Below are positions 1 through 64,000 of a DNA stretch of 64,000 bases, piece after piece. The position numbers and the translations under genes were made by a program. The DNA lies in contig WYER01000003.1 in assembly GCA_009903795.1 (NCBI GenBank), positions 8,637 through 72,636 of the forward strand. The letters run 5' to 3'. How positions within the stretch are numbered: position 1 is the first letter of the stretch; every line of letters starts with the position of its first letter. The notes beneath the pieces were generated by a model. That model was not told the DNA's origin, ran no database searches, and saw only the letters and a list, made by a program, of their open reading frames with translations. Source of the stretch: Nitrososphaerota archaeon. GTDB taxonomy: Archaea > Thermoproteota > Nitrososphaeria > Conexivisphaerales > UBA164.

Positions 1-402
1 CACGTCTAATGGTATATCTGCTTCATACTTTTTGTTTATGCCTTCAGCATAAACATGCACACTCCTTTCTGTTGCTTCAAGGTCTATCTTTTCTTTCTGA
101 GCTCCGGGTAATTCAATTATCACGTTTACTTTGTTTGTGTTTGGATCAACCATTACATCATAAAATGGTTTAACAACCTCGCTTCTTTTGACGCCCTTTG
201 CGGCAGGCTCGATGTTGCCAAACTCTCTAATGATGGGCCTTCCATTCTCTCCTATGGACCAAGATATCCCATAATAAAACGGTCCCTGGAATTCACCTTC
301 TTCTATCGATTCAAAAAGTTTATCAAACATCTTATCTATTTCTTTAAAATAGTCCCAAAAATCCTTAGGTCCTCTCCTTCTTTCTGGTTCATCTCTAGGC
401 AT
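1..402 (-). CDS. Small heat-shock protein, Hsp20/alpha-crystallin family (C-terminus cut by window edge)
   Basis: Not in the ORF track because it runs off the window. My own translation from the ATG (complement of 400-402) gives MPRDEPERRRGPKDFWDYFKEIDKMFDKLFESIEEGEF...KPFYDVMVDPNTNKVNVIIELPGAQKEKIDLEATERSVHVYAEG. The VIIELPG..KE.I.L block is the usual start of an alpha-crystallin domain. Confidence 0.7.
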   Translation of the reverse strand, partial: MPRDEPERRRGPKDFWDYFKEIDKMFDKLFESIEEGEFQGPFYYGISWSIGENGRPIIREFGNIEPAAKGVKRSEVVKPFYDVMVDPNTNKVNVIIELPGAQKEKIDLEATERSVHVYAEGINKKYEADIPLDV

Positions 403-507
403 AATATTATTTATAATTGGATTTATAAAAACTATTCTGTAAATTTAGCTTACTAAGTTTTAACTAAAACCTTTGCCCAACGATTTATTTTTAAAATTTT
501 TTAAAAG

Positions 508-650
508 TGGGGACGGTGGGACTTGAACCCACAACCAGCAGGTTTCTTCACGCTCCAGAATTTAATTTTAAATGCGGAGCCGCATAAAACGCGGCTCAAT
601 CAGACTTTTGATTCTGGAGCCTGCCGTCCTGCCTTTTAGACGACGTCCCC
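508..650 (-). tRNA. tRNA-Trp (anticodon CCA) with a 70-nt intron at the canonical 37/38 position
   Basis: The reverse complement folds as acceptor GGGGACG/CGTCCCC, D stem GTCT/GGAC, anticodon stem GCAGG/CCTGC, loop CTCCAGA, and T arm GTGGG-TTCAAGT-CCCAC, with discriminator A. The gene is 143 nt in total, leaving about 73 nt of mature tRNA. No CCA is encoded. Confidence 0.85.
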
Positions 651-757
651 ACTATTTGGGCAATAATACTGTTTTGCTTAAAAATTTTTCGTGTTTTTAT
701 CCTAATAGCTTTAACTGTCCTCCTACTCGCTTTAGAAGAAGCTGGTTCTTGTTATCT

Positions 758-1621
758 TTATTGTATGCCTTTCAGCTTTGCTACAAGCTGCATTAGTCCC
801 TGCTTATAATTTTTTTTGTCAGTTATGACCGTTGCAAAAATATGTTTTGAACCATCAGAAAAGTATCCTTTTAGCGAAACGTTTTCTTCGTTAATCTCAG
901 TATATATGCCAGCTGGAAAATGACATCCGCCTTGCATGAGTTCGTTAAACTCGGCTTCTATGTTTGCCCTTAAATTGGTTCTTTCGTTATACAAAAATTC
1001 TTCTAACTCCTTTATTTTATCGTTTTCTTTATTATATTCAACCGCTATTATTCCTTGTCCAGGTGCCGGTAAAAAATACCTTGGATCTAGCCTTTTCATT
1101 TTATATGTTTCTAAACCTAGCCTTTTCATCGCTGCACAGCTTAGCGTTAAAGCGTCAAATTTTCCTTCTTCCAATCGTTTTAACCTAGTGTCCACATTCC
1201 CCCTTAAGTCGATAACATTTAGATCAGGCCTGTAAAGGGATATCAGTGCTTTTCTTCTTAAGCTGCTGGTTCCGATTTTGCTTCCTTTTGGCAATTCAAA
1301 AAGATCAAGCTCCTCTTTTGATACAAGGCAATCAGCGGGATCGTCTTCCACAGGATATAGCACGCCTAATCTTTTGTCCCTTTCGCTGGGCAGATCCTTC
1401 ATGCTGTGCACAGCTAGGTCAGCTTTTCTAGCAATCACCGCATTTTCAAGCCTCTGCGTAAAAGCGCTCTTCCTGTTTATGTCGTATTTTCCTTCATCGC
1501 CTTCTGTGACGATTTTTAAAATTTCAAACTGAAAACCATAATTCTCCAATTTTTTTGCTATAATTTCAGCCTGTATTAGCGCAAGCTTGCTAGGCCTTGT
1601 GGCTATCACTATCTTTTTCAT
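758..1621 (-). CDS. hemC: Porphobilinogen deaminase (hydroxymethylbilane synthase)
   Basis: The ORF track gives 758..1633. KIVIATRPSKLALIQAEII..., HSMKDLP and GTSSLRR are HemC hallmarks. I prefer the ATG at 1621 (MKKIVIATR) over the upstream TTG at 1633. Confidence 0.9.
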   Translation of the reverse strand: MKKIVIATRPSKLALIQAEIIAKKLENYGFQFEILKIVTEGDEGKYDINRKSAFTQRLENAVIARKADLAVHSMKDLPSERDKRLGVLYPVEDDPADCLVSKEELDLFELPKGSKIGTSSLRRKALISLYRPDLNVIDLRGNVDTRLKRLEEGKFDALTLSCAAMKRLGLETYKMKRLDPRYFLPAPGQGIIAVEYNKENDKIKELEEFLYNERTNLRANIEAEFNELMQGGCHFPAGIYTEINEENVSLKGYFSDGSKHIFATVITDKKNYKQGLMQLVAKLKGIQ

Positions 1622-2810
1622 TTTTAGCACCAAGAGCTTCTAAGACATTTATTTTTGACTTAAGATCGTCTTCATTTTTCGGGTTACTAAGAATTGGGCC
1701 AAGAAGTTTTTTTACCGTTCTTTCTGCCATCTTTTTTAAAACATAATCAGTATCATGCTCATTATCTTTAAGATGTTTTTCAGCTATAAGGGCTTCTTCG
1801 TTTATTATATGATAAGCTCTTTTCATGATGTTTTTTATCTCGGGCCTAATCTTTTTATAATAAGCCGCAAGGTAAATTGAATCCGATTCTTGCTTTAACA
1901 TAGAATCAAGGTATTCAGGAGCTATGTTATCATTTTTTGTAATCTTGTAAATTTCTTCCATATCCCAGTAAGTAATGCCCATGTTTTTGACGTTTGGATT
2001 TATGTTTCTAGGCACTCCAAGATCGACCACAAGTTTGGGCTTGTTTTGCAACCCTTTTATAAAATCTTCATCAATAATATAATCTTTAGGAGCTGTAGTG
2101 GTTGCAGAAAATATTATGTCAGAACCCTCAAAGGCTTCCCTCAGCTCTTGATAAGAATAAACCTTAGCGCCAGGAAACTCAGCGTTATACAGCTTTCTTG
2201 AAGTCACTATAGATATTGATTTGCTATATCCTTTTAAATATTCATATATTGTTTTTGCAGTTCTGCCAGAACCTATTATAACTGCATTAAAGCTTTGCTG
2301 GTTTAAATAATCAACAGCCTTTTTAGCTATTTCTGAAGCTATTTCTTTCTTTGACGTTATTAACCCAGCCTTTCTTAATTTTTTGCTTACGCTTAAAGTT
2401 CTGTTTATTATACACTTTAAGGAAGATTTAACTTCGCCGTTTTTCAAAGATTTTACAAAGCTGTTCTTTATCTGATAATAGATGCTCTCTTCACCAGGAA
2501 GAAAAGAATCAAGTCCTAAGCTTACTAATAAAAGGTGTTTTACAACATCCTTTCCTTTAGCCGTATAATACCTGCTATCTTTAGCATACTTTTCAAGTAT
2601 GTTTGATGTATTTTCTGATATAAAGTAAACCTCAATCCTATTACATGTGATAAGCACAAATTTTTCATCGCAACCTTCAAAATCGCTTGCAAAATCATCA
2701 AAATTTTCCATGAGCGATTCTCTAAATTCTATACTGCTGAACTTGTACGATGTACCTACGAGGCCTAGCTCAGAACTTTTCTTCTGATCATTAATGTTTG
2801 ATTCTATCAT
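1590..2810 (-). CDS. hemA: Glutamyl-tRNA reductase
   Basis: 406 aa with ITCNRIEVY (catalytic Cys region) and an NAD-binding IIGSGRTA motif. It overlaps the hemC start and ends with a TAG stop. Confidence 0.9.
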   Translation of the reverse strand: MIESNINDQKKSSELGLVGTSYKFSSIEFRESLMENFDDFASDFEGCDEKFVLITCNRIEVYFISENTSNILEKYAKDSRYYTAKGKDVVKHLLLVSLGLDSFLPGEESIYYQIKNSFVKSLKNGEVKSSLKCIINRTLSVSKKLRKAGLITSKKEIASEIAKKAVDYLNQQSFNAVIIGSGRTAKTIYEYLKGYSKSISIVTSRKLYNAEFPGAKVYSYQELREAFEGSDIIFSATTTAPKDYIIDEDFIKGLQNKPKLVVDLGVPRNINPNVKNMGITYWDMEEIYKITKNDNIAPEYLDSMLKQESDSIYLAAYYKKIRPEIKNIMKRAYHIINEEALIAEKHLKDNEHDTDYVLKKMAERTVKKLLGPILSNPKNEDDLKSKINVLEALGAKNEKDSDSHKA

Positions 2811-2816
2811 AATTCA

Positions 2817-3902
2817 TCAGTTTTGCAAATGTTGTCGGTTCACTTCACGAAGTTTTTCGAGTAAAGCTTTTTCCTCTTCGCTTAGCTTCGATGGCAGTCT
2901 GACCTTAACCTTTAATATTAGATCTCCCCTTCCAAAGTAAGGTTTAGGAAAACCCTTTCCCTTTATTCTTATAGTGTCCCCGTTCTGTGTCAATCTTGGG
3001 ATTTCAATTTTTATTTCTTCTCCATCGATGTTAAGGAATTTTGTAGTAGCCCCTAGTATTGCGTCCAGATAATCTACTTCGAGCTCTGAATAAAGATCAT
3101 AACCATCCTTTTTAAACCTTAGATCCGGTATTAAATGAACGTTCAGGTAAAGGTCGCCTTTTTGGCCGTTAAGGTAATGACCTTGACCTTTTAACCTGAG
3201 CCTTTCGCCATCCTGAACGTCAAGCGGTATGTTTACCTCAATTTTAGCCGTGTTAAAAATTCTTCCTGTGCCGTTGCATACTTTACAGACTTTTTCAGGT
3301 ATTCTGCCGGCCCCCATACATCTTTGGCACGTTGTAACTGTTACCATAGTACCAAAAGGAGTTCTTCTATACGACCTTATCTGTCCGCTACCCTTACACA
3401 CAGGACACGTTATCCATCTGCTACCTTTCTCAACGCCGGTACCATTACAAGCTTTGCAAGATTCATACCTGCTTACTGTTATTTGCTTCTTTCCACCCGT
3501 GTAAAGATCCTGAAGCGAAACATCGATGTCCTGTTCTATATCAAGAGAATAACCGCCAGAAAAATTACCAAAGAACTGTCTAAAAATTTCAGAGAAATCA
3601 AACCCAAAATCTTTGAAAAGGTCTTCAAAATCAACCCCCCTAAATATGTCTTCCTGTGTATACTGAGAATAAATTCCTTCTTCGCCATACATATCGTATT
3701 GTCTCCTTTTTTCCGGATCAGATAATACCGCGTAAGCTTCAGTAATTTCTTTGAACTTTTCTTCTGCTTCTTTTGATTTGTTAACATCAGGATGGTATTT
3801 TAAAGCGAGCTTTCTGTAAGCTTCTTTTATCTCTTCTTGAGTTGCATTTCTAGATACACCAAGAATTTCATAGTAATCCTTCTTTTTTCTCTCAGCGCTC
3901 AT
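2817..3902 (-). CDS. dnaJ: Chaperone DnaJ (type I, with CxxCxGxG zinc-finger repeats)
   Basis: J-domain DYYEILGV...KYHPD. There are four Cys repeats: [32 protein letters not shown]. Confidence 0.95.
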
Positions 3903-3908
3903 TTACTT

Positions 3909-5726
3909 TTAACTGCCTGAACCCGAAACATCCCTGTAGTTCTGCTGCCCGGATGAAGAGCTTCCTGCTGAAGCATAAAACTTTGTGCTTATTGTTCCTA
4001 GGACTTCTTTTAAAGCATTAGTTTTTTCTTTTATAAGGTTAACATCGTTCTTTTTAAGAGCTTCCTGCAGTTCATTTTCCGCTTTTGAAATTTTATCAAG
4101 GTCTTCGTTTACGAGCTTATCCTTGAACTGTTCCTTAAACTTCTTTGAATTATAGAGAGTGGCGTCAGCCTCATTTCTTGCCAGCGCTTCTTCTAATTTC
4201 TTTTTATCCTGTTCCGCATACATTTCAGCCTCCTTTATCATTCTCTGTTTTTCTTCTTCAGATAGTTTAACCCTTGAAGTAATTGTGATCTTATTTTCTT
4301 TACCAGTTGCAAGGTCTTTAGCGCTAACGTGCAGTATTCCATTAGCGTCTATGTCAAAAGTGACTTCAATCTTTGGCACTCCTCTTGGCGCAGGCGGTAT
4401 TCCTTCAAGCGTAAACATACCTAACGAAACATTATCTGCTGCCATTGGTCTTTCTCCCTGGAGAACGTGAATAGTTACTGCTGTCTGATAATCCTCGGCC
4501 GTCGTAAATATCTGAGATCTCCTTGTAGGAATCGTAGTGTTCCTTTCTATTATTTTAGTAAATATACCTCCGTATGTTTCAACCCCCAAAGAAACTGGTA
4601 TGACGTCAAGAAGAACTATATTCTTCATTTCTCCAGCCAGAATAGCGCCTTGTATGGCTGCTCCTATGGCAACGGCTTCCATTGGGTCTACACCTCTTTC
4701 AGCAGGCTTCCCCATTATTTCTTCTATGAACCTTCTTACGAGCGGCATCCTTGTCATTCCCCCTATAAGGATCACTTTGTCGATTTTTTCAGGTGTTAGC
4801 TTGGCATCCTCTAGTACTTGTCTTATTGTAGGCTCTATCCTTCTTATGATCGGCATAGCTATCTCTTCGAGTTTAGCTCTAGTGAGGGTATAATGAAGGT
4901 GTTTTGGCTGACCGTTAACGCTCGCTATAAATGGAAGATCGATATCAGTAGTAAGAAGGTTAGTCAGCTCTATCTTTGCCTTTTCTGCAGCTTCTTTCAA
5001 CCTCACCATTGCAATGGGGTCTGATGAAAGGTCCACACCTGTTTCTTTTTTAAACTCGTCTACCAGCAGGTTTACTATAGCCTTGTCGACGTCGCTACCA
5101 CCAGTTTCGTTATCGCCGCTGGTTGCGAGGACCTGGAAGACGCCTCCTCCAAACTCCATCAAAGTTGCATCATGCGTCCCTCCTCCAAAGCTAAACACAA
5201 GAATACGCATCTCTTTGTCCGCTTTATCGATGCCATAAGCAAGGCATGCAGCTGTAGGTTCGTTTATTATTCTCACCACTTCTAAGCCAGCTATTTCAGC
5301 AGCATCCTTTGTAGCCTGCCTTTGATTATCGTTAAAGTGAGCCGGGACCGTTATGACAGCTTTCTTTATAGGATAGCCAAGGAAGTTTTCAGCGTCTTTC
5401 TTGATCTTTTGCAGCAAGAATGCAGAAAGCTGCTGTGGTGTGTACTCCTTTCCATAAATTTTATACCTGTAATCAGTCCCCATCTTTCTTTTGAATTCAA
5501 ATATAGTACCTTCAGGATTTATTGCAGCCTGCCTTTTTGCAGGTTCCCCAACAAGAAGCTGTCCATCCTTTGTAAAAGCCACAACTGATGGGAACATTTT
5601 TCCTGCAACAGTAGGCCCCTCTGCGCTGGGTATTATGATCGGTTTTCCTCCTTCAACTATGGCTGCCGCTGAGTTTGTTGTACCTAGGTCTATACCTATT
5701 ATTTTTTCTTTCTGAGTTTCGCTCAT
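3909..5726 (-). CDS. dnaK: Chaperone DnaK (Hsp70)
   Basis: 605 aa with [22 protein letters not shown] and RIINEPTAA signatures. Confidence 0.97.
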
Positions 5727-5738
5727 TTTTTATCACCA

Positions 5739-6239
5739 TTAAACCCCAACAACAACAATCGCTGGTTTAATAACTTTCCCGTTTTGCATATATCCTTTAC
5801 TTAAAACTTTTAATACTTTACCTTTTAATGCCTCGTCTTCAACTTTCTGAGTATAGGCTATATGATGATATTTTGGGTCAAACGCCTGATTTAAAGGATC
5901 TATTAATGAAAAACCTGATTCAAAAAGCGACTTTAACAGTTTTTCCATTATCATTATGAATCCTTTAGCAAGCTCGCTATTATTGCCCAAATTCTTCAAA
6001 ATTTCATCCCTAAAATAAAAAAGCTCGTTTATAGGTTCTGAAAGCTTTATTACAACTTCTGCTTTTCCTTCATTCCTACATTCTTTGAACTCAGCTTCTG
6101 ACCTTTTTTTAAAATTTTCAAAATCAGCAAGAAGGTAAATATAATCTCTGCGCGCTTGTGCGTTTTCTTTTACCTTTTCGCTTAATGCTTTTTTTAATCT
6201 TGAAATTACTTCATTAGCTCTGGTTATGTCTTCGATCAT
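5739..6239 (-). CDS. grpE: Nucleotide exchange factor GrpE
   Basis: 166 aa with YLLADFENFKKR and HHIAY...V..V..KGY motifs. It is first in the order grpE-dnaK-dnaJ. Confidence 0.9.
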   Translation of the reverse strand: MIEDITRANEVISRLKKALSEKVKENAQARRDYIYLLADFENFKKRSEAEFKECRNEGKAEVVIKLSEPINELFYFRDEILKNLGNNSELAKGFIMIMEKLLKSLFESGFSLIDPLNQAFDPKYHHIAYTQKVEDEALKGKVLKVLSKGYMQNGKVIKPAIVVVGV

Positions 6240-6272
6240 CCAATTTATAATTAAGAATTTGATTAAAAACCT

Positions 6273-6309
6273 TTATCCATAATAAATCATTAGAAAAATC
6301 TATGGATAA
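6273..6309. promoter_or_regulatory. Inverted repeat TTATCCATA-N19-TATGGATAA upstream of grpE (candidate operator)
   Basis: Perfect 9-bp arms at 6273-6281 and 6301-6309. The repeat lies 34-70 nt upstream of the grpE start codon at 6239, next to A/T-rich TATA-like sequence. Confidence 0.35.
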
Positions 6310-6742
6310 TGTTTGATTTTAAACCTGAGCTAACAACAAGAAACAACCTGAAGCAAAAGAACCTTATGTTGGTATAACTAATTCATTGTTAAAATGAAAG
6401 ATGTTGACATTTTCAAAAACCTGTAACCGTTACAATGGACTTACACTACATAAAATTGTTAGCATGAAGTCTAGAGTTAAAAGAAAAGGGATCAGCTTAT
6501 TAGTTCTCAATCATGTATTTTGCAATTAATGATAAAAATTTAAGGGAATTTAGGAAATCAACATGTTCGATTAACCAGCTTAAAAGCTGATTTAAGGAAA
6601 ACAGCAACATAAAACAGAAAGGTGACAATTTTATCATAAAATCAAAGTTTTGATTTACTGATGAAGGTGGAGTTAAGTTCAATAATAAAAAATATAAGGG
6701 GATATTCCTTAAAAGCAGAAATCCAAGGTAGTAATACAACAG

Positions 6743-6840
6743 CTCTGCCTTAACTAAAGGTATAGCTCAGTCGTAGGTAAGTACCCTACAGGTAATAAAG
6801 ATGCGTGTAAGTCCACTGGAAACAGGCCCGTCCTTTAGAA
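6743..6840 (-). repeat. Dispersed intergenic repeat, family B, copy 2
   Basis: The reverse complement (tgtttccagtggacttacacgcatctttattacctgtagggtacttacctacgactgagctatacctttagttaaggcag) aligns by eye at roughly three-quarters identity with 18260-18340. Confidence 0.5.
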
Positions 6841-6898
6841 AAAATAGCTTCCTTGTTTCAGAAAAATGTAAAAAGACATAAAACATATTTATTATTAT

Positions 6899-7612
6899 AT
6901 GATTGATGCTGTGTATTTTGCTGTTTCTGAAAGCTCAAAAAATAAAATTTTAACTCTTTCAAAACGGTTTAAAATAAAAGTTAGAGTGCTGCGGATAGTA
7001 AAGCAGGTAGAGCTTCCGTTTGATATTGAAAAATATCTTAAAAAACATTTTGATTGGATTGTTTTTACTTCTTCTTTTGGGGCCAAAACCTTTTCTAAAA
7101 AGGTAATGAAAAAGGGCGTTTTTCATTATCTTATTGATACCAAGTTTGCAGCAGTAGGCTCAGAGACTGCGAAAACGCTTAAGGAAAATGGGTTAGGCGT
7201 CCATTTTATGCCAAAACATTATACTACTGCAGCCCTTGCCGAAGAAATCGTCATTTCTAAAGGTGAAAAAGTTCTTACTGTAAGATCTAAAGAAGGGGAT
7301 GATTTACTTGAAAAAAAGTTAAGCGAAAGATCCTGCTACGTTACGAGGCTTAATGCATATAAAGAGATAGTTCGCAGGAGAACTATATCATTAAAAAAAG
7401 ATGATGTTGTAGTTTTCGGAAGCAGCTATATTCTGCAATCGTTTACAAAACTTCTAAAGAACGTTAAACCAGAAGATTTGTTTGCGATTGCTATTGGTCC
7501 TAAAACTTTGTCAAAAGCAAAAGAGCTTGGCTACAGAATAAAAGGAAACGTAAAGACTTATACATACGAAGGTGTCTTTGAGAGTTTGAGGGATACGCTA
7601 AATGGATTATGA
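6899..7612 (+). CDS. hemD: Uroporphyrinogen-III synthase
   Basis: 237 aa with WIVFTSSFGAKTF and VVVFGSS two-lobe HemD-type repeats. It overlaps the hemB start. Confidence 0.75.
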   Translation: MIDAVYFAVSESSKNKILTLSKRFKIKVRVLRIVKQVELPFDIEKYLKKHFDWIVFTSSFGAKTFSKKVMKKGVFHYLIDTKFAAVGSETAKTLKENGLGVHFMPKHYTTAALAEEIVISKGEKVLTVRSKEGDDLLEKKLSERSCYVTRLNAYKEIVRRRTISLKKDDVVVFGSSYILQSFTKLLKNVKPEDLFAIAIGPKTLSKAKELGYRIKGNVKTYTYEGVFESLRDTLNGL

Positions 7613-8582
7613 TATTTTTCCTAGGGTCAGGGAAAGAAGGCTGCGAAAAAGCCAAAAAATCAGAGATCTTGTAGCAGAAGTAAGCTTAAACAAAAGCAAC
7701 CTTGTTCAGCCTATCTTTGTTTACCCGGGAGAAAACTCAACAGAAAGGATAAAAAGCATGCCGGACGTTTACAGAATGACCATAGACAGGGCCATAAAAT
7801 TTGTAGGCGAAGGGCTGGCTTCTGGCATAAACGCCTACCTTCTTTTTGGAATACCTTCACATAAAGATGACATGGGGAGTGAAGCATATGATGAGGAAGG
7901 CATAATACCAAATGCTGTAAGATCGATAAAAAAAGAATATCCTGATGCAGTTCTGATAACTGACGTGTGCATGTGTGAATATACTTCTCACGGGCATTGC
8001 GGGATAATTATTAACGGAAAAGTTGACAACGATACAACTTTAAAATATCTAGCAAAAACGGCCTTAGTGTACGCTAAATCTGGGGCGGACATTGTGGCTC
8101 CCAGTTCAATGATGGATGGACAGGTTAAAGCTATAAGGGATGCTCTTGATGAAAATGGCTTTACAGATACCATAATAATGTCTTACTCATCCAAATTTGC
8201 TTCTTCGCTTTACGGTCCGTTCAGAGAAGCCGCAGATTCAAGGCCACAGTTTGGGGATCGCAAGACTTACCAGATGGATTACAGGAGTGCACGAACAGCT
8301 CTCAGAGAAATAGAACTTGACATAAAGGAAGGGGCAGATATAGTGATGGTTAAGCCTGCAATGTTTTACATGGACATAATAGCAAAAGCTAAAGAGAGAT
8401 TTTTAGTGCCCTTAGCAGCATACAGCGTGAGCGGGGAGTACAGCATGATAAAAGCGGCTTTTGAAAACGGATGGATTGACGAAGATCAGGTCCTTTTAGA
8501 GTACATGCATTCTTTAAAAAGAGCTGGCGCTGATATAATAATAACCTATTACGCTAAGCGCTTGGCAGAACTCCTAAGGTGA
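7602..8582 (+). CDS. hemB: Porphobilinogen synthase (delta-aminolevulinate dehydratase)
   Basis: 326 aa with RRLR, DVCMCEYTSHGHCG, VAPSSMMDGQV, MVKPA and YSVSGEY motifs. Confidence 0.95.
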   Translation: MDYDIFPRVRERRLRKSQKIRDLVAEVSLNKSNLVQPIFVYPGENSTERIKSMPDVYRMTIDRAIKFVGEGLASGINAYLLFGIPSHKDDMGSEAYDEEGIIPNAVRSIKKEYPDAVLITDVCMCEYTSHGHCGIIINGKVDNDTTLKYLAKTALVYAKSGADIVAPSSMMDGQVKAIRDALDENGFTDTIIMSYSSKFASSLYGPFREAADSRPQFGDRKTYQMDYRSARTALREIELDIKEGADIVMVKPAMFYMDIIAKAKERFLVPLAAYSVSGEYSMIKAAFENGWIDEDQVLLEYMHSLKRAGADIIITYYAKRLAELLR

Positions 8583-9871
8583 ATTGCATGCAGTTCGAAG
8601 GTTCTAAGGCTCTTTATAATAGAGCTCAAAGGGTTTTAGTTGGAGGAGTAAACAGCCCAGTAAGGGCATTTGGAAGCGTTGGCGGCAACCCAATTTTTAT
8701 AAAAAAAGCCAAGGGTTCAAAAATTTATGATGTAGACGAAAATGAATACGTTGATTATGTATGCTCGTGGGGAGCCATAATACTTGGTCATGCTGATGAA
8801 GACGTACTGCAGGCTGTTTTTGAAGCCTCAAAAAACGGAACTAGTTACGGCTTCACAAACCTTTATGAGGTTGAGCTTGCAGAAGCCATAAACGAAAGAA
8901 TAAAAAGTGCAGAAATGGTAAGGTTTGTTAACTCTGGAACAGAAGCCGCGATGACGTCGTTAAGATTAGCAAGAGGTTATACGCACAGAAAAAAGGTAAT
9001 AAAATTTATTGGAAATTATCATGGGCATTATGACCCTTTTTTGGTTAAAGCTGGATCAGGATTAGCCACTTATTCGCTTTCTTCATCTGAAGGTGTAACT
9101 GAAGGTTGTATAGCTGATACATTGATAGTAGACTATAACGATGTTGATTCCGTTGTTCTTGCTGCTGAAAAAAACAAAAATGAATTAGCCGCAATTATAG
9201 TTGAACCTGTTGCTGGAAACATGGGCGTCATCAAGCCCGATTTGAACTTTCTAAAAAAGTTAAGAGAAATATGCGATAAGCTCGACTGTGTTCTAATTTT
9301 TGATGAAGTTATAACTGGTTTTAGAGTTTCCTATGGCGGTGCACAGGAGTTATTTGGCGTGTTGCCAGATCTAACTTTGTTGGGAAAAATTGTTGGCGGC
9401 GGTTTTCCCCTCGCTGCAGTTACCGGCAAAAAAGAAATAATGAAAAAACTCACCCCGCTTGGAGCGGTTTACCAGGCAGGGACTCTAGCTGGAAACCCTG
9501 TTGCTACAGCAGCAGGCTTGGCCACTTTAAAAAAGCTTACAAGGGATCAATATGATAAGCTTGAAGATTACGGAAAAAGGCTCGAAAAAGGAATAAATGA
9601 AATACTTGAAGAGTCAAAACTGGAAGCTGTCGTTAACAGAGTTGGATCTATGTTTTCTTTGTTTTTTAACACATCAAAAGTAAAAAAATACAGCGATATA
9701 AAAAGCTCTAAAAATTTTCCTAAATTCTTTTGGAAAATGATTGAAAATAAAATTTTCATTCCGCCTTCACAGTACGAGAGCCTTTTCTTTACGCTTTCGC
9801 ATAATAAAGATGATCTAGAAAAGACCTTGGAAGCTTTTAAGTCTTCTGTAAACGCGTTAAGCCATGAATGA
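8579..9871 (+). CDS. hemL: Glutamate-1-semialdehyde 2,1-aminomutase
   Basis: 430 aa with GGVNSPVRAF, FDEVITGFR and GKIVGGGFP (PLP lysine region) motifs. Confidence 0.95.
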   Translation: MNCMQFEGSKALYNRAQRVLVGGVNSPVRAFGSVGGNPIFIKKAKGSKIYDVDENEYVDYVCSWGAIILGHADEDVLQAVFEASKNGTSYGFTNLYEVELAEAINERIKSAEMVRFVNSGTEAAMTSLRLARGYTHRKKVIKFIGNYHGHYDPFLVKAGSGLATYSLSSSEGVTEGCIADTLIVDYNDVDSVVLAAEKNKNELAAIIVEPVAGNMGVIKPDLNFLKKLREICDKLDCVLIFDEVITGFRVSYGGAQELFGVLPDLTLLGKIVGGGFPLAAVTGKKEIMKKLTPLGAVYQAGTLAGNPVATAAGLATLKKLTRDQYDKLEDYGKRLEKGINEILEESKLEAVVNRVGSMFSLFFNTSKVKKYSDIKSSKNFPKFFWKMIENKIFIPPSQYESLFFTLSHNKDDLEKTLEAFKSSVNALSHE

Positions 9872-10850
9872 TGTATCTTACATACTTACAAAGGGAAAAA
9901 GGATTCCTGTCTGGTTCATGAGACAAGCAGGACGCCATATGCCAAAGTTTAAAGAATTAGTAAAAGATATGTCGATTACAGATGTAACGGTAAAACCTGA
10001 GCTTGCCGCCGAAATAGCAGCAGAACCCGTTTTTCTGCTTGGGGTAGATGCATCGATAATATTCATGGACATTACAACTCCTTTGGAACTTTTAGGATTT
10101 AAGTTCAAATACGTTAAAGGTAGAGGGCCAGTTTATGTTGATGAACTTAACAAAATTTATAGTGATGTTAAACTTGATCTCTTTGACAGATGGGAACCTA
10201 TCAAAGAACAGATAAGGCTTTTGAAGAAGATTAAACTTAACGTTATAGGTTTCGGAGCTGGCCCTTTTACGTTAATGACCTATCTCCTAAACGACGAGCA
10301 TAAGGATAAATTAAAAACTAAGGAATTCCTTTTCAGATCAACTATAGAAAAATTGTCCCCACTTGCTGAATTGCTTATAGAACAGGCAAGGTTTCAGTTT
10401 TTAAATGGAATTGATGCTTTCCAAATCTTCGATAGCTGGGCCGGTAGCTTATCGGGAAGTCTGCTTGAGAGCTACGTAAAGGTTTTGAACAAAGTGTTTA
10501 ATGAGCTTAAGGAATATTCAAGAAGAACCATCTACTTTTGCAGAAGCTGCAATGTTTTACTTAACAGTTTAGCCGCTACAAACTTTGAAGGATATTTAAG
10601 CGTAGACTGGAACTGCGATTTTAAGGCTGTTCACAAAAGTTTTAATGGAAGAGTAGGATTACAAGGGAATTTGGACCCTTTTTACGCTTATGTAGGGGGA
10701 AAATCGATGCTTGACGAAGCTAATAAAGTTCTTAGTAATGTTCCAGATTATTCTCGTTACGTATTTAATTTAGGTCATGGCGTGTTGCCAGGCACACCTG
10801 TGAAAAACCTAAGGCTTCTTGCTGAGCACGTTAAAAACTGGCAAATATGA
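9864..10850 (+). CDS. hemE: Uroporphyrinogen decarboxylase
   Basis: 328 aa with IPVWFMRQAGR, QIFDSWAG and NLGHGV motifs. Confidence 0.85.
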   Translation: MNDVSYILTKGKRIPVWFMRQAGRHMPKFKELVKDMSITDVTVKPELAAEIAAEPVFLLGVDASIIFMDITTPLELLGFKFKYVKGRGPVYVDELNKIYSDVKLDLFDRWEPIKEQIRLLKKIKLNVIGFGAGPFTLMTYLLNDEHKDKLKTKEFLFRSTIEKLSPLAELLIEQARFQFLNGIDAFQIFDSWAGSLSGSLLESYVKVLNKVFNELKEYSRRTIYFCRSCNVLLNSLAATNFEGYLSVDWNCDFKAVHKSFNGRVGLQGNLDPFYAYVGGKSMLDEANKVLSNVPDYSRYVFNLGHGVLPGTPVKNLRLLAEHVKNWQI

Positions 10851-11536
10851 AGACATGCTTTTTTGATTATGGTTATCCAAAAAACTTTAACGAAGTTGAA
10901 CTCATGTTGAAGAACATAAAGCATGGTTCAAGTGAACAGGCTCTAAAAATGTACTTAAAAACTGGTTTTTTTGACGTTCCGTCGCTTTATGGAAGCATTT
11001 TACACGAAGAAATAAAAAAAGGAAAAGTAGAAATAGGATACCTTTATCTCCCCCCGTACATTCAGGATCTGAAGGACTGTGAGGTTTATGTCTCTTTAAT
11101 ACCATTTATTTCAAAGAGCACAGAGATGTACTTAAAAACAATGAACATAAAGAAAGTTGAAGAGCTAGGACAAAGTGATAAATTTTTGCAAGTTTGGGGC
11201 GATAAGATAAACAAAAAATATCCCTTGGAGGATAATGTCTTTCTTATTTTCCACAGCGCGCCGCTTACAGATCATAACTATAAAAACAAAATAAATAAAT
11301 TTAAAAAACGACTGGAAGAATTAACCAACATAAAATTACATACATGTTACATTAGCTACAGAGAAGGATGGCTCGGACCTTCTTTATCTGAGTGTTATTC
11401 GTACGCAAAGATTTTTGCAATCACTGGATTTTTATTCGAAAACGCTGAATTACTTAACGAGATTCAAGGGATTAAAAAAGAATTTTTAAAGCTTGACATG
11501 AACGATGTAAAATCGTTACTATATGAATATCTTTGA
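10847..11536 (+). CDS. Short ferrochelatase-like protein (229 aa)
   Basis: By eye it is colinear with ferrochelatase blocks. CFFDYGYPKNFNEVELMLKNI matches LLVMAYGTP..., IGYLYLPPYIQD matches IGLKHIEPFIED, NVFLIFHSAPL matches MLIVSAHSLP, EGWLGPSLSE matches WLGPDV, and ITGFLFENAELLNEI matches VGFVADHLEVLYDI. It is translationally coupled to hemE. Confidence 0.55.
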   Translation: MKTCFFDYGYPKNFNEVELMLKNIKHGSSEQALKMYLKTGFFDVPSLYGSILHEEIKKGKVEIGYLYLPPYIQDLKDCEVYVSLIPFISKSTEMYLKTMNIKKVEELGQSDKFLQVWGDKINKKYPLEDNVFLIFHSAPLTDHNYKNKINKFKKRLEELTNIKLHTCYISYREGWLGPSLSECYSYAKIFAITGFLFENAELLNEIQGIKKEFLKLDMNDVKSLLYEYL

Positions 11537-11618
11537 AAATTACGCTTTCTTATAAAGATGTTTTATAAGTTAATCGAATAGTTTAAGCTAGCTGAAACTA
11601 AATCAACTATTAATTGTT

Positions 11619-12104
11619 TCAACGCAAAAAGTTTTCCCAGTTAGCCTTTCTCTTATCGTATTCTTTTCTATCATAAACAGGTTTTGCAGGGACGCCTATG
11701 ACAACAGTCTCATCAGGTACATCCTTTGTAACAACAGCGCCCATACCTACAACAGCTCTCTTTCCGACTTTTACGCCTGCCTTTATGACAGCCCTGCCGC
11801 CTATTACTGCCCCGTCTTCTATTTTGACCCCTATAAGCCTTTTACTTGGAGGATATGGATCATTGGTTATTACGGCTGCTGGACCTATGAATACGTCATT
11901 TCCTATTTCAGTTAAAGGAGCTATGTAGGCAAGCCCCTCAATTCTTACGTTGTTACCTATTTTTACATTATAATCTACATGTGCGAGAGAACCTATAACA
12001 ACGTTATCTCCTATTATCGTATTATCTCCTACGTACGTAAAATTCCAGATTTTTACGTTTTTTCCTATTCTTACATTTTTTCCTATAAAGTTTATAGTTT
12101 TCAT
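11619..12104 (-). CDS. Hexapeptide-repeat (left-handed beta-helix) acyl/acetyltransferase
   Basis: 161 aa of [LIV]G-x4 hexapeptide repeats (IGKNVKI, IGDNVVIG, IGNNVRI, and so on). Confidence 0.8.
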   Translation of the reverse strand: MKTINFIGKNVRIGKNVKIWNFTYVGDNTIIGDNVVIGSLAHVDYNVKIGNNVRIEGLAYIAPLTEIGNDVFIGPAAVITNDPYPPSKRLIGVKIEDGAVIGGRAVIKAGVKVGKRAVVGMGAVVTKDVPDETVVIGVPAKPVYDRKEYDKRKANWENFLR

Positions 12105-12186
12105 TGGATATTTTTGCGCAAGTACTTTTTTATTTTTTACTAATTAATAGGAAAAACTTAAAATATACGTCCTTTTCTCATGTTTT

Positions 12187-13842
12187 ATGCCTAGTTCTTT
12201 TATTAAAGATGGAGTTGAAAGAGCCCCGCACAGAAGCTTACTCAGAGCTGTAGGGGTTAAGGATGAAGATTTTAAAAAGCCGTTTATAGGTATAGCTAAC
12301 AGTTACAGCGAGATAGTGCCGGGGCATGTACACTTAAGAGAATTGGTTGAATATGTTAAGAAAGGCATTAAGGATGCAGGTGGCGTTCCGTTCGAATTTA
12401 ATACAATAGCTCTTGATGACGGCATAGCGATGGGACATGCTGGTATGAAATATTCTTTGCCTTCAAGAGAAGTAATTGCGGATTCTGTTGAAATAATGGC
12501 GATGGGACATCAGTTCGATGGTCTTGTTACCATAAGCAGCTGTGACAAGATTACTCCAGGAATGTTAATGGCCGTGGCAAGGCTCAACTTACCCTCAATA
12601 ATGCTTACAGGAGGTGCAATGAGGGCGGGCTTTTATAAAGGAAAAAAGGTTGGCCTTGTAGACGTTTTTGAAGCCGTAGGGTCTTATAAAGCAGGTAAAA
12701 TCAGCGAGAATGAGCTTTTAGAAATTGAAAGGGTTGCATGTCCAGGAGCTGGCTCGTGTAGCGGTCTTTTCACTGCCAACTCTATGGCAATACTTGTGGA
12801 AAGCATGGGCTTAACGCTCCCGTATGTAGGTACTTCTTTAGCTGAAAGCGAAGAAAAGAAACAGCTTGCATATCTTACAGGAAAAAGAATAGTTGAATTA
12901 GTAAAGCAGGACATCAGAGCCAGGACGTTTTTGACAAGAAATTCTTTTCTTAATGCTATTGCTGTAGATATGGCTCTTGGAGGCTCAACTAACACAATAC
13001 TTCACTTGCTTGCGGCTGCTTCAGAAGCTAATGTCCAATTAAGCCTTGATGACTTTGATACAATAAGCAAAAAAGTACCTCATATAGCGCCTATTTATCC
13101 AGGGGGCCGCTACATGATAGAGGATCTTCACGAGGCCGGTGGTGTTCCAGCTTTGATGAAAGTCATAAAGGAGCACATTGACACAGAAGTATTAACAGTC
13201 TCTGGACTATTTATAAAGGAGATAATAGAGAACGCCAGCGTAAAAAACCATGAAGTAATTAGAACCCCTGAGAACCCAGTTCACAGAACAGGTGGGATAG
13301 CCATACTTAAGGGTACTTTGGCCCCCAACGGAAGCGTGATAAAGACCGCAGCTATAGGTGATGATTACTATTTTAAGGGGAAGGCCTCTCCGTTTGATTC
13401 AGAAGAAGAAGCATTTGAAGCAGTAATAAAAGGTAAGGTTGGCGAGGGTAGGGTTATTGTAGTTAGGTATGAGGGGCCAAAAGGCGGTCCAGGCATGAGG
13501 GAAATGCTTGATATAACTAGCGCAGTTGTAGGAATGGGTATCGACGACAAGGTCGCCCTTATTACCGATGGCAGGTTTTCAGGTGGTACACGTGGACCTG
13601 CAGTTGGTCATGTATCTCCAGAAGCTTGGGAAATGGGACCTATAGCGTTAATAAGGGAAGATGATCTTATAGAAATAGATGTAAAAAACAGAAAGCTTAA
13701 CGTTCTGTTAGATGAAAAAGAGCTGAAAAAAAGATCTCAAGAATGGAAAAGACCCGCTCCTAAAACAACATCAAGGTTTTTGCTCAGGTATTCTACTCAA
13801 GTTACCTCAGCTGACAAAGGGTGCGTTCTTAAGGGATCCTAA
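12187..13842 (+). CDS. ilvD: Dihydroxy-acid dehydratase
   Basis: 551 aa with RSLLRAVG, ALDDGIAMGH, SCDKITPGMLMA, CPGAGSC and ITDGRFSGGT motifs. Confidence 0.95.
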   Translation: MPSSFIKDGVERAPHRSLLRAVGVKDEDFKKPFIGIANSYSEIVPGHVHLRELVEYVKKGIKDAGGVPFEFNTIALDDGIAMGHAGMKYSLPSREVIADSVEIMAMGHQFDGLVTISSCDKITPGMLMAVARLNLPSIMLTGGAMRAGFYKGKKVGLVDVFEAVGSYKAGKISENELLEIERVACPGAGSCSGLFTANSMAILVESMGLTLPYVGTSLAESEEKKQLAYLTGKRIVELVKQDIRARTFLTRNSFLNAIAVDMALGGSTNTILHLLAAASEANVQLSLDDFDTISKKVPHIAPIYPGGRYMIEDLHEAGGVPALMKVIKEHIDTEVLTVSGLFIKEIIENASVKNHEVIRTPENPVHRTGGIAILKGTLAPNGSVIKTAAIGDDYYFKGKASPFDSEEEAFEAVIKGKVGEGRVIVVRYEGPKGGPGMREMLDITSAVVGMGIDDKVALITDGRFSGGTRGPAVGHVSPEAWEMGPIALIREDDLIEIDVKNRKLNVLLDEKELKKRSQEWKRPAPKTTSRFLLRYSTQVTSADKGCVLKGS

Positions 13843-15417
13843 TTGTCTGAAAGAGTAGAAATTTTAGATACAACTTTACGAGACGGCTCACAGATGGCCG
13901 GAGTTAGCTTTACGCTTGAAGATAAACTAGAGATAGTAAAAAAGCTTGACGAAATAGGAATAGACATAATAGAAGGAGGGTGGCCTTCCTCAAATCCCAA
14001 GGATATGGAATTTTTTAAAGCTGTGAAAAAGCTAAACCTAGAGTACTCCAAAATAGCAGCTTTTGGTTCTACAAAGAAGAAGGGTTATGAAGTTGATAAA
14101 AATCTTGAAACGTTGTTAGACGCTGATACAAAATACGTTGTAATATTCGGTAAAAGCTGGCTTCTACATGTTAAAGAAGTGTTAAAAGTTACTCCTGAAG
14201 AAAACATATCGCTTATAGGCGAAAGCATAGATTACCTGATTTCACATGGCAGGGAAGTAATATATGATGCGGAACATTTTTTTGATGGTTATAAAGATGA
14301 TCCAGAATATGCTATTAAAACTATAAAGACCGCAGAGGAGGCAGGCGCCAAAGTTATAACTTTAGCCGATACAAACGGTGGTACTTTGCCTTTTGAAATA
14401 GAAAAGATTGTTTCCGAAGTCAGGAAAAAGATAAACGCTCCTTTAGGCATACATGCCCACAACGATGCAGGTAATGCCGTAGCAAATTCCCTTATAGCTG
14501 TTAATGCTGGAGCAATCCATGTACAGGGTACGATAAACGGGTTAGGTGAAAGGTGTGGCAACGCTGATCTTATACAGGTAATACCTTCTCTTGCCCTAAA
14601 AATGAACAAGAAAATTCTCAAGAGCCCTGCAGAACTGAAAAAATTAAGAGACGTTTCAGTTTACATTTATAGCATTCTTAACATGCCTCCAAACCCCTAT
14701 CAGCCATACGTAGGTAAATACGCGTTCACCCATAAAGGAGGAGTTCATATAGACGCTATGCTCAAAAACCCCAGAACCTACGAACACATAAACCCAGAAG
14801 CTGTAGGAAACGAACGCAATTTCTTGGTTTCAGAACAGTCTGGAAGGGCAAGCATCCTGAACTACGCGGAAGAGCTCGGTTTAAAGCTATCAAAAGAGCA
14901 TCCAGCTGTTATAACAACTTTAAACAAAGTTAAAGAAATTGAAAAGTACGGAAGCATAGAAGGCGCCGACGCAACGGTAAAGCTTTGGTTATTAAAGAAC
15001 CTTGGAATATACTCAGATAAATTTAACATTCTTTACTGGATGGCCAGCACAAGAGAAGTTAACGGTAAAATAGAAGCCGAAGGGGAAATTATAGTGAGGG
15101 TTAAAGATGAAGTTTATTATGAAAGAGAAGTAGGTGTAGGCCCTGTTCACGCTATCGATAAAGCGCTTAAGAAAGCTTTGACTAAAGTTTTTCCCCAGCT
15201 TTCAGACGTAATTCTAGAAAATTATAAAGTAACTGTAACAGAAGGCGATAAAAAAGGAACGGCCTCATACGTAAGAGTTTTTATACAGTTCTCTGACGGA
15301 AAATCAACGTGGGCAACAGCCCACGTTTCTGATAACATTCTTGTGGCCTCGCTGCAAGCGTTAAGCGATGGCTACAGCTATAAGCTTGCTTTGAATGAAT
15401 TGCGCAACCTGCTGTAA
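13843..15417 (+). CDS. cimA: Citramalate / 2-isopropylmalate synthase family (CimA-like)
   Basis: 524 aa with a TTG start, ILDTTLRDGSQ, HAHNDAGNAVANS and a C-terminal LeuA-dimer-type regulatory domain. Confidence 0.85.
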   Translation: MSERVEILDTTLRDGSQMAGVSFTLEDKLEIVKKLDEIGIDIIEGGWPSSNPKDMEFFKAVKKLNLEYSKIAAFGSTKKKGYEVDKNLETLLDADTKYVVIFGKSWLLHVKEVLKVTPEENISLIGESIDYLISHGREVIYDAEHFFDGYKDDPEYAIKTIKTAEEAGAKVITLADTNGGTLPFEIEKIVSEVRKKINAPLGIHAHNDAGNAVANSLIAVNAGAIHVQGTINGLGERCGNADLIQVIPSLALKMNKKILKSPAELKKLRDVSVYIYSILNMPPNPYQPYVGKYAFTHKGGVHIDAMLKNPRTYEHINPEAVGNERNFLVSEQSGRASILNYAEELGLKLSKEHPAVITTLNKVKEIEKYGSIEGADATVKLWLLKNLGIYSDKFNILYWMASTREVNGKIEAEGEIIVRVKDEVYYEREVGVGPVHAIDKALKKALTKVFPQLSDVILENYKVTVTEGDKKGTASYVRVFIQFSDGKSTWATAHVSDNILVASLQALSDGYSYKLALNELRNLL

Positions 15418-17708
15418 ACTTCGAGGAGTTCTAAACCATTCTTGATCCCCATGCTTGCCTCTTCAACCTTGTTTTTTTCAAAAAATTCCCTTACCTCATC
15501 TTCTTTGCCAAGACCGACATAAGGTATCAACGCAAAAAGCATTCTTGGCAATACCCCAGATTTTGCAAAAACGCTTCTTAGGTATTCTATGTTATCCTTA
15601 AGCCATGCCCATAGCAGATCGTAATTTTGCGGGTTAGTTATAGCGTTTGTTATATACCTTATATCCTGTTTTTTGACATCGTTCGTCTTGAACATCAAAA
15701 GGACTCTTTGAAAGTCATCTTTCTTTCTGATGTTTAACATTCCTGTAAGTATGTTTACCCTATCTTCATCATAAGTTGCTTTTTTGTACAGCGAGATCAG
15801 CTCTTCATAAGGCTTTTCAGAAGACACAGCTATCGAAACTGCTACAGCAGCTCGCATATTAGGGTCTGAAGAAAAGTAATCAGCTTCTGCCATTTCTTTA
15901 GCAAATTTGTTGTTTATCATGCTTAACCTCCTCGAGAGAATCCCGTTAAACATTTTTGCTTTAAAGTCGGTTCTGTTCTTCCAAGTCTCATAAAGGAAAT
16001 TAAGATGTCTCTCGTATATTGGTTTTATTTTGTCTCCAAATATTAAATAGAGCGTTGTCATCTGTGAAAGTAAGGTAAGGGCTGGGAGGTATGAATTTTC
16101 TCCTAGGAATTTTTCTGCCACGGAAAAATATTCATTAGGGCTTATAAGGTTGGCCAGCATGCTTGAATAAGAATCTACTAACAAGTTCCATTTATCAAAA
16201 GCGCTTTTGCCCTCAGTTAAAGGTTTATCCCAATCGCTGTAAAGAACTCTGTAAAAACCTTTTCCTTCCACGTTCATTTTTGAAAAATCTTCGATCTCGC
16301 CAGTCACATCCTCAAAGAGAGCAGTTACTTTTTTTCCATCCTTATAATACGTCAGAGGCAATGGCCAAACATCATCCTCTAAAGATAGATACTTGAACCT
16401 TTTTTGTTCTATCTTTACTTTTGTATCACCAAAATAAACCTTTACAATTGGATGCCCTGCCTTTGTAACCCAGGCGTTCATGATCTTTTGTACTGGCAAA
16501 CTTGAAGCCTCTTCCATGCTAGCCCATAAGTCATTCATTGTTGCGTTTGAATATGCGTGAGTTTTCAAGTAAGATTTTATGCCATCTTCAAAAAATTTTT
16601 CTCCTATATAATCTTCAAGCATTCTTAACACGCTTGCTCCTTTACCGTAACTTATATCATCAAATATCTGCTCTATCTCTTCTGGTTTGTTTACAGGAAC
16701 GTGTATAGGATGAGTCGTACTTAGCGAATCTGTATGCATAGCTGGTTCAGTTTCCGTTAGTACAAAGTCTTCCCAGTGATCCCACTCAGGAAATACTGAG
16801 TTTATAGCTTTATAGCTCATAAAAGTTGCAAAGCTTTCATTCAACCATAGATCATCCCACCATTTCATTGTAACTAGATCGCCAAACCATTGATGAGCTA
16901 TTTCATGCGCTACAACAGTTGCTACGTTTCTTCTTATAGACTCTGAACTTTTTTCGTCAGCAAGCAAAGCTATTTCTCTGAACGTTATGGCTCCCCAGTT
17001 TTCCATAGCACCAACAGCAAACTCGGGAACAGCTATAAGATGTAATTTTGGCAACGGATATTCTATGCCGAAATACCCTTCGTAAAAATCAATAACTTTT
17101 TTTGCTACATCTAAAGCAAATCGCCCTCTTGAAGATTTTCCACCATAAGCCGCCACGTTAACCATCTTATCCCCAATTTTATCTTCTATTTCGTCAAAAT
17201 CTCCAACGCCCAAGTATAAAAGATAAGTTGACATGGGTAAAGTCTCTGGGAAATAGTAAGTTACTCCGTTGTTGCTTCTTTCTATTTTTAAAGGAGGCAT
17301 GTTGGATATTACTTTCGTATCCCTGTTTACATGAACAGTAAGCTTGAACCTTGCTTTATAATCTGGCCTATCTATACACGGTATAAACAAACGCGCGCCG
17401 TTTGGCTCAAACTGGGTTGTGTAAAATTTAGTATCTTTAAATCTCGCAACATAAAACCCCATCAAATTTTCTGAAGCCTTTCCTTTAAATTTAATTTGCA
17501 GTTTTTCAGTTATGTTTGCTTCAACCTTAAAACCTTTATTTCCTTCTACAGGTTCTACCCTTTTACCATCAGCCCACACGCTTTCAATTTTTAATCCTTC
17601 AGCATCTATCCATGGGTTTATCGCAGACATATAAATCGTTTCTTCCCCAGTATAGCTGCCTGTTTCAAAATCGAGATCCACCTTGATATCGTATTCTGTT
17701 ATTCTCAT
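15378..17708 (-). CDS. M1-family zinc aminopeptidase (tricorn-interacting-factor F2/F3-like)
   Basis: 776 aa with GAMENWG and HEIAHQWFGDLVT...WLNESFA motifs. Confidence 0.9.
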   Translation of the reverse strand: MRITEYDIKVDLDFETGSYTGEETIYMSAINPWIDAEGLKIESVWADGKRVEPVEGNKGFKVEANITEKLQIKFKGKASENLMGFYVARFKDTKFYTTQFEPNGARLFIPCIDRPDYKARFKLTVHVNRDTKVISNMPPLKIERSNNGVTYYFPETLPMSTYLLYLGVGDFDEIEDKIGDKMVNVAAYGGKSSRGRFALDVAKKVIDFYEGYFGIEYPLPKLHLIAVPEFAVGAMENWGAITFREIALLADEKSSESIRRNVATVVAHEIAHQWFGDLVTMKWWDDLWLNESFATFMSYKAINSVFPEWDHWEDFVLTETEPAMHTDSLSTTHPIHVPVNKPEEIEQIFDDISYGKGASVLRMLEDYIGEKFFEDGIKSYLKTHAYSNATMNDLWASMEEASSLPVQKIMNAWVTKAGHPIVKVYFGDTKVKIEQKRFKYLSLEDDVWPLPLTYYKDGKKVTALFEDVTGEIEDFSKMNVEGKGFYRVLYSDWDKPLTEGKSAFDKWNLLVDSYSSMLANLISPNEYFSVAEKFLGENSYLPALTLLSQMTTLYLIFGDKIKPIYERHLNFLYETWKNRTDFKAKMFNGILSRRLSMINNKFAKEMAEADYFSSDPNMRAAVAVSIAVSSEKPYEELISLYKKATYDEDRVNILTGMLNIRKKDDFQRVLLMFKTNDVKKQDIRYITNAITNPQNYDLLWAWLKDNIEYLRSVFAKSGVLPRMLFALIPYVGLGKEDEVREFFEKNKVEEASMGIKNGLELLEVYSRLRNSFKASL

Positions 17709-17749
17709 GATAATATTAATAATACGCGTATTTATAATCTTTAACGCTC

Positions 17750-18229
17750 ATGAAAATCAAATATAAAAGGATAATCCTTTATATTACAGGAGTTTTTTTT
17801 GTTTTATATGCTATTCTGCTTCTTTTAAACTATTTGCATTATGCATTTCCCGTGGAAGGAGTTAGCATGCAACCTGTGCTCTGGACTGGATATCTTGTTT
17901 TTGTCCAACCAACAACTATCTCGCAACTTGTCCCCAATTCCAGCATAATCGTTTACTACAATTCATTCTATAAAGAACTTGTAATCCATATGGTAATTAA
18001 AAAGATAGACAATTATGCGGTAATAGTAAAAGGAGTTAATACCATTACGAACCCTTTCCCCGATTTAAATTATTCATCAGGAATGCCGTTGCTTGTTACC
18101 CAAAACATGATTATAGGGAAGGTGATTTTCTGGGTACCATATCTTGGATATATTCTGCTCTTTCCGTATGATTACATTATAGTCATACTATTTGTAATTT
18201 CAGTAATCATAAATTCTTTTAATGAGTAA
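17750..18229 (+). CDS. Type I signal peptidase (S26/Sec11-like), membrane anchored
   Basis: 159 aa with an N-terminal TM segment, then VEGVSMQPVLWTGYLVFV (SM.P...GD.v.v catalytic Ser box) and a C-terminal TM segment. Confidence 0.6.
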   Translation: MKIKYKRIILYITGVFFVLYAILLLLNYLHYAFPVEGVSMQPVLWTGYLVFVQPTTISQLVPNSSIIVYYNSFYKELVIHMVIKKIDNYAVIVKGVNTITNPFPDLNYSSGMPLLVTQNMIIGKVIFWVPYLGYILLFPYDYIIVILFVISVIINSFNE

Positions 18230-18232
18230 AAT

Positions 18233-18340
18233 GCCTGAGCTTACATACAGGGCTTTAGGTTTCCAGTTGTCTTACGATGCACTTTTACTACATTTAGGGT
18301 GTTTACCTATTCTTGACCTTACCTCTAGTTAATGCACGGG
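18233..18340 (+). repeat. Dispersed intergenic repeat, family B, copy 1
   Basis: gcctgagcttacatacagggctttaggtttccagttgtcttacgatgcacttttactacatttagggtgtttacctattcttgaccttacctctagttaatgcacggg. It is homologous to 6743-6840 (reverse) and, more weakly, to 40971-41045. Confidence 0.5.
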
Positions 18341-18454
18341 TTATTTAAACCAATACTTTGATTTCTGCTTTCAGGTAACATACTTATGTTTTAAAGCATA
18401 TTTTTACTTTATTACCTGCCTTAGAGGATCTCTGGCAAAAAGATGAAGCTTATA

Positions 18455-18928
18455 CTAAGGCATAGTCTTTAATGCCTTGCCTATAATTGTATTTGTAAAA
18501 ATGGATGTTAATATGTACCAAGTAACAAAGTTCATTCCCCATGCAATGCCAGCGGGTTTATTTGCCGTAAAATAAAAAATAGAAAACCTAAAGGGAGAAA
18601 GAGCCACAATAGAATTCCCAAAATAAAAAATTAAGACATAAAACAGTATCAAGAATGGTACCAAAAGGTAAAGTGATACTTTCAACCTTTCCATCTGAGT
18701 TTTCATTACCATATCTTGTAGCTGTTTTTGTTTTTTCTCTAGCCTTGCCAGTTTTTCTTTATCACCCTCTGATATTGCCTGCCTGTACTCTTTAATAAAC
18801 TCATTGTAAGCTTTCATAACTTCGTTGCTAGTCTGCAGATCAACCTTCTTCATTATCAGTATATTAGAAGCTAAAGCTGATACTAAGGAAATTGCAAATA
18901 TTATCAAAGCAGACTCGATTATTAGCAT
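18455..18928 (-). CDS. DUF106 / EMC3-Oxa1-superfamily membrane protein (archaeal YidC-like insertase candidate)
   Basis: 157 aa with TM1, then a charged coiled-coil (KAYNEFIKEYRQAISEGDKEKLARLEKKQKQLQDMVMKTQMERLK), then two TM segments. This is the Mj0480-type architecture. It lies directly downstream of an adk relic, matching the conserved archaeal adk-DUF106 order. Confidence 0.6.
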   Translation of the reverse strand: MLIIESALIIFAISLVSALASNILIMKKVDLQTSNEVMKAYNEFIKEYRQAISEGDKEKLARLEKKQKQLQDMVMKTQMERLKVSLYLLVPFLILFYVLIFYFGNSIVALSPFRFSIFYFTANKPAGIAWGMNFVTWYILTSIFTNTIIGKALKTMP

Positions 18929-18957
18929 TATTCCTTCTCTCTATAACTAAAGCCTTT

Positions 18958-19248
18958 TTATAAGCTCTTCTGCTGTTGCTTCAGGCTTTCCTTCTTAGGG
19001 TCGTTCAACCTCCTCTTTATTATAATTTCAGCTGGAGCTGTTATTAGGAAAAGGTGAGTTGGCTTGAGTATTTTGGCAACGTGCATGGGTATTCAAGGCA
19101 AGTATCCGAAAGGCGTATGTATTTGAAAGTGTGTGTCAACAACTTTCAGAGAAGATTTTGAAGAAGCTATCCTCTTTTTCAGAACCGTTGATTTCCCAAC
19201 GCCAGCTATTCCAACGATTATAGCGAGCTTAAACACTGGACACCTCAT
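18958..19248 (-). pseudogene. adkA: Decayed archaeal-type adenylate kinase (AdkA) relic
   Basis: My own translation gives MRCPVFKLAIIVGIAGVGKSTVLKK...KVVDTHFQIHTPFGYLP*IPMHVAKILKPTHLFLITAPAEIIIKRRLNDPKKE...*. The P-loop and the AdkA-specific VDTH...P.GYLPG.P block are present. There is an in-frame TGA at 19093-19095 where Gly is expected, and the gene has only 96 codons against about 190 in intact AdkA. Confidence 0.7.
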
Positions 19249-19347
19249 TTTCTTAAAAGCATTAACATGCTATTTTTTATGGTTTTTATATAAAATTATT
19301 TCAACTTAAAGCGAACAAAAAGGATCACTGTTCGTTTGAAGGAAGAA

Positions 19348-19545
19348 CTATTCTTTCAGATTTTTTACCAGTACAAAAATTACGAGCGCTATGAAGAGTA
19401 CAGCCGCAGATAATTCAGAAAAGAGGCTGAACTTCCCCACCATTAGAATTGTAAAAGCTACAAACAGTATGAGAAAGACAATGATCACACCGCCAAGCCC
19501 CCATCTTGCAAAAGAAAAGAAACCGGCTTCCTTTTCTTCGTGCAT
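19348..19545 (-). CDS. Small two-TM membrane protein (hypothetical)
   Basis: 65 aa with two clear hydrophobic helices. No recognisable family. Confidence 0.3.
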   Translation of the reverse strand: MHEEKEAGFFSFARWGLGGVIIVFLILFVAFTILMVGKFSLFSELSAAVLFIALVIFVLVKNLKE

Positions 19546-19824
19546 AATATAGATGTTAACTCTGTATATATACGCTTTTACAAAAACATTATTTACCGTT
19601 TAAGTTACAGCTGCGACGCTTTTTTATAAACACTTTCAGCACTTTGACCAATTTAAATAATCTATAAACTTTGCCTGTAGCATGCATGCTAAACACCATG
19701 AACGATTTTGCCGATATGATGGAATATAAAAAGTATTACTTATGTGAAAGCTTGAATATGAACAGGAAGCACTAACTAAATGATCATGATAGTTCACAGC
19801 GTATCAGCAAAAAGCTTAAATAAA

Positions 19825-19844
19825 ATCCGAACATATGTTCGGAT
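19825..19844. promoter_or_regulatory. Perfect 20-bp palindrome ATCCGAACAT|ATGTTCGGAT abutting the MFS start codon (candidate operator)
   Basis: Read directly at 19825-19844. It sits between an A/T-rich TATA-like tract (ttaaataaaa, about 19815-19824) and the ATG at 19845. Confidence 0.5.
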
Positions 19845-21110
19845 ATGGTTAGCCCTGGAAAGGCCGTAGAAGAATCGTCATGGAAAGGAGTCCATTGCCT
19901 TCTTTTTGCTTCATTCAGCATAGGAACTACTGTAGAAGCTTACATATATTCCCTTTCTTACATAGCAACTGGTTGGGTTGAGATACCTAGGGTTCTCCTT
20001 GCAGTCCTGGCTGTTTGGTCCCCACTATGGTTACTCATAGGTGGGATGGTAGCGGGTCCCCTTTCCGATCACATAGGCAGAAGAAACACGCTGTTCATAA
20101 CTCTGGCCCTTTATGCTATTGGAGCAGTAGGGCTAATATTCAGCAGCTCTTACACGCTTTTGCTGATATCTATCGGCCTTTTGCTATTTTCAACTGGCGG
20201 CGAGTACAACACTATTATGGCAGCAACTCATGAACTTTTTCCCAAAAAACACAGGGCAAAGGCGCTGTTCCTCGAGCTCAACTTCACCAACATAGGTGGC
20301 TCCATTGCTGCCGTGCTTGCGCTTCTTGAACTTTCTTCGGTGCTCTACCAGAGGATAATCCTAGGGATAACTCTTCTCCTTTCAATCGTAGTTATGTTCT
20401 TGATAAGGCTTAGGGTGCCGGAATCTGTTATGTGGCTTGAATCAAAGGGAAAGGTTGCTGTAGCTGAAGAGGAGCTTAAAAAGTACTATAGCCTTGAACC
20501 TCAGCAGGACGATTTAAAGAAGCCATCAAGGGTTCCTCCTGTCTGGTTCAGGCTCTTCGTTGGCGGTGCTATTGGATGGGCTTACACAGCTGGTTTTAGC
20601 CTCATAGTGCTTACGTTAGGGCCATATTTCTTTCCATCACTCACTGATTGGTTGATACTTGTGTTTGGGCTAGTTGCCTTTGCCTCTGGCTTCATAGGCC
20701 TGATAGCTGACAGGTTGCCCAGAAGGCACTTGCTTTTGTTTTCCGCAGTGGCAGTCATTATTACGGCTTACCTGTTCATACCAACCCTTAAGCTCTGGCT
20801 TTCTAACATGACCATTTTCTGGATCCTTTTTGTGATCGTCTCGGCAGCGATAAACGTGTACTTTCTTGCAGAGGACACACTCAAGTCAGAAATATGGCCT
20901 ACAAAGAGAAGAGGACTCTACACCGCGCTAGTCAGGGTTATATCGCTCGGAGGCTCAATACCAGTGCTTTTCCTTGCCTCTAACCTCCCGATACTCGAGT
21001 ACATGTGGATAGGAATAGCGATATTTTCAGTCGGCTTTATAGCAAGCCTTCTTTGGTTCTTCTTCGGAATAGAAACTAGCGGAGGAAGGAGCGTAAGGAT
21101 ATGGGACTGA
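19845..21110 (+). CDS. MFS transporter
   Basis: 421 aa with about 12 hydrophobic segments, GPLSDHIGRRN (MFS motif A) and a central loop. Confidence 0.8.
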   Translation: MVSPGKAVEESSWKGVHCLLFASFSIGTTVEAYIYSLSYIATGWVEIPRVLLAVLAVWSPLWLLIGGMVAGPLSDHIGRRNTLFITLALYAIGAVGLIFSSSYTLLLISIGLLLFSTGGEYNTIMAATHELFPKKHRAKALFLELNFTNIGGSIAAVLALLELSSVLYQRIILGITLLLSIVVMFLIRLRVPESVMWLESKGKVAVAEEELKKYYSLEPQQDDLKKPSRVPPVWFRLFVGGAIGWAYTAGFSLIVLTLGPYFFPSLTDWLILVFGLVAFASGFIGLIADRLPRRHLLLFSAVAVIITAYLFIPTLKLWLSNMTIFWILFVIVSAAINVYFLAEDTLKSEIWPTKRRGLYTALVRVISLGGSIPVLFLASNLPILEYMWIGIAIFSVGFIASLLWFFFGIETSGGRSVRIWD

Positions 21111-22090
21111 AAGCTTACGAAAGATTCCTGGGAGCCCTGTATGGAACTGCAATAGGAGACGCTCTGGGCATGCCAACAACTTTTCTGAGCAGAGAAGAGA
21201 TAAAGAAAAGGTACGGGTTTGTCGATTCATTTCTTGAACCTCCAGCTGACAGCGCTGTCCACTCGGGCCTTAAACCCGGAACCTATACAGACGACACGGA
21301 GCTGACGTTTGCGCTCGCAAGGGCAATAATCAGGGCTAAAAAGGTTGACCCGCATATAGTTGCTGAAGAACTTATAAGATGGGCAGATGAAAACAGAGCG
21401 CCTGAAAAAAACATAATAGGACCTAGCACGAGGAAAGCCATACTGCTTTTAAAAGGAGGCACACCTGCTGAAAGCTCAGGAAAGGAAGGGACTACTAACG
21501 GATGCGCAATGAAGATTTCTGTTGTTGGTCTCTTTGATCATTCAAAGAGCTTTGAAACACTTTTCAAAGATGTAGTTTCAGCGTGTATGCCAACGCACAA
21601 CACGAGCATTGCCGTTTCAGGGGCAATTGCCATTGCGGCTTCTGTAAAGCTAACGTTTGAAGGCTTTAGCCCCGAAAGAATTGTGGAGCAAGCTTTGGTA
21701 CAGGCTGAACGGGCAGGAAAGTTGATGAACGGTGCGAGCGTAGCTGAGAGGATAAGGGAAGCGCTTAAGATTGAAGGAAAGGACGATCAGGAATACCTTG
21801 ACAAGCTGTACGATTTTTTAAAGGAACCTGCAGGAGCCCTTACTGAAGATGCTGTTCCTGCAGCAATGTCAATATTTTTAAGAGCTAAGGGAGATTTTAG
21901 AAGGAGCGTGCTCCTTGCATGTAACCTTGGAGGTGATTCTGACACTATAGGCGCTATGACAGGTGCAATAGCTGGAAGCTATTCTGGTTTTGCATCAATA
22001 CCTAAAGAGTGGATCAGAACCATTGATATGAGATCAAAAACCAATATAAGAAAGCTGGCAAAAGACTTATTAAATGTTTCAGGAAGTTGA
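21101..22090 (+). CDS. ADP-ribosylglycohydrolase (ARH/DraG) family protein
   Basis: 329 aa with GALYGTAIGDALGMPTTF, YTDDTELT and GGDSDTIGAMTGAIAG motifs. It overlaps the end of the MFS gene. Confidence 0.85.
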   Translation: MGLKAYERFLGALYGTAIGDALGMPTTFLSREEIKKRYGFVDSFLEPPADSAVHSGLKPGTYTDDTELTFALARAIIRAKKVDPHIVAEELIRWADENRAPEKNIIGPSTRKAILLLKGGTPAESSGKEGTTNGCAMKISVVGLFDHSKSFETLFKDVVSACMPTHNTSIAVSGAIAIAASVKLTFEGFSPERIVEQALVQAERAGKLMNGASVAERIREALKIEGKDDQEYLDKLYDFLKEPAGALTEDAVPAAMSIFLRAKGDFRRSVLLACNLGGDSDTIGAMTGAIAGSYSGFASIPKEWIRTIDMRSKTNIRKLAKDLLNVSGS

Positions 22091-23021
22091 CTTGCTGATT
22101 TTATCGGACTGCGTTCTTGATGTTTATTATAGTATAGAGAGCCTTCCTGTAAAGGCTGATGAAGCTGTGGCTTCAGAAGAGCCATACTTTTATCCCGGAG
22201 GTGGATGCAACGTAGCGATAGTGGCCAGCAAGCTGGGCCTCAGGGTTGCTGTAGTAGATAGGCTTGGGAAAGACTGCTTTTCTCAGATTCTGGTTAAGGA
22301 GCTCGAAAAAGAAGGCGTTAAAACTGATATGTTAAGGTTCGATGAAAGACATTATACATCAATATCAAACAACGTGTTTGACAGAAAAGGAAGACACGCG
22401 TTCATAGGTTACGCAGGAGCAGGGGCTTACCTGAGCTACGATGACGTTGAAAGAGCTGTAGAAAGTTCTAAAGCCGTATTCTTTGATGGCTACAACCTTG
22501 ATCCAAGGTTTCCAGCTTACAAGACAATAAAGAACGCTGTTGAAAAGGCTAAAAGAGAATCAAAGCAGGTTTTTTTCGACCCTGGACCGAGAAAAGTTGA
22601 AGACATAAAGAGCTTCATAAAAGCTTCAAGCACGGTTTTCTTTAATAAAAAAGAAATGCTCATGCATATTGGCGACAGTTACAGAAATTCTATTGAAAAG
22701 CTTAAAAAAGACATAGAAAGGAGCTACGTCATAAAGCTTGGGGAAAAAGGTTCTTTATGCATATATGACGGAAAGACTGTTCGCATTAAGGCGATAAAGC
22801 CTGAGAAGATAATACACACGATCGGGGCTGGCGATGCCTTCGACGCTACTTTTATAGCTTTTACGCTAAAGGGTTACAGCAAGTCTATTTCATGCATGTA
22901 CGCAAGCTTGATGGCATCCTTAAAGCTAAGAACAAAGCACGTGGGCGAGCTTCCTAGGCTTGAAGAGTTTTTGAAGATTGCTGAAAAGATTGGCATAAAT
23001 AGCGTAGAGAATAACTCTTAA
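22074..23021 (+). CDS. PfkB-family sugar/nucleoside kinase
   Basis: 315 aa with a GGGCNVA and TIGAGDAFDATF signature pair. It overlaps the end of the ARH gene. Confidence 0.85.
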   Translation: MFQEVDLLILSDCVLDVYYSIESLPVKADEAVASEEPYFYPGGGCNVAIVASKLGLRVAVVDRLGKDCFSQILVKELEKEGVKTDMLRFDERHYTSISNNVFDRKGRHAFIGYAGAGAYLSYDDVERAVESSKAVFFDGYNLDPRFPAYKTIKNAVEKAKRESKQVFFDPGPRKVEDIKSFIKASSTVFFNKKEMLMHIGDSYRNSIEKLKKDIERSYVIKLGEKGSLCIYDGKTVRIKAIKPEKIIHTIGAGDAFDATFIAFTLKGYSKSISCMYASLMASLKLRTKHVGELPRLEEFLKIAEKIGINSVENNS

Positions 23022-23061
23022 AAAGCTGTCCTCCTATTGCTTAATTTTGCCTTTCTCTTGA

Positions 23062-24276
23062 TCAGGTAATTCTTTTTATTAGCGCTGAAAACTTCTGAAC
23101 GAAAGCGTCAAGGGTGAGCTCCTTTACTCTTTCTGTGGAGGAAAAGCTGTGCCAGAACTTACTGTCGGTCAAAAGCTTTGAAACGTTTTCCACAGCCTCC
23201 TCAGCGCTTTCATACCCAAGCCCGTATTTACCTTCTTCTGCTATGTCTGACCAGGCACCTCCTGACTTGTGGACAACAACCGGAAGCCTTCTTGCAAGGG
23301 CCTCTGCAACTACTATGCCCCAGTGCTCGTTTATAGTTGCATGTAAAAACGCACGCGACTTATCCATGGTTTCGTTTATCTGCGACCTTGGTGCGTCAGG
23401 TATCAAGAACACATTTTTGTCAAGTTTTGCATTTGCTATAAGGTTTTTCAGCCTCTCGATGTACATTTTAGATGTCCTTGTACCTGCGCCTCCAAATATG
23501 TAAAGTTTAGCATCAGGGACTTCCTTAAGAAGCTTTGGCATGACCTCAGTTATAACCCAGTGGTACCTTTTTTCTTCGCTGAACCTGCCGAGCATAACTA
23601 CAGCTTTTTCCCTTTCTTCGAAAGGCTTTGTGTTGTTTACTATTTCTACGCTTGGAGGGATTGGGGGGTTAAGGACGTAAGGCTTTTCGCCGTAGATTTG
23701 CTTTGCTAGCTCAGCTGTCCAGTTTGAGTTTGTCAAAACCAAGTCAGCCGACTGAAAAGGGTTCTTTCTTAGAAAGTATGGCAAAAGGCCAACGTAAATT
23801 TTCCAGTATATGTTCATGGGAAACTTTCCATACCTTTCCACGATGTACGGATCTTCTCCGTAGTTCAACCCGGTGTTTTTGAACCTAGGATCAACGGATA
23901 CTTCATAAGGGAAGTGCATGTACTCGATCAGCTTAAACTTTGTCTTCTTCTTTTCTTTTATGAGAGGCTTATACGTAGGTTCATCTATAAAAACAATTTC
24001 GCCGTTAAATTTTTTTAGCGCTTTGATGATGGGCCTTGAAATTACAAACCTCAAGTAAAGCCCGAACATCTTAAGGTTCATGTTCCAGCTGTACTTTTTG
24101 TATTTTGTCAGGTCTATACCGAACCATTCTGAATATTTTTCGGCTCTGAAGTTCGTTGTTGAAGTGAGAATCGGTTCGTAGCCAATTTTCTCAAACGAAT
24201 ATGCTGCAGAAGCGCATACAAGCTGTCCTCCTCCGGGTCTGTCCCAGTAATGGTGTCCTATTATTGCAAACGCCAT
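23062..24276 (-). CDS. Glycosyltransferase, GT-B fold (GT4 / group 1)
   Basis: 404 aa with EHWGIVVAEALARRLPVVVHKSGG (E-x7-E region). Confidence 0.85.
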   Translation of the reverse strand: MAFAIIGHHYWDRPGGGQLVCASAAYSFEKIGYEPILTSTTNFRAEKYSEWFGIDLTKYKKYSWNMNLKMFGLYLRFVISRPIIKALKKFNGEIVFIDEPTYKPLIKEKKKTKFKLIEYMHFPYEVSVDPRFKNTGLNYGEDPYIVERYGKFPMNIYWKIYVGLLPYFLRKNPFQSADLVLTNSNWTAELAKQIYGEKPYVLNPPIPPSVEIVNNTKPFEEREKAVVMLGRFSEEKRYHWVITEVMPKLLKEVPDAKLYIFGGAGTRTSKMYIERLKNLIANAKLDKNVFLIPDAPRSQINETMDKSRAFLHATINEHWGIVVAEALARRLPVVVHKSGGAWSDIAEEGKYGLGYESAEEAVENVSKLLTDSKFWHSFSSTERVKELTLDAFVQKFSALIKRIT

Positions 24277-24425
24277 ACCATATTATTATAGCTTTTCGTA
24301 AATATATTAATATTGAGATTAAACGAGAAATTACAAATTAAACACCCTTACGCTTTTTTATTGCATTTTAAAATAATATATCGTTTATTTTTAATGCTTT
24401 ACATGAGTATTTCAAATAAATTTTT

Positions 24426-24916
24426 GTGCCGTTAACTTGATCCCGTAATATATTCACCTAATCCAATCAACAACAATTGACTTAATCTATTCAGACAAAT
24501 CATTTGATATTTGATGATATGCTGATCCAATTTCAATTATTAAGAACCTAAAGGCTCGCCAGTTACTTATATGGACAAATTTTGGCTTTCTACAAGTTCT
24601 TAAAAACTTTTGTCCTCTTTTAATATATCCTTCATCCTTTATATTAGGTTCTTCAGGTTCTGTTCGTATATAACATTATCTACCCCTGCAAGCATCAACG
24701 AAATAAATAGCTCCATCTATACAAATAGTCTTCATTATAAGTCTTCTTATGTACGATTTGTGTGTATCTACATATGTTTCCCACTAATGTTTATTTCTGT
24801 TTAATCAATAAAGATAAACTTTAATTATAAACATAAAGTGCTATTGGGGTAATTTTTCCGGTTTGTACAATTATTTGCTAGAAATAGAATCAATAAATTT
24901 TAAGCTAACGACACCC
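24426..24916 (-). mobile_element. Decayed, internally deleted copy of the IS element found at 39042-39800
   Basis: It is colinear by eye with the reverse complement of the IS. Matching blocks are gtgccgttaactt, caatcaacaa.aattg.cttaat, aaattttggcttt, acccctgc...catcaac, tgtttatttc.gttt.atcaataaa, aagtgctattggg, ggtttgt..aat.atttgctagaaa and aataaattttaagc..taacg.caccc. No intact ORF. Confidence 0.65.
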
Positions 24917-24948
24917 AGCAAAGCGAAAAAATTCTTAAATAATCCAAA

Positions 24949-25926
24949 ATGTTAAATTATGAAATAGCATTGTGCCCTGAAAAGCCTGTAATTTCCATAA
25001 TAACAAAAGATGGAGTTAGCAAGGGTTATGTTTTTAACGAGATGCTCAGGTCAACGTTGCAGATACCATATGATGAAATTATATTAATTGATGACAGCGA
25101 TAGTGCCAATACCGCCCTAGTAGTTAAAAAATTCGCCGAGGAAAATGGGAAAAAACTTACTGCATTTAAATCAAACCTTTATGGCTATACAAGAGCTACA
25201 AGAGCTACTGCGAGACAGACTGCAATAGACATCTTTTTGAAAAATTACGATTCAGATTTTTTAATTCAGCTTGATGACGATGTAGTGCTCAGAAAAGGCT
25301 GGTGGGAGGAAGCAAATAAATTAATTAATAAACCTACAACTGGTCTTTTCTACGGATTAGCATATGGTGTATCTACAGAAAATGAATTTAACGAACTGTT
25401 AAGAAGTGATATTCCTTTTAGAATAAATGAAAAAGATATTAGGCATTTTTATGAAAGAGGAGGGACTGCCGATATTATTTTAACGCGAAAATCATTGACA
25501 AAAATTAAAGAAAGTTTTGGAATAATACCACCTGAGTTACACTTATATGAGGATGCATGGATATTAAGGGCTATTAAGTGCGCTGGCTTCGATGTCGAGA
25601 TAGGCTATGGTGTTGCTTTGCACTTTGATCCTATAAAAAATACAAGAAGCATTGACTCAACGACGTTTGATGTTGATCTAAAACATATCTTAATTGCATC
25701 AAAATACGGTATAATTAAGTCAGTAAAGCCTTTCAATGATGCATTAGGTTTATTCGCCCCAATAATAGGTTTATTGCCTTGGATGTTTAAATATGCTTCA
25801 GAACTTGGATTCAGAAAAGGAGTGAGAGTCGCGGCTAAAAAGCAGTACATAAAGATTGTTTACAGATGGGTAAAGCTTTCATCAATGAGAAAGGGCTGTA
25901 CTGATCTTATTTATAAGCCCGCTTAA
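24949..25926 (+). CDS. GT-A-fold (family 2-like) glycosyltransferase
   Basis: 325 aa with ISIITKD...IILIDDSDS and LDDDVVL (DxD) motifs and a C-terminal hydrophobic segment. Confidence 0.6.
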   Translation: MLNYEIALCPEKPVISIITKDGVSKGYVFNEMLRSTLQIPYDEIILIDDSDSANTALVVKKFAEENGKKLTAFKSNLYGYTRATRATARQTAIDIFLKNYDSDFLIQLDDDVVLRKGWWEEANKLINKPTTGLFYGLAYGVSTENEFNELLRSDIPFRINEKDIRHFYERGGTADIILTRKSLTKIKESFGIIPPELHLYEDAWILRAIKCAGFDVEIGYGVALHFDPIKNTRSIDSTTFDVDLKHILIASKYGIIKSVKPFNDALGLFAPIIGLLPWMFKYASELGFRKGVRVAAKKQYIKIVYRWVKLSSMRKGCTDLIYKPA

Positions 25927-26756
25927 AACAGGTTGTGAATGTTCTTTATAAGTGAAAGCATGTACTTTAGTTCATAAACGGTGAAAGACCTTAACTTGAA
26001 CTCTTTCCTCAATGATTTTGCGAATTTTATGTGCGCACTAGCCACTATTGCCTTTCTCTGTCCCGATGCAGGATGCTCAGACCCATGATGCATATGGGTG
26101 CTAATCACTATCCATGGTACTTCTTTAATGCCAGAAAGATATGCCATTATGCCCAAGACTCCTTCATCATTTATGAACTGCCTAAATTCAGATGGCACGT
26201 TTAGGAATGCCCTTTCCACCCTATCTATTATTTGAGGATCAGGCAGCTTCCTGTAAACCACAACCTGCTTTGGTCCTATAAATATCACAGTTCCCTTTCT
26301 TAAAAGGTTTGGTTCATATATTTTATACGCATATACTGGAATCTTGTTTTCCTTTACGTTTATTTCTCCAATTAATCTGCTCCTGGCCATGATGTTCGGA
26401 GCTCCCCTTGACCATGCTTCCCTGTCAAGCACTGTGTACATGCTGTATGGCATCTGCGAGTTTGCTTCAACAAATGAGCTATCAATTATGTTGTCGCTGT
26501 CCATTATTGCCACTTCATTACTGCCCTGTAAGTCCCTGAGCATAGTAAACCACGTACCGCTCCTACTTCTCCAGTTGCCTGTCTTAACGGTTATACTGTC
26601 TGGCACTATTTTTTTAAGTATTTCAATCTGCCTTGCGTGGAACACATTGTCAACGTAAACTATGGCTTCCTCGGGTTTGATTTCCCTAACGTTTTTATCA
26701 AAATATTCAATAACTTCATGAACTCTGTAAAATGGTAGATATGTCACCAGTTTCAT
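25923..26756 (-). CDS. Hypothetical protein, possibly a divergent GT-A-like transferase
   Basis: 277 aa with a Rossmann-like N-terminus and AIMDSDNI (DxD-like). No family recognised by eye. It converges on and overlaps the previous gene by 4 nt. Confidence 0.4.
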   Translation of the reverse strand: MKLVTYLPFYRVHEVIEYFDKNVREIKPEEAIVYVDNVFHARQIEILKKIVPDSITVKTGNWRSRSGTWFTMLRDLQGSNEVAIMDSDNIIDSSFVEANSQMPYSMYTVLDREAWSRGAPNIMARSRLIGEINVKENKIPVYAYKIYEPNLLRKGTVIFIGPKQVVVYRKLPDPQIIDRVERAFLNVPSEFRQFINDEGVLGIMAYLSGIKEVPWIVISTHMHHGSEHPASGQRKAIVASAHIKFAKSLRKEFKLRSFTVYELKYMLSLIKNIHNLF

Positions 26757-26960
26757 TGATATTATATATTGCTTTGTAAAGGTTTAAAAATTCACTGTTT
26801 ACGCTGTATACCAATATTGTGATAGAAGGTTTTGACAATTTATTCTCAAATTTAATCATTAATATAAGCTAAATCAAAGTTTTCCATGATTCTTATTTGT
26901 TTGTGCGAATTGATTTGCTGTAATGCTGACTCCTTTTGATTGACATGCATTGAAAGCTTA

Positions 26961-27008
26961 CAATTTTCAATTTAAGTTTTCTTTCAAACTTAGCGTTAAC
27001 GCTTCACA
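26961..27008 (+). repeat. Possible IS right-end fragment
   Basis: caattttcaa...cttagcgttaacgcttcac resembles the IS right end caattttgttga...cttaagttaacggcacc. The similarity is weak. Confidence 0.3.
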
Positions 27009-27181
27009 CAATTTTATAATTGCTTAGTTTCACCTTAATACCTCTTCATGAGGTTTACTCAAAATCATTTTAATTTGCCTTTATCGACTATAGCTTAGGG
27101 CAATAAAATAATTTCCAGATAAAATATTAATCTAACACTTTCAGAAATGATTATATATGCATATGAATTGATAATATTTCA

Positions 27182-28336
27182 ATGCAGAATTTAGATTACG
27201 ACGTAATCATAGTAGGCGGTGGACCTGCTGGCGTTGGAGCAGCAAAATCGGCTGCAAAGGAAGGATTAAAAACGCTTTTGCTGGAGAAAGAAGCTGCAAT
27301 AGCTGCTTGGAAGCCCTGTGGCGAAGCAACTTCTGAAGGAGCTTTCGTTACAGCTGAAGTTAAACCTGAACCTCCATACATCGTAAGGAAGGCAAACGCT
27401 TTAGTCTTCGCCCCAAACCAGAAGTATGTTGTGATAAACCAGGAGGGTTACGCCATTAATAAAACATACTTTCTTCAGGAGCTAGCAGCGCAAGTAGCTA
27501 AATATGGGGGAGACATTCACGTTAGGGAAGAGTTCATAGATTTTGAAAGAGAAGGCAAAATACTTAAGGTAAAAACCAACAGAAACATATACAGGACAAA
27601 GATAATAATAGGTGCCGATGGATACCATTCATCTGTTGCTAAGAGCGCAGGCATAAAGGAAAAATCAGAACCCATACCAACGCTTCAGTACGTGATGGCA
27701 AATGTAAAGCTGAAACATGCGGAAAGCGTGAGATTTTACCTCGGAAACAGCATTGCCCCGAAGGGGTATGCGTGGATATTTCCTAAAACCGACAACATAG
27801 CTGAAGTTGGCATAGGCGTCAGGGGAGCAACAGCTAAAGTTTACCTGGATAAATTCGTAAAGCAACACGAAGATGAGCTTGGAGAAGCAAGAATAATTGA
27901 TTATAGAGGGGCCCCTGTTCCGATTGGGGGATTAATTTCCGAAGCAGCAAAGGATAACGTACTTTTAGTGGGAGATGCTGCAGGAACAGTTATTCCGTTC
28001 ACTGGCGCCGGCATACATTCATCTTTAGCCGCAGGGATTGTTGCAGGAAAAGTTGCTTCAGAAGCCGTAAGAGATAACGATTACAGTGAAGCAAAACTGA
28101 GAAAATTTTACGATCTATATGAAGAACCTTGGGGAAAGAGAATACGTACAAGCCTAAAGGCTATGCGCTTGTTCGAAAAGATTTCTGACGAAGACTTTAA
28201 CGCTCTAGCTGAAGTGTTCGACGAAAACGATATTCTGGACCTTGCCAACGGTTACAACGTAAAGCGCGTTGCCATGAAACTAATAAGACATCCAATTTTA
28301 GCTAGTAAAATAGCCGCAAGCCTGATGAGTATTTAA
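27182..28336 (+). CDS. Geranylgeranyl reductase family flavoprotein (archaeal lipid saturase type)
   Basis: 384 aa with YDVIIVGGGPAGVGAAKSAAKEGLKTLLLEKE and LVGDAAG motifs. Confidence 0.85.
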   Translation: MQNLDYDVIIVGGGPAGVGAAKSAAKEGLKTLLLEKEAAIAAWKPCGEATSEGAFVTAEVKPEPPYIVRKANALVFAPNQKYVVINQEGYAINKTYFLQELAAQVAKYGGDIHVREEFIDFEREGKILKVKTNRNIYRTKIIIGADGYHSSVAKSAGIKEKSEPIPTLQYVMANVKLKHAESVRFYLGNSIAPKGYAWIFPKTDNIAEVGIGVRGATAKVYLDKFVKQHEDELGEARIIDYRGAPVPIGGLISEAAKDNVLLVGDAAGTVIPFTGAGIHSSLAAGIVAGKVASEAVRDNDYSEAKLRKFYDLYEEPWGKRIRTSLKAMRLFEKISDEDFNALAEVFDENDILDLANGYNVKRVAMKLIRHPILASKIAASLMSI

Positions 28337-28359
28337 GCTCTTAAGTTACCTTTTTTGCT

Positions 28360-28632
28360 TTAAAAATAATAAAAGCTATCGAACTCCCCTTTGTATTGTT
28401 CCCATTTTACTTCTAGGTTTTCAACCTCAGAAAGAGGAGGGCCTCTCCTGCATTCTTCTATAAAATCTTCTATCTGATCTTTTTCTCCCTCGACGATGAT
28501 CTTAACTGTACCATCAGGAAGGTTTTCTGCGTAACCTTTTAGGCCAAGTTTATCAGCAACTCTTTTCGCAAAAGCCCTATAGCCAACGCCCTGAACAAGA
28601 CCTTCAACAATTATTTCTGCTCTTGCTTTCAT
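28360..28632 (-). CDS. acyP: Acylphosphatase
   Basis: 90 aa with VEGLVQGVGYR...GYAENLPDGTV. Confidence 0.9.
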   Translation of the reverse strand: MKARAEIIVEGLVQGVGYRAFAKRVADKLGLKGYAENLPDGTVKIIVEGEKDQIEDFIEECRRGPPLSEVENLEVKWEQYKGEFDSFYYF

Positions 28633-30059
28633 CCCTTTACCACTCCTATGGGCCTCATCCTAAAAACCCGCTTTGCGAGCCCTGCTAGCTCGCTCGCTTC
28701 AGCTACAAGGTCCACGTCTTTATACGCAAGGGGCGCTTCTTCTGTAACAGTCTCTTTACTTGCCGCCCTTATTATTATCCCCTTCTTCTCAAGTTCTTCT
28801 ACAAGCTGCTTGTAAGTCCACGTCCTCTTTGCGGCGCTCCTGCTCATGTATCGTCCAGCTCCGTGAGCCGCAGAACCAAAACTTAGCTCTTCGTTTGAGC
28901 TCAATCCAACCATAACGTAGCTGCCTGTGCCCATGCTGCCGGGTATAAGAACCGGCTGACCTATGTTTCTGTACTTAGCTGGAATAAGCTCTGAACCAGG
29001 ACCGAAAGCTCTGGTAGCGCCTTTCCTGTGCACTATGGTTTCCATAAAGCTTCCATCTACTTTGTGCTTTTCCCTTTTTGCTATATTGTGAGCAACATCG
29101 TAAATAAGGTGCATGTCAAGCTTTTCTGGATCATCAAATATCTTGAAGCTTTTTCTTACTTGATAGGTTACTAGCTGTCTGTTTGTCCACGCAAAGTTAG
29201 CTGCGCTTATCATTGCTTTAATGTAATTCTGTCCTTCTTCGCTCATGTAAGGTACTGCTGCGAGTTCTCTGTCAGGAAGCCATATGTTGTACTTTTTAAG
29301 TGCTCTTTCCATTATTTGCAGATAATCGCTGCATACTTGATGCCCGTAACCCCTACTGCCTGTATGTATCAGGACCAAAACTTGGCCTTCCTGCACGACC
29401 CCCATGCTCTTTGCAATGTGTTCATCAAAGATCTTATCAACTACTTCAACTTCAAGGAAATGATTGCCGCTCCCTAGGCTTCCTAGTTGGGATGCTCCTC
29501 TCGCTTTTGCTTCTTTTGAAACCTTTGTAGGATCAGCGCCAGGCATGCTTCCTCCTTCTTCAGCTAACTCAAGGTCATCTTCCCAAGCGTAACCCTTTTC
29601 TAATGCCCATTTCATACCAAGCTTTGCGACTTCATCCAATTCTGATTGTGAAAACGTAAATCCACTTTCGCTTCCCAACCCGCTCGGAACGTTCTTGTAG
29701 AGGCTGTCCATCAGCTCTTTTAGCCTAGGCCTTACATCTTTTTCAGTAAGGTTGGTCCTGACAAGCCTTACGCCGCAATTTATGTCATATCCTACGCCCC
29801 CAGGACTTATAACACCGTTTTCAACGTCAAAGGCTGCGACACCCCCTATTGGAAAGCCATAACCTTCATGACCGTCAGGCATTACATAAGAATACTTTAG
29901 TATTCCGGGCAAAGTAGCAACGTTCATGGCCTGAGTAAGGGTCCTATCCTGTTTTATTCTCTGAATTAGCTCGTCAGTTGCATAAATCCTTACAGGAACC
30001 CTCATCGGTCCTTCTTTTGAAATTTCCCACGTTACATCTCCAACTTTCTTTATTTCCAT
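28629..30059 (-). CDS. rtcB: RNA-splicing ligase RtcB
   Basis: 476 aa with MPDGHEGYGFPIGGV, GYDINCGVR, GSGNHF, HTGSRG and a C-terminal HGAGR motif. Confidence 0.95.
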   Translation of the reverse strand: MEIKKVGDVTWEISKEGPMRVPVRIYATDELIQRIKQDRTLTQAMNVATLPGILKYSYVMPDGHEGYGFPIGGVAAFDVENGVISPGGVGYDINCGVRLVRTNLTEKDVRPRLKELMDSLYKNVPSGLGSESGFTFSQSELDEVAKLGMKWALEKGYAWEDDLELAEEGGSMPGADPTKVSKEAKARGASQLGSLGSGNHFLEVEVVDKIFDEHIAKSMGVVQEGQVLVLIHTGSRGYGHQVCSDYLQIMERALKKYNIWLPDRELAAVPYMSEEGQNYIKAMISAANFAWTNRQLVTYQVRKSFKIFDDPEKLDMHLIYDVAHNIAKREKHKVDGSFMETIVHRKGATRAFGPGSELIPAKYRNIGQPVLIPGSMGTGSYVMVGLSSNEELSFGSAAHGAGRYMSRSAAKRTWTYKQLVEELEKKGIIIRAASKETVTEEAPLAYKDVDLVAEASELAGLAKRVFRMRPIGVVKG

Positions 30060-30228
30060 GATAATTTTTTATGCCTTATACAATATAAAATTTTCATCTG
30101 TTTTTGCCATAGATCTCTCTGTAAGCGAATAGTTATTAAACAGGTTATGCGTTTAAAAATTTAAAAATTCGACGTTGATCTCTAAATAAAAAAATCAATT
30201 TATAAACAGGTTTTTATTAAAACTATGT

Positions 30229-31455
30229 ATGAAATATGATCTAAAGGACAGAAAGTTCTGGATAGCTAGAGAAGATGAAATAAAAAATGGTCTAGCGACA
30301 GATTTTTATTTTCTTAACGTCGAAAAGGCAATGGACGGCGAAAAAATAAACCCAAGAGTTGTAGCCGAAATTTACACAAGACATCTTCCTTACCAAGATC
30401 AATGGGGGGTTCTTAGCGGCGTTTATGAAGCGTTAAAACTTCTGGAGGGCCTTCCTGTATCTGTCTGGTCTTTTGATGAAGGAGAGGTTTTCTTTACATC
30501 AAAAAACGATATAGCCTATGAACCGGTTATGAGGATTGAAGGGCCCTACAGGTACTTTGCAAGGTTTGAAACAGCGCTTCTTGGTTTCCTGTGTTCTATG
30601 AGTGGCATCTCGACAAAGGCAGCAAGGTTCAGGTTTCTGGCTGGAGATGATAAGATCCTTCTTAGCTTCGGCACAAGGAGGACTCACCCCGCTCTTGCGC
30701 CAATGATAGAAAGGTGTGCTTACATAGCAGGTTTTGACGGTTTCAGCAATGTGCTAGGAGCAGAGCTTATCGGAATGAAAGGTTCAGGAACAATGCCACA
30801 TAGCTTTATACTACTTTTTGACGATCCAAGGGATGCGTGGATAGCCTTTGATAAACACGTAGAAAAGGATGTTCCAAGGATAGCGCTCGTTGATACATAT
30901 TATGACGAGAAAACAGAAAGCATAATGGCTCTGGAAACTCTTAACGGAAAGCTCACTGGAATAAGGCTCGATACTCCAAGTTCAAGAAAAGGTGACTGGA
31001 GAAAGATAGTTGAAGAAGTTAAATGGGAGCTTTACCAAAGAGGTGGTAGAAACGTCAAGATCTTAATTTCTGGTGGAATAGATGAAGAAGACATCATAAA
31101 GATGAACGATATAGTGGACGGCTACGGGATAGGAACTTCCGTTTCAGATGCCCCAACGGTTGACTTTAACATGAAGATAGTTGAAGTTGAAAAGGATGGA
31201 AAGATGATAAAAAAGGCGAAAAGGGGAGATATTTCTGGCAAAAAGGAAGTTTTCAGAAACTACGAAAAAGGCGAAGACATAATACAATCAGCTTACCTTG
31301 AGCCTCCAGAAAATTATGAGCCTTTATTGAAAAAATATATGGATAACGGGAAAATAATAAGAGAGTTTGAAGATCTCTCAGAAATAAGAAAAAGGATAAG
31401 AGAAAGGCTAAAGTGGATAAAAGAGAAGAATCCAAAGGCAAGGCTGATCTATTAG
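30229..31455 (+). CDS. pncB: Nicotinate phosphoribosyltransferase (archaeal type)
   Basis: 408 aa with FGTRR, GTMPHSF, RLDTPSSRKG and GIGTS motifs. Confidence 0.8.
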   Translation: MKYDLKDRKFWIAREDEIKNGLATDFYFLNVEKAMDGEKINPRVVAEIYTRHLPYQDQWGVLSGVYEALKLLEGLPVSVWSFDEGEVFFTSKNDIAYEPVMRIEGPYRYFARFETALLGFLCSMSGISTKAARFRFLAGDDKILLSFGTRRTHPALAPMIERCAYIAGFDGFSNVLGAELIGMKGSGTMPHSFILLFDDPRDAWIAFDKHVEKDVPRIALVDTYYDEKTESIMALETLNGKLTGIRLDTPSSRKGDWRKIVEEVKWELYQRGGRNVKILISGGIDEEDIIKMNDIVDGYGIGTSVSDAPTVDFNMKIVEVEKDGKMIKKAKRGDISGKKEVFRNYEKGEDIIQSAYLEPPENYEPLLKKYMDNGKIIREFEDLSEIRKRIRERLKWIKEKNPKARLIY

Positions 31456-31496
31456 AGGAAAGGCTATAAATATCCGCTTTCTTGTTAGTTTGAATC

Positions 31497-33140
31497 ATGA
31501 GTAAGCTTGATGAGGTTCTGAATTTAGCTAAGATTAAAGGTTATTTTTGGCCCTCTTTCGAAATCTACGGAGGAGTAAGCGGTTTCTACACATTTGGCCC
31601 ACTTGGAACCTACCTTCAAAAAGACATAGAGGAGCTTTGGAAGGACATTTTTGTCAAGCCTTTTGGATTTATTGAGATTGATTCTCCTGACGTTCTACCT
31701 TATCAGATCCTTAAAGCTTCGGGGCATGTTGACAACTTTAAAGATCCAATGGCTGAATGCAAAAAGTGCGGAGCCAAGTACAGAGCAGATCACCTTTTAA
31801 AGGATGCTGGCGTTGAAGTTTCAGAAGGGGCAGAACCTTCTTACCTTGAAGCACTTCTTAACAAGAACACCGTAAAGTGCCCAAAGTGCGGTGGACAGGA
31901 ATGGTCAGTTAAGCTTTACCTGAACATGTTTGAAACTAACATAGGACCATATGCTGAAAACAAAGGCTATCTTAGGCCCGAAACAGCTCAGGGGATATTT
32001 GTTGAATTTAACAGCCTTTATAATTACAACAGGGAGCAGCTTCCTATGGGTGTAGTCCAGATAGGAAAGGGTTATAGAAACGAAATTTCTCCAAGGCAGG
32101 GACTTATAAGGCTGAGAGAATTTCACATGATGGAGCTAGAACTCTTTATAGATCCACAAGAAGAGGATGCCCCAGATCTTCCAAACGATCAGAAGTTAAG
32201 GTTGCTCCATGAAAAAGCTAGAGCAAGCGGGGAACCTGAAGAACTCACGCCACAAGAGGCTTATCAGAAAGGAATAGTAAAAACAAAGTGGCTAGCGTTT
32301 TTCTTATACCTTTCTAAAAAATTCCTGAACAGCCTTGGAGTACCGGATGAAAAGCAGAGGTTTTTTGAAAAGATAGCAGGTGAAAGAGCCCACTATTCAG
32401 CACAGACGTTTGATCATGAAGTTTTCATCGAAGAGCTTGGATGGACTGAGGTTGCAGGTTTCGCATACAGAACCGACTTTGACCTGAAATCTCACATGCA
32501 ATCAACAGGAAAAGAAATGTACGCTACTAAGAGAAAAGTCGTCAGCACAAAGGAAAACGTTGTGATCAACAAAGAAGAGCTCATGAAAAGGGAAAACTGG
32601 AAAGAGCTTATGAAGCTGAAGCCAGAAATTAAGGCAGACGGCGTATACCTTGGAAACATAAAGCTTAACGACAAAGAGTATAAGATTATTCAAGAAGTTG
32701 AAAAGGAGGAGATAAGGAAGTTCATACCTCATGTTATAGAGCCTTCGTTCGGGCTTGACAGGCTTACTCTTGTCACTCTATATTACGCTTATAACAAAAA
32801 AGATGGTAGAAACATATTTTCCCTTCCAAAGGGGTTGCTCAAAAACGTGGTAGCTGTGCTGCCTCTTGTTTCTAAGGATGAGTTTGTCAAAAAAGCTCTT
32901 GAAGTCAGAAATATGCTTGTAAACTACGGCTTTAACGTAATATTCGATGATAAAGGATACATAGGAAAAAGATATGCAAGGCTTGACGAATCAGGAATTC
33001 CATTTGCGATAACAGTTGATTCAACTACTCTCGAAGACGAAACCGTAACTGTGAGAGACAGGGACACCTGGGCACAAGAGAGAATTAAAATACGGGATTT
33101 ACCAAGTTATTTAAGGGAGAAAACGAATTGGCGTTTGTAG
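31497..33140 (+). CDS. glyS: Glycyl-tRNA synthetase (archaeal/eukaryotic dimeric type)
   Basis: 547 aa with class II motifs (RPETAQGIF, FRNEISPR, the EPSFGLDR region) and a C-terminal anticodon-binding domain. Confidence 0.95.
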   Translation: MSKLDEVLNLAKIKGYFWPSFEIYGGVSGFYTFGPLGTYLQKDIEELWKDIFVKPFGFIEIDSPDVLPYQILKASGHVDNFKDPMAECKKCGAKYRADHLLKDAGVEVSEGAEPSYLEALLNKNTVKCPKCGGQEWSVKLYLNMFETNIGPYAENKGYLRPETAQGIFVEFNSLYNYNREQLPMGVVQIGKGYRNEISPRQGLIRLREFHMMELELFIDPQEEDAPDLPNDQKLRLLHEKARASGEPEELTPQEAYQKGIVKTKWLAFFLYLSKKFLNSLGVPDEKQRFFEKIAGERAHYSAQTFDHEVFIEELGWTEVAGFAYRTDFDLKSHMQSTGKEMYATKRKVVSTKENVVINKEELMKRENWKELMKLKPEIKADGVYLGNIKLNDKEYKIIQEVEKEEIRKFIPHVIEPSFGLDRLTLVTLYYAYNKKDGRNIFSLPKGLLKNVVAVLPLVSKDEFVKKALEVRNMLVNYGFNVIFDDKGYIGKRYARLDESGIPFAITVDSTTLEDETVTVRDRDTWAQERIKIRDLPSYLREKTNWRL

Positions 33141-33925
33141 TTCATGGCGGAGCAGGACAAAGAAAAAGGGACGAAAAAGCTCTTAGCGTTTTGCTGAAAG
33201 CTGCTGAAATAGGTTACGAATATTCAACAAAGGGTTATACTGTTGAGGCTGTTGTTGAAGCTTTATATTATATAGAAGAAAGCGGGTTATTTAACGCAGG
33301 GAAAGGCTCGGTAAGTAACGATGCTGGCTTTGTTGAAATGGATGCTGGAATATTTAGAGGAAGAGACAGGGCTGCAGGGGCTGTTGCAAACCTAAGAGAA
33401 GGAAGCGCGATTAAAAAAGCTCTTGAAGTTTTAAACGAGAGAAGACATGTTCTTATTAGTTATGGAGGGGCAGTAAAAAAAGAAGGGACAGGTACGGAAG
33501 ATCTTGAGACAATCGGAGCAGTATCAGTAGCGCTCGATGGAGATGTAAGCGCAGCCGCTTCAACTGGGGGTCTAAAGGGAAAAAGAGTTGGTAGAATAGG
33601 GGATTCAGCCATTCCAGGAGCAGGGTTTTATGCCTTAAAAGAAATCGGTGGTACAGCACTTACAGGCATCGGAGAACAGAACATGAGGTGCTTGACCGCA
33701 TACAGAATAGTTCAAAGAATGAAAAACAACGATCCGCTTAAAGCTATAAAAAGCGTATTTGCTAAGGTAAAAAAAGAAATAGGGGAACTCAACCAGGGGG
33801 CTATAGCAGCAGATTCACGCCTAAGAATGGCAGCATTCACTACAGAAGATACTATGCCCGTATGTTTTGTCAGAAGTGATGTAAAAAAGTGTTCTTTTGA
33901 TTTCAAAAATGGAATGTTAATTTAA
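33128..33925 (+). CDS. Isoaspartyl peptidase / plant-type L-asparaginase (Ntn hydrolase)
   Basis: 265 aa with a TTG start, VVHGGAG, ETIGAVSVALDG (autoprocessing Thr) and GDSAIPGAG motifs. Confidence 0.85.
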   Translation: MAFVVHGGAGQRKRDEKALSVLLKAAEIGYEYSTKGYTVEAVVEALYYIEESGLFNAGKGSVSNDAGFVEMDAGIFRGRDRAAGAVANLREGSAIKKALEVLNERRHVLISYGGAVKKEGTGTEDLETIGAVSVALDGDVSAAASTGGLKGKRVGRIGDSAIPGAGFYALKEIGGTALTGIGEQNMRCLTAYRIVQRMKNNDPLKAIKSVFAKVKKEIGELNQGAIAADSRLRMAAFTTEDTMPVCFVRSDVKKCSFDFKNGMLI

Positions 33926-33950
33926 AGCTAACGCGCTAACGTTTATTTGC

Positions 33951-35168
33951 ATGGATCGATGGAAAAAATGCAACGCTTTACACAAAAGGCGATTTCGAAA
34001 GTTGCAAAAAGAAGCTTCAGAAGATAAAACATCGGAGCTGCTAATACCTTTTATAGGCTTGTTCAGGACTTTTGCATTAGCTTTAATTTCCCCTTATTTA
34101 GGGCTCGCGCTTTACAGAAAAGGCCTTCCTTTGCCATACGTTGGCGTTGTTTACGTGTTGCTTGCTGTAATAGGAGCTTTGGGACAGCTTTTTGGCGGCG
34201 CAGCTTCCGACAAGCTTGGAAGGAGGAAGGTCATGGTTTTTTCCTAGATCGGGAGCGGTTTTGCGCTTGTGCTTATGGGGGTAAGCTTCCTTATGCCTGG
34301 TTACTTTGTCTTCATAGTTATGTCACTTTTTCAGAACTTTTTTGGGAGCTCAAACATGGCTGCCTTTAACGCTTATGTTGGAGAACTCGGCTCCGATCAG
34401 AACGGCATGATCAGGGGCTATAGCAGAATGAGGATCGGCATAAACGTTGGTTGGGCTGCCGGCCCCTTAATCGGAGGTATACTGATAGGATATTTTGGCT
34501 TCAAAAATACATGGATAATCTCAGGCGTGATAGTTCTTGCTTCATCTGTACTTTTCCTGTTTTTAAAAGCAAAACAGAGGTTTTACTCTAACCTCGATCT
34601 AAGCACTTTCAAGGATCTAGATTATCTAAAAAAGATATCCCCGTTTGTTCTGATTTACGCTTTTATAGCTCAGTTTGGTTTGACATTAACTATCTACGAA
34701 ACCGTCAACATGAACGTGCCTGTGTCTCTCTATGGACTCATATACCTGCTTAACGGAGCTATAGTTGCTTTATTTCAGATGCCCATGGCTAAAATGCTTT
34801 ACAACAAGAACATCGTGCGCTGGATCGAATATGGCATAATTCTTTATATAGTTGGTTTTTTTGTTTATGCTTTTGGAGGATTGATCTATGCTTTGTTGGG
34901 CACATGCATAACTACTCTGGGCGAAAACATAGTGTCTCCGCTTTCAATGACCTTTGCTAACCTACTATCAAAAGAAGAAAAAAGGGGTAGCTATCTTGGC
35001 GTTTTCGGAATGTTGAGCAGTTCGTCAAGGTCCCTTGGTTCTCTTTACGGAAGCTTTTTGCTATCAAAATTTACTAACCCGTTTGAAATTTGGTCTTCAG
35101 CTGATCTGCTTGGAGCTTTATCGATATTTTATTTTTCTTTAATTAACAGACAAAAAAGATCATTCTAA
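33951..35168 (+). pseudogene. MFS transporter interrupted by an in-frame TAG at 34245-34247
   Basis: ORFs 33951..34247 and 34269..35168 are in the same frame (318 nt apart). The reading continues ...GGAASDKLGRRKVMVFS*IGSGFALVLMGVSF..., running through MFS motif A straight into the next TM helix. Confidence 0.7.
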
Positions 35169-35186
35169 TAACAATTTTTGTTAAAC

Positions 35187-36638
35187 TCAAACTCCAAGCT
35201 CGTCTTCAATTGCTTGAACGTCTACAAACTTCCTAAAATTATTGTAGATGTTTTCGTAAATATCTTCAAAATGCTGTACAGAGCTAAGAGAAATGGGCTC
35301 AAGACCTTTTTTCTGCCTTAAACTGTTCAAAAGCTTCAAGGTAAATATTTCATTTTCAAATATGCCATGTATGTACGTTCCGAAAACTTGCCCTTCGTAA
35401 GCCCCGCTTTGCTTAAATGTATTGATACCGTTCCTTTGATAAATTAGCTCAAAAGGTATTCTGTGTTCTGTTATCCCATAATGTATTTCATAACCTTTTA
35501 TCAAAGTACCAGCTGAAGGACCTTGAAGAACTTTAGCGTTTGAATTTGCCACTACCTTTGAGCTGTTCATCACAGTCTTTGCCTTTAAAAGCGAAAGGCC
35601 ACTGTATTCACCTTCCTTGCTTTCCAAATTATCTATTATTTTTTCTCCAAGAGCTTGCAGTCCTCCACAGATGCCCATTACAGTTGACCCGTTTTTCAAA
35701 GCATTCCTCAATTCTTCTTCAGCGTTTACCGATTTGAGATACTTTATGTCCCTTACTGTGACCTTCGATCCTGGTAAAACTATTAAGTCGTAGCCGTCGG
35801 ATACGTATCCCTGAAAGTTTATCCCAATGTCAGGATACATGAATAGCGGGAATGCATCAGTAAAATTAGACATGTACGGTGTCCTTACAAAAAGAATCTT
35901 AAGCCTACCGTACTTGCTCGGAACTGTGTCAGAGCCGTCTTCCCATGGAGCTACTATTTCATAATAAGGGATAAAACCAAGAATCTTTATCCCGTACCTT
36001 TTCATCATAATTGACATTGCTGGTTTTATAAGATCTTCTTTCCCAGAATATTTGTTTAAGATCGCTCCTATGAACCTTTCTCTGCCCAAAATAATAACTG
36101 TTCCTAAGATGCTTGCAAGAGAACCCCCTCTGTAAATATCGCTAACAAGCAAATATTTCGCTCCAGATATCTTTAGAATGTATCTGTTTGAAAGGTCAGG
36201 TAAGTTTATTTCAGTAGGCGCCCCTGTACCTTCAATTATTATAATGTCATGCTTTTTTGAAAGCTTATTAAAAGAATCAGCTATAACGTTTCTTAAATAT
36301 TCTTGAAACTTTTGACTGTAAAACTCTTCAACAGTTACAGTTGCTCTGTATTTTCCCTTTACAACAACATAAAGGTCTTTTTCTTGAGGTTTAACCAAAA
36401 TCGGGTTCATTTCAACTTCTGGTTCTAAACCTGCTACTTTAGCCTGAAAAATTTGTGCGTATGCAATTTCTCCGCCTTTCCCAACTCCTGAATTAAGCGA
36501 TATGTTTAAAGCCTTAAAGGGTGCTACAGAATAGCCCTTTTTTCTGAAATGCTTTAATAAAAGCGAGACAAGTAAAGTTTTTCCGGCTCCCGAAGAAGTT
36601 CCAAAAACTGCTAGACTTTTAGATGCTTTCAGAGACAA
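35187..36638 (-). CDS. cobQ: Cobyric acid synthase (CobQ/CbiP)
   Basis: 483 aa with FGTSSGAGKT...VAPFKALNISLNS and a C-terminal GATase-1 domain (GICGGLQ, HG). Confidence 0.85.
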   Translation of the reverse strand: MSLKASKSLAVFGTSSGAGKTLLVSLLLKHFRKKGYSVAPFKALNISLNSGVGKGGEIAYAQIFQAKVAGLEPEVEMNPILVKPQEKDLYVVVKGKYRATVTVEEFYSQKFQEYLRNVIADSFNKLSKKHDIIIIEGTGAPTEINLPDLSNRYILKISGAKYLLVSDIYRGGSLASILGTVIILGRERFIGAILNKYSGKEDLIKPAMSIMMKRYGIKILGFIPYYEIVAPWEDGSDTVPSKYGRLKILFVRTPYMSNFTDAFPLFMYPDIGINFQGYVSDGYDLIVLPGSKVTVRDIKYLKSVNAEEELRNALKNGSTVMGICGGLQALGEKIIDNLESKEGEYSGLSLLKAKTVMNSSKVVANSNAKVLQGPSAGTLIKGYEIHYGITEHRIPFELIYQRNGINTFKQSGAYEGQVFGTYIHGIFENEIFTLKLLNSLRQKKGLEPISLSSVQHFEDIYENIYNNFRKFVDVQAIEDELGV

Positions 36639-37800
36639 TTACCCCCTTTTTGAATACATATGTAGGCTTCTCATGATATCTTATTGCCTGTTTAACGCTA
36701 TCTCTTCGTAATAATACAAGATCAGCGCTTTTGCCTGTTTCCAGCCTGTTTTCAATGCCAACAGCGCTTGCAGCTCTCCAAGTTATCATGTCGTAAATGT
36801 TTTCTCTACCTTCTGGATCCATCATCCAAAGAAGATGAGAAGCTAAAAATGCAACTTCAAGAGGATTGCAGGAGCCATAAGGATAATACGCATCGTTACA
36901 ATCATCTTGTCCAAGCGCAACATTTATTCCGTATTTTAACGCTTCATTTACAGGAAGATGATATTTACCTGTATGAGGGTTCGTAACTAAGGATATTTTT
37001 GCTGTTTTAACCTTTTCAAAAACTCTATAAAGGGATTCTTTATCGTATACTTCTAAGGCTCTTGCGTGGCAAGCTTCAACTTTTCCCTGCATGCCATAAT
37101 TTATTGTTTCGTCAGCTAAATACTCTAAAGTTTTAAGCTTTGGATCAGGAGCATCATCAACCAAAAACGCCGCTGGTTTGTTATATTTTTTTGCAAGCTC
37201 AAGCGATATCTTTATGTGCTGTTTCATATCCTCTTCAGTTTTCTCAATCCATGGTATACCGCCCACTACATCAGCTCCTTTTTTTATTGATTCTTCTACG
37301 ATGGATTGAGCGCCCACATCTGTAAAAAATCCCTGCTGAGGAAATGCTACTATTTCTACATCCAGCATGTTTTTAACTTTCTCTTTAGCTTTCATAACAC
37401 CTATAAATCCTTTAAGTTCTGCATAGCTGTCGACGTCTACAAAAACTCTCATAAAAGTAACTCCATGAGAAATACCTTGAAGAAATTTTTCCACAACTTT
37501 GTTAGCAATGATCTCAGAGTCATAGTGTTTTTTTACTTCGGCTGCTTTTCTTATAGCTTCGTCAGCGCCTTCCCCAAGCTGGTATTTCGAAATCGTATCT
37601 TTTTCAATAATATCGCCAGTTTCAACTTTGTCTATATGCACGTGAGGTATTACAAAGCTTTCTGTCAATAGGTTTCCCATACCGTTTATGTCTCCAGATT
37701 CACCTGAATATTTTGATATGTTTAATATTCTATCCCCTTTTATTTCAACAGTATATAAACCTTCTCTATTTCTTAATTTTACATTGGTTATCCTTACCAT
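36619..37800 (-). CDS. Amidohydrolase, cytosine-deaminase (CodA)-like
   Basis: 393 aa, colinear by eye with CodA. Shared blocks are VIPHVHIDK, RVFVDVD, EIVAFPQQG, GADVVGGIP, VTNPHTG and GQDDCNDAYYPYG. Confidence 0.7.
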   Translation of the reverse strand: MVRITNVKLRNREGLYTVEIKGDRILNISKYSGESGDINGMGNLLTESFVIPHVHIDKVETGDIIEKDTISKYQLGEGADEAIRKAAEVKKHYDSEIIANKVVEKFLQGISHGVTFMRVFVDVDSYAELKGFIGVMKAKEKVKNMLDVEIVAFPQQGFFTDVGAQSIVEESIKKGADVVGGIPWIEKTEEDMKQHIKISLELAKKYNKPAAFLVDDAPDPKLKTLEYLADETINYGMQGKVEACHARALEVYDKESLYRVFEKVKTAKISLVTNPHTGKYHLPVNEALKYGINVALGQDDCNDAYYPYGSCNPLEVAFLASHLLWMMDPEGRENIYDMITWRAASAVGIENRLETGKSADLVLLRRDSVKQAIRYHEKPTYVFKKGVIVSESI

Positions 37801-37929
37801 TTATTTTAATTGTTTTTAATGTTAATTTAATCTTTTTCTTCATAAAGCTATGTCGTCAAGCTTTTAGGTTCTTCTTTAACTATGTGTTCATTAGGAAATT
37901 ATTTCAACATCACTCTCAAATAAACAGGT

Positions 37930-37987
37930 TCTAGAATGGATTAAGCAAATTTTGTTGATTAATATAAGCAATCAGCTTAAGTTAACG
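37930..37987 (+). repeat. Solo right-end fragment of the IS element
   Basis: ttctagaatggattaagcaaattttgttgatt...cttaagttaacg matches the IS right end tctgaatggattaagccaattttgttgatt...cttaagttaacgg. Confidence 0.55.
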
Positions 37988-38041
37988 AAAACCTTTGAAC
38001 AAAACAAAAAACATAATAGAAAATTTATGCTTAATGTAATT

Positions 38042-38341
38042 ATGAGCATTATAGTTGAAATAGCTGTTGACCCAATAGGCACAAACTCAACTAGTGTTAG
38101 CAATTACATAATAAAGGTTGTTGAGGTGATAGAAAAAATGAATCTTAAATATCAGGTCGGCCCTATGGGAACTTCGATTGAGCTGAAAAACCTAAAGCAA
38201 GTCGGCGATTTGCTTCAAGCGATTCACGATGAGCTAAACAAACAAGGTGTAAACAGAATAGTTACCACTGTAAGGATAGATGATAGAAGGGACAAAGAAG
38301 AAACTATGGAGTATAAGCTAAGTCGAGTGTTTAAAAGGTAA
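38042..38341 (+). CDS. MTH1187/YkoF-like (DUF77, UPF0045) small protein
   Basis: The track ORF at 37952 starts inside the IS fragment. The conserved part starts at the ATG at 38042 (MSIIVEIAVDPIGT...S.YI......I......Y.VGPMGT.IE). This is the ferredoxin-like UPF0045 pattern. Confidence 0.65.
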   Translation: MSIIVEIAVDPIGTNSTSVSNYIIKVVEVIEKMNLKYQVGPMGTSIELKNLKQVGDLLQAIHDELNKQGVNRIVTTVRIDDRRDKEETMEYKLSRVFKR

Positions 38342-38690
38342 TATAACCAGTACTTCCGCAAGTATAGCATTTTAATTATAATTAACGGTGTAATTGTTTT
38401 TAAATTAATTTCATATAGCGTCGTTTTAAATCAGATTTTTGTCCCTAGCCTTATAGTGCAAACTAATGGCCTAATAGTTAGCTTATTTAGTGAGCCCAAA
38501 AGTATGCGTTCGTGCTTTGAATTTTAACCTGCCTGGGTTGTACATTATGTAATTCTTCTCAAACACAATAAAGGAACCCATTTCTTTCATTGTATATCAT
38601 AATAAGGCGCTTTCTGTTAAAAGGTAGAACCATTAAGACTTCGGAAATTATCGTCGTTCTTATCACCAATGTATTGTAACAATAAAGTGA

Positions 38691-38766
38691 TGCGGCGGGC
38701 GGGATTTGAACCCGCGATTTTCAGCGTGGCAGGCTGACGTCCTAGACCAGGCTAGACGACCGCCGC
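38691..38766 (-). tRNA. tRNA-Gly (anticodon GCC)
   Basis: The reverse complement is GCGGCGGTCGTCTAGCCTGGTCTAGGACGTCAGCCTGCCACGCTGAAAATCGCGGGTTCAAATCCCGCCCGCCGCA, a clean 76-nt cloverleaf. Confidence 0.9.
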
Positions 38767-38998
38767 TTTCTGACATCCTCTCCGTCCCAAAGGGCTATGT
38801 TACCTTAGGGCGGATCATAGGTTCGTGGTTTATCGCCTTCATCTTCATCACTTCATAGCTAGTGGGATTTACCAACCCCGCTCCGTTCGTCCAGCGATAG
38901 ACCACGGGCTGTGCCTCCAGCCACTTACCCCTATCCTCATTGGACTCAGCGATATGTAGAGCCCTCGTGGGGCGTCCCTCTACGGGACACAGTTTAAT
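38767..38998 (-). ncRNA. Unclassified GC-rich structured RNA candidate (reduced RNase P RNA is one hypothesis)
   Basis: This is about 230 nt with no ORF, and it is markedly more GC-rich than its surroundings. The ends pair (CUGUGUCCC at 38984-38992 with GGGACGGAG at 38780-38788). Internal hairpins include GUAGAG...CUCUAC and GGCUG-GAGGCA-CAGCC, and there is a GUGAUGA K-turn-like motif. A TATA box lies 26 nt upstream, and the RNA sits 13 nt upstream of tRNA-Gly on the same strand. Confidence 0.5.
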
Positions 38999-39017
38999 AC
39001 GCTTTACAATGTCTTAG

Positions 39018-39029
39018 TATTTAAATTTT
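39018..39029 (-). promoter_or_regulatory. Archaeal TATA box (AAAATTTAAATA on the minus strand) for the structured RNA / tRNA-Gly unit
   Basis: Read directly. The spacing of about 26 nt to the first paired nucleotide of the RNA fits archaeal promoter geometry. It lies only about 12 nt from the IS left end. Confidence 0.5.
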
Positions 39030-39041
39030 ACCCAGCCTCTA

Positions 39042-39800
39042 GGGGTGCCGTTAACTTAAGGCTTAAAATTTATTTTTCAGTGGGGCCCTCTTTCTAGCAA
39101 ATGATTACACAAACCAGAAAAAGGACCCAATAGCACTTATACTCTATGCCTTATATCTTTATTTCTCCAGTTTGAGCTTAAGAAGGGCTTCCCATGTACT
39201 CGAGCCAATAATCAAGAGAAGCCACGTTGCAATATGGAAATGGATTCAGAAGTATTCTTTCGTATTAGATTCCTTTGACGTTGACAAACACGATGTTAAT
39301 TCCATATTTATTGATGAAACTGAAATAAACGTTAGAACGAAGCTTGGTTATGGGTAGCGTATGAACCTCAACTCAAAGCGTTCCTATCATTCCACATAAG
39401 CTGGCACCAAACTCTTTCGATGCATACTATTTCATAAGGAAGCTTGTAAAGTATTGCAGGAAGACTATCTACACAATCGGAGCTCTTTGGTACGTTGATG
39501 CATGTAGGTGGGCAGGGGTAGACATGTTATGTATGGAGAGAGCCTGAAGAACTTCATGTAAAGGATGAATGAATACATAAAGGACAGGACAAAAGCTTTT
39601 GACGACATTTTCCCGTGCAAAAAGCCAAAATTTGAGCACGTAAAGAACTGGTTCAAAGCATTCAGATTCTTCTATGTATTCACAAACGAGAAAATTGGTT
39701 CAGCTCCACTTTCAAATGAACAGCTGTCTGAATGGATTAAGCCAATTTTGTTGATTGCAAGCATGAGGTGATCAGAATGAGCTTAAGTTAACGGCACCCC
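39042..39800 (+). mobile_element. IS element (IS6-like by transposase remnants) with 19-bp terminal inverted repeats and a disrupted transposase
   Basis: The left inverted repeat (IRL) is GGGGTGCCGTTAACTTAAG at 39042-39060. The right inverted repeat (IRR) is CTTAAGTTAACGGCACCCC at 39782-39800, its perfect complement. TCTA flanks both ends. The transposase reads across three frames with stops: ...SLSLRRASHVLEPIIKRSHVAIWKWIQKY...IFIDETEINV..., then W.AYEPQLKAFLSFHIS, then ...YIKDRTKAFDDIFPCKKPKFEHVKNWFKAF. Confidence 0.75.
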
Positions 39801-40132
39801 TCTAGAAGAGGCGAGGCTTTTGTTCGTTTTGTAAACCTAGAAGAATATTCATACACTATTAACTATAAACGCTTCTTATCCTTTTATTTTATATCAATCG
39901 GCATGCCACAATAAGTTTGAGAATCCTTTTTCGTACCTTAGCCATTTCTCTTTGTGAAACTTTTTAGGCTAGCGCATTGTAATTAAGCCTCCTTAGATGA
40001 CCATCTTGTTGCCAACGTTTTTATCCTTTCGCTCTGAGAATTTTGCGATATAGCCCACATTGGCTCTGTGCATTTTGTAAAGCTTAATGATTTAATGATT
40101 TCATGTTTAACTTAGGCAAAGGTTATGCCTTT

Positions 40133-40270
40133 TTATGAACATGTAGTGTGCCTTTTGCATTTACTGTAAAGCTGCTTTACCCTTCTGGTTGATATTCCTG
40201 CTGCGTCTGCAATTTCTCTGTTAGTAAATTTTTCTTTAGCGTTAAAGATTGAAATGATCTTTGTTAAGCA
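40133..40270 (-). pseudogene. Orphan helix-turn-helix gene fragment (45 codons, no start)
   Basis: My own translation gives CLTKIISIFNAKEKFTNREIADAAGISTRRVKQLYSKCKRHTTCS*. This is a typical HTH (REIA...GIS..TV) such as a transposase or resolvase N-terminus. It has no Met and an upstream stop. Confidence 0.3.
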
Positions 40271-40364
40271 TCACAGCATGCTTTTTTATCAAATTTATCC
40301 ATAATCTGCTTAATTTGTTTACAAACTAGATGTTTAAGAGTATGAGATAATTTCCAAATAAATT

Positions 40365-40844
40365 TTATACTATCTTTGAATCCCAGATACCTTTGTCTAC
40401 TTCCTGAATTACTTCTTTCGGGTTTTTTCCTTCAACCTTTATACCCATAGAAACGCAGGTTCCCAGAACAGTTTTTACTGCTCCCTTGAGCGTCTTCGCG
40501 CTCATGGCGTTAAACTTGGCCTTTGCGACTTTAACTACGCTCTCAAATTTTATGTCTCCTACCCACTCTGTTCCTGGTTTACTTGAACCTTTCTGGGCGT
40601 TTGCTTCTTTCAGCAACAACGCTGACGTTGGCGGCAGTTTAACGATTACATTAAAGGATTTGTCTTCACCAACCTCAACTACTACAGGCACTTTCATACC
40701 CTTGTACTCAGCCGTTAGCTCATTAATTTTCTTAACAACCATCGGGACATTAAGGCCCAAAGGACCTAGAGCTGGCCCTATAGGTGGCCCTGCGTTGGCT
40801 TCTCCACCTACAACAACAAAGTTAAAAGATTTCTTTTCTGCCAT
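40365..40844 (-). CDS. rpl11: Ribosomal protein uL11
   Basis: 159 aa with VVGGEANAGPPIGPALGPLGLNV. Confidence 0.95.
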   Translation of the reverse strand: MAEKKSFNFVVVGGEANAGPPIGPALGPLGLNVPMVVKKINELTAEYKGMKVPVVVEVGEDKSFNVIVKLPPTSALLLKEANAQKGSSKPGTEWVGDIKFESVVKVAKAKFNAMSAKTLKGAVKTVLGTCVSMGIKVEGKNPKEVIQEVDKGIWDSKIV

Positions 40845-40970
40845 CTAGATTCCTTTGTATCCCCTTTTTAAAAGATTTTCTAAAACTCATTAACTAACCT
40901 GCCATTATGGCCACGGCTTCCCGGTTCATCGATATGCTTGCGTGTTTGTTTTTATAATTTTTATTATACA

Positions 40971-41045
40971 GCCTGAACTCCTTATAGCTCTAAAGGTGGT
41001 TCCTGAGGTCTTAAGGTTATACTCTTTTGCTGGTACTGCTTAACG
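40971..41045 (+). repeat. Dispersed intergenic repeat, family B, weaker copy 3
   Basis: gcctgaactccttatagctctaaaggtggttcctgaggtcttaaggttatactcttttgct aligns with 18233-18295 (gcctgagcttacatacagggctttaggtttccagttgtcttacgatgcacttttact). Confidence 0.3.
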
Positions 41046-41073
41046 CTTTATAGTTAGCAACGATATAAAAATG

Positions 41074-41739
41074 TCATTCCAAAGCTTCCTTTTTCGCATC
41101 TTCTAGTATTTTTACGAGCATCTCCATGGTAAGCTTCTTTGTAAAAGTGTTCTGGGGTGAAGGATGATAAGAACAGATTATGGTTAATGAATCAGCTTTA
41201 ACTTTACAGCCGTGTGAAAACTTTTGAGCCTTATCTGGTTTCTTTCCGAGCAATTCAATGATTTTCAGAGTCCATATGTAAGCAAAAGATCCAAGAACTA
41301 CGATAACTCGAGGATTAATCATTTCAATCTCTCTTTTAAGAAACTTTTTGCTACATGTTTTGGCTTCATCTGATGTAGGTTTGTTGCCTGGCGGAGCGCA
41401 CTTGACGACGGCAGTTATGTATGCATGATGTACCTTAAGCCCATCATTTATATTAACAGAAAACGGCTTGTTAGAATAACCAGCCCTGTAAAGCGCTTCA
41501 AAAAGAAAATCCCCCGATTTGTCGCCAGTAAAAACTCTCCCTGTTCTGTTACCGCCATGAGCGCTTGGTGCCAATCCTATTATCATTATTTTAGAACGCG
41601 GGTTGCCGAAGCCTGGAACGGGTTTTTTCCAGTAACCGTTTAAAGCTTCTTTTATTTCAGGAACAGATTCCCTGTAATTTACAAGCCTGGGACAAGCCTT
41701 GCATGAGATAATTTCATTATATAAAATAGACTCTGACAA
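41074..41739 (-). CDS. udg: Uracil-DNA glycosylase, family 4/5 (Fe-S type)
   Basis: 221 aa with CKACPRL, GLAPSAHGGNRTGRVFTGD and SYHPSPQN motifs. Confidence 0.85.
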   Translation of the reverse strand: MSESILYNEIISCKACPRLVNYRESVPEIKEALNGYWKKPVPGFGNPRSKIMIIGLAPSAHGGNRTGRVFTGDKSGDFLFEALYRAGYSNKPFSVNINDGLKVHHAYITAVVKCAPPGNKPTSDEAKTCSKKFLKREIEMINPRVIVVLGSFAYIWTLKIIELLGKKPDKAQKFSHGCKVKADSLTIICSYHPSPQNTFTKKLTMEMLVKILEDAKKEALE

Positions 41740-41741
41740 TT

Positions 41742-42626
41742 TTAATCCAACAATCTTTCAACAACCCATGATGGTTTAAAAGGTATAAGGTCTTCATAGC
41801 TCTGCCCAGTACCAAGGTACATTATTGGTTTCTTGGTATAAAAAGCAAGGTTCAGTATAGAACCCCCTTTTACTTCAGCATCAACCTTTGTAACTATTGA
41901 GTGAGAAAACCCAGGAGTTTGAAGGAAAGCCGTTGCCTGGTTTATCATATCATATCCTGCCAGCGCATCGCCAACAAAAATGTTAAGGTCTGACTTAACG
42001 ACTTTTACCAGCTTCGATAGCTCATTCAGCAAAGACTCATTGGTCTGCATCCTTCCAGCTGTATCTATAAGAAGTACGTCATAGCCGTTTGAGATTGCAT
42101 ATTCATAAGCTTCTCTTGAGAGGGCTGCAGGGTCAACGCCGTATTTTTTCGAAAAAACTTCCACCCCTATTCTAGATCCATGTTCAGCCAGTTGTTCTAT
42201 CGCGCCTGTTCTATAAGTGTCTGCCGCAACCATCAGCGGCCTGTACTTTAACTTTTTAAGCGAATAAGCAACTTTTGCAACTGTCGTGGTCTTTCCAGTA
42301 CCGTTAATTCCAAGAAAAACCGTTATAAAAGGCTTCTTTGCAGCCTTTCTGTAGATGTCTGGCAGCGTTTCAGTATCCTGAAAAATCTGAATTATTGCCC
42401 TCGATAGAAGTTCTCTTATAGTTTCCTGTTTTGTGCCGTTGGCTTTTACGCTCTTTACTTCTTCTATAAGCTTGCTTTTAAAATAATCTATTACGTCAAT
42501 AGAAACGTCTGCTTCTATAAAATCAATCTCCCTTTCTTTAAAAAATTCTTCTATATCTCTCTCAGTTATCTTACCCGTTATGCTTGAGATAAAATCAGAA
42601 AAAACCTTTTTCAGCTTATCGAACAT
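41742..42626 (-). CDS. ftsY: Signal recognition particle receptor FtsY
   Basis: 294 aa with GINGTGKTTT, DTAGR and TKVDA GTPase motifs. Confidence 0.95.
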   Translation of the reverse strand: MFDKLKKVFSDFISSITGKITERDIEEFFKEREIDFIEADVSIDVIDYFKSKLIEEVKSVKANGTKQETIRELLSRAIIQIFQDTETLPDIYRKAAKKPFITVFLGINGTGKTTTVAKVAYSLKKLKYRPLMVAADTYRTGAIEQLAEHGSRIGVEVFSKKYGVDPAALSREAYEYAISNGYDVLLIDTAGRMQTNESLLNELSKLVKVVKSDLNIFVGDALAGYDMINQATAFLQTPGFSHSIVTKVDAEVKGGSILNLAFYTKKPIMYLGTGQSYEDLIPFKPSWVVERLLD

Positions 42627-43050
42627 TTTGAACCCTTTTTAATAGCTCACTTAACTCATACCTTGCTCCTTCAAGCTTTTCCTCCACTGCTTTTTTGTCT
42701 TGTTGAGCATTTGATAAAGCTTTTTCTAGTTCTTCTATTCTTTCTTTTAAAAAGTTCAGAGCGTAATCTTTATTCTTGACCATCAGAACCCCTCCTCCAA
42801 CCTTTAACATTATCTTGCTTGAAGAATCAACTTTCGTTTTTAACAAAACATCGCCGCCCAGAGGAACTACTATTTCTGATTCTTTGTCCTCAGGAAGTGT
42901 TTCTATTGCGAGCTGCGCTGCCTTTGTCTCTTCAATAGCCTGTCCAATCAAGTAAATTCTGGATATTATGCTTTCGTAGTAATTTTCTAAAACCTGTATC
43001 GCGTTAGCGAGCTCATTAATTCTGTTTTCAACATCAGATTGACTCTGCAA
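42616..43050 (-). CDS. pfdA: Prefoldin alpha subunit
   Basis: 144 aa arranged as coiled coil, two beta hairpins (VPLGGDVLLK, VGGGVLM), then coiled coil. It is adjacent to ftsY, as in many archaea. Confidence 0.8.
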   Translation of the reverse strand: MQSQSDVENRINELANAIQVLENYYESIISRIYLIGQAIEETKAAQLAIETLPEDKESEIVVPLGGDVLLKTKVDSSSKIMLKVGGGVLMVKNKDYALNFLKERIEELEKALSNAQQDKKAVEEKLEGARYELSELLKRVQNVR

Positions 43051-43106
43051 TTTATGTTAACACCATCAAATTCTTGGTTAATTAACTTATTTATCTTTTT
43101 ATTTTG

Positions 43107-44081
43107 CTAAAGTCCAGCTATTTCTTTCAGAACAGACTTAAAGCTAGATATAAACCTTTTAGATTCTTCGTCTGAATTTCCAACATAAATTCCAAATCCA
43201 TAAAAAAATGATTCAACAATGCTGTTTACTGTAAACATCTGAATATAATTATGATAATATGTTACTGTTCTCTTGGGAGGAAGCAAATGAAAAACTATTG
43301 CGTAGTCGCTTTTTGAAACGTTATAAAGGGTTTTTGAAACTGTTAGTAACAGGAAGGCAAGGTCCTGCAGCTCTTTTTGCGTAAGCTTTGTTATAGGTTT
43401 ATAATGTGTAGTGCTTGTTATCCTTATTTCGTTAGTTCTTGAAGGGGACCATGGGTAGTAAGCTATCCAGTTTTCATTGCTATAAATCAGCTTTGAACCA
43501 GATTCTTCAGCTTTTATTACTTCGCATAATGGGCATGAATTTTTTTCTTCAAAAGCCTTCATGAACCTGTTCATCTCTTCGTTTATGGTTTTTGGAACAA
43601 AAGGTAGCCCTAATACGTCAAAATGAGGGTGTCCCTCCATGTCTTGGCCTTTAGCGGAAAGCATTATAACGCCTATGTATATAACGCGGTTCAGATCAGC
43701 TAGCTTTTTGTAAGTTTCCTGAATAGCGAACAACGCTTCGTATATTTGATCTTTAGAAAGCTCGTGAAAAGGCACGTGTTCCTTCCCTATGAAAATGGTG
43801 TAATGCTTTCCTTTAGCTGGTTCACTTTTGTATGGCCAATCGTTCCACTCTCCTGTATATTTATCATCAACAAGCGGTAACGGATGCTCCCCAACCAAAA
43901 CGTCCCAGCTTTCTATATCGTCTTTCTTTATTCTGAGAAAGCTTGACCTGTTCGTGTTCTCTTTTAATATAGAAAAAATGGGAGTAAATTCATTATTACA
44001 AACAGGGCACTTTATTGGAAAATTAGCGTCCCATTGTATATGGGTAACGCCAGTTATATTATCGTACCTTATTTGTGGCAT
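43107..44081 (-). CDS. GalT-like nucleotidyltransferase (HIT superfamily, galactose-1-phosphate uridylyltransferase family)
   Basis: 324 aa, colinear with GalT blocks: CPVCNNE, GKHYTIFIGKEH, GHPHFDVLG (HxHxQ-like), CPLCEVI, ENWIAYYPWSP and YAIVFH. Confidence 0.55.
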   Translation of the reverse strand: MPQIRYDNITGVTHIQWDANFPIKCPVCNNEFTPIFSILKENTNRSSFLRIKKDDIESWDVLVGEHPLPLVDDKYTGEWNDWPYKSEPAKGKHYTIFIGKEHVPFHELSKDQIYEALFAIQETYKKLADLNRVIYIGVIMLSAKGQDMEGHPHFDVLGLPFVPKTINEEMNRFMKAFEEKNSCPLCEVIKAEESGSKLIYSNENWIAYYPWSPSRTNEIRITSTTHYKPITKLTQKELQDLAFLLLTVSKTLYNVSKSDYAIVFHLLPPKRTVTYYHNYIQMFTVNSIVESFFYGFGIYVGNSDEESKRFISSFKSVLKEIAGL

Positions 44082-44103
44082 CGTTACTATCTAAAACCAA
44101 TTA

Positions 44104-44727
44104 TTATAAAAGTTTTTTAAGTTCATACTTCTTTAAAATGCTGCCTTTATCGTTTAATTCATAAACTATCGGAACGCCTGTTGGTATCTCGACGTTTATT
44201 ATGTCTTTCGGCGAAATGTTTTCCAAATACATCACTATTGACCTAAGGCTGTTTCCATGGGCTACTACAAGAACGTTCTTTTTGTAATAAGTTAGGTCCA
44301 ACATTATTGTATTCTTAAAAAATGGCACGGTCCTTTTCTGAGTGTCTTCAAGGCTTTCCCCTCCAGGGGGTTTAACGTCATAGCTTCTCCTCCAAAGCTT
44401 TACCTGATCTTCCCCATAGATTCTTGCCGTTTCTGCTTTGTTCAGTCCCTGAAGGTCACCATAATGCCTTTCGTTAAGATGATAGTCTTTTATAACAGGA
44501 ATGTTATCTCCGATTTCCTTCAGTATTATTTCGAGAGTTTCTATAGCTCTGGAAAGCTGGCTCGTGTAGGCTACGTTGAGCTTTATGCCGCTTTCCTTTA
44601 TGAGTTCTCCTGCGATTTTAGCTTCCTGTCTTCCTTTTTCAGTTAACGGAACGTCAACCCAGCCAGTAAACCTGTTTTCCATATTCCAAAGAGACTCCCC
44701 ATGCCTTACAAGTATCAAATAAACCAT
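44104..44727 (-). CDS. gpmA: 2,3-bisphosphoglycerate-dependent phosphoglycerate mutase
   Basis: 207 aa with LILVRHGESLWNMENRFTGWVDVPLTEKG and VVAHGNSLR motifs. Confidence 0.9.
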   Translation of the reverse strand: MVYLILVRHGESLWNMENRFTGWVDVPLTEKGRQEAKIAGELIKESGIKLNVAYTSQLSRAIETLEIILKEIGDNIPVIKDYHLNERHYGDLQGLNKAETARIYGEDQVKLWRRSYDVKPPGGESLEDTQKRTVPFFKNTIMLDLTYYKKNVLVVAHGNSLRSIVMYLENISPKDIINVEIPTGVPIVYELNDKGSILKKYELKKLL

Positions 44728-44875
44728 GCAAGAGGTTTTAATTGTTCATAAAATAAACTTTTTTATAAAAGCCATAAAGTTAATTTAATGACATAAACTT
44801 TAGACTTTGCGTTCCTATTTGTATAATCATTAAACATTTGAAAGAGTTTTTATACTTAGTAAAAAAAGTTACTTT

Positions 44876-45520
44876 ATGGCTTTAACTGTGTTTTTTGTTA
44901 GACATGGATATGCAGAAAACAACAGGGACGGATTGTTTCCTAACGATGTAGAAAACGAATACAAACTTACAGAAAAAGGTTTAGAGCAGGCCAAAGAAGC
45001 AGCTGAATTTTTACTAAATACAAAGGCCGAGGCAATATTTTCAAGCCCAATATACAGAGCTTACCAGACAGCAAAGATAATAGGTGAAAAACTTTCCCTC
45101 GAAGTTGTAAAAGACGAAAGGCTTAGAGAGGTCGAGCTTGGAAACCTTAGAAACAAATCTACAAAGGAAATATTTGAAAAAGACCCTGAGTGGTTTATGG
45201 AGTACTTTAATTCTGAAACCGTATATGGGTTGGAAAAGTACCAGAAGATAAGGGAAAGAATGCTAGATTTTGTTAAGGACACTTTTGAAAAAGGTTACAC
45301 AAAAGTAATAGCAGTTAGCCACCTGGAACCGATAAGAGCTCTTCTTACTCTCCCGCTTAATATTAATGGAAAAGAAGTCAGAAAGATAGAGATACAACAC
45401 GCATCAATAAGCACGATGAGGTTTGAGGATCCAGATTTAAAAGAAATAAGAATACTTTCAGTAGGCTGTGTCCCGCTTAACCGCTTTTTGCATGATGCCA
45501 ATAACTTCAGCAAAAAATAA
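44876..45520 (+). CDS. Histidine phosphatase family protein (PGM/CobC-like)
   Basis: 214 aa with FVRHGYAENN (RHG) and AVSHLEPIRA (second His) motifs. Confidence 0.8.
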   Translation: MALTVFFVRHGYAENNRDGLFPNDVENEYKLTEKGLEQAKEAAEFLLNTKAEAIFSSPIYRAYQTAKIIGEKLSLEVVKDERLREVELGNLRNKSTKEIFEKDPEWFMEYFNSETVYGLEKYQKIRERMLDFVKDTFEKGYTKVIAVSHLEPIRALLTLPLNINGKEVRKIEIQHASISTMRFEDPDLKEIRILSVGCVPLNRFLHDANNFSKK

Positions 45521-45539
45521 AAATTATTAAAACGATAAA

Positions 45540-45800
45540 ATGTTTATGAAATTAGTCCTGTACGGGAGCCTTTCAAGTAAGCTTGGAAAAGAACTTAACA
45601 TTGAAGTAAATGGAGAAAAAAACCTCAAAGAAATACTTGAAGAGCTTTCTGCAAAAGAACCAAATTTAAAACCAGACAATCCAAACATTCTGGTTTTTGT
45701 AAATGACGTTGAGGTATCACTTATAGGGGGTCTTTCTTACAAGCCTAAAAACGAAGATAAAGTACTTGTATTGCCTGTAGCGCATGGCGGTCAGTATTGA
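45540..45800 (+). CDS. Ubiquitin-like beta-grasp protein (MoaD/ThiS/SAMP family) with a GG-QY C-terminus
   Basis: 86 aa. ...VFVNDVEV......L...DKVLVLPVAHGGQY* matches the MoaD/ThiS C-terminal pattern (N...v......l.dgDev.l.PpvsGG) but carries two residues after GG. Confidence 0.7.
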   Translation: MFMKLVLYGSLSSKLGKELNIEVNGEKNLKEILEELSAKEPNLKPDNPNILVFVNDVEVSLIGGLSYKPKNEDKVLVLPVAHGGQY

Positions 45801-46132
45801 AGGTTTTGATAGATAAGGAACCTGATGGACCAGTTATTTTCATGGTTAACCTAAGAGATGAATGCGTGAAGAAACCTGGCGTTCTTTACCTGGTAGCTTT
45901 ACAGACAATGTTTGCTATACAGAAGGGCGAGCTTCTTGCGAAAAAGCCCGAGATAGATTTTCTCATGAGGTTGGCAAAAACAGATCAGATTTTTTTGGCG
46001 AAAAAGATCTGCAGCGGTACAGACCACATTGTTTACATAATAGAGAGCGATGATAAAACCGTAGAAAAAATATCTGAAGAAGATATAAATGAGGCAGAGC
46101 TTTCAGCTCTTGTAAGCGCTAAAAAAAGTTAA
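45797..46132 (+). CDS. Cgi121-like protein (KEOPS subunit homologue, short form)
   Basis: 111 aa with a TTG start overlapping the Ubl stop. KPEIDFLMRLAKTDQIFLAKKI resembles the Cgi121 motif (EILVRASGQRQIHEAIK in the Methanocaldococcus protein). The assignment is by eye only. Confidence 0.45.
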   Translation: MKVLIDKEPDGPVIFMVNLRDECVKKPGVLYLVALQTMFAIQKGELLAKKPEIDFLMRLAKTDQIFLAKKICSGTDHIVYIIESDDKTVEKISEEDINEAELSALVSAKKS

Positions 46133-46159
46133 AAACATTTATGTAAACAAAAATCTCAT

Positions 46160-47221
46160 TTGCATAACATAATGATTAGCGAAGAATTTTTAAACCGTTA
46201 TTCAAGGCAGATTGTTCTTAAAGATATAGGCTTAGAAGGCCAAGAAAAGCTTCTAAAATCTAAGGTTACGGTCGCAGGCGTTGGGGGACTTGGTTCTATG
46301 GTTGCTTCGCTGCTTGCAAGGATAGGTTTTGGAGAAATTCATATAGTTGACAGAGATGTCGTATCGTTAAGCGACCTGCACAGACAGATTCTCTATGATG
46401 AAGGAGACTTAGGCATACCAAAAGTTTATGCTGCAGAAAAAAAGCTTAAACAAATAAATTCTGAAGTTAAGGTTTATCCGCATGCTTTAAGCGTTAACAA
46501 TTACGGTATGATGAAGCAAATAATCAACGATTCAGATATAGTAATAGACGGGCTGGATAACATGCTAGCAAGGTATAACTTGAACATTTTGGTAGTAACC
46601 CTAGGTAAGCCTTACGTCTTTGCATCAGCTATAGAAAACTACGGAAATCTTAGCAGTATAGTTCCAGGTAAGACTCCATGTCTGAACGAGTTTTATGGAG
46701 ATTTTAAAGACCGTGAACTTCCTACATGCGCTACTGCAGGTGTAAACCCGGCTATAGTTACCTCAATAGCTTCTTTGGAAGTTAACGAAGCGATAAACCT
46801 TGTTTTAAGGGGGAGATCTCCTTTTTTTGGAAAACTTGCTCTGCTCGACCTTAACATAGGAAGCCTTGAAACTGTAGATCTTAAGAAAGATCCAAAATGT
46901 GATGTTTGTAACGCGAAGGCAAAACCAGAGATAGAGCCTCGCGTAGAAATTAGTTGCAGCAAAGACGGGTTTACTACAGTTTTTGTTAACAACTACGTTG
47001 ATGGTTTAAATCTTGAGAACGTTTCAAGAAATTCCCGGATTAGAGTCGCTTTAAAAAATGAAAATTATATATCAGGATTTTATGAAGATTCAAGGTTTAC
47101 ATTATTCAGCACAGGTTATGCTGTCTTTCAGTTTAAATACTATGATGATGAAATAAAAAACAAGGTAGAAAAGATTTATGAGCTCATCGTTGGGCGAGAC
47201 TATAGTAAAAAGGCTCTCTGA
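46160..47221 (+). CDS. E1-like activating enzyme (ThiF/MoeB/UbaA family) with an extra ~100-aa C-terminal domain
   Basis: RYSRQIVLKDIGLEGQEKLLKSKVTVAGVGGLGS, VDRDVVSLSDLHRQ, and C..AGV plus CDVC zinc motifs. The probable true start is the ATG at 46172 (MISEEF...). Confidence 0.85.
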   Translation: MHNIMISEEFLNRYSRQIVLKDIGLEGQEKLLKSKVTVAGVGGLGSMVASLLARIGFGEIHIVDRDVVSLSDLHRQILYDEGDLGIPKVYAAEKKLKQINSEVKVYPHALSVNNYGMMKQIINDSDIVIDGLDNMLARYNLNILVVTLGKPYVFASAIENYGNLSSIVPGKTPCLNEFYGDFKDRELPTCATAGVNPAIVTSIASLEVNEAINLVLRGRSPFFGKLALLDLNIGSLETVDLKKDPKCDVCNAKAKPEIEPRVEISCSKDGFTTVFVNNYVDGLNLENVSRNSRIRVALKNENYISGFYEDSRFTLFSTGYAVFQFKYYDDEIKNKVEKIYELIVGRDYSKKAL

Positions 47222-47855
47222 GGTTTATAAGATAGAAAAAGACGAATTCGCCCCGCTTAACTTTAAAGATCCTTTCTTGATATTGATTTCAATTATACTT
47301 AGCCAGAACACTACAGACAAAAATGCATTAAAAGCAATGAAAAACCTCTTGGCCAGCAGACTTACAACCCCCCAGGACTTTCTTAAAGCTGGTACAGAGA
47401 AAATAAAACAACTTATAAAAGTAGCAGGTCTCTATGAACAGAAAGCAAATACGATTATCAGCTTAGCAAGCTGGACTCTCGAAAAATACGGAGGAGACCT
47501 TACAAAGCTGAAGCAAGAAGAACCTGAGAAGGTTTACGAGGAGCTTACTAGAATAAAGGGCATAGGACCCAAAACTGCTGACGTTTTTCTCATATTCTAT
47601 CTTAAAGTGAGGACATTTCCAATAGATACCCATATAAGAAGAGTAGTAAAACGCATAGGAATAGCAGAAGGAAGCTACGAAAATATGAAAAAGAAACTCC
47701 TTCAAGTGTTTCCCGATCCGTTTAAAGCGCATATATTGCTGATAAAACATGGAAGAACAACCTGCACCGCCAGGAATCCTAAATGCAATCAATGCGTAAT
47801 CAATAATTTTTGCAAATATTATTCATCTTTAAATTATTCTAAAAAAGATAATTAA
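47178..47855 (+). CDS. nth: Endonuclease III (HhH-GPD DNA glycosylase with a 4Fe-4S cluster)
   Basis: 225 aa with ILSQNTTD, IKGIGPKTADVFL, IDTHIRRV and CTARNPKCNQCVINNFC motifs. Confidence 0.9.
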   Translation: MSSSLGETIVKRLSEVYKIEKDEFAPLNFKDPFLILISIILSQNTTDKNALKAMKNLLASRLTTPQDFLKAGTEKIKQLIKVAGLYEQKANTIISLASWTLEKYGGDLTKLKQEEPEKVYEELTRIKGIGPKTADVFLIFYLKVRTFPIDTHIRRVVKRIGIAEGSYENMKKKLLQVFPDPFKAHILLIKHGRTTCTARNPKCNQCVINNFCKYYSSLNYSKKDN

Positions 47856-47889
47856 GCTACCCTCTCATTTTTTGCGAAAAAGATTATAG

Positions 47890-49245
47890 TCATTTGTTTG
47901 AATCCACAGCTAAAGTTTCAAAAAGCGAAGCAAACGCGTTCTTTGCGCTCTTAAAGTATAAGGATGAACCTTCGAGCTCTGAATAACGGTAAACGAACCC
48001 TTCAGAGAAATTTTTTGAAATTCCAGCCGGTACCCCCCAGTTTATCGGGTTAATTTTTAAGCTCGCCAACACATCTTTAGCATCAACATATTTGCCCGGT
48101 TCAAAAGAATACAGGCGCATGTCATTTTCTACCCAAACGTATCTGTGACTTTTCAGAAACTTTATAACGTTTTCAGGAAAGTATACGGATGGACCTGACC
48201 TTATTTCAAAGTTTCTCTTATCAAACTCAAGAAAAACCGCAATAGTTACCCATGTATCATACTCTGAAACTGTAGACCTGATAATTCTATAACCGCTGTT
48301 CTTAAACGCGTTTCTTACAGCTTCTTCTGCTTTATAGTACATACCCCATCTAATGTCCTCAACAAGATCAGGAGCCTTAAAAGAAATCATTACAACGTTG
48401 TTTGATGTTCTATCTTCAGGCACTGGTTGTCTTTCAGCAAAATATTTAACATCAGGGGATTTTAAGAAATTTAAAGCTAACACTTTCAGCTTTCCCAAGA
48501 CCCTGTTTTTGATTGCAAGGGCTAAATTCCTTTTCTGATCAACAGGGTCCAAAATTATTACCGGCGTAGTAAAAACTTTTTTTGGGTCATAATCATAAGG
48601 CTCAAGCGCCACAACTTCTCCCTGTTCCCATGCTACGATGTTTTTAAGTATTTCTACAAATGACCCATACTTTACTGCAAGTACCTCAGATAAATAACCA
48701 CTAACGCCGCCTACTTTAATTTCAGCGCCATAGAGCCCGTTGCTTTTAAGAAACTTTTTAAAGACCCTTACCTCGCCCCTGAGCTCAGGGTTAAGTTTTT
48801 TCAAAAGATACTCGTTATGATACCTGCTTCTGTCCATGCTGGTTATCCACTTTCCAGGTGGAACGTCTGCGCATGGTACCAGGTTGAACTTTATGCCGTT
48901 TAGCATGCCTTCAATGTAAGGATGTTCTGCATAATTCTTCCAATAATTCAGGTCTTTGACGACCTCTTCAAGCTCTTTCAGCCCTTTTTTCCCTATTCCA
49001 TCAGATCCCAGAGCGGGGTCGAACAGAACAAAAAAATCAATATCTGCGTCCTCTGGCAACCAGGTATCTCTTGCATAAGAACCTCCAAGAATAAATTTTA
49101 AACCTCTCCTTCTAAGCCTTTCAGATATAATGTTTTCAATTTCTTTAAGCCTCTCTCTATCTTTTTGACTTGGGGTAACCTGCTGTTTTATTTGTTCTAC
49201 TAATTTCTTTATCTCTTCATAGTTTATATCAAATTCAAATTTCAT
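47890..49245 (-). CDS. cca: CCA-adding enzyme (archaeal class I tRNA nucleotidyltransferase)
   Basis: 451 aa with LGGSYARDTWLPEDADIDFFVLF and YAEHPY motifs. Confidence 0.9.
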   Translation of the reverse strand: MKFEFDINYEEIKKLVEQIKQQVTPSQKDRERLKEIENIISERLRRRGLKFILGGSYARDTWLPEDADIDFFVLFDPALGSDGIGKKGLKELEEVVKDLNYWKNYAEHPYIEGMLNGIKFNLVPCADVPPGKWITSMDRSRYHNEYLLKKLNPELRGEVRVFKKFLKSNGLYGAEIKVGGVSGYLSEVLAVKYGSFVEILKNIVAWEQGEVVALEPYDYDPKKVFTTPVIILDPVDQKRNLALAIKNRVLGKLKVLALNFLKSPDVKYFAERQPVPEDRTSNNVVMISFKAPDLVEDIRWGMYYKAEEAVRNAFKNSGYRIIRSTVSEYDTWVTIAVFLEFDKRNFEIRSGPSVYFPENVIKFLKSHRYVWVENDMRLYSFEPGKYVDAKDVLASLKINPINWGVPAGISKNFSEGFVYRYSELEGSSLYFKSAKNAFASLFETLAVDSNK

Positions 49246-49291
49246 ACGCTAAAACAGAGTAGAATTGCAAACTATTTTAACTTAATGAAGG

Positions 49292-49822
49292 TTAAGCAAG
49301 ATCATCTTGAATTGCCAAAGCTATGTTTTTCAGCGTTATTTCTTTATCTTCACTTATCTTCTGTATAAGAAAACCTATACCAAGCCTTTTTGCGAGTTCA
49401 GCGTTTATCCCTTTTTTAAGAGTTTCTTCGAGTATCCTTTTTGCAGTATCCGCATTGCCCCTCTGATAATGAACAACGGCAACGCAGACTTTAATAATTT
49501 TCTGAATGTCTTCTTTTTCGTTACCAATAGCTCCCTGCCACAAATCTTCAAGAAGCTCGTGGGCCTCCCAGCATCTTCCGTTCTTTACAAGCTCTTCCAG
49601 ACTATGGTTACACTTTTCTAATTCGCATTCTTCAACCTTATTTAGTTTTAAAAGATGACTGATTTTTTCACCCTCAAAACAATTAGATATGTAATCCACT
49701 TCAACGTATTTCCCAACCCTAACATCGTTAACCTGCAACCCGTTAGATCTCAATAATGTTTTGAGCTTCTGTGAGTCTACAAAGCTGTACGCATTATTTT
49801 TAAAAATAGCTAGACATCTCAT
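49292..49822 (-). CDS. DUF309-domain protein with an uncharacterised N-terminal domain
   Basis: 176 aa. CWEAHELLEDLWQ...K..IKVCVAVVHYQRGN is the DUF309 pattern. Confidence 0.5.
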   Translation of the reverse strand: MRCLAIFKNNAYSFVDSQKLKTLLRSNGLQVNDVRVGKYVEVDYISNCFEGEKISHLLKLNKVEECELEKCNHSLEELVKNGRCWEAHELLEDLWQGAIGNEKEDIQKIIKVCVAVVHYQRGNADTAKRILEETLKKGINAELAKRLGIGFLIQKISEDKEITLKNIALAIQDDLA

Positions 49823-49882
49823 AACAAAAATATCTATAAGATGTTTAAAAAGAAAGAGCAGTTTTTAATGAGTTGTAAAAGA

Positions 49883-51241
49883 TCAAGCTGAATTTATGAA
49901 TTCGTTGTGCACTGCGTTTATAGCTCTTCTGCAGTCCTGGCTGTTTATAACAAAACCTATGTTAAGCTCGCTCGAACCCTGCATTATCATTATTATGTTT
50001 ATCTTTTCCTTTGCAACGGCTCCAAATAGCCTGCTAGCAACACCTGGAGTACCCTTCATTCCCTCCCCTATGATTGAGACAGCGCATACGTTGTCAACTA
50101 TCCTGTAATCTTGAATCTTTTCACCCATAAACTGAATCTCTATGATGTTCCTGTAGCTGTTTATGTCGTTTCTGTCTATTATTATGTTTACCTCAGAGCC
50201 GGACGGGCTTTGGGTCACCGTGTAAAACTTGAGGTTAGAAAGCAAAAAACTATTGAGAAGGTTTGGCAAAAGCGACCTTAGCCCAGTACCCATCAACGTA
50301 AATATAGCTAAGTTGTCAAGATGCACTACAGCTTTAACTACGTTTGAGGAAACAACACCTTCTCCCCTTATCACCGTCCCGCTTTCGAGCGGAGCTTTTA
50401 TATCGTTTACATAAAGCTCAACGCCTTTGGACTTTAAAAGTTCCATAGCTTCTGGGTTAAATATGCTTGGTATAAAAGAAAAAATTTCTAAAGCTTCACT
50501 GTAGGATAGTATGTCTATTTTTCTTGCCCCCTTTATTATTGACGGGTCGGCACTCATGAGCCCTTTTACGTTTGTCCAAAGATCCAGCCTGTTACTTTCT
50601 GAAGATATAACAAGAAAAGATGCGATAAGATCAGAACCGCCGTCCTGAAGCTTAACTATCTTCTTATCTGAGGTAGAAGCCGTAAGTCCTCCTATAAACG
50701 TTATACTGTCAGGATCTGAGTTCTTTATAAAATTTTTGCACCTTTGGATTGACGCGTTAAACATTATTTCGTTCCTTGACTGGTCCACTATGATTCCTGA
50801 TTCATAACCGTTGTACGTTTTGATTTTCTCACTATCAATCTTTTTTGTTAAATATTTTTTTATTGATGAAATAATCATGTTCTCTACTGAAAGGTATATT
50901 TGACCTTCAAGCGCAGGATACGTTTCTTTTATTTTTGATATTAGTTCCAGGATTTCAAGGGCATTGTTAACTGATTCAAGCGTCTTCTTTTCATCATAAA
51001 AGCCTTTAATTTTGAATGTCTCATATATTTTCTTAAATTGCTCTTTAGCCTTCTGATCATCTTGCAAGGCTGTTTCAATGGCTCTTTTTATATCTTTTTT
51101 AATTGTTGATGGAACAGATACAACAAAAACACCGGAATTTTTGTACCTTTTTTCGATAAGCTCCCCTATGTATTCTAGGTTCAGGTCTTCAATTGCGCTG
51201 CCGCTTATTTTAGCTATACTTTGCACGAAATTACAAAACAA
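49883..51241 (-). CDS. Aspartate kinase-like protein with two C-terminal ACT domains
   Basis: 452 aa with a TTG start. GGSDLIASFL, LWTNVKGLMSADP and ACT motifs (VSIIGEGM...PGVASRLFGAVA) are present. The N-terminal KFGG motif reads KISG. Confidence 0.75.
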   Translation of the reverse strand: MFCNFVQSIAKISGSAIEDLNLEYIGELIEKRYKNSGVFVVSVPSTIKKDIKRAIETALQDDQKAKEQFKKIYETFKIKGFYDEKKTLESVNNALEILELISKIKETYPALEGQIYLSVENMIISSIKKYLTKKIDSEKIKTYNGYESGIIVDQSRNEIMFNASIQRCKNFIKNSDPDSITFIGGLTASTSDKKIVKLQDGGSDLIASFLVISSESNRLDLWTNVKGLMSADPSIIKGARKIDILSYSEALEIFSFIPSIFNPEAMELLKSKGVELYVNDIKAPLESGTVIRGEGVVSSNVVKAVVHLDNLAIFTLMGTGLRSLLPNLLNSFLLSNLKFYTVTQSPSGSEVNIIIDRNDINSYRNIIEIQFMGEKIQDYRIVDNVCAVSIIGEGMKGTPGVASRLFGAVAKEKINIIMIMQGSSELNIGFVINSQDCRRAINAVHNEFINSA

Positions 51242-51755
51242 TAACTTAATTTAAATTTTTTGTATCAATATGTGTCACTAGTTCACCACATGCTTGTAAT
51301 CCTCAAAATTGGTCTAATAAATTCTGCTAGCTGCTCATTAGATTATGTCATTGGTCCATTTAATCGTTGGTTAACATATAGAAGAACCTAAACGTTCTGA
51401 ACAAGTTACTTATATGGAAAAATTTTAGATTTATGCAAGTTCTTAAAGATATTTTTCATATTCTTATATATGAGGTTCTTTAAGTTCTGCTCTTACATAA
51501 ATAACATTATCTACCCTTGCAAGCGTCAACGTACCAAAAAGCTCCGTTTGTGCAAACAGTCTTATTAAAAGTTTTTTAGGAACGCTTTAAGTTGGTCTCC
51601 CTAATTCTTTAACTAATGTTTATTTCAGTTTGATCAATAAAGATAATCCTTTAATATAAAAAAGTGCTATTGGGTTAATTTAACCTGTTTGCACAATTAT
51701 TTGCTGGAAATAAAGCCAAATAAAAAATAAATTTTAAGCCCTAAATTAACAGCAT
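51242..51755 (-). mobile_element. Second decayed copy of the IS element, abutting the aspartokinase start codon
   Basis: It is colinear by eye with the reverse complement of 39042-39800 and with 24426-24916. Examples are catgcttgtaatcctcaaaattggtctaat, acccttgcaagcgtcaacgtaccaaa.agctcc and aagtgctattgggtt...tgtttgcacaattatttgctggaaat...aataaattttaagccctaaattaacagca. Confidence 0.6.
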
Positions 51756-51831
51756 ACATCAATCTTTAAAACAAGTAATGAAAAAATATGATATATGTTA
51801 GATATACAGCAAACATTTCTTATAATTAACA

Positions 51832-51899
51832 CCCCCGTTAACTTTTTATTACATTCTTTTAAGAAAAGTTTTTATATAATAATTTAGAAATGATTTACA
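51832..51899 (+). repeat. IS left-end-like fragment forming the 5' region of the wHTH gene pair
   Basis: cccccgttaactttttatt...tttagaaatgatttaca matches the IS left end gtgccgttaactt[aaggcttaaaa]tttatt...tctagcaaatgattaca. Confidence 0.4.
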
Positions 51900-51909
51900 G
51901 TGAAAGGCA

Positions 51910-52389
51910 ATGTCGACGAATTATTCTAAGGTTCGTTTGAAAATTGGTGTAAACGAGATAGAAATTTATGGAGTAAAAGATGACATGGAATATTTGGGTC
52001 AGCTGGCTTTGAAAATTTATGATACTGTGTCTAAAAATACAAGTTCGCTACAAAGCAAAATTACAGTTATAGAAAAAGAGGACGAAAAAGAAAAGCAAGC
52101 TGAAAACATAATCCAGCTTCCGGACATACAACTAGATCCAAATTCATCCTTACCTGCTAACATAATCAAATTGTTCATAAGCGAATGGGGAAAAAAGCCC
52201 AGAAGGCTTTCTGAAGTAAAAGAAGTGCTCGACAGCTTTGGCCTAGTCTATCCAAAGCAGACGGTAGCAGTATCTCTTTTGAGGCTTGCAAAAGAAGGAA
52301 AGATTAGAAGGTTTAAGAACGAGAGGGGAGAATATGTATATATTTCTGTTCCTTCAAAGATAGTACAGGAACAAGGTGAGACCGCATGA
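51910..52389 (+). CDS. Hypothetical two-domain protein with a C-terminal winged helix-turn-helix
   Basis: 159 aa. The N-terminal beta-rich module is KVRLKIGVNEIEIYGVKDDMEYLGQLALKIY, followed by an acidic linker. The C-terminal wHTH is RRLSEVKEVLDSFGLVYPKQTVAVSLLRLAKEGKIRRFKNERGEYVY. Confidence 0.5.
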   Translation: MSTNYSKVRLKIGVNEIEIYGVKDDMEYLGQLALKIYDTVSKNTSSLQSKITVIEKEDEKEKQAENIIQLPDIQLDPNSSLPANIIKLFISEWGKKPRRLSEVKEVLDSFGLVYPKQTVAVSLLRLAKEGKIRRFKNERGEYVYISVPSKIVQEQGETA

Positions 52390-52889
52390 GTACTACTTCA
52401 CTAAAAGTTGACATAAGCTATGGAGAGCTTTCAGCAACATTTAGCGGCAACCCAGATGAAGTACTCGTTGCAGTGACTAGGTTTCTGGCTTCTAACGTTC
52501 CAGCCATAGATGTTGCAAAAAAGATTCTGCTAAACTACGATTTACAGGAACTTATTCAGATGTTTTCAGACTACATAAAGATCACAAACGAAGGACCTCG
52601 CGTACTCCCTAGGGAAAACCTGAGCATAAAACAAAAGATAACTCTTCAGCTGGTTGGAAACAGAATAGCTTATTTGTTAAACAAGATACAGGATGAATCT
52701 ATGACATTACAAGATCTAATAAACGTTCTTGGACTTCCGGGAAAGTCTATAAGCAGTAGGCTGAGCGAGCTCGTTAAAGCCGGTCACGTTATTAGAATTC
52801 AGGATTCAAAGACTACAAAATATCAGATATCTACTATGGGGATCAAATGGTTATCTGACACCCTTACAGGAAAAATCAAAGCAGAGTGA
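52386..52889 (+). CDS. Hypothetical two-domain protein, paralogous in architecture to the upstream gene (C-terminal wHTH)
   Basis: 167 aa with an ATGA start/stop overlap. The N-terminus is LKVDISYGELSATFSGNPDEVLVAVTRFL. The C-terminal wHTH is MTLQDLINVLGLPGKSISSRLSELVKAGHVIRIQDSKTTKYQIS. Confidence 0.5.
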   Translation: MSTTSLKVDISYGELSATFSGNPDEVLVAVTRFLASNVPAIDVAKKILLNYDLQELIQMFSDYIKITNEGPRVLPRENLSIKQKITLQLVGNRIAYLLNKIQDESMTLQDLINVLGLPGKSISSRLSELVKAGHVIRIQDSKTTKYQISTMGIKWLSDTLTGKIKAE

Positions 52890-53044
52890 ACTAACCAGCC
52901 ATCACAAGCTGTGCTTCTCGCTTCATCTATACGCTTACGTATGAAATACTTGCAAAGTATTCCACCATCGCAGAGACGTTTCATCCTTTGGGCGTCTCGC
53001 CTGCGTCCCACAGGCAAAGCTCAGTTATTTCTGATTTCATTAGA

Positions 53045-53136
53045 TCAAGTTTTGACTTTGCTCTAGGCATTGCGGCTTCCCCAAAGGTCTGCGTGGCTTT
53101 CAGGGCAGTAAAGATGATGTGCTTAAGTCTTAAACT
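53045..53136 (+). repeat. Possible degenerate IS right end
   Basis: caagttttgactttgctctaggcat...aagatgatgtgcttaagtcttaaac resembles the IS right end caattttgttgattgcaagcat...gatcagaatgagcttaagttaacgg. The match is weak and includes an insertion. Confidence 0.3.
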
Positions 53137-53174
53137 TTATCTGCAGTACAGAATTGGACTTAACCCCCGATAAG

Positions 53175-54254
53175 TTAAAAAGTTTCTTTTGTACTGATAA
53201 CCTGAACTTTTCCTTCATTATATTTTTGCTTTATTATGTCTATTAGCTTTTCAAGGTTTATCCTCCTAAGGGCTGATATTTCTACATAATCCTTTATTCT
53301 GCCATCCTGGAATACAAATTCGTTTTTCTTCTGATCTATCTTGTTGAGCACAGCAACCACGTTATCTAAGTTTACTTCAAGCTCTTCAAGGACGTTCAGA
53401 CTCGTCATGTACTTTCTCCAAAAAAGCTCTTCATCCAGACTGTAATCAAGAACAAGAAGTATTAGGTCCGAATATTTTAACTCTTCAAGAGTAGACTTAA
53501 ATGACTCGATCAAATAATGTGGAAGCCTTTCTATAAATCCAACAGTATCGCTTATATAAACGTTATCCAATCCGTTTATCTTTCTTATGGTTGTGGTTAA
53601 AGTAGTGAACATTTTTCCGGTTACAGTTTTGTTCTCGTTTGTAAGAGCATTAAAAAGCGTCGTTTTACCAGCTCCAGTATAGCCTGCTAGGGCAACTATA
53701 AATTTGTCTTCTTCAAGCCTTCTCTGCCTGTGCAGGCTTCTCCTCATTCTTTCTCTTTCGAGCTTTTTTCTTAAACTGTTAATCTGCTTGTTAAGGAACC
53801 TTATGTACTTATCAACTTCGTAAGCACCGTAACCCATGGGACCAGTCTGCTCCCCCATCTTTGTTAACCTGACTATCTCCTTAATTCGTGGTATTTCATA
53901 CTGTAACTCTGCAAGCTTTACCTGAAGTTTAGCTTCAGTTGTCATTGCCCTTTTTTCAAATATGTCTAGTATCAGTCTTATCCTGTCTATGGTCTTTACG
54001 CCAAGAAGTTTGCTGAGATTATAGAGCTGAGAAGCGGACAGCTGTTCATCTATTATCACAAGATCTGGTTTCAATTTTTCTGTTAATTCCTTTAGTTCTT
54101 CTGCCTTTCCTTTGGACAGCCCGTACTTTCCTTCTTTCATGCTTTTAACTTTGAACGAAACTAATGGTCTGTACCCTGCTGAAGAAGCCAGCTCAATGGC
54201 TTCTTGCTCAGAGTAAGGTTCTCTGTAAGTTACAACTATAGATCTTTCGTTCAC
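53175..54254 (-). CDS. hflX: GTPase HflX
   Basis: 359 aa with the HflX N-terminal domain (LIIDEQLSASQLYNL, RLILDIFEKRA.T.EAKLQV.LA.L.Y) and a G domain (GYTGAGKTTLFNALT, DTVGF, NKID). Confidence 0.9.
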   Translation of the reverse strand: MNERSIVVTYREPYSEQEAIELASSAGYRPLVSFKVKSMKEGKYGLSKGKAEELKELTEKLKPDLVIIDEQLSASQLYNLSKLLGVKTIDRIRLILDIFEKRAMTTEAKLQVKLAELQYEIPRIKEIVRLTKMGEQTGPMGYGAYEVDKYIRFLNKQINSLRKKLERERMRRSLHRQRRLEEDKFIVALAGYTGAGKTTLFNALTNENKTVTGKMFTTLTTTIRKINGLDNVYISDTVGFIERLPHYLIESFKSTLEELKYSDLILLVLDYSLDEELFWRKYMTSLNVLEELEVNLDNVVAVLNKIDQKKNEFVFQDGRIKDYVEISALRRINLEKLIDIIKQKYNEGKVQVISTKETF

Positions 54255-54628
54255 TTTCTGAGCTTCACCTTTAAACTGTACTCGATCTTCCTTAAAGTTG
54301 GATAATCTGGGATTATTTTTTCCTGTTCTATCTTAGCAAGAAGGGATGGTTTTATCCCTATCTTTCTTCCGAGCTGTTCTTGGGTTAGGTTCATCTTTTC
54401 TCTTATCTCTTTAATTATCCTTCCGTAGCCATCTATAAGCTCGTATTCCTCTTCAACTTGATTTTTTGTAGGTCTGACTATACCGCTTACTTTTGCTTCA
54501 TTATTTTTGCGTTCGTTCACTATTTTTCCGTACTTTGCGCATTCTTCACATACTTTCAAATAAGCGCCATCTACCTCTATGGTTATAGGTTTACCGAATA
54601 TCGGTTTGCCACATATTTCACAATTCAT
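54251..54628 (-). CDS. mbf1: Archaeal multiprotein-bridging factor 1 (zinc ribbon + cro/C1-type HTH)
   Basis: 125 aa with CEICG...CEEC and then LTQEQLGRKIGIKPSLLAKIEQ. It overlaps the hflX start by 4 nt. Confidence 0.85.
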   Translation of the reverse strand: MNCEICGKPIFGKPITIEVDGAYLKVCEECAKYGKIVNERKNNEAKVSGIVRPTKNQVEEEYELIDGYGRIIKEIREKMNLTQEQLGRKIGIKPSLLAKIEQEKIIPDYPTLRKIEYSLKVKLRK

Positions 54629-55011
54629 TCTTTTACTCTAATTATAATTTTTCGTATATATACGATTTACGCTGACCTTTAAGCTTTATTGAAAAGGTAT
54701 ATTTGATAATAAATAGTGAAGTACAATGCCCTACAAGGTCTTTGACGGAAAAGATGTAATTGTGAAAACTTATTGTATAAAACGGTCGATTTTTTAGGGT
54801 TCTAGCCGCTCATAAATTGGGTACCTGAGCAGAGTTATGCTGTTAAGAAACTTGAGGTAAAGCCAACACCAGATTTGTTATCAAACTAAGGCTTTTGTCA
54901 AAAGAAAGTATTGAAAATAGTTCAAAAAGCTTAAAGAGTTCTTTACATCAAAACTATAAAAACATAGCAAACGCCAAAAAGTTAATTAAACGGTTGTTGT
55001 TAACATTAAAC

Positions 55012-55185
55012 ATGCCTACACACGGCAGTATCACAAAAGCGGGAAAGGTCAGATCACAAACGCCAAAGATTCAGGGTAGAGAAAGACATAATCCGCCTCC
55101 ACGTATATCTTTAAGAGCTAAGTATATTAAGAGAGTAGAACTAAAAAGAAATCCAGGACAAAACTGGGCATTTTTAAGAAAGTAA
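55012..55185 (+). CDS. rps30e: Ribosomal protein eS30
   Basis: The track ORF at 54895 is N-terminally over-extended. From the ATG at 55012 the sequence reads MPTHGSITKAGKVRSQTPKIQGRERHNPPPR..., with the eS30 hallmark HGSLTKAGKVRSQTPK. Confidence 0.85.
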   Translation: MPTHGSITKAGKVRSQTPKIQGRERHNPPPRISLRAKYIKRVELKRNPGQNWAFLRK

Positions 55186-55255
55186 TAATAATTTTATGGT
55201 AACACAGAATTCAGAAGTTCTTGAAGTTCTATCTCTGAAATTCCTTTAGTTAAGC

Positions 55256-56347
55256 TTACCTGTCTTTTTCAAGAACCTTTTCCAGCTTGTGAATAGCGTC
55301 CACAAGCGAATTCTTTATTCCCCATCCATCGCCTGTAACAGATGTTTTTACGTAAGGACCGTTTACCTGTATCCTTATTATAACGTGCGGTTTGCCTTTT
55401 CTCTGCCTTTGATCCCCGTTTACGTAAACTGTTAACGTTGAATTTTGCAAAATCTTTGAGTATTTCCTTGTCAAGCTTGTAATCCTTCTTCTTATCGTTT
55501 CAGGGTCGTATTCGAGTTCTTCTATTACTCCTTTCTTTGAAAGCTGAAGGAATATTGCGGGTTCTGTAACTTTTATTGAAGCTATATGTTTGAGAAGATC
55601 TTCTTTGGTCAAGATGCCGCTTAGATGCCGGTTTCTCGTAACAACTACTGATGAAAACCTGAACTTTTTCATCAGTTCAAAAGCTTCAAAAGCGTTGGCG
55701 TTTTCATCTATTGACTTTACGTCCTCTGTCATGATTGATTTTACCGAACCCTCGGCTATGTCCTTCATCTCTCCAATAGGGCTATCCCTTTTCTGCCTAA
55801 ATTTTGGCTTGATAACCTTCTGTATTATGTCATGAAGGGTTACAATTCCAACTACCTGTTCATCTTTCATAATTATAACTCGTGAAACGCCCGAGTTTCT
55901 CATGGTAGAAAGTAATTGTCCTATTGTTGAATCTACGTCAAGAGTAACTGGATCGGGTGTCATTATGTCCTTTGCAGTGACGTTTCTGAAGACGCTGCGA
56001 CTTTGAGATATTACGTCATCAGCAAAGACTCCGCCGCCAACGCTACCATCTTGCAAAACATACGGCAGAGTTTTAAAACCGCTTTCTACCATCAGCCTGC
56101 TTACGTCATCTAAGTTTTCGTTACCAGATAACTTCGGCGCCACTTTCATAAGAGTTTTTACTTTGGTCGTAGTGGGATCATAATTAAGCTTGTAAGCAAG
56201 GCTTTCGTTTATTATTCCCTCATAGAAAAAACCGTTGGAAACAACAATAAGATCCCTCTGTTTTTCAAATAGATCCTGTATTTCTGAAATTGTTTTGCTT
56301 TTATCAACAGTTATTATATCTTTTTTTATAATGCTTTCTAAGCTCAT
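55256..56347 (-). CDS. Four-CBS-domain protein with a C-terminal HPF/RaiA (S30AE)-like domain
   Basis: 363 aa with four CBS repeats, for example DIMTPDPVTL...GVSRVIIM.DEQVVGIVTLHDII. The last ~100 aa (IFLQLSKKG...ETIRRRITSLTRKYSKILQNSTLTVYVNGDQRQRKGKPHVIIRIQVNGPYVKTSVTGDGWGIKNSLVDAIHKLEKVLEKDR) align by eye end-to-end with E. coli HPF/YfiA. Confidence 0.65.
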   Translation of the reverse strand: MSLESIIKKDIITVDKSKTISEIQDLFEKQRDLIVVSNGFFYEGIINESLAYKLNYDPTTTKVKTLMKVAPKLSGNENLDDVSRLMVESGFKTLPYVLQDGSVGGGVFADDVISQSRSVFRNVTAKDIMTPDPVTLDVDSTIGQLLSTMRNSGVSRVIIMKDEQVVGIVTLHDIIQKVIKPKFRQKRDSPIGEMKDIAEGSVKSIMTEDVKSIDENANAFEAFELMKKFRFSSVVVTRNRHLSGILTKEDLLKHIASIKVTEPAIFLQLSKKGVIEELEYDPETIRRRITSLTRKYSKILQNSTLTVYVNGDQRQRKGKPHVIIRIQVNGPYVKTSVTGDGWGIKNSLVDAIHKLEKVLEKDR

Positions 56348-56380
56348 GTATAAATCATAAACTTCTTAAAATAAAAACGT

Positions 56381-56950
56381 TTACAGATGTTCAAAATCGT
56401 TTAAAATCCTTTCCTGAAGCGCATCAAACTGTTTATACAACTCTTCAACTGTTATGTATTCGTTTACGATCATATAATCTGCAACAGCTATAACAGAACC
56501 GATGCCAAGTTCTAGCTCAATCTTATCCCTTTCTTTAAATTCATTAAAGTCCTTTGGATCATCTTCTCTTCCTCTTCTCTTAAGGAGATAAAACCTTCTC
56601 TTTGGGCTTGCGTGAAGCGCCAAAATTAATATGCGCGCGTGCTTACTAAAGAATTCAACTTCACTAGGAGACCTTATACCATCTATTATAACGAGCTTCG
56701 AGTTGCTTTTTTCTATTTTCTCTAGCGTAAGCTTTGCTACTATGTCTTTTCCACCCTGTTCTCTTAGTATCTTTACAACTTTTCTCTGGCCTTCTTTGCT
56801 CAGCCCATAACCAAGCTCTATGCTCTTTTCCCTTATTATGTTGCCCATAGAAAAAGTTGGTATCCCGAGCTTGCTGGAGACGTAAGAAGCTATAGTGGTC
56901 TTACCTGCGCCCGGCATGCCGGTTATACCTATAATTCTGACATGCTCCAA
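56381..56950 (-). CDS. P-loop nucleotide kinase-like protein (UPF0200 / dephospho-CoA-kinase-like fold)
   Basis: 189 aa with IIGITGMPGAGKTT. The overall size and pattern are those of small archaeal NMP-kinase-like proteins. Substrate unknown. Confidence 0.55.
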   Translation of the reverse strand: MEHVRIIGITGMPGAGKTTIASYVSSKLGIPTFSMGNIIREKSIELGYGLSKEGQRKVVKILREQGGKDIVAKLTLEKIEKSNSKLVIIDGIRSPSEVEFFSKHARILILALHASPKRRFYLLKRRGREDDPKDFNEFKERDKIELELGIGSVIAVADYMIVNEYITVEELYKQFDALQERILNDFEHL

Positions 56951-57045
56951 CTCATACCCATTATAACAAACTATATTTTAATCGTTCTGTTCGTTCGTAA
57001 TTTTATAGGAATCATTTTATCATTAAAATCATTAGCTCATCGGGA

Positions 57046-58164
57046 TTGAACATTCTTGCTACAGCTATAAGAGGCTTTGAAGAATATTCAGCTTATGAAG
57101 CTGAACTCCTTGGATGCAGGGCTGTTGAAACAAGGCAAGCGCGAGTTGTTCTTGAAGGGGATTATAGCTGCGTTTATGTGTTGAACAATTTTGCAAGAAC
57201 CGTCAATAAAATTCTTCTATTATTAAGCAGGGAAACTGTCCAAAACTTGGATGATATATACAACAAAGCTTTATCAATAGATTACAGCTTTATAAAGCCT
57301 GACCAATCATTTGCTGTTAGATCTGAAAGAAGCGGAATACATGAATTCACATCTCTCGATATAGCAAGGGTTGTAGGGCAGGCAATAATAGATTCTTATC
57401 AGAGAAGCACAGGTAAAATTCTCAAAGTTAACCTTGATGAGCCAGATGTTGAGATAGAAGCTGACCTTATAGGTAACGAGCTCTTCATAAGCATAAACAC
57501 TACAGGTAATGGGCTTAACTTTCGAGAATACAGAATTTATAATCATCCATCTTCTTTAAAGCCAACCCTAGCCTCTTCGCTGATCATAATGTCTCAGTGG
57601 GAAGGATCAAGCTTTATAGATCCTTTCACTGGAGGGGCAACCATACCAATTGAAGCCGCGCTTTATGCTAAATCATCGCTAGTGAAGCCATCTGGCAAAT
57701 TTCTTTATAAAAAGCTCAGCTTTTACGATGATAAAGCCGAAGAAGAAGCTTTAAAAAAGATAGGTAAAAAGTTTGACCTTAAAGATAAAATCGTAGGTGT
57801 AGAAATTTCTCGAAAGCACTTTACTGGCGCGTTGAAAAACGTAAGCGCAGCCAACCTTGGAGAAAGCATAGATATTATTCTTGGGGACTCGATAAAGATC
57901 GATTTCCAAAGAAAATTTAAATTCCTCGTTTCAAACCCACCATACGGCATAAGAAGCGGAAGAAAAGAAAAGGTGCTTAAGATTTATGAACTTTTTGTAA
58001 AAAGGATGGATAAAATTCTTGAAGATAAAGCTCGTGGGGTGATGATTACAACTGAATATAAAAAGCTTACAGAACTTTTAGGAGAAAGAGGTTACAAAGT
58101 CCTTAAGGTTAACACGGGGCTCCATGGTAAGCTCTGGGTTGGGGCAGTGCTTTTTAGTGTTTAA
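57046..58164 (+). CDS. THUMP-domain RNA methyltransferase (Trm14/TrmN-like N2-guanine class)
   Basis: 372 aa with an N-terminal ferredoxin-like plus THUMP region, DPFTGGATIPIEAA (SAM motif I) and LVSNPPYG (motif IV). Confidence 0.75.
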   Translation: MNILATAIRGFEEYSAYEAELLGCRAVETRQARVVLEGDYSCVYVLNNFARTVNKILLLLSRETVQNLDDIYNKALSIDYSFIKPDQSFAVRSERSGIHEFTSLDIARVVGQAIIDSYQRSTGKILKVNLDEPDVEIEADLIGNELFISINTTGNGLNFREYRIYNHPSSLKPTLASSLIIMSQWEGSSFIDPFTGGATIPIEAALYAKSSLVKPSGKFLYKKLSFYDDKAEEEALKKIGKKFDLKDKIVGVEISRKHFTGALKNVSAANLGESIDIILGDSIKIDFQRKFKFLVSNPPYGIRSGRKEKVLKIYELFVKRMDKILEDKARGVMITTEYKKLTELLGERGYKVLKVNTGLHGKLWVGAVLFSV

Positions 58165-59699
58165 CCAAGAGATTTCCTTAGCCTGGCCATTTCTGTTATG
58201 TTTTTTACTATTTCTTCTTTGTTATTTTCAAGTAGAGCAGCAAGAGTTAACGTCGAAAGTAGCTTGTGTTTTAAAACGTCGTATTTTTCGTTTGCCTTTA
58301 TTCCAAAGTTCGATTCTATAAAACTGATGTCGTTTTTAATTTGCTGAATTATCTTTTCGTTTACAATCATTTTATCGTTAAGTATTGTTAAATTTTCGGC
58401 AGAATAATAATTTACCGAAGCTTTAAGATCTACATCCAGGAACCTATAGGTTGAAATTAGCGTATTCCATTCTTCTTCGTTTAACTTATCAAGAGCAGAA
58501 GCGCCAAAAATTTCAGGTGGAAGCCCCACGCTGTATAAAGCGCTTACAAAGGTTATAGCCCTAGGTAAAGTCACTTTTCCGGCACTCCTCGAGTATCCGA
58601 AAAGTCCTATATGTAGCTTTCTGGCCCTTCTCCTTGGCACAAAGCTTGCTATCTCGTTTATCAGAGGTGCCAGGCCTTCTATAACTGTTTGATACGCAGG
58701 AGTGTACAGATTGATTATTTTCTTAAACGTATTGAGCTCGTCCGCACTAAAGCTTTCTTTTTCGTAAGGCTTACTTATGTTAAGAAACCTTATCGCGCTT
58801 CTGGTTTCTTCTTCTTTATAGTCATATCTGAAAGCAGATTGTATAGTAAATGTCCAAACTCCTCTGTATTCGTTAAAAACGTTTTCAACGTTTAATGGGT
58901 TTAAATGTCCTCTGAACGGAAGGCTTCCTACACCGATTATAGGATATATTGGTATATGGTGAAGTTCTTCTACGTTTTTCAATTCGCTAAGGGCATGCTT
59001 TGCTAGCAAAACCGCAGATACGATGCCGTAATTCATTGCTGGATCTGACCTCGCTATAAATACCCTGAGGTATGAAACTTTGATCGTATTTACGTACTTT
59101 TCAATTATGCTTTTTATGTTGAGAAGTGAATCCTTATCTTCAACCAGAGGAATGATTTCTAACCATTTAGGCTTTATTTCCCCTATCAAATCTCTAACTT
59201 TAAGGTTTTCCGTCAGCTGCATGTCTTCTTTGTTTACTACTGCTTTTTCATAGTACTTCGCTAAGGCAATAAGCTGTTCTGCATTTGTAGTAAATGGTAA
59301 TATTGCTTCAAAAACAGGAACAGTTACAGCTTCACCGTAAAATTTTTCACCTACGTCATGGTTTATCGGGATGCTTTCCAAAGTTTCAGCAAAAACCTTC
59401 CTATCAACTCCCTCGATGAACGGGTTTGGTAACCTGTACGTTAAAAATATATGTTTTCCCAGAACGTTATCCTTAAAGTATTCTGGATACATGGTAAAAA
59501 GTTTTCTCGCTACGTGAGTGTCAACGTCTTTCCCTTCTGCATCCCACATTACTTCTTCTACGCCGTAAAAAGAATAAGCTAGATAAGCCTCATAAACCTC
59601 GTCATCTCCTTCTATAGAACCTTCTTTTCCTTTTACCCACTCCGGAACGTTCGCGTTGTCCGGATGCTGTGTAGCCATAGTCCTCGGAATCTTTCTCAT
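58161..59699 (-). CDS. ppcA: Archaeal-type phosphoenolpyruvate carboxylase
   Basis: 512 aa. MRKIPRTMATQHPDNA is the characteristic atPEPC N-terminus. Confidence 0.9.
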   Translation of the reverse strand: MRKIPRTMATQHPDNANVPEWVKGKEGSIEGDDEVYEAYLAYSFYGVEEVMWDAEGKDVDTHVARKLFTMYPEYFKDNVLGKHIFLTYRLPNPFIEGVDRKVFAETLESIPINHDVGEKFYGEAVTVPVFEAILPFTTNAEQLIALAKYYEKAVVNKEDMQLTENLKVRDLIGEIKPKWLEIIPLVEDKDSLLNIKSIIEKYVNTIKVSYLRVFIARSDPAMNYGIVSAVLLAKHALSELKNVEELHHIPIYPIIGVGSLPFRGHLNPLNVENVFNEYRGVWTFTIQSAFRYDYKEEETRSAIRFLNISKPYEKESFSADELNTFKKIINLYTPAYQTVIEGLAPLINEIASFVPRRRARKLHIGLFGYSRSAGKVTLPRAITFVSALYSVGLPPEIFGASALDKLNEEEWNTLISTYRFLDVDLKASVNYYSAENLTILNDKMIVNEKIIQQIKNDISFIESNFGIKANEKYDVLKHKLLSTLTLAALLENNKEEIVKNITEMARLRKSLG

Positions 59700-59747
59700 G
59701 TTTTCATAAGATTATTATGTGTCGATATTTAGCCCTTTCTTTCGTGC

Positions 59748-60320
59748 TCAAATCCATTTATTAAAATGAAAAATTCCTTCTTTGATGACTGACTTTGGCT
59801 TTGGGGCAGAAGCCTTATGTCCTAATAGTATCATCCACTGGGGTTCAACATAGTCTGGTAAAACGAACATCTTTTTGAAAATGTCAGGCCTAGCAAGAGG
59901 AACTGCTCTCCAATGGGCGCCAAGCCCAATACAGTTCGCCGCTATAAGGATGTTTTCAGCAACTGCCGCAAGGCTTTGAATCCCCATGATCTTTTCGAGT
60001 TCATCTTCTTTTCTCAGCTTTTTTATGTTTAGCAAACCTATCAGAATAACCTGTGCTGATGAAATTATTTCATACGTTCTCTCAGCTTTTTTAACGTCTG
60101 CCTTTCCGCTTTTAACGTATTCTTCTTTTAACGTTGATGCAAGTTTTTCAATCAAAAGTTTTTCTGTAATTATCAAAAAGTCCCATGGCTGTTCGTTATG
60201 GGGACTTGGTGCGCTAATTGCGGCCTGCATTATCGCCTTTACATCTTCCTCCTTAACTGGTTCGTCGGTAAAATTCCTGATGCTTCTGCGGGTATAGATA
60301 CCTTCTAAGCAGTCCATCAT
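59748..60320 (-). CDS. Nitroreductase-family flavoprotein
   Basis: 190 aa with RRSIRNFTDEPV...AAISAPSPHNEQPW. Confidence 0.85.
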   Translation of the reverse strand: MMDCLEGIYTRRSIRNFTDEPVKEEDVKAIMQAAISAPSPHNEQPWDFLIITEKLLIEKLASTLKEEYVKSGKADVKKAERTYEIISSAQVILIGLLNIKKLRKEDELEKIMGIQSLAAVAENILIAANCIGLGAHWRAVPLARPDIFKKMFVLPDYVEPQWMILLGHKASAPKPKSVIKEGIFHFNKWI

Positions 60321-60362
60321 TTTTTTTATAAAGGTTAAATAATTAAGTTTTTTAAATAAGTA

Positions 60363-61244
60363 GTGAAATTGAAGCTAGGATTTGTAGGATTAGGAAAAAT
60401 GGGACAAGCATTGGCTCTTAGAGCTATACAATCAGGGTATACTGTTTACGGCTATAACCGAACTAAATCAAAAGTAGATTCGATAAGAGATAGAGTTGAA
60501 ATTTTGCCATCCATAAGCGACGTTGTAGAAAAGAGCGATGTATTACTTGTAGCCGTTACAGACGATGAGGCTGATGAAGATGTTATTTTAGGAAATCACG
60601 GTATATCAGATTACATAAGGCCAAACAAAATGATAATAGACTTCAGTACAATTTCTCCTATAATGTCGAAGTACATAAATGAAAAACTGAAAAGAAAAAA
60701 CGCTTACAGGTTAGAAGTGCCGCTAATAGGAGGACCTGATAAGGCCCTCAGGGGCGAACTCATAGCTCTTATAGGAGGAGACAGGTCAAAATATGAAGAA
60801 ATGTCTGACCTTATAAAGACGTTTGCGATAAGGACAATATATGCGGGGGACATAGGAGATGCGCTGTCGCTCAAGCTGGCTTTCAATCTCCTCGTTGCAG
60901 GCTATGCTGAACTAATAGCTGAGGGGTTGGCGTTTGTGCAAAAGATGAAAGTCGATCCAAGGTTGTTTGTGTATCTTATAAACGCCAGCGGTTATAAGAC
61001 AGAGTTCAGCGAAATAAAGGGGCAAAAGATGCTCGTAAGCAACTATGAACCAACTTTCTATTTAAAGCATATGAAAAAAGACCTTGGATTGATTTCAAAG
61101 GTTGCTGATAAATATAATATTTATCTTCCTGTTCATTCAGCTCTATGGAGCACTTACACTGCGGCAACTGAATATGGGCTTGCAGAAGAAGATTACAGCG
61201 CTATTCTTGAATATTTACTAAAAATTAATAAATTAAAAGAATAA
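60363..61244 (+). CDS. NAD(P)-dependent beta-hydroxyacid dehydrogenase (3-hydroxyisobutyrate / 6-phosphogluconate dehydrogenase-like)
   Basis: 293 aa with LGFVGLGKMGQALA and the KD..L catalytic Lys region (HMKKDLGL). Confidence 0.85.
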   Translation: MKLKLGFVGLGKMGQALALRAIQSGYTVYGYNRTKSKVDSIRDRVEILPSISDVVEKSDVLLVAVTDDEADEDVILGNHGISDYIRPNKMIIDFSTISPIMSKYINEKLKRKNAYRLEVPLIGGPDKALRGELIALIGGDRSKYEEMSDLIKTFAIRTIYAGDIGDALSLKLAFNLLVAGYAELIAEGLAFVQKMKVDPRLFVYLINASGYKTEFSEIKGQKMLVSNYEPTFYLKHMKKDLGLISKVADKYNIYLPVHSALWSTYTAATEYGLAEEDYSAILEYLLKINKLKE

Positions 61245-61255
61245 AATAAATATGA

Positions 61256-61327
61256 GCCGGGGTGCCGGAACGGCTACGGGTGCGGCTGCAGACCGCATTT
61301 ATGTGGGTTCAAATCCCACCCCCGGCT
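61256..61327 (+). tRNA. tRNA-Cys (anticodon GCA)
   Basis: Acceptor GCCGGGG/CCCCGGC, anticodon stem TGCGG/CCGCA with loop CTGCAGA, and T arm GTGGG-TTCAAAT-CCCAC. 72 nt, no encoded CCA. Confidence 0.85.
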
Positions 61328-61397
61328 TCCCGGCAACTTGTTTTTTACAGTAAGAGCCCATAGTTAAAAGATTTATAGCGTTTATTCTAGATCTTTA

Positions 61398-62695
61398 TTA
61401 TAGAATTTCTGTGTTGCTCTCTAGCTTATTTTCGAGCAAAATTATTGATATACATCCAAGAACAGAAAGCAGAGAAACAGTAATAGATATATATGGCCAA
61501 GACCGAAGCAAATTTCCTGAAGCGTTAACAAAAACAGGGACTCCAAATGATAAAATCAATCCTGTTATAAGCGTCGCTATCTGCAGTGTCCATCCGATTC
61601 CTGAATATCTCATATTAACGGGAAAAACCTTGCTGAGAGTCACTCCCAAAGCTCCGAACGCTATATAAAGAAAAGCAAATGCGCAGACTGCGGCCAAAAC
61701 TATATAGACGGTGTTTTTTGATTGCAGTATAGGAAAATAAAAAAAGGAAAATACAGTCAGTCCAGCTCCTCCTGTGACTATCGGGATATAAAGCCTATTA
61801 AATCTATCATAGAGATACCCTCCAAACAAAACAAAAGGAAAACCCGCGAATCCGGCAAGTATCGCTGAAAGCATTTCGGTTGAATAAGGAATCCCAAGCG
61901 CTTTCATGTAAGAAAGACCAAGAGGGTTAAGGAGAAGGTTTGCAGCTGCCGTTGGAAAAGCTGCTACAAGTATCCCAGCGGCTATGTACCGGGAATATTT
62001 TTTCCAGACCTGAAGCGAAGGCGCCTTCAGAACCCCTCCGCCAAGCTTCATGGACCTGAAAGCAGGACTTTCAATCATCTTCAGCCTAAGTACTATACCA
62101 GCAACAACTACGATGCCTCCAAGTATAAATGGTATCCTCCATCCATAGATTATGAAAGCCCTCCTGCTCATACTTAATTCTGTGAGGAGAAAAACAAGCG
62201 GGCCGAGTCCGAACCCAATAGGGTTAGCAGCCTGCATCAAAGATGTCCAAAAACCCTTTCTTCTTTCTGCAACCTCATAAATCCATGATATGGCGCCCTG
62301 CCATTCACCTCCTATACCAAAGCCTTGCAGAAACCTAAACGCTAGCAAAAGAACAGGAGCTGAGAGGCCTATAGCTGAATACGGAGGCAGTAATGCTATC
62401 GAAAACATGGCAACACCAACTGTCAAAAGAGTGACGATAAGAGATGATTTTCTGCCGACCCTGTCTCCAAAATGTCCAAATATCAGCGCAGCAAAAGGTC
62501 TTGCAAAGTACATAGCTGTATAAGAAAGCATAGAAAGCACAAACGATATAACAGGGGGAAAGCCGCAAAGAACACAATTGGCCATATTGTTGAAGCCGCT
62601 ATTCCTGCTATGACAACATCGTACCATTCGATAAAAGTTCCAAAAAAAGCTGCGTATACAGCTGTCTTCTGGGATTTGGTTTCAGTAATGAGCAT
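61398..62695 (-). pseudogene. MFS transporter (metabolite:H+ symporter-like) with a frameshift near a C5/G5 run
   Basis: The N-terminus (62695 downward) reads MLITETKSQKTAVYAAFFGTFIEWYDVVIAGIAASTIWPIVFFAAFP.... The continuation ...GFPPVISFVLSMLSYTAMYFARPFAALIFGHFGDRVGRK is in another frame (ORF 61398..62627). The frames meet at ggggg 62554-62558. Confidence 0.7.
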
Positions 62696-62758
62696 AAACT
62701 GGCTTTCTGTGCTTTTTATTTAAGTTTTTTTTGTGCTGAGATTTTTTATAATCCTTTT

Positions 62759-63619
62759 TTAGATCAACATTGAAATAGCCAAAGATATACTGTACATAAT
62801 ATATATGATCGAACTTATTTCTACTCCATACAGGAAACCTTCTCTTTTAAGTTTGATCAGGCCACGATAAGCGATCGGTAAAGTTAAAAGTGTCAGGTTT
62901 ATTTTAACGTTTCCTGTTATTATTGAAACAACAGGTATCCAGATATAAGATAATATTACCATTGAATAGAAAAGAAGAGCGGCACGTTCTTTCCCAAGAA
63001 GCACAGCCAAAGTTTTCCTTCCAACATCTCTGTCTTTGTCAATGTCTCTAGTATTGGCAGCTGTTAGAATAGAGGCAACTAGCAAAGAAAGAGGCAAGGA
63101 TAAAAGATAAGCCATCATCACGAGCCTTCCAGCAAAAACAAGAACTGTGGCAACGATTTCTATAAACCCCATAGTGAGGCCCACTATAACTTCACCAAAA
63201 GGTGTCCTTGAAATAGGAACAGGGCCTTCTGAATAGAGAATACCTACAAGAAAAGCTACTATCCCTAGAGCAAGCACTGTAAAACCTCTTCTGATTACTA
63301 TTGGTATCGCAAGAATTCCCGCTAAAAAGTCAAAGAGGACAGCTATCATAAAAACTTCTCTGGGCGACGCCTCACCTTTAACTATAAGCCCTGCAAACCC
63401 GTGCGATGCATACCTGTCTACACCGTTTACATAATCGCCGTGTTCATTAAAAACATTTGTCGCGATTTGCATCAGAAGAGCAACGGCGAACATGTCTGCC
63501 CAAAGAATGGGATTAAACGAGCTTAACCTGCTCGCTATAGCTCCTCCTACCAAAAGCGGTGCTGCAGTGGCGCTAAGGGAAGGCACCCTAATTAAAGATA
63601 TAAATTGCCTAAGGTTCAA
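62759..63619 (-). CDS. menA: UbiA-family prenyltransferase, MenA-like (1,4-dihydroxy-2-naphthoate prenyltransferase)
   Basis: 286 aa and polytopic, with NVFNEHGDYVNGVDR (N..N...D......D) and a second Asp-rich DIDKDRDVGRKT motif. Confidence 0.75.
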   Translation of the reverse strand: MNLRQFISLIRVPSLSATAAPLLVGGAIASRLSSFNPILWADMFAVALLMQIATNVFNEHGDYVNGVDRYASHGFAGLIVKGEASPREVFMIAVLFDFLAGILAIPIVIRRGFTVLALGIVAFLVGILYSEGPVPISRTPFGEVIVGLTMGFIEIVATVLVFAGRLVMMAYLLSLPLSLLVASILTAANTRDIDKDRDVGRKTLAVLLGKERAALLFYSMVILSYIWIPVVSIITGNVKINLTLLTLPIAYRGLIKLKREGFLYGVEISSIIYIMYSISLAISMLI

Positions 63620-63727
63620 TGCATGAGATAAAATCCTTTTCTGATTTAAATTATTTGCGTCAAAAAGTGCCTCAACATCGCAGGTAGGCGTCTCAATGCA
63701 TCTCAGCTCTTGCTTTCACGCAAGCTT

Positions 63728-63772
63728 TTAGATCTTGCTTTTGACGGACTTCAGCTTATATGGTCTAACACC
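63728..63772 (+). repeat. Possible degenerate IS right-end fragment
   Basis: ttagatcttgcttttgac...cagcttatatggtctaacacc resembles 53040-53058 and the IS right end gagcttaagttaacggcacc. Weak. Confidence 0.25.
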
Positions 63773-64000
63773 TGAGATTTTCCCATGAGAAAGTTTCTTT
63801 CCTAATTATCCCTGAATTCTTTTCAGGATTGCTCATCAGCCTTTAAAGATCATTAGCTGAAGCCTTAAAAATACCTATAAAATGAAATGTAAAGCTTAAA
63901 GAAGGGGACTTCTGCCCCTTAATCCCTACCAGTTAAAAATCAAGAAACTTTAGCTAAAAGCTTGTAATATTTGGTTTAAAAGATCCTTTGCCTTGTTTAT

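Follow-up and report, generated by a model that had tools for sequence, protein, structure and literature searches.

The GC-rich block that directly precedes a tRNA-Gly gene in the window (i.e. the whole stretch of 64,000 nt analysed here) is very probably the 3' two-thirds of a gene-less element of the IS200/IS605 family, a MITE-like PATE that keeps the omega-RNA template region. The first-pass annotation had described the block as a structured RNA transcribed together with the tRNA from a promoter of its own, either a reduced RNase P RNA or another and possibly novel RNA. Part of this description survived, as the block covers an omega-RNA template region and a TATA-like box lies upstream of it; the class itself is a known one. 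The idea of a novel class was given up, the block corresponding to a known omega-RNA region and the claims of a terminal helix and of a K-turn both having failed.

A probable gene-less IS200/IS605-type element next to tRNA-Gly

Over positions 38700-38999 (200-nt windows), the GC content reaches 0.53-0.54 vs 0.31-0.40 in the flanks (roughly 53% vs 36% overall), and no ORF of at least 40 aa was found on the minus strand between 38767 and 39000, in agreement with the earlier description of a GC-rich, ORF-free stretch. The tRNA-Gly(GCC) reported downstream on the same strand and the box AAAATTTAAATA reported upstream were likewise recovered (Table 1). The L11 gene lies at 40365-40844, its best protein similarity being to uncultured Nitrososphaeria and Conexivisphaerales. 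In the two closest loci that include L11, i.e. L027/L036 (sister genera; L11 86% identical) and L030, tRNA-Gly is found 41-140 nt after the L11 stop and the element is absent between them, whereas about 1.6 kb separates the two genes in the window. Compared with the sister genera, the GC-rich block thus belongs to an insertion. A tRNA-anchored scan of representative genomes retrieved seven tRNA-Gly loci, with a GC-rich block in none of them (0/7); L031 and L111, from further samples of this species (94-99% identical), also carry the block. An integrated virus or plasmid at tRNA-Gly was considered and rejected, as the duplicated tRNA segment was not found.

Metagenomes were scanned using a mixed pattern (exact and purine/pyrimidine positions) taken from the 3' part of the block, and 81 homologous stretches were retrieved from hot-spring metagenomes, with several on some contigs. 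In BLASTN comparisons, 77 copies aligned at 77-97% identity and all alignments stopped at the base aligned to window positions 38769-38770: the copies terminate in ...GAGGATGTCAG, and the sequence beyond differs in every one of them. Three copies occur within 7 kb on one contig (L065) and two on each of three others (L076, L115 and L057). Such a sharp shared 3' end combined with unrelated flanks is the signature of a transposable element and not of a housekeeping RNA gene. The alignment starts define two classes of copies, i.e. a 'long' class aligning from window position 39042/39033 and a 'short' class aligning from 38960. A further possible link, to viruses, was suggested by a 20-mer (GTGATGAAGATGAAGGCGAT) found in 22 IMG/VR contigs and was rejected: the similarity spans only 26 nt, and the matches are due to chance, from a purine-rich GAT/GAA-repeat stretch common to those contigs. 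The host is apparently thermophilic; the metagenome matches come from hot springs and its tRNAs have a GC content of 66%.

In at least 12 loci of the short class, a same-strand ORF of 417-424 codons stops 20 nt before the boundary. This ORF matched OrfB_IS605 (1.2e-26) and Cas12f1-like_TNB (2.7e-17) in Pfam and TnpB/Cas12f chains in PDB (best E 1.8e-13), and TnpB motifs of the RuvC and zinc-finger regions were recognized in the metagenome relatives (IDLG..NLAT, ENTSKxCSxCG and NADxNGAxNI). The block itself holds a relic of the TnpB C-terminus: window positions 38959-38789 translate as LHIAESNEDRGKWLEAQPVVYRWTNGAGLVNPTSYEVMKMKAINHEPMIRPKVT followed by a stop, and the relic is 77% identical to the 417-aa TnpB of L057 (tblastn, E 3.6e-20). 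Through this C-terminus the block aligns to a decayed protein-coding gene, an outcome that the first-pass annotation had itself named as counting against its proposal. Apart from the relic, no tnpB was detected by tblastn in the 64-kb window, and a crude motif search of the window and of about 93 loci revealed no IS200-type TnpA. The parent of the window element is an IS1341-type, tnpB-only insertion sequence.

Copies of the long class are gene-less. They measure about 295 nt, as does the window copy when the nested insertion sequence described below is excluded, and they consist of a left end (LE) of about 40 nt, a segment of about 95 nt and about 190 nt made up of the tail of tnpB and the right end (RE). 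Their first ~40 and last ~190 nt are common to the tnpB-bearing copies, which are about 1.45 kb long. The feature is thus larger than had been annotated, since its upstream limit lies at 39830, across the nested insertion sequence. Its downstream boundary was placed at 38770, 3 nt before the tRNA, and the end proposed earlier, 13 nt before the tRNA, is true of the claimed terminal pairing.

Table 1. Features of the element and of its surroundings in the window
Feature	Position	Strand	Remarks
TTAC target/transposon-adjacent motif	39831-39834	minus	Abuts the left end
Whole element	39830 to 38770	minus	In the L11-tRNA-Gly spacer; split by the nested insertion sequence
Left end (LE), first part, AAAACGAACAAAAGCCTCGCCTCTTC	39805-39830	minus	5' arm of the LE hairpin
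Nested unrelated insertion sequence, 759 bp	39042-39800		Interrupts the LE hairpin loop; foreign to the original element
LE hairpin loop and 3' arm, TAGAGGCTGGGT	39030-39041	minus	From alignment to uninterrupted copies
TATA-like box, AAAATTTAAATA	39018-39029	minus	Putative archaeal promoter; function from position only
Part of the class-specific segment	38961-38992	minus	Small hairpin; segment not in tnpB-bearing copies
Putative omega-RNA scaffold template	38770-38960	minus	Last ~190 nt of tnpB plus RE; ends in GAGGATGTCAG
TnpB C-terminal relic	38789-38959	minus	57 codons, premature stop
Right-end subterminal hairpin	38782-38813	minus	12 bp in the consensus
Would-be guide flank, AAAGCGGCGGUCGUCUAGCC	38750-38769	minus	3 nt, then nt 1-17 of tRNA-Gly
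tRNA-Gly(GCC)	38691-38766	minus	Rfam tRNA, 65.3 bits, and ARAGORN; separated from the element by 3 nt

At the left boundary, TTAC is immediately followed by AAAAYGAACGAAAGCCTCGCC... in 30 of the 34 distinct left-end junctions found in the metagenomes, the sequence upstream being unrelated. No target duplication was observed, the LE-side and RE-side flanks being unrelated in every copy; in the window they read ...GGTTTAC on the left and AAAGCGG... on the right. The LE consensus, AAAAYGAACGAAAGCCTCGCCTCTTCTAGAGGCGGGG, is common to gene-less and tnpB-bearing copies, and the LE forms an imperfect hairpin (CCTCGCCTCT-TCT-AGAGGCGGGG) whose stem resembles that of the RE hairpin (CGCCT.../...AGGCG). 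Neither end of the element is an inverted copy of the other, i.e. terminal inverted repeats are absent. Assignment to the IS200/IS605 family follows from this absence, together with the hairpins near both ends, the TTAC target and a RE ending in TCAG, and the many insertion contexts support mobility of the family. Throughout the gene-less class, the TATA-like box appears as TAAAATTTAAATAC or close variants. The small hairpin of the class-specific segment reads GUCCC-GUAGA-GGGAC in the window and UCCC-GUAA-GGGA (GNRA-capped) in most copies.

The insertion sequence nested in the window copy possesses 19-bp terminal inverted repeats (GGGGTGCCGTTAACTTAAG) and decayed transposase ORFs, is flanked by TCTA duplications (39038-39041 and 39801-39804), and has diverged copies at 24426-24887 and 51283-51754; family members without it read ...CTCTTCTAGAGGC... 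at this place. As the LE hairpin is split by this insertion, the window copy is probably no longer mobile.

RNA structure, conservation and alternative explanations

An alternative is that the block is an inert scar left over from the deletion of tnpB, giving no functional RNA and of no use to TnpB, in which case the TATA-like box would be incidental A/T-rich sequence and tRNA-Gly would be driven by another signal. We regard this explanation as unlikely. Folded as a single sequence, the block yielded -79.6 kcal/mol (z = -1.96), a marginal excess, 7 of 200 shuffles folding equally well. The consensus structure was compatible with 94.6% of cells vs 37-44% with slid partners, a score to be read with the fact that the structure was obtained from the very sequences later scored against it. 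Covariation was weak, in line with a scar: seven double-change cells were counted, a number equalled by 27 of 500 shuffles, and the RNAalifold covariation term was -0.85, in a family that is shallow (77-93% identity) and partly constrained by coding. The RE hairpin (38813-38782) was paired in 93.5% of cells and displayed three compensatory pairs (e.g. C-G to U-A and U-A to C-G); compensatory pairs were confined to this hairpin, which TnpA would also conserve as a DNA hairpin. In the window copy, two of the consensus helices contain mismatches and, as seen above, the left end is split, which likewise fits a scar. One variable hairpin stays complementary in three length variants (GUGG-GUAA-CCAC, GGGUGCG-AUU-CGCACCU and GUGGG-UAAAU-CCCAC).

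The individual helices of the first-pass annotation fared differently when assessed on 21 gene-less copies. The GGCUG/CAGCC hairpin is real (99% of cells paired), yet its sequence never varies. A local alternative helix, GUCCC/GGGAC, was better supported than the claimed terminal one, being paired in 82% of cells. The GUAGAG/CUCUAC hairpin, paired in 56% of cells, is not conserved. Pairing of the ends (CUGUGUCCC with GGGACGGAG) is possible in the window copy, but it was found in only 46% of cells, i.e. about background, and the 3' arm of this claimed terminal helix falls within the local RE hairpin.

The lack of tnpB and tnpA in the 64-kb window (by the tblastn and crude motif searches mentioned above) also fits an inert scar, as do signs of ordinary decay, the tnpB-derived frame being broken, with small indels, in 10 of the 26 gene-less copies. 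This 60-codon frame is still open in 15 of the 26, and a comparison of open frames with other copies was not discriminating. Several observations argue against the scar. Mobility by TnpA requires the subterminal hairpins alone, yet the approximately 26 gene-less copies all keep the same ~190 nt. The kept tnpB tail and the TATA-like box are conserved at least as well as the ends, mean pairwise identity among gene-less copies being 0.888 in the tnpB-derived part, 0.886 in the TATA segment and 0.85 in the transposition ends. In full-length copies, the GC content steps from 40% in the body of tnpB to 53% over the final 195 nt, i.e. at the place where the omega-RNA scaffold is expected. Finally, no alternative A/T-rich promoter-like box was seen between the box of the element and the tRNA.

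A strongly reduced RNase P RNA, co-transcribed with its substrate tRNA, has next to no probability left. It had been suggested by a loose likeness of AGAUGAAGGCGAUAAACCACGAACCUAUGAUCC to the CR-IV/CR-V region of Escherichia coli and by ends that can pair in the window copy. The CR-IV/CR-V-like stretch turned out to consist of TnpB codons for MKMKAINHEPMIR (M-K-M-K-A-I-N-H-E-P-M-I-R), and the terminal helix is not conserved. At gathering score, tRNA was the sole Rfam match; at E<=10 (551 nt searched), neither RNaseP_arch, RNaseP-T nor any other Rfam family gave a credible hit, with no RNase P, SRP, snoRNA or sotRNA among the matches and only noise such as RAGATH-33 (14.9 bits). The core motifs of P4, i.e. 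CR-I GAGGAAAGUCC and CR-V ACAGAA...GGCUUA, are absent, as the annotation had itself pointed out for GAGGAAAGUCC and ACAGAA. Moreover, the sequence is mobile: at least 77 copies occur in unrelated surroundings, in some cases more than one to a contig. It shows homology to the coding sequence of the tnpB C-terminus, and L027, L036 and L030 lack it at the syntenic position. An RNase P P2/P4-like pseudoknot (UAUCGC/GCGAUA plus AUAGG/CCUAU) was also tried and rejected, since UAUCGC reads UAUCCU in the same species and the block is coding-derived. The locus has no bearing on RNase P evolution.

A C/D-box or H/ACA-like sRNA binding L7Ae through a K-turn, as the GUGAUGA at 38851-38845 had suggested, is almost certainly the wrong reading. 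A different sample from this species has GUGAUAA in place of the motif, and the family mostly has GUCAUGA, but also GCGAUGA or GAGAUGA, a variation that fits synonymous or conservative codon changes and not a conserved C box. In addition, a D box is absent at the required spacing and Rfam gave no snoRNA match.

Proposed omega RNA and transcription of tRNA-Gly

The omega (right-end) RNA is templated by the 3' end of tnpB together with the RE, and its guide corresponds to the flank past the boundary (PMC10097598). PATEs result from core deletion of IS605-type elements (PMC3119063) and 'often encode omega RNAs', which are used by TnpB in trans (PMC10055086); the archaeal counterparts originally came to notice as sotRNAs (PMC12558985). 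By analogy with these systems, and with indirect support from the GC step, the conservation of the kept parts, the variable hairpin and the consensus structure, we infer that the GC-rich block is expressed and active as an omega RNA. The kept ~190 nt would be the scaffold template of the omega RNA, and transcription would proceed from the TATA-like box of the element itself. The transcript would then leave the RE and enter tRNA-Gly, acquiring AAAGCGGCGGUCGUCUAG... as its 'guide', and the same read-through would also give a tRNA-Gly precursor. That the guide would correspond to the flank listed in Table 1 follows from the established TnpB mechanism (PMC10097598, PMC10055086). Guided by this RNA, a TnpB provided in trans would cut the empty site, i.e. 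TTAC followed by AAAGCGGCGG... (TTAC-AAAGCGGCGGTCGTCTAG DNA), and recombination would restore the element. The GC-richness of the block may reflect a constraint of RNA structure in an apparently thermophilic host, acting on top of the 3' end of tnpB.

The insertion probably also bears on the expression of the neighbouring gene. In the reconstructed pre-insertion sequence, where ...GCGTTTATAGTTAATAGTGTATGAATATTCTTCTAGGTTTAC directly joins AAAGCGGCGG..., an A/T-rich box precedes the tRNA by about 35-45 nt. This old box is now more than 1 kb away from tRNA-Gly, and no A/T-rich box occurs in the 60 nt that precede the gene. Given these two observations, read-through from the TATA-like box of the element is the most plausible origin of tRNA-Gly transcripts.

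A further step would be that the element has been co-opted as promoter and 5' leader of tRNA-Gly(GCC), with a chimeric omega-scaffold/tRNA precursor and an addiction-like lock of the transposon on the tRNA gene; we hold this to be improbable. Under co-option, insertion 3 nt upstream would have severed tRNA-Gly from its former promoter, and cleavage by RNase P at the 5' end of the tRNA would compete with the formation of a guide directed against the empty site of the tRNA gene itself. If this were true, TnpB acting in trans would render excision either lethal or self-correcting.

Irrespective of co-option, the locus has implications for the search of RNA genes. GC-rich, ORF-free islands in AT-rich genomes of thermophiles are the classic signature of structural RNA genes, and the right ends of IS200/IS605 elements (i.e. 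omega-RNA templates) as well as their gene-less derivatives mimic this signature and ought to be filtered out beforehand. The elements described here very probably form a previously unmodelled PATE family of hot-spring Nitrososphaeria, putatively guide-RNA-bearing, with a TATA-like box and without an Rfam model, and the family lends support to the view that omega RNAs may be disseminated apart from the nuclease. The juxtaposition with tRNA-Gly offers a natural test case for outward transcription from a transposon taking over the expression of an adjacent gene.

Comparison with known systems

IS608 of Helicobacter pylori, the IS200/IS605 prototype, inserts 3' of TTAC, as the window element did, and its RE ends, like that of our family, in TCA plus a purine (TCAA vs TCAG). 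An overview of the mechanism is given in PMC10055086. The two end hairpins of IS608 are similar to each other, as are those of the window element. IS608 carries tnpA and tnpB, whereas the relatives found here have tnpB only, no tnpA having been found by crude motif search.

Archaeal RNase P RNAs of type A and type T share with the block only their size, their GC-richness in an AT-rich genome and their adjacency to a tRNA; unlike them, the block has neither P4 sequences nor a model match and is mobile, multi-copy and coding-derived.

The likeness to the omega RNA of ISDra2 (PMC10097598) lies in the arrangement, i.e. a template extending over the 3' end of tnpB and the RE, on the same strand and stopping at the boundary, and in the length of the scaffold, putatively about 190 nt here vs 116-231 nt in ISDra2. 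Sequence similarity between the two is undetectable, and tnpB is gone from the window copy. The sotRNAs of haloarchaea (RF02656/RF02657), now held to be omega RNAs (PMC12558985), are likewise archaeal, associated with the 3' end of an IS1341-type tnpB, and are sense-overlapping transcripts, as the putative product of our template would be; they belong to another phylum and another sequence family, RF02656/RF02657 being unmatched at E<=10.

The window element resembles the PATEs of Haloquadratum walsbyi (PMC3119063) and Geobacillus stearothermophilus (PMC10055086), which also lack terminal inverted repeats and target duplications, have hairpins near both ends, share these ends with tnpB-bearing insertion sequences, occur in multiple copies, are too short to encode a protein and keep the omega-RNA region. 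As in the window, PATEs of Haloquadratum are reported to have been attacked by another mobile element. The window element differs from them by its host, which belongs to an uncultured lineage of Nitrososphaeria from hot springs, close to Conexivisphaerales, by its ~95-nt segment bearing a TATA-like box, which is missing from the full-length relatives found, and by the position of this copy, which abuts a tRNA gene.

Nested IS within PATE

The insertion point of a 759-bp IS was located in the loop of the left-end hairpin of PATE, i.e. the imperfect palindrome near the 5' end of this gene-less IS200/IS605-type element. This IS and its other copies in the window are listed in the table, together with two further features.

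Positions of IS copies, a tRNA gene and a conserved sequence
Feature	Position	Strand	Remarks
Nested IS, 759 bp	39042-39800		19-bp terminal inverted repeats GGGGTGCCGTTAACTTAAG; TCTA target duplication
Decayed transposase ORFs of nested IS	39172-39357; 39565-39771
Further copies of the IS	24426-24887; 51283-51754
Fragment of the IS	37893-37960
tRNA with 74-nt intron	508-650	minus	Rfam, 49 bits
Second conserved sequence, ...GTTTTCAAGCCGTGCCTTGAAAGCCTCTTTTCTTCTATTG	L041, L046, L049, L075, L098, L105, L110, L112		Example L049:5918

PATE copies carrying this IS inside were also observed at other genomic sites (L042:11-1051 and L043:672-1691), and L040:1493-1777 corresponds to the site of L043 but holds PATE without the IS. 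Hence the IS either inserts repeatedly into the palindrome TCTAGA at the left end of PATE or has been lost from it. This nesting recalls the pattern described in Haloquadratum, in which mobile elements target mobile elements (PMC3119063).

Surroundings of tRNA-Gly and L11

A more divergent version of the PATE right end was retrieved at 77-79 % identity (L054:2476-3006, L080:8720-9251 and L102:2062-2590), lying ~270 nt upstream of tRNA-Gly in another lineage. The tRNA-Gly there is 90 % identical to that of the window, and the spacer separating it from the right end opens with a palindrome, GAGGCTTTTG...CAAAAGAGGCTT. Insertions may recur in the stretch preceding tRNA-Gly. In a related MAG (GCA_002506605.1, L034:4966-5457), whose L11 is 87 % identical to that of the window, this gene is immediately followed not by tRNA-Gly but by an assembly gap and an ORF that looks TnpB-like by eye.

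The second conserved sequence, ...GTTTTCAAGCCGTGCCTTGAAAGCCTCTTTTCTTCTATTG, recurs close to TnpB elements. It is similar to the PATE left-end hairpin and may be the terminus of elements from a related family.

The rest of the L11/tRNA spacer (39835-40364) contains no ORF of at least 40 aa and shows 72-73 % identity over ~560 nt with L106:4617-5167, L049 and L113. Its L106 counterpart includes an HTH ORF, followed in the list of its contents by the first part of a 198-aa ORF whose W-H-V-D-W...D-H-G...P-Q-T-N-G motif pattern looks transposase-like by eye, so this spacer may be a decayed piece of a third IS.

Viral matches and the intron-containing tRNA

A 26-nt match to 38832-38856 is common to 22 IMG/VR viral contigs (L002-L023). 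Viral homology was rejected because no similarity to the window was found in these contigs outside this purine-rich (GAT/GAA-repeat) stretch, and the match was attributed to chance.

The intron-containing tRNA was not detected by ARAGORN. Its anticodon loop, CUCCAGA, identifies it as tRNA-Trp(CCA). CUGA and GUGAAGA-like boxes are present in the intron, recalling the C/D-box sRNA of other archaeal tRNA-Trp introns.

Follow-up and report, generated by a model that had tools for sequence, protein, structure and literature searches.

Can a ubiquitin-like protein (Ubl) be activated by an E1 enzyme when two residues follow its diglycine, and what does it mean that its gene is coupled to that of a tRNA-modification factor? 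These questions are raised by a locus in the window, which here means the whole stretch of DNA that was analysed (64,000 nucleotides, 64 kb). The host of the window is a non-ammonia-oxidising member of the Nitrososphaeria (Conexivisphaerales-like). The three ORFs of the locus, encoding a Ubl, a 111-aa protein and an E1-like enzyme, were found in the window as the initial annotation had given them. All three are real and conserved, and purifying selection acts on them. The dN/dS values against L013/L014 were 0.11-0.23 for all three genes and 0.12-0.15 for the Ubl gene. The arrangement is conserved in relatives, as its order and lengths were kept in the loci L001-L009 and L013-L019, with identity down to about 36-55%. 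The features of the locus and its neighbours are as follows.

44876-45520, + strand: histidine-phosphatase (dPGM-like) gene (Pfam His_Phos_1, 8.5e-40; NCBIfam dPGM_arch, 7.5e-48, below cut-off)
45546-45800, + strand: Ubl gene of the ThiS/MoaD/Urm1 beta-grasp family, from ATG 45546 (Pfam ThiS, 1.3e-8; Urm1, 1.1e-5)
45786-45797, + strand: diglycine codons GGCGGT (45786-45791) and tail codons CAG TAT for Q-Y (45792-45797), read from the sequence
45797-45800, + strand: TTGA, in which the Ubl stop (TGA) overlaps the start of the Cgi121-like gene (TTG), read from the sequence; relatives have an equivalent ATGA or TTGA
45797-46132, + strand: shortened Cgi121 homologue, 111 aa (NCBIfam PRK14886 below cut-off; hhalign; own HMM)
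45932-45991, + strand: best-conserved Cgi121 segment, LLAKKPEIDFLMRLAKTDQI (alignment to MJ0187, compared with the contact residues in PMC7718258)
46091-46129, + strand: C-terminal helix EAELSALVSAKKS, equivalent of Cgi121 alpha8 (hhalign alignment reaching the end of both profiles)
46172-46918, + strand: E1-like adenylyltransferase domain of MoeB/ThiF/UbaA type (Pfam ThiF, 1.1e-61, 208.5 bits)
46277-46294, + strand: Gly-rich ATP loop of the E1
46547-46561, + strand: DGLDN motif of the E1
46679-46690, + strand: first zinc motif of the E1, C-L-N-E
46724-46744, + strand: conserved Cys of the E1, in TCATAGV
46898-46909, + strand: second zinc motif of the E1, CDVC
46919-47221, + strand: predicted TBP-like C-terminal domain of the E1, structured at about 46943-47191 (AF2 and Foldseek; topology beta-beta-alpha-beta4-alpha)
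47178-47855, + strand: endonuclease III, an Nth-like HhH-GPD glycosylase with a 4Fe-4S motif (Pfam HhH-GPD, 6e-20; NCBIfam nth, 1.2e-41)

The Ubl ORF in full runs from ATG 45540 to 45800 and encodes 86 aa ending in LPVAHGGQY. The second ATG (45546) is likely the true start, which would give 84 aa, because the orthologues in L013/L014 begin with MKLxLYG. The protein scored above the Pfam gathering cut-offs for ThiS (35.7 bits; cut-off 22.5) and Urm1 (26.1 bits; cut-off 21.8). It was below the cut-off of each of the NCBIfam equivalogs Urm1_like, moaD_arch and SAMP1, so membership is supported at the superfamily level only. The Ubl profile matched the structures of CysO, SAMP1, Urm1 and MoaD, and the alignments stopped at the terminal GG of those proteins. 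In the profile alignment, the GG of the window protein coincided with the terminal GG of 4n6e_B, Ta0895, SAMP1, CysO and Urm1, and HGG was invariant across the 11 aligned orthologues. The two Pfam matches and the position of the GG agree with the MoaD/ThiS/SAMP-type beta-grasp protein that had been proposed.

The diglycine of the Ubl is not its translated C-terminus in the window. As had been noted, two residues follow it (AHGG-QY-stop), and the stop overlaps the 111-aa ORF, which starts with TTG, by 4 nt. Judged from this overlap, the coupling of the two genes is of the termination-reinitiation style. The Ubl and Cgi121 genes differ in reading frame, are separated by a stop and do not encode one polypeptide. 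Fusion of the two by frameshift or readthrough was considered and rejected: stops close the Cgi121 frame on its upstream side, and a frameshift is unlikely since the junction has no slippery heptamer.

Relatives show a range of C-terminal states, in which the Ubl ends exactly at GG, continues for two residues (seven lineages including the window) or three, or is fused to Cgi121. The dipeptides of the two-residue tails vary (QY, KN, RD, KY, AQ, IQ and SK), with HGG constant. In the junction DNA, the Cgi121 start codon lies about 5 nt past the GGNGGN codons, and for this reason the two-residue tail looks like a by-product of the position of the stop codon at a gene fission or overlap junction. 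The Q-Y tail still blocks the Gly that needs to be adenylated by the E1. Exact-GG Ubls were found among the more distant orthologues, in L008/L019, which have the same synteny as the window, and in most of the S17e-linked loci. The initial annotation had held that orthologues ending at GG would point to a simple stop-codon shift, and this is the state of that part of the family.

The fused form reads Ubl-AAHGG-S-linker-Cgi121 in four proteins, P0007 (193 aa), P0008 (210 aa), P0009 (244 aa) and P0010 (251 aa), and a Ser follows the GG in every one of them. Their loci are L007, L031, L033 and L036. P0007 lies within the same synteny of histidine phosphatase, module, E1 and endonuclease III as the window genes.

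The middle ORF had been read as Cgi121-like. The 111-aa protein is shorter than the canonical Cgi121 of Nitrososphaerota (about 140-160 aa), had no match to Pfam CGI-121 (PF08617) at E <= 1, and remained below the NCBIfam cut-off for Cgi121 (PRK14886; 6.9e-8, 32.6 bits, cut-off 40). Profile comparison nevertheless identified it as a true homologue. With hhalign, its profile matched canonical Nitrososphaerota Cgi121, a set in which 15 of the 31 members match Pfam CGI-121, with a probability of 99.5% and E = 6.4e-23 over 94 columns. A custom HMM built from the canonical Cgi121 matches recovered it at E = 3.5e-20, and an exhaustive profile search with the middle ORF returned canonical Cgi121 proteins and Ubl-Cgi121 fusions. 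The PDB matches were weak (MJ0187, PF0523), and the AF2 model from six sequences was poor (pLDDT 46).

The tRNA CCA tail is the ligand of Cgi121, and in M. jannaschii it is contacted by F21, Q28, K56, M60, Q71, I72, I76 and G80 (PMC7718258). By alignment, the segment LLAKKPEIDFLMRLAKTDQI appears to match the M. jannaschii helices that make these contacts. K56, M60, Q71 and I72 of MJ0187 correspond to K49, I53, Q64 and I65 of the 111-aa protein, and all four are invariant in the orthologue alignment. I76 corresponds to K69, at an unconserved position. The N-terminal region, where the equivalents of F21 and Q28 would lie, is shortened and has no reliable alignment. The alpha8 helix of Cgi121 is the Bud32-binding element and contacts the Bud32 N-lobe (PMC8565320). 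From these alignments we infer that the protein kept the CCA-binding helices and the Bud32-binding helix and lost about 30 N-terminal residues. Its tRNA binding may be altered by the shortened N-terminal CCA pocket and the Lys in place of I76. It is probably the KEOPS Cgi121 of the organism, and likely the sole one.

The E1 ORF (46160-47221) encodes 353 aa from TTG 46160, with about 100 residues past CDVC. The likely start is ATG 46172, which would give 349 aa, because the orthologues are 349 aa. A gap of 28 nt to the middle ORF had been described, and depending on the start it is 27-39 nt. The protein aligned to E. coli ThiF over residues 8-247 and retained the ATP loop (Gly-rich), an Arg motif, an Asp motif and the conserved Cys. 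The NCBIfam models ThiF, MoeB and UbaA matched at e-48 to e-60 (160-200 bits) and TcdA at 3.3e-13 (49.9 bits), each below its cut-off. The four-cysteine zinc site made of two CxxC motifs is not present, as the first motif is C-x-x-E. This Glu is common to the whole clade of module-linked E1s (P0066-P0085), and at this motif the remaining E1s of about 350 aa read CLEC.

The tail of the E1 had been described as an extra domain, to be compared with rhodanese or ubiquitin folds. Neither description was upheld. The AF2 model of the tail (49-sequence alignment) had a pLDDT of 86.2 and a pTM of 0.79. Its top Foldseek matches in the PDB were the TBPs 2z8u, 1mp9 and 1cdw (probability 0.97-0.99, TMq 0.53-0.58, rmsd 2.7-3.4 A), with weak E-values of at least 0.05, followed by OGG1 and RNase H3 with their TBP-like N-terminal domains. 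According to the model, the tail is a TBP-like domain with a strand-helix-four strands-helix fold. The tail alone returned no candidate when used as a protein-search query. [quoted passage not shown]

The module occurs across the Nitrososphaeria in two genomic settings, the window type, with E1 and endonuclease III, and an S17e-linked type. In all window-type loci, the E1 gene lies one gene downstream of the Ubl gene, and this genomic position is the only link of the Ubl to E1 activation. Endonuclease III is the next downstream neighbour in all of these loci, and in the window its start overlaps the 3' end of the E1 gene by 44 nt. The histidine-phosphatase gene lies directly upstream on the same strand, and the majority of window-type loci have kept it there; it could share a transcript with the module or be merely adjacent. 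A link to serine or phosphoserine was rejected, since both histidine phosphatases look dPGM-type and the SerK-like gene is confined to S17e-type loci and is a weak match. A fusion of Ubl and Cgi121 was described in all Thaumarchaea available in 2010, together with its linkage to S17e (Makarova & Koonin 2010, Archaea 2010:710303; PMC2948915). The genetic link of the Ubl to a tRNA-modification factor that the initial annotation proposed is therefore conserved and involves a true Cgi121, but it is not new: the window holds a split form of the published fusion.

Partner genes were sought throughout the window. The JAMM motif HxHx(5-14)SxxD was found in no window ORF, a Pfam scan that covered about 58 of the 62 ORFs predicted for the window detected no JAB, MPN or Prok-JAB domain, and the gene tables of the related loci listed no JAMM protease. 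The earlier remark that no such protease is visible nearby was correct. Kae1, Bud32, Pcc1, an NcsA/TtuA-type thiolase and MoaE were likewise absent from the ORFs scanned with Pfam. Two JAB genes each have been reported in C. symbiosum and N. maritimus (PMC2948915). No demonstration of cleavage at GG in the Ubl-Cgi121 family was found in the searchable literature. As no protease, thiolase, MoaE or KEOPS partner gene lies in the 64 kb, we infer every step after transcription.

We believe that the locus is the Ubl-Cgi121 module of the Nitrososphaeria in a split, translationally coupled form upstream of an E1-TBP, and that the tail of the Ubl would be trimmed before the Ubl is activated. The probability of this reading is roughly 0.6. 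Trimming by an unlinked protease followed by E1 activation seems the most likely course. A JAMM/MPN+ protease encoded elsewhere, of the kind present in thaumarchaeal genomes, or another peptidase would trim the tail, and the E1 would then adenylate the terminal Gly. The activated Ubl would act as a sulfur carrier (thiocarboxylate) and/or a protein modifier for modification of the tRNA anticodon loop, and it would be co-expressed 1:1 with the tRNA-recruiting subunit of KEOPS.

A stronger version, which we consider rather unlikely, would make the Ubl a genuine precursor family-wide, with everything after HGG cleaved off to give an E1-activatable Ubl and a KEOPS subunit in equimolar amounts. The initial annotation had proposed a precursor-type Ubl. 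The retention of GG plus two residues in seven lineages, and of an invariant AHGG in four independent fusions, suggests that this idea is still alive; the exact-GG orthologues and a tail that seems to follow from stop position speak against it. The protease would here be unlinked and possibly not of JAMM type, and the Ser after GG would leave room for self-cleavage.

Against trimming and activation, the tail may be kept and the Ubl may be a non-activated partner of Cgi121. Its C-terminus would never be freed, and the Ubl, fused or split, would be paired permanently with Cgi121 in KEOPS as a structural element or adaptor. The E1 would serve other Ubls such as MoaD, and the tail would be neutral. 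Such a Ubl might, for example, stand in for the N-terminal part that Cgi121 has lost, or serve in the non-covalent docking of the E1 or other factors. The unconstrained C-terminus past GG (none, two, three or more than 100 residues) fits this idea, as do the variable dipeptides, whose last residue is set only by the overlapping start codon, and the lack of a protease linked to the locus. In addition, the E1 belongs to a general archaeal class of about 350 aa that is present in many genomes without the module, and the truncation of the window-type Cgi121 falls at just the place where a partner domain could make up for it. However, HGG is invariant in four independently diverged fusions and is retained in a fusion of Ubl, E1 and TBP among the relatives, which is hard to explain if it is unused. 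The adjacency of the E1 is also kept with exact GG (L008), with GG plus two residues (window) and with the fused form (L007), and in the profile alignment the GG falls on the reactive terminus of sulfur carriers of solved structure. We regard a non-activated Ubl as rather unlikely.

We give little credence to the proposal that the 111-aa protein is a neofunctionalised Cgi121 paralogue, acting as a tRNA 3'-end adaptor for a sulfur relay of Ubl and E1, with a canonical Cgi121 encoded elsewhere. The protein is shorter than any canonical Cgi121 and outside the family cut-offs, the pocket residue equivalent to I76 is changed, its locus differs from that of the S17e-linked canonical gene, and Conexivisphaerales include both forms (P0006 versus P0013/P0060). 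Yet exact-sequence look-ups found the short and the canonical form in separate assemblies, and none of the scanned genomes carried both types. The scan found one Cgi121 locus in each of the 18 species-representative genomes with a match, which are MAGs, with a narrow pattern that gave only 72 raw matches over the whole collection; the 111-aa protein was the one Cgi121 that the custom HMM found in the window. The same pairing of Ubl and Cgi121 is seen in the S17e-linked loci, with fusions among them whose Ubl is clearly orthologous to that of the window, so the two locus types look like one relocated module and not like two paralogues. The apparent Bud32-binding helix at the C-terminus is also kept.

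TcdA is an E1-like enzyme that cyclises the KEOPS product t6A. Another pathway, with the Ubl as a CysO-like carrier for cysteine or small-molecule thiolation or with the E1 acting on tRNA as TcdA acts on t6A, is highly improbable: the solved structures closest to the Ubl profile are CysO-type carriers (4n6e_B, 3dwg_C), a SerK/SbnI-like gene adjoins the Ubl in S17e-linked loci, a PALP enzyme and TusA adjoin the Ubl-E1-TBP fusion, and the E1 has its weak match to TcdA, but genes for a cysteine synthase or a SerK-like protein are absent from the window, the SerK-like match scored far under its cut-off (57.7 versus 380 bits), the match of the E1 to MoeB/ThiF/UbaA exceeds that to TcdA by about 45 orders of magnitude, its Cys and CxxC features are those of a Ubl-activating enzyme, and the recurrent fusion partner is a tRNA-binding protein. 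A TcdA-like role for the E1 was rejected on this far stronger similarity.

The link of the Ubl with Cgi121 has been an unexplained observation of comparative genomics since 2010, and no experimental follow-up was found in the searchable literature. The present data provide a natural series at one junction, running from exact GG through GG plus two and GG plus three to full fusion; in some cases the operon includes the E1. This series sharpens the question of whether the diglycine is exposed and adenylated, by which protease, and with what effect on tRNA modification and KEOPS. Processing of the Ubl would set a precedent in prokaryotes for Ubl-fusion precursors with a tie to the translation apparatus. 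If the precursor reading is true, the module would be an archaeal counterpart of the eukaryotic ubiquitin-ribosomal-protein fusion genes, and wobble-U thiolation (or KEOPS modification) would be physically coupled to t6A37 synthesis. If the Ubl is not processed, a Ubl domain would have been co-opted as a fixed accessory of KEOPS. Either outcome matters chiefly to specialists in archaeal Ubls and tRNA modification.

Among known systems, several share features with the module. Precursor Ubls cut by JAMM proteases include QbsE/QbsD of thioquinolobactin synthesis in Pseudomonas and the ubiquitin of Caldiarchaeum with its Rpn11-like protease, and in both systems the JAMM gene lies in the same cluster. 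They resemble the window in having residues after the diglycine that are to be removed before E1 adenylation, whereas the window has no JAMM within 64 kb and its tail sequence is unconserved. Cleavage has been proven for the eukaryotic ubiquitin-ribosomal-protein fusion genes of UBA52/RPS27A type. These, like the fused relatives of the window genes, place a Ubl with an intact GG ahead of a component of the translation apparatus; the partner is a ribosomal protein in the former and a tRNA-modification subunit in the latter. The SAMP/UbaA and Urm1/Uba4 systems also combine a beta-grasp GG Ubl with a MoeB-type E1, the Ubl profile matches SAMP1 and Urm1, and the role proposed for them, in thiolation of the tRNA wobble position and modification of proteins, is alike. 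The Ubls of these systems are translated with an exact GG end, and we know of none that is fused or coupled to a KEOPS subunit.

The archaeal E1-TBP proteins and the thaumarchaeal fusion show the same features in closer form. Like the former, the window E1 has a ThiF/MoeB domain with the conserved Cys, a TBP-like tail of about 100 aa and a length of about 350 aa; it differs in the first zinc motif, C-x-x-E and not C-x-x-C, and in scoring below the UbaA/MoeB/ThiF equivalog cut-offs. The thaumarchaeal fusion belongs to the same phylum-level lineage and has the same domain order, with the Ubl N-terminal and Cgi121 C-terminal. The fused proteins P0007-P0010 were the best non-self matches of the middle ORF profile, and the published S17e linkage was seen again in the S17e-type loci. 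In contrast to that fusion, the window has separate genes with a 4 nt overlap, two residues after GG and a Cgi121 of only 111 aa, and its module adjoins an E1 and endonuclease III where the fusion adjoins S17e. The window module is a split version of the Ubl-Cgi121 pairing of 2010 beside an ordinary archaeal E1, and as such a modest variant.

The three ORFs and the overlap described in the initial annotation agree with the ORF list and the raw sequence:

45540-45800: ubiquitin-like protein (Ubl) ORF, 86 aa, C-terminus LPVAHGGQY followed by the stop
45797-46132: middle ORF, 111 aa, TTG start
46160-47221: E1 ORF, 353 aa, after a short gap

The TGA stop of the Ubl and the TTG start of the middle ORF share a TTGA tetranucleotide. 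Relatives suggest that the Ubl may start at ATG 45546 (84 aa) and the E1 at ATG 46172 (349 aa, the orthologue length). The three genes were found again with the same order and lengths in metagenome-assembled genomes (MAGs), and the identity of the recovered homologues ranged from 98-99% for the closest to about 36% for the most distant. The dN/dS was 0.11-0.23 when the three genes were compared with two relatives at about 88% identity. The Ubl, the middle ORF, and the E1 are real genes. The GC content of the window was 38%, and its closest relatives carry the labels Nitrososphaeria or Conexivisphaerales archaea.

The Ubl passes Pfam ThiS and Urm1, and a profile of the Ubl and its orthologues matched the solved CysO, SAMP1, Urm1, and MoaD, so the earlier MoaD/ThiS/SAMP-type assignment stands. 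Every alignment stopped at the C-terminal GG of these carriers. This indicates that the GG of the window Ubl is the reactive terminus of the family, with two further residues after it.

The middle ORF had no Pfam match, and NCBIfam Cgi121 gave E = 6.9e-8 and 32.6 bits, below the cut-off of 40. Its profile, searched exhaustively against 1.8 billion representatives, recovered mostly proteins of about 140-160 aa, several of which bear the source name KEOPS Cgi121; Pfam CGI-121 matched 15 of the 31 proteins from this search. An HMM from the Cgi121 proteins found in this way matched the middle ORF at E = 3.5e-20, and hhalign against the Cgi121 set gave 99.5% probability over 94 columns. The Cgi121 call in the initial annotation was thus correct despite the missing Pfam match. 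The middle ORF lacks about 30 N-terminal residues and one internal stretch of Cgi121, and keeps the most conserved segment, which corresponds to the CCA-binding helices. In the alignment, K56, M60, Q71, and I72 of Mj Cgi121 correspond to K49, I53, Q64, and I65 of the middle ORF, all invariant, and I76 is replaced by Lys. The C-terminal helix, which binds the KEOPS subunit Bud32 in solved complexes, appears to be retained.

The E1 is a MoeB/ThiF/UbaA-type adenylyltransferase in which the ATP loop, Asp motif, and conserved Cys are present. Its tail of about 100 residues has a confident predicted fold (pLDDT 86, 49-sequence alignment) with a beta-beta-alpha-beta4-alpha topology. The best PDB matches of this model were TATA-binding proteins (TBP), then the TBP-like N-terminal domains of OGG1 and RNase H3, with weak E-values and consistent matches. 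In the E1 search, E1s of about 350 aa were common in Thermoproteota, Bathyarchaeota, Thorarchaeota, and Caldarchaeales. The first zinc motif (46679-46690, E1 residues 170-173) is C-L-N-E, not CxxC. This Glu occurs in all E1s of the module-adjacent clade (P0066-P0085), and the motif is CLEC in the other archaeal E1s of that size class (about 350 aa); the site may bind metal through three Cys and Glu, or may have lost zinc. The first 44 nt of the endonuclease III gene lie within the 3' end of the E1 gene (47178-47221), and this adjacency is kept in every locus of the window type, including the most distant (L007 and L008).

Context look-ups and one genome-collection scan defined two settings. 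MAGs of the window type include GCA_030756715.1, GCA_002499005.1, and GCA_029776015.1; among cultured relatives, Nitrosopumilus maritimus and Nitrososphaera viennensis have the module.

Genomic settings of the module in the window and related loci
Window type: HisPhos–Ubl–short Cgi121–E1(TBP)–endonuclease III; window, L001-L009, L013-L019; fused in L007
S17e type: S17e–SerK-like gene (276-283 aa)–Ubl–full-length Cgi121; L010-L012, L020-L034, L036; fused in L031, L033, L036

Four fusions came out of the profile search, P0007 (193 aa), P0008 (210 aa), P0009 (244 aa), and P0010 (251 aa), all arranged as Ubl-AAHGG-S-linker-Cgi121. The Ubl in the S17e-type fusions is clearly an orthologue of the window Ubl, and no genome with both types was found in the scan, which used a narrow pattern on MAGs. 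Because of these two results, and within the limits of that scan, we read the two settings as one module that was relocated, and the 111-aa protein is probably the only Cgi121 of the organism.

The conserved SerK-like gene between S17e and Ubl (L010:3920-4747; equivalents in L020-L034 and L036) had no precomputed Pfam match, and NCBIfam SerK (ADP-dependent serine kinase) and SbnI matched weakly (57.7 bits, far below the cut-off). The window contains no homologue of it. The E1-search matches also included a Ubl–E1–TBP fusion, P0142 (441 aa, internal VGGGS; L035:5446-7301). It directly follows a PALP-family (cysteine-synthase-like) gene, with a TusA gene near. This context points to a sulfur relay of the CysO type, separate from the module linked to Cgi121.

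C-terminal states of the Ubl
Exact GG: L008/L019 (window type) and most S17e-type loci
GG+2: window QY; L013 KN; L014 RD; L018 KY; L001 AQ; L005 IQ; L015 SK
GG+3: L029
Full Cgi121 fusion after GG: L007, L031, L033, L036

HGG was invariant in all states. In nearly all split loci, the junction DNA has 1-9 nt between the GGNGGN glycine codons and the start codon of Cgi121. No stop occurs right at GG in the window clade; the Ubl frame goes two codons on, to a TGA overlapping the Cgi121 start. Since the overlap (xxT-TGA or xxA-TGA) sets the last tail residue and leaves the first free, the tail is most plausibly incidental to the fission and overlap rather than a conserved propeptide. A simple stop-codon shift, which the initial annotation had set against its precursor reading, was half borne out by the orthologues that end exactly at GG.

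Ser directly follows GG in every fused form (GGSEA, GGSGF, GGSSI, and GGSTP in P0007-P0010; GGGST in P0142) and in two short tails, GGSK-stop (L015:2300) and GGSQG-stop (L029:7839). It could reflect linker composition or be a putative cleavage determinant; a Gly-Ser junction permits an N-to-O acyl shift in principle. The GGNGGN codons (GGCGGT in the window junction at 45786-45800; equivalent junctions in L001-L030) look like the Shine-Dalgarno GGAGG and may double as a putative ribosome-binding site for the downstream gene.

Other features were recorded in the window:

508-650 (-): Rfam tRNA match across 143 nt, 49 bits, not called by ARAGORN; probably an intron-containing archaeal tRNA
38860-40360: ORF-poor gap of about 1.5 kb from tRNA-Gly to the L11 gene; no RNA family by Rfam; short broken ORFs (e.g., 39172-39357, 39565-39771) that look like insertion-sequence transposase remnants
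43107-44081 (-): conserved neighbour of 324 aa that contains HPHFD and two CxxC motifs; no significant Pfam match (best E = 0.016), weak NCBIfam GalT (5.5e-12, below cut-off); probably a GalT/HIT-type nucleotidyltransferase
28629-30059, 47890-49245, 57046-58164: scattered tRNA-processing genes, namely RtcB ligase, class I CCA-adding enzyme (two genes past the E1 on its downstream side, in convergent orientation), and Trm14 tRNA G6 methyltransferase; no evidence was found that their presence in the window is non-coincidental

In the MoaD–MoeB and ThiS–ThiF complexes, adenylation by the E1 takes place on the carboxylate of the terminal Gly, and residues past GG must therefore be removed first. 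The lack of a nearby JAMM protease in the initial annotation was confirmed for the window, by a motif scan and by Pfam scans of about 58 of its 62 predicted ORFs, and the related loci likewise had none in their gene tables. The 2010 survey lists two JAB genes each for C. symbiosum and N. maritimus and describes linkage between JAB and Ubl genes as rare in archaea (PMC2948915).

From the identities, coupling geometry, fusions, and synteny observed here, we infer the processing, activation, and target pathway of the Ubl as follows, with a probability of roughly 0.6 for the whole and less for the later steps. Termination-reinitiation coupling would co-express the Ubl precursor and the tRNA-recruiting subunit of KEOPS from the operon. 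An unlinked peptidase would expose GG, which the adjacent E1 would then adenylate. The Ubl would finally donate sulfur as a thiocarboxylate, act as a modifier, or do both, in modification of the tRNA anticodon loop.

The main rival, to which we give a real but clearly smaller chance, is that the Ubl is never activated and acts as a fixed partner of the truncated Cgi121. The retention of HGG in four diverged fusions and in the Ubl–E1–TBP fusion favours a diglycine that is used and hence exposed, as does the E1 adjacency kept with all three C-terminal states. A neofunctionalised Cgi121 paralogue is improbable; the shortened middle ORF and the changed I76 speak for it, and the scan, in which no genome had both types, speaks against it. 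A CysO-like or TcdA-like pathway is very unlikely. The natural junction series (GG, GG+2, GG+3, and fusion) makes the question of Ubl processing directly testable.

Overall, the observation in the initial annotation was confirmed and its interpretation supported in part only. The literature searched contained no subsequent experiments on the link between Ubl and Cgi121. In Thaumarchaea, a Ubl domain was fused to Cgi121 in every genome available in 2010, apparently co-transcribed with ribosomal protein S17e, and Ubl–E1–TBP fusions also occur in Thaumarchaeota (PMC2948915). [quoted passage not shown] Because that paper and our E1 search agree, two of the three features first considered unusual are published architecture. 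The locus is a variant of a kind known since 2010, in which the genes are split, the Ubl ends at GG+2, Cgi121 is minimal, and the E1 lies in the operon.

Follow-up and report, generated by a model that had tools for sequence, protein, structure and literature searches.

The hibA locus

The window, that is, the whole stretch of 64,000 nt from contig WYER01000003.1 that was analysed, comes from a Conexivisphaerales-like archaeon of the phylum Nitrososphaerota. On its minus strand, the ORF 55256..56347 encodes, as it stands, a protein of 363 aa that ends in ...LEKDR* and whose translation matches the one quoted in the initial annotation. A CBS module is followed by a C-terminal part of about 100 aa (IFLQL...EKDR). 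The gene, hereafter hibA, is alone in the window, as a family HMM found no second member among the 351 ORFs. It is surrounded by the following features:

53175..54254, minus strand: GTPase HflX, downstream of hibA (TIGR03156, 287 bits against a cut-off of 217)
54251..54628, minus strand: aMBF1, downstream of hibA (TIGR00270, 119.6 bits against a cut-off of 110)
55012..55185, plus strand: ribosomal protein eS30, the convergent neighbour (PF04758, E 1e-10)
56366..56377, minus strand: TATA-like element TTTTTATTTTAA, read from the sequence, with its centre some 25 nt before the ATG
56381..56950, minus strand: P-loop nucleotide-kinase-like protein of 189 aa, the upstream neighbour, 33 nt from hibA

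Given the usual geometry of archaeal promoters, the TATA-like element suggests that hibA may have its own promoter and a leaderless mRNA. The 189-aa P-loop protein matches AAA_17, AAA_18 and, weakly, ADK in Pfam, while its NCBIfam adenylate-kinase matches are weak and none reaches its cut-off. The eS30 protein is likely a 57-aa form starting at MPTHGS, and a gene of 57 aa is called in L014. Within the clade, the order kinase-hibA-eS30 persists even in a relative with as little as 42% identity, but it is absent around more distant HibA genes; the conserved neighbourhood may reflect shared ancestry only. Elsewhere in the window, a reading of 41074-43050 as uL1, uL10 and P1 was ruled out, Pfam showing UDG, an SRP54-type GTPase and prefoldin there.

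The N-terminal CBS tetrad

The N-terminal module and its motifs map as follows:

55562..56347, minus strand: CBS tetrad, residues 1-262 (four Pfam CBS matches, AF2, Foldseek), with CBS1 at about residues 3-52, CBS2 at about 61-120, CBS3 at about 124-180 and CBS4 at about 201-257
55829..55849, minus strand: CBS3 motif G167-I-V-T-L-H-D173, with G167 and D173 invariant in 29 homologs
55748..55810, minus strand: extended basic loop after CBS3, residues 180-200, KPKFRQKRDSPIGEMKDIAEG, equivalent to the 'PTC loop' of HibA and 'loop 3' of AHA
55598..55618, minus strand: CBS4 motif G244-I-L-T-K-E-D250, with G244 and D250 invariant and T247 nearly so in 29 homologs

The four CBS repeats that the initial annotation had reported for this ORF are borne out by Pfam, in which PF00571 matches four stretches of the protein (E 8.6e-36, 122.5 bits). 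In the AF2 model the tetrad consists of four beta-alpha-beta-beta-alpha units with pLDDT mostly 88-95, and its best Foldseek matches are the tetrads of SriA, Dri, MJ1225 and AMPK-gamma (E 1e-18 to 1e-11, TMt 0.7-0.8). By homology, this would be the module that binds the large ribosomal subunit and adenine nucleotides. The canonical nucleotide-binding strand of CBS domains reads G-h-h-T-x-x-D, a motif that is intact in CBS3 and CBS4 and degenerate in CBS1 and CBS2. Since the canonical motifs are kept in CBS3 and CBS4, binding of AMP by the window protein is expected at this pair.

The basic loop that follows CBS3 has its counterparts in the 'PTC loop' of HibA and 'loop 3' of AHA, both of which enter the peptidyl-transferase centre (PMC13324472; PMC12934967). 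In P. abyssi HibA this loop comprises residues 190-207 (PMC13324472). Residues 180-200 of the window protein align with P. abyssi HibA IKPRFKAQYGELAGEKIPPF with no deletion, and the family consensus of the loop is KPxxRQxRGxxxGEK. In the AF2 model the loop is flexible and of low confidence (pLDDT 56-58). From this alignment we infer that the basic loop of the window protein may insert into the peptidyl-transferase centre as well.

The C-terminal domain

Three features make up the C-terminal part:

55259..55558, minus strand: HPF/RaiA-type domain (profile, AF2 and Foldseek evidence)
55505..55540, minus strand: archaeal-specific insertion 1 of this domain, residues 270-281, in the beta1-alpha1 loop
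55382..55408, minus strand: archaeal-specific insertion 2, residues 314-322, RQRKGKPHV, at the tip of the beta2-beta3 hairpin

By eye, the tail had initially been likened to HPF/YfiA, a likeness that falls short of significance for the single sequence. Pfam reports no PF02482 match in the full-length protein, and for the C-terminal 99 aa only one of 13.9 bits (E 0.096, profile positions 13-82 of 88), below the gathering score of 23.7; an NCBIfam scan of the same 99 aa returned nothing useful. Since single-sequence scans were insufficient, we used family profiles and structure, by which the likeness holds. PF02482 is matched by 12 of 16 homologous C-terminal domains, at sub-threshold to weak level (best E 2.8e-5). 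A profile built from all 16 aligns end to end with E. coli RaiA/YfiA (E 6e-4) and HPF (E 1e-3 to 5e-3), finds HibA at 4e-21 and also covers the C-terminal domain of 9l96.

Modelled alone, the domain shows the AF2 topology E3-10, H19-37, E41-53, E56-66, E71-79, H81-99 (pLDDT 89.7). The initial annotation had named a structural search with the C-terminal ~100 aa as a check of its reading, and the outcome agrees with it: the best 24 matches in the PDB are all HPF, RaiA or (plastid) pY (TM 0.53-0.76, probability 1.00). With the full-length model the CBS tetrad dominated the Foldseek list, and no HPF appeared among the best 50 matches. The modelled C-terminal domain has the HPF/RaiA fold and, by homology, would plug the mRNA/tRNA channel of the 30S subunit. 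Both archaeal insertions find their counterparts in P. abyssi HibA, where residues 270-281 of the window protein align with GGDASALSEFT, which contains 283SAL285, and residues 314-322 with 324KFRGVHL330; G318 is nearly invariant.

Membership of the HibA/AHA family

Homology to the experimentally characterised HibA extends over the full length of the window protein. A phmmer search aligned it with P. abyssi HibA (PDB 9sr9_H) at E 3.6e-33 (query 12-359, chain 15-368), and BLASTP gave 30% identity over 358 aa (E 1e-36). A further homolog of solved structure, 9l96_a, was found at E 4.8e-21 with a match that takes in the C-terminal domain; our literature search found no paper for PDB 9l96, and the entry is absent from the ARC depositions. 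The family comprises 527 clusters at 50% identity (E <= 1e-3), most of which measure 360-405 aa and carry the domain C-terminally, and public annotation describes the homologs only as 'CBS domain-containing protein' or 'predicted transcriptional regulator'.

HibA (P. abyssi PAB0961; T. barophilus F0LKU5; PDB 9sr9 series; Madru et al., Nat Commun 2026, PMC13324472; named Hib in the preprint 10.1101/2025.10.11.676729) combines the same CBS tetrad with a C-terminal HPF/RaiA-like domain. It is colinear with the window protein from end to end and has in common with it the PTC-loop counterpart, both archaeal insertions and the CBS3/CBS4 motifs; a C-terminal tail of similar length also occurs in the relatives of the window protein. 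The two differ in that HibA comes from Thermococcales rather than from a Conexivisphaerales-like member of Nitrososphaerota, at about 30% identity, and in that P. abyssi HibA has its tail, which points toward the mRNA exit channel and is not universal in the family, whereas the window copy lacks the last 21 residues. Haloferax AHA (HVO_2384; PMC12934967), from a haloarchaeon, is the same family under another name and, going by its published description, resembles the window protein in its architecture of four CBS repeats plus HPF, with loop 3 of CBS3 inserting into the peptidyl-transferase centre and two AMP bound at the CBS3/CBS4 junction.

We considered whether the protein could instead be a generic CBS regulator (for instance a transcription factor of HhpR type or an IMPDH-related 'dehydrogenase') that carries an unrelated C-terminal alpha/beta domain. 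CBS tetrads have many roles, the public annotations mention CBS domains or transcriptional regulators only, and there are weak NCBIfam matches to PrdR, HhpR, IMPDH and others. All of these matches, however, lie far below their cut-offs and concern the CBS part only; for an HhpR-type transcription regulator (NCBIfam NF053603), which we rejected, the score is 24.5 bits against a cut-off of 520 bits. Furthermore, the C-terminal domain is specifically HPF-like by both profile and fold, and along its full length the protein runs colinear with ribosome-bound HibA, so that a generic regulator appears highly improbable. The product of the gene is very probably an ordinary HibA/AHA protein, with an HPF domain fused to a CBS module, and this full-length homology supports the core reading as a hibernation factor. 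Against a firm assignment stand the identity of only about 30% to the characterised members, the sub-threshold PF02482 score of the window sequence on its own and the lack of the conserved tail in the encoded product.

A one-nucleotide deletion near the 3' end

The window copy departs from its relatives at its 3' end, where we distinguish:

55194..56347, minus strand: ancestral hibA gene, which with six A in the run would encode 384 aa, interrupted in the window by a 1-nt deletion
55265..55269, minus strand: A5 homopolymer, the site of the deletion; A6 in L001, L002, L004, L006, L007 and L012
55194..55264, minus strand: out-of-frame remnant encoding the conserved tail (R)QVSLTKGISEIELQELLNSVLP and the ancestral stop at 55194-55196

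Loss of a single A from this run makes the ORF stop at 55256-55258, 21 codons early, and cuts off a conserved C-terminal tail of 21 residues. Homologs P0001-P0007 are all 384 aa long and end in ...EKRQVSLTKGISEIELQELLNSVLP, and eight related contigs keep the frame at the site, six of them with A6; the DNA alignment at the run comprised four metagenome contigs (L001, L002, L004, L006). Since the relatives keep both frame and length, we take the ancestral gene to end at 55194, with its stop 8 nt from that of eS30. Hence the gene bounds of the initial annotation, 55256..56347, hold for the ORF as it stands and fall short of the ancestral gene. What the product lacks, with its stop at residue 363, is the extension past the last helix. 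Natural tail-less members, P0031 and P0032, end at the same position, and many family representatives of 366-374 aa end near profile position 100, which makes the missing tail compatible with membership of the HibA/AHA family. Lack of the tail might impair the encoded product or might mark a gene in decay.

For the missing A, we put the chance of a sequencing or assembly error in the homopolymer, with the organism encoding a normal 384-aa HibA, at about even. A-runs are the commonest place for base-calling indels, the frame downstream of the deletion is perfectly kept, and six related contigs have A6 here; furthermore, the exact 363-aa product has no record in the public assemblies searched. 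On the other hand, for most platforms a run of five to six bases is rather short to provoke an error, and this is the sole coding indel in 12 kb of comparable sequence. Only slightly below an even chance do we place a real, strain-specific mutation, by which the cell makes a tail-less HibA of 363 aa that still works or is a first step toward a pseudogene. Compared with its closest contigs over 12 kb, the window shows 1.3% substitutions and four indels, of which the other three are intergenic, a ratio as expected of natural divergence. In the rest of the window the genes seem undamaged, coding density is 87% and operon overlaps are normal, which indicates that the assembly is not full of homopolymer errors; a generally error-prone assembly was rejected on these grounds. 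The existence of natural tail-less members also fits a real mutation, and the intact core of the HPF domain a product that still works. Yet the eight related contigs, the most distant at 42% identity, all have the tail in frame, and most of the changes in it are synonymous or conservative, which points to purifying selection on it; the 70 nt past the deletion are identical to those of intact relatives and give no sign of decay, and the lack of any public record of the product likewise counts against a real mutation.

A frameshift that is programmed or otherwise exploited, with tRNA-Lys slipping by -1 on GAA-AAA-G or with slippage on the A-run during transcription, would restore the 384-aa form and so give two isoforms, one short and one long. 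When the AAA codon slips by -1, pairing is fully restored and the product is exactly the ancestral ...EKRQVS..., but five A are short for efficient slippage. We rejected this reading as very unlikely, given that no stimulatory RNA structure lies downstream (MFE -10.6 kcal/mol, z = -0.02 against shuffles) and that the arrangement occurs in no relative, all of which encode the tail in frame, several of them without an A-run. The A-run deletion, be it a mutation or a sequence error, is what is new at the locus.

Discussion

The HibA/AHA family is known from publications of 2025-2026 that report structures and knockouts and survey 4,026 and 6,968 archaeal genomes by phylogenomics (PMC13324472; PMC12934967). 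The hibernation role of HibA was established by cryo-EM, genetics and in vitro assays: its C-terminal domain lies in the mRNA/tRNA channel of the 30S subunit and its CBS module on the 50S subunit, and it blocks translation in vitro and preserves stationary-phase 70S ribosomes (PMC13324472). A knockout of AHA loses ribosomal proteins and stationary-phase viability (PMC12934967). Binding to 70S, inhibition of translation and stationary-phase preservation are known only for the proteins of P. abyssi/T. barophilus and H. volcanii (PMC13324472; PMC12934967).

By homology with HibA and AHA, the C-terminal HPF/RaiA-type domain of the window protein would most likely occupy the A and P sites in the mRNA/tRNA channel of the small subunit, while the CBS tetrad would dock on the large subunit, its post-CBS3 basic loop reaching the peptidyl-transferase centre. 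Because a single polypeptide would grip both subunits, an empty 70S ribosome could be locked in an inactive state and shielded from degradation in starvation or stress. The CBS3/CBS4 pair with its canonical motifs would take up AMP, two of which are bound at the CBS3/CBS4 junction of AHA (PMC12934967). HibA has a higher affinity for AMP (Kd 12 uM) than for ADP or ATP, and neither AMP nor ATP clearly altered its binding to the ribosome (PMC13324472). The initial annotation had proposed an energy-charge-gated hibernation factor: the hibernation factor is supported by the homology to HibA, while nucleotide gating of ribosome binding or release is a hypothesis even for the characterised members of the family.

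Bacterial HPF/RaiA proteins (YfiA, pY; PF02482, Ribosomal_S30AE) are related to the C-terminal domain by detectable profile homology (E 6e-4 to 5e-3), and the characterised archaeal homologs have the decoding-channel site on the 30S subunit in common with them. In contrast to these proteins, the window domain stays below the Pfam gathering threshold, carries two archaeal insertions and follows a CBS tetrad of 262 aa, thus being neither a stand-alone short form nor joined to a long-HPF dimerisation domain; the archaeal fusion, whose tetrad contacts the 50S subunit, acts on 70S monomers rather than on 100S dimers. In structure, the N-terminal module comes closest (Foldseek E 1e-18 to 4e-14) to archaeal CBS-tetrad hibernation factors found bound to the ribosome, namely Dri (Pyrobaculum calidifontis; PDB 9e6q, 9e7f) and SriA-D / ARC-P, ARC-A (Methanosarcina, Methanolobus; PDB 9znf, 9zng, 9zni). 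These have no HPF/RaiA domain and block the ribosome with the CBS modules themselves, Dri with two tetrads and Sri as stand-alone tetrads, whereas the window protein has one tetrad plus an HPF-like domain. According to the published surveys, Dri/Sri and HibA largely exclude each other phyletically. AMPK gamma is structurally similar as well (TM 0.49-0.57), with adenine-nucleotide sites at the CBS3/CBS4 pair of its own tetrad. This protein, however, serves to regulate a kinase, of which it is a subunit; it lacks a domain for ribosome binding, and its identity is no more than 11-15%.

HflX splits hibernating ribosomes in some bacteria. One could imagine the conserved, translation-related neighbourhood of hibA as a module for hibernation and wake-up, in which HflX would free HibA-bound 70S ribosomes and the kinase-like protein would shape a local AMP/ADP/ATP signal for the tetrad; we regard this module as improbable. 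A smaller variant would be that a real frameshift at the A-run provides a natural tail-less HibA isoform.

Two further claims of the initial annotation are overtaken by the literature, namely that the fusion could mark an undescribed archaeal hibernation module and that HPF-type factors lie outside the standard archaeal repertoire: the family has been described, and HibA is reported in about 47% of archaeal genomes (PMC13324472). The locus adds no new kind of system, and the loss of the 21-residue tail is the only unusual point of the window copy. A fusion first found by cryo-EM was recognised correctly in the initial annotation from raw sequence alone. The gene adds one more case from a poorly studied, uncultivated lineage of Nitrososphaerota, in which every diagnostic feature of HibA is kept at about 30% identity. 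If the truncation is real, it would offer a ready-made natural test of what the tail contributes.

Architecture and fold of the window protein

The minus-strand ORF at 55256..56347 is present as described in the initial annotation and encodes 363 aa, with the ~100-aa C-terminal sequence identical to the one quoted there. Its four CBS repeats were recovered by Pfam as four stretches of PF00571 (E 8.6e-36), and the tetrad is likewise seen in the predicted model and with Foldseek. The likeness of the C-terminal domain to HPF, which had been called by eye, is statistically not convincing for the single sequence: alone, the tail matches PF02482 (Ribosomal_S30AE) over profile positions 13-82 of 88 with E 0.096 and 13.9 bits, below the gathering score of 23.7 bits, and by Pfam's own threshold the protein is not a member. 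The call thus required independent support.

We gathered 45 homologs (E <= 1e-5) and built one alignment of 29 full-length homologs and another of C-terminal domains excised from 16 diverse members. Scanned individually, 12 of these 16 domains match PF02482 (best E 2.8e-5). A profile of the domain alignment, run against the sequences of all PDB chains, found Pyrococcus abyssi 9sr9_H (labelled 'Dehydrogenase', 4.2e-21), a second CBS protein, 9l96_a (1.8e-12), E. coli RaiA/YfiA (6e-4) and HPF chains (1e-3 to 5e-3), the latter near end-to-end (profile 4-106, HPF 3-96). Furthermore, the best 24 Foldseek matches of the domain model in the PDB are, without exception, HPF, RaiA or plastid pY (E 9e-5 to 3e-3, probability 1.00, TM 0.53-0.76). 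With significant matches to both profile and model, the assignment of an HPF/RaiA fold stands.

The 9l96_a chain (also 9l98, 9l9c and 9l9v) is a 406-aa 'CBS domain-containing protein' of solved structure whose C-terminus is HPF-like. It may belong to a ribosome complex, as its lower-case chain ID would suggest; a literature search found no paper mentioning 9l96, 9l98, 9l9c or 9l9v.

Relation to HibA

The whole window protein (residues 12-359) matches PDB 9sr9 chain H and seven sister entries (E 3.6e-33). This chain is P. abyssi HibA (Madru et al., Nat Commun 2026, PMC13324472; preprint October 2025), an HPF/RaiA-like domain fused to a four-CBS module, to which the window protein is 30% identical across 358 aa. 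In cryo-EM of stressed cells, the HibA C-terminal domain is fixed within the 30S mRNA/tRNA channel and the CBS module takes three 50S positions (PTC, uL5 and L1 stalk). With both in place, the A, P and E sites are occluded, and a CBS3 loop (residues 190-207) wraps a universally conserved PTC adenine (PMC13324472). HibA inhibits translation in extracts, for which its C-terminal domain is required, and a Thermococcus barophilus knockout has ~60% fewer 70S in stationary phase, with a lag twice as long (PMC13324472). An independent preprint named the same family AHA in Haloferax volcanii and reported two AMP at the CBS3/CBS4 junction (PMC12934967). Published surveys place HibA in ~47% of 4,026 archaeal genomes (PMC13324472) and count 3,160 AHA homologs across 2,723 archaeal species (PMC12934967), in agreement with the large family size that emerged when we ran a profile against 1.84 billion representative proteins: this returned 527 clusters at E <= 1e-3, most of them 360-405 aa long with the HPF-like domain C-terminal, together with stand-alone forms of ~100-140 aa.

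The initial reading of the gene as a hibernation factor is therefore supported by full-length homology to HibA and by the HPF fold. The accompanying proposal, that the fusion marks an undescribed archaeal module, has been overtaken by the HibA/AHA work of 2025-2026: the window gene is an ordinary ortholog of this known family.

Diagnostic details are also shared. Window residues 180-200 (KPKFRQKRDSPIGEMKDIAEG), a low-confidence, flexible segment in the predicted model, align with the P. abyssi PTC loop and carry the family consensus KPxxRQxRGxxxGEK. Counterparts of the archaeal insertions deleted by the P. abyssi authors, 283SAL285 and 324KFRGVHL330 (PMC13324472), lie at residues 270-281 and 314-322. 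Two nucleotide strands are canonical:

Residues 167-173: GIVTLHD, CBS3 nucleotide strand (canonical G-h-h-T-x-x-D)
Residues 244-250: GILTKED, CBS4 nucleotide strand (canonical G-h-h-T-x-x-D)

Their G and D are invariant in 29/29 homologs; CBS1 and CBS2 are degenerate. The motifs would form a putative site in line with the CBS3/CBS4 interface at which HibA and AHA are reported to bind nucleotide. Other families were ruled out: Dri and Sri proteins are without an HPF domain, and HhpR scored 24.5 bits, short of its 520-bit cut-off.

A frameshift at the 3' end of hibA

Missed in the initial annotation was a frameshift near the hibA 3' end. Close homologs are all 384 aa long, ending ...LEKVLEKRQVSLTKGISEIELQELLNSVLP, versus 363 aa in the window, where the gene end reads GAAAAAGACAGGTAA. 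Adding one A restores the homologs' tail exactly and lets the frame continue to a TAA at 55194-55196. The window carries five A at 55265-55269, where six related contigs have six, a 1-nt deletion by which HibA loses 21 conserved residues; the tail remains readable out of frame at 55194-55264. Aligned at the DNA level, four independent metagenome contigs that share 98.7% identity with the window across ~12 kb all have six A, and the window alone has five. The tail is under selection: in eight relatives, ranging down to 42% protein identity, it stays in frame, and most of its changes are synonymous or conservative.

A real, strain-specific mutation and a sequence error, i.e. a single homopolymer miscall, are about equally likely origins of the deletion. 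Three of the four indels in the comparable 12 kb are intergenic, that in the hibA A-run being the only coding one, and the rest of the window has 87% coding density and intact-looking genes; hence, the assembly is not generally error-prone, which speaks for a real mutation. Programmed slippage at the A-run is unlikely, as the run is only five long, no structure lies downstream (z = -0.02) and no relative shares the arrangement. Because it retains the entire HPF core and ends where natural tail-less members end (the homologs P0031 and P0032 and many representatives of 366-374 aa), the truncated 363-aa product may still be functional.

Genomic neighbourhood

The closest genomic relatives of the window (G+C ~38%) are MAGs labelled Nitrososphaeria, 'Nitrososphaerales', Thaumarchaeota UBA160 and Conexivisphaerales. 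This clade conserves the order PEP carboxylase, Trm14, P-loop kinase-like gene, hibA, eS30 (convergent), aMBF1 and HflX, in which hibA is flanked by:

56381-56950, minus strand: P-loop nucleotide-kinase-like gene, 189 aa, same strand as hibA and 33 nt upstream of it
53175-55185: translation-related genes eS30, aMBF1 and HflX

The stops of eS30 and the ancestral hibA are 8 nt apart, and the gene of the GTPase HflX, which in some bacteria splits hibernating ribosomes, overlaps aMBF1 by 4 nt. The kinase-hibA-eS30 core is kept in a relative with 42% identity. Because neither this core nor the eS30/aMBF1/HflX order occurs around the more distant HibA genes examined, we treat the neighbourhood as lineage synteny and not as evidence of a functional module. 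The P-loop product matches Pfam AAA_17 and AAA_18 and, weakly, adenylate kinases, reaching no NCBIfam cut-off; its gene adjoins hibA down to the relative with 42% identity, and a link to the putative AMP-binding CBS module is pure speculation. Given a TATA-like TTTTTATTTTAA ~25 nt upstream of its ATG, hibA may have a promoter of its own and a leaderless mRNA.

Two overlapping genes without a Pfam family (51910-52889, plus strand; 159 aa and 167 aa, the latter with only a weak ArsR-like HTH match) adjoin HflX throughout the clade at 75-92% identity. Elsewhere, the 2-kb stretch 38341-40365 holds no ORF of at least 70 aa and, in Rfam, nothing besides a tRNA-Gly(GCC) at 38691-38766; by eye, the short ORF fragments 39172-39357 and 39565-39771 resemble transposase pieces, but they had no match in a Pfam scan. 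At 508-650 (minus strand), a 49-bit Rfam tRNA match across 143 nt, not called by ARAGORN, is probably an intron-containing archaeal tRNA. In an Aigarchaeota-labelled MAG (JAVQTN010000003.1, contig L016:5001-9658), the distant hibA homolog P0030 and DP2, the DNA polymerase D large subunit gene, share 4 nt at the DP2 start; Thermococcales pull-downs link HibA to replication/recombination proteins (PMC13324472).

Implications for ribosome hibernation

Control of ribosome binding by the AMP/ATP ratio is hypothetical even in the literature, where neither nucleotide clearly altered HibA occupancy or conformations on the ribosome and where AMP (Kd 12 uM) is bound more tightly than ADP (65 uM) or ATP (113 uM) (PMC13324472). 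By homology with the characterised family members, the 30S decoding channel would be plugged by the HPF domain, and on the 50S the CBS tetrad with its loop would occupy tRNA sites and the PTC. Joined in one protein, they would clamp 70S ribosomes in a silent and protected state.
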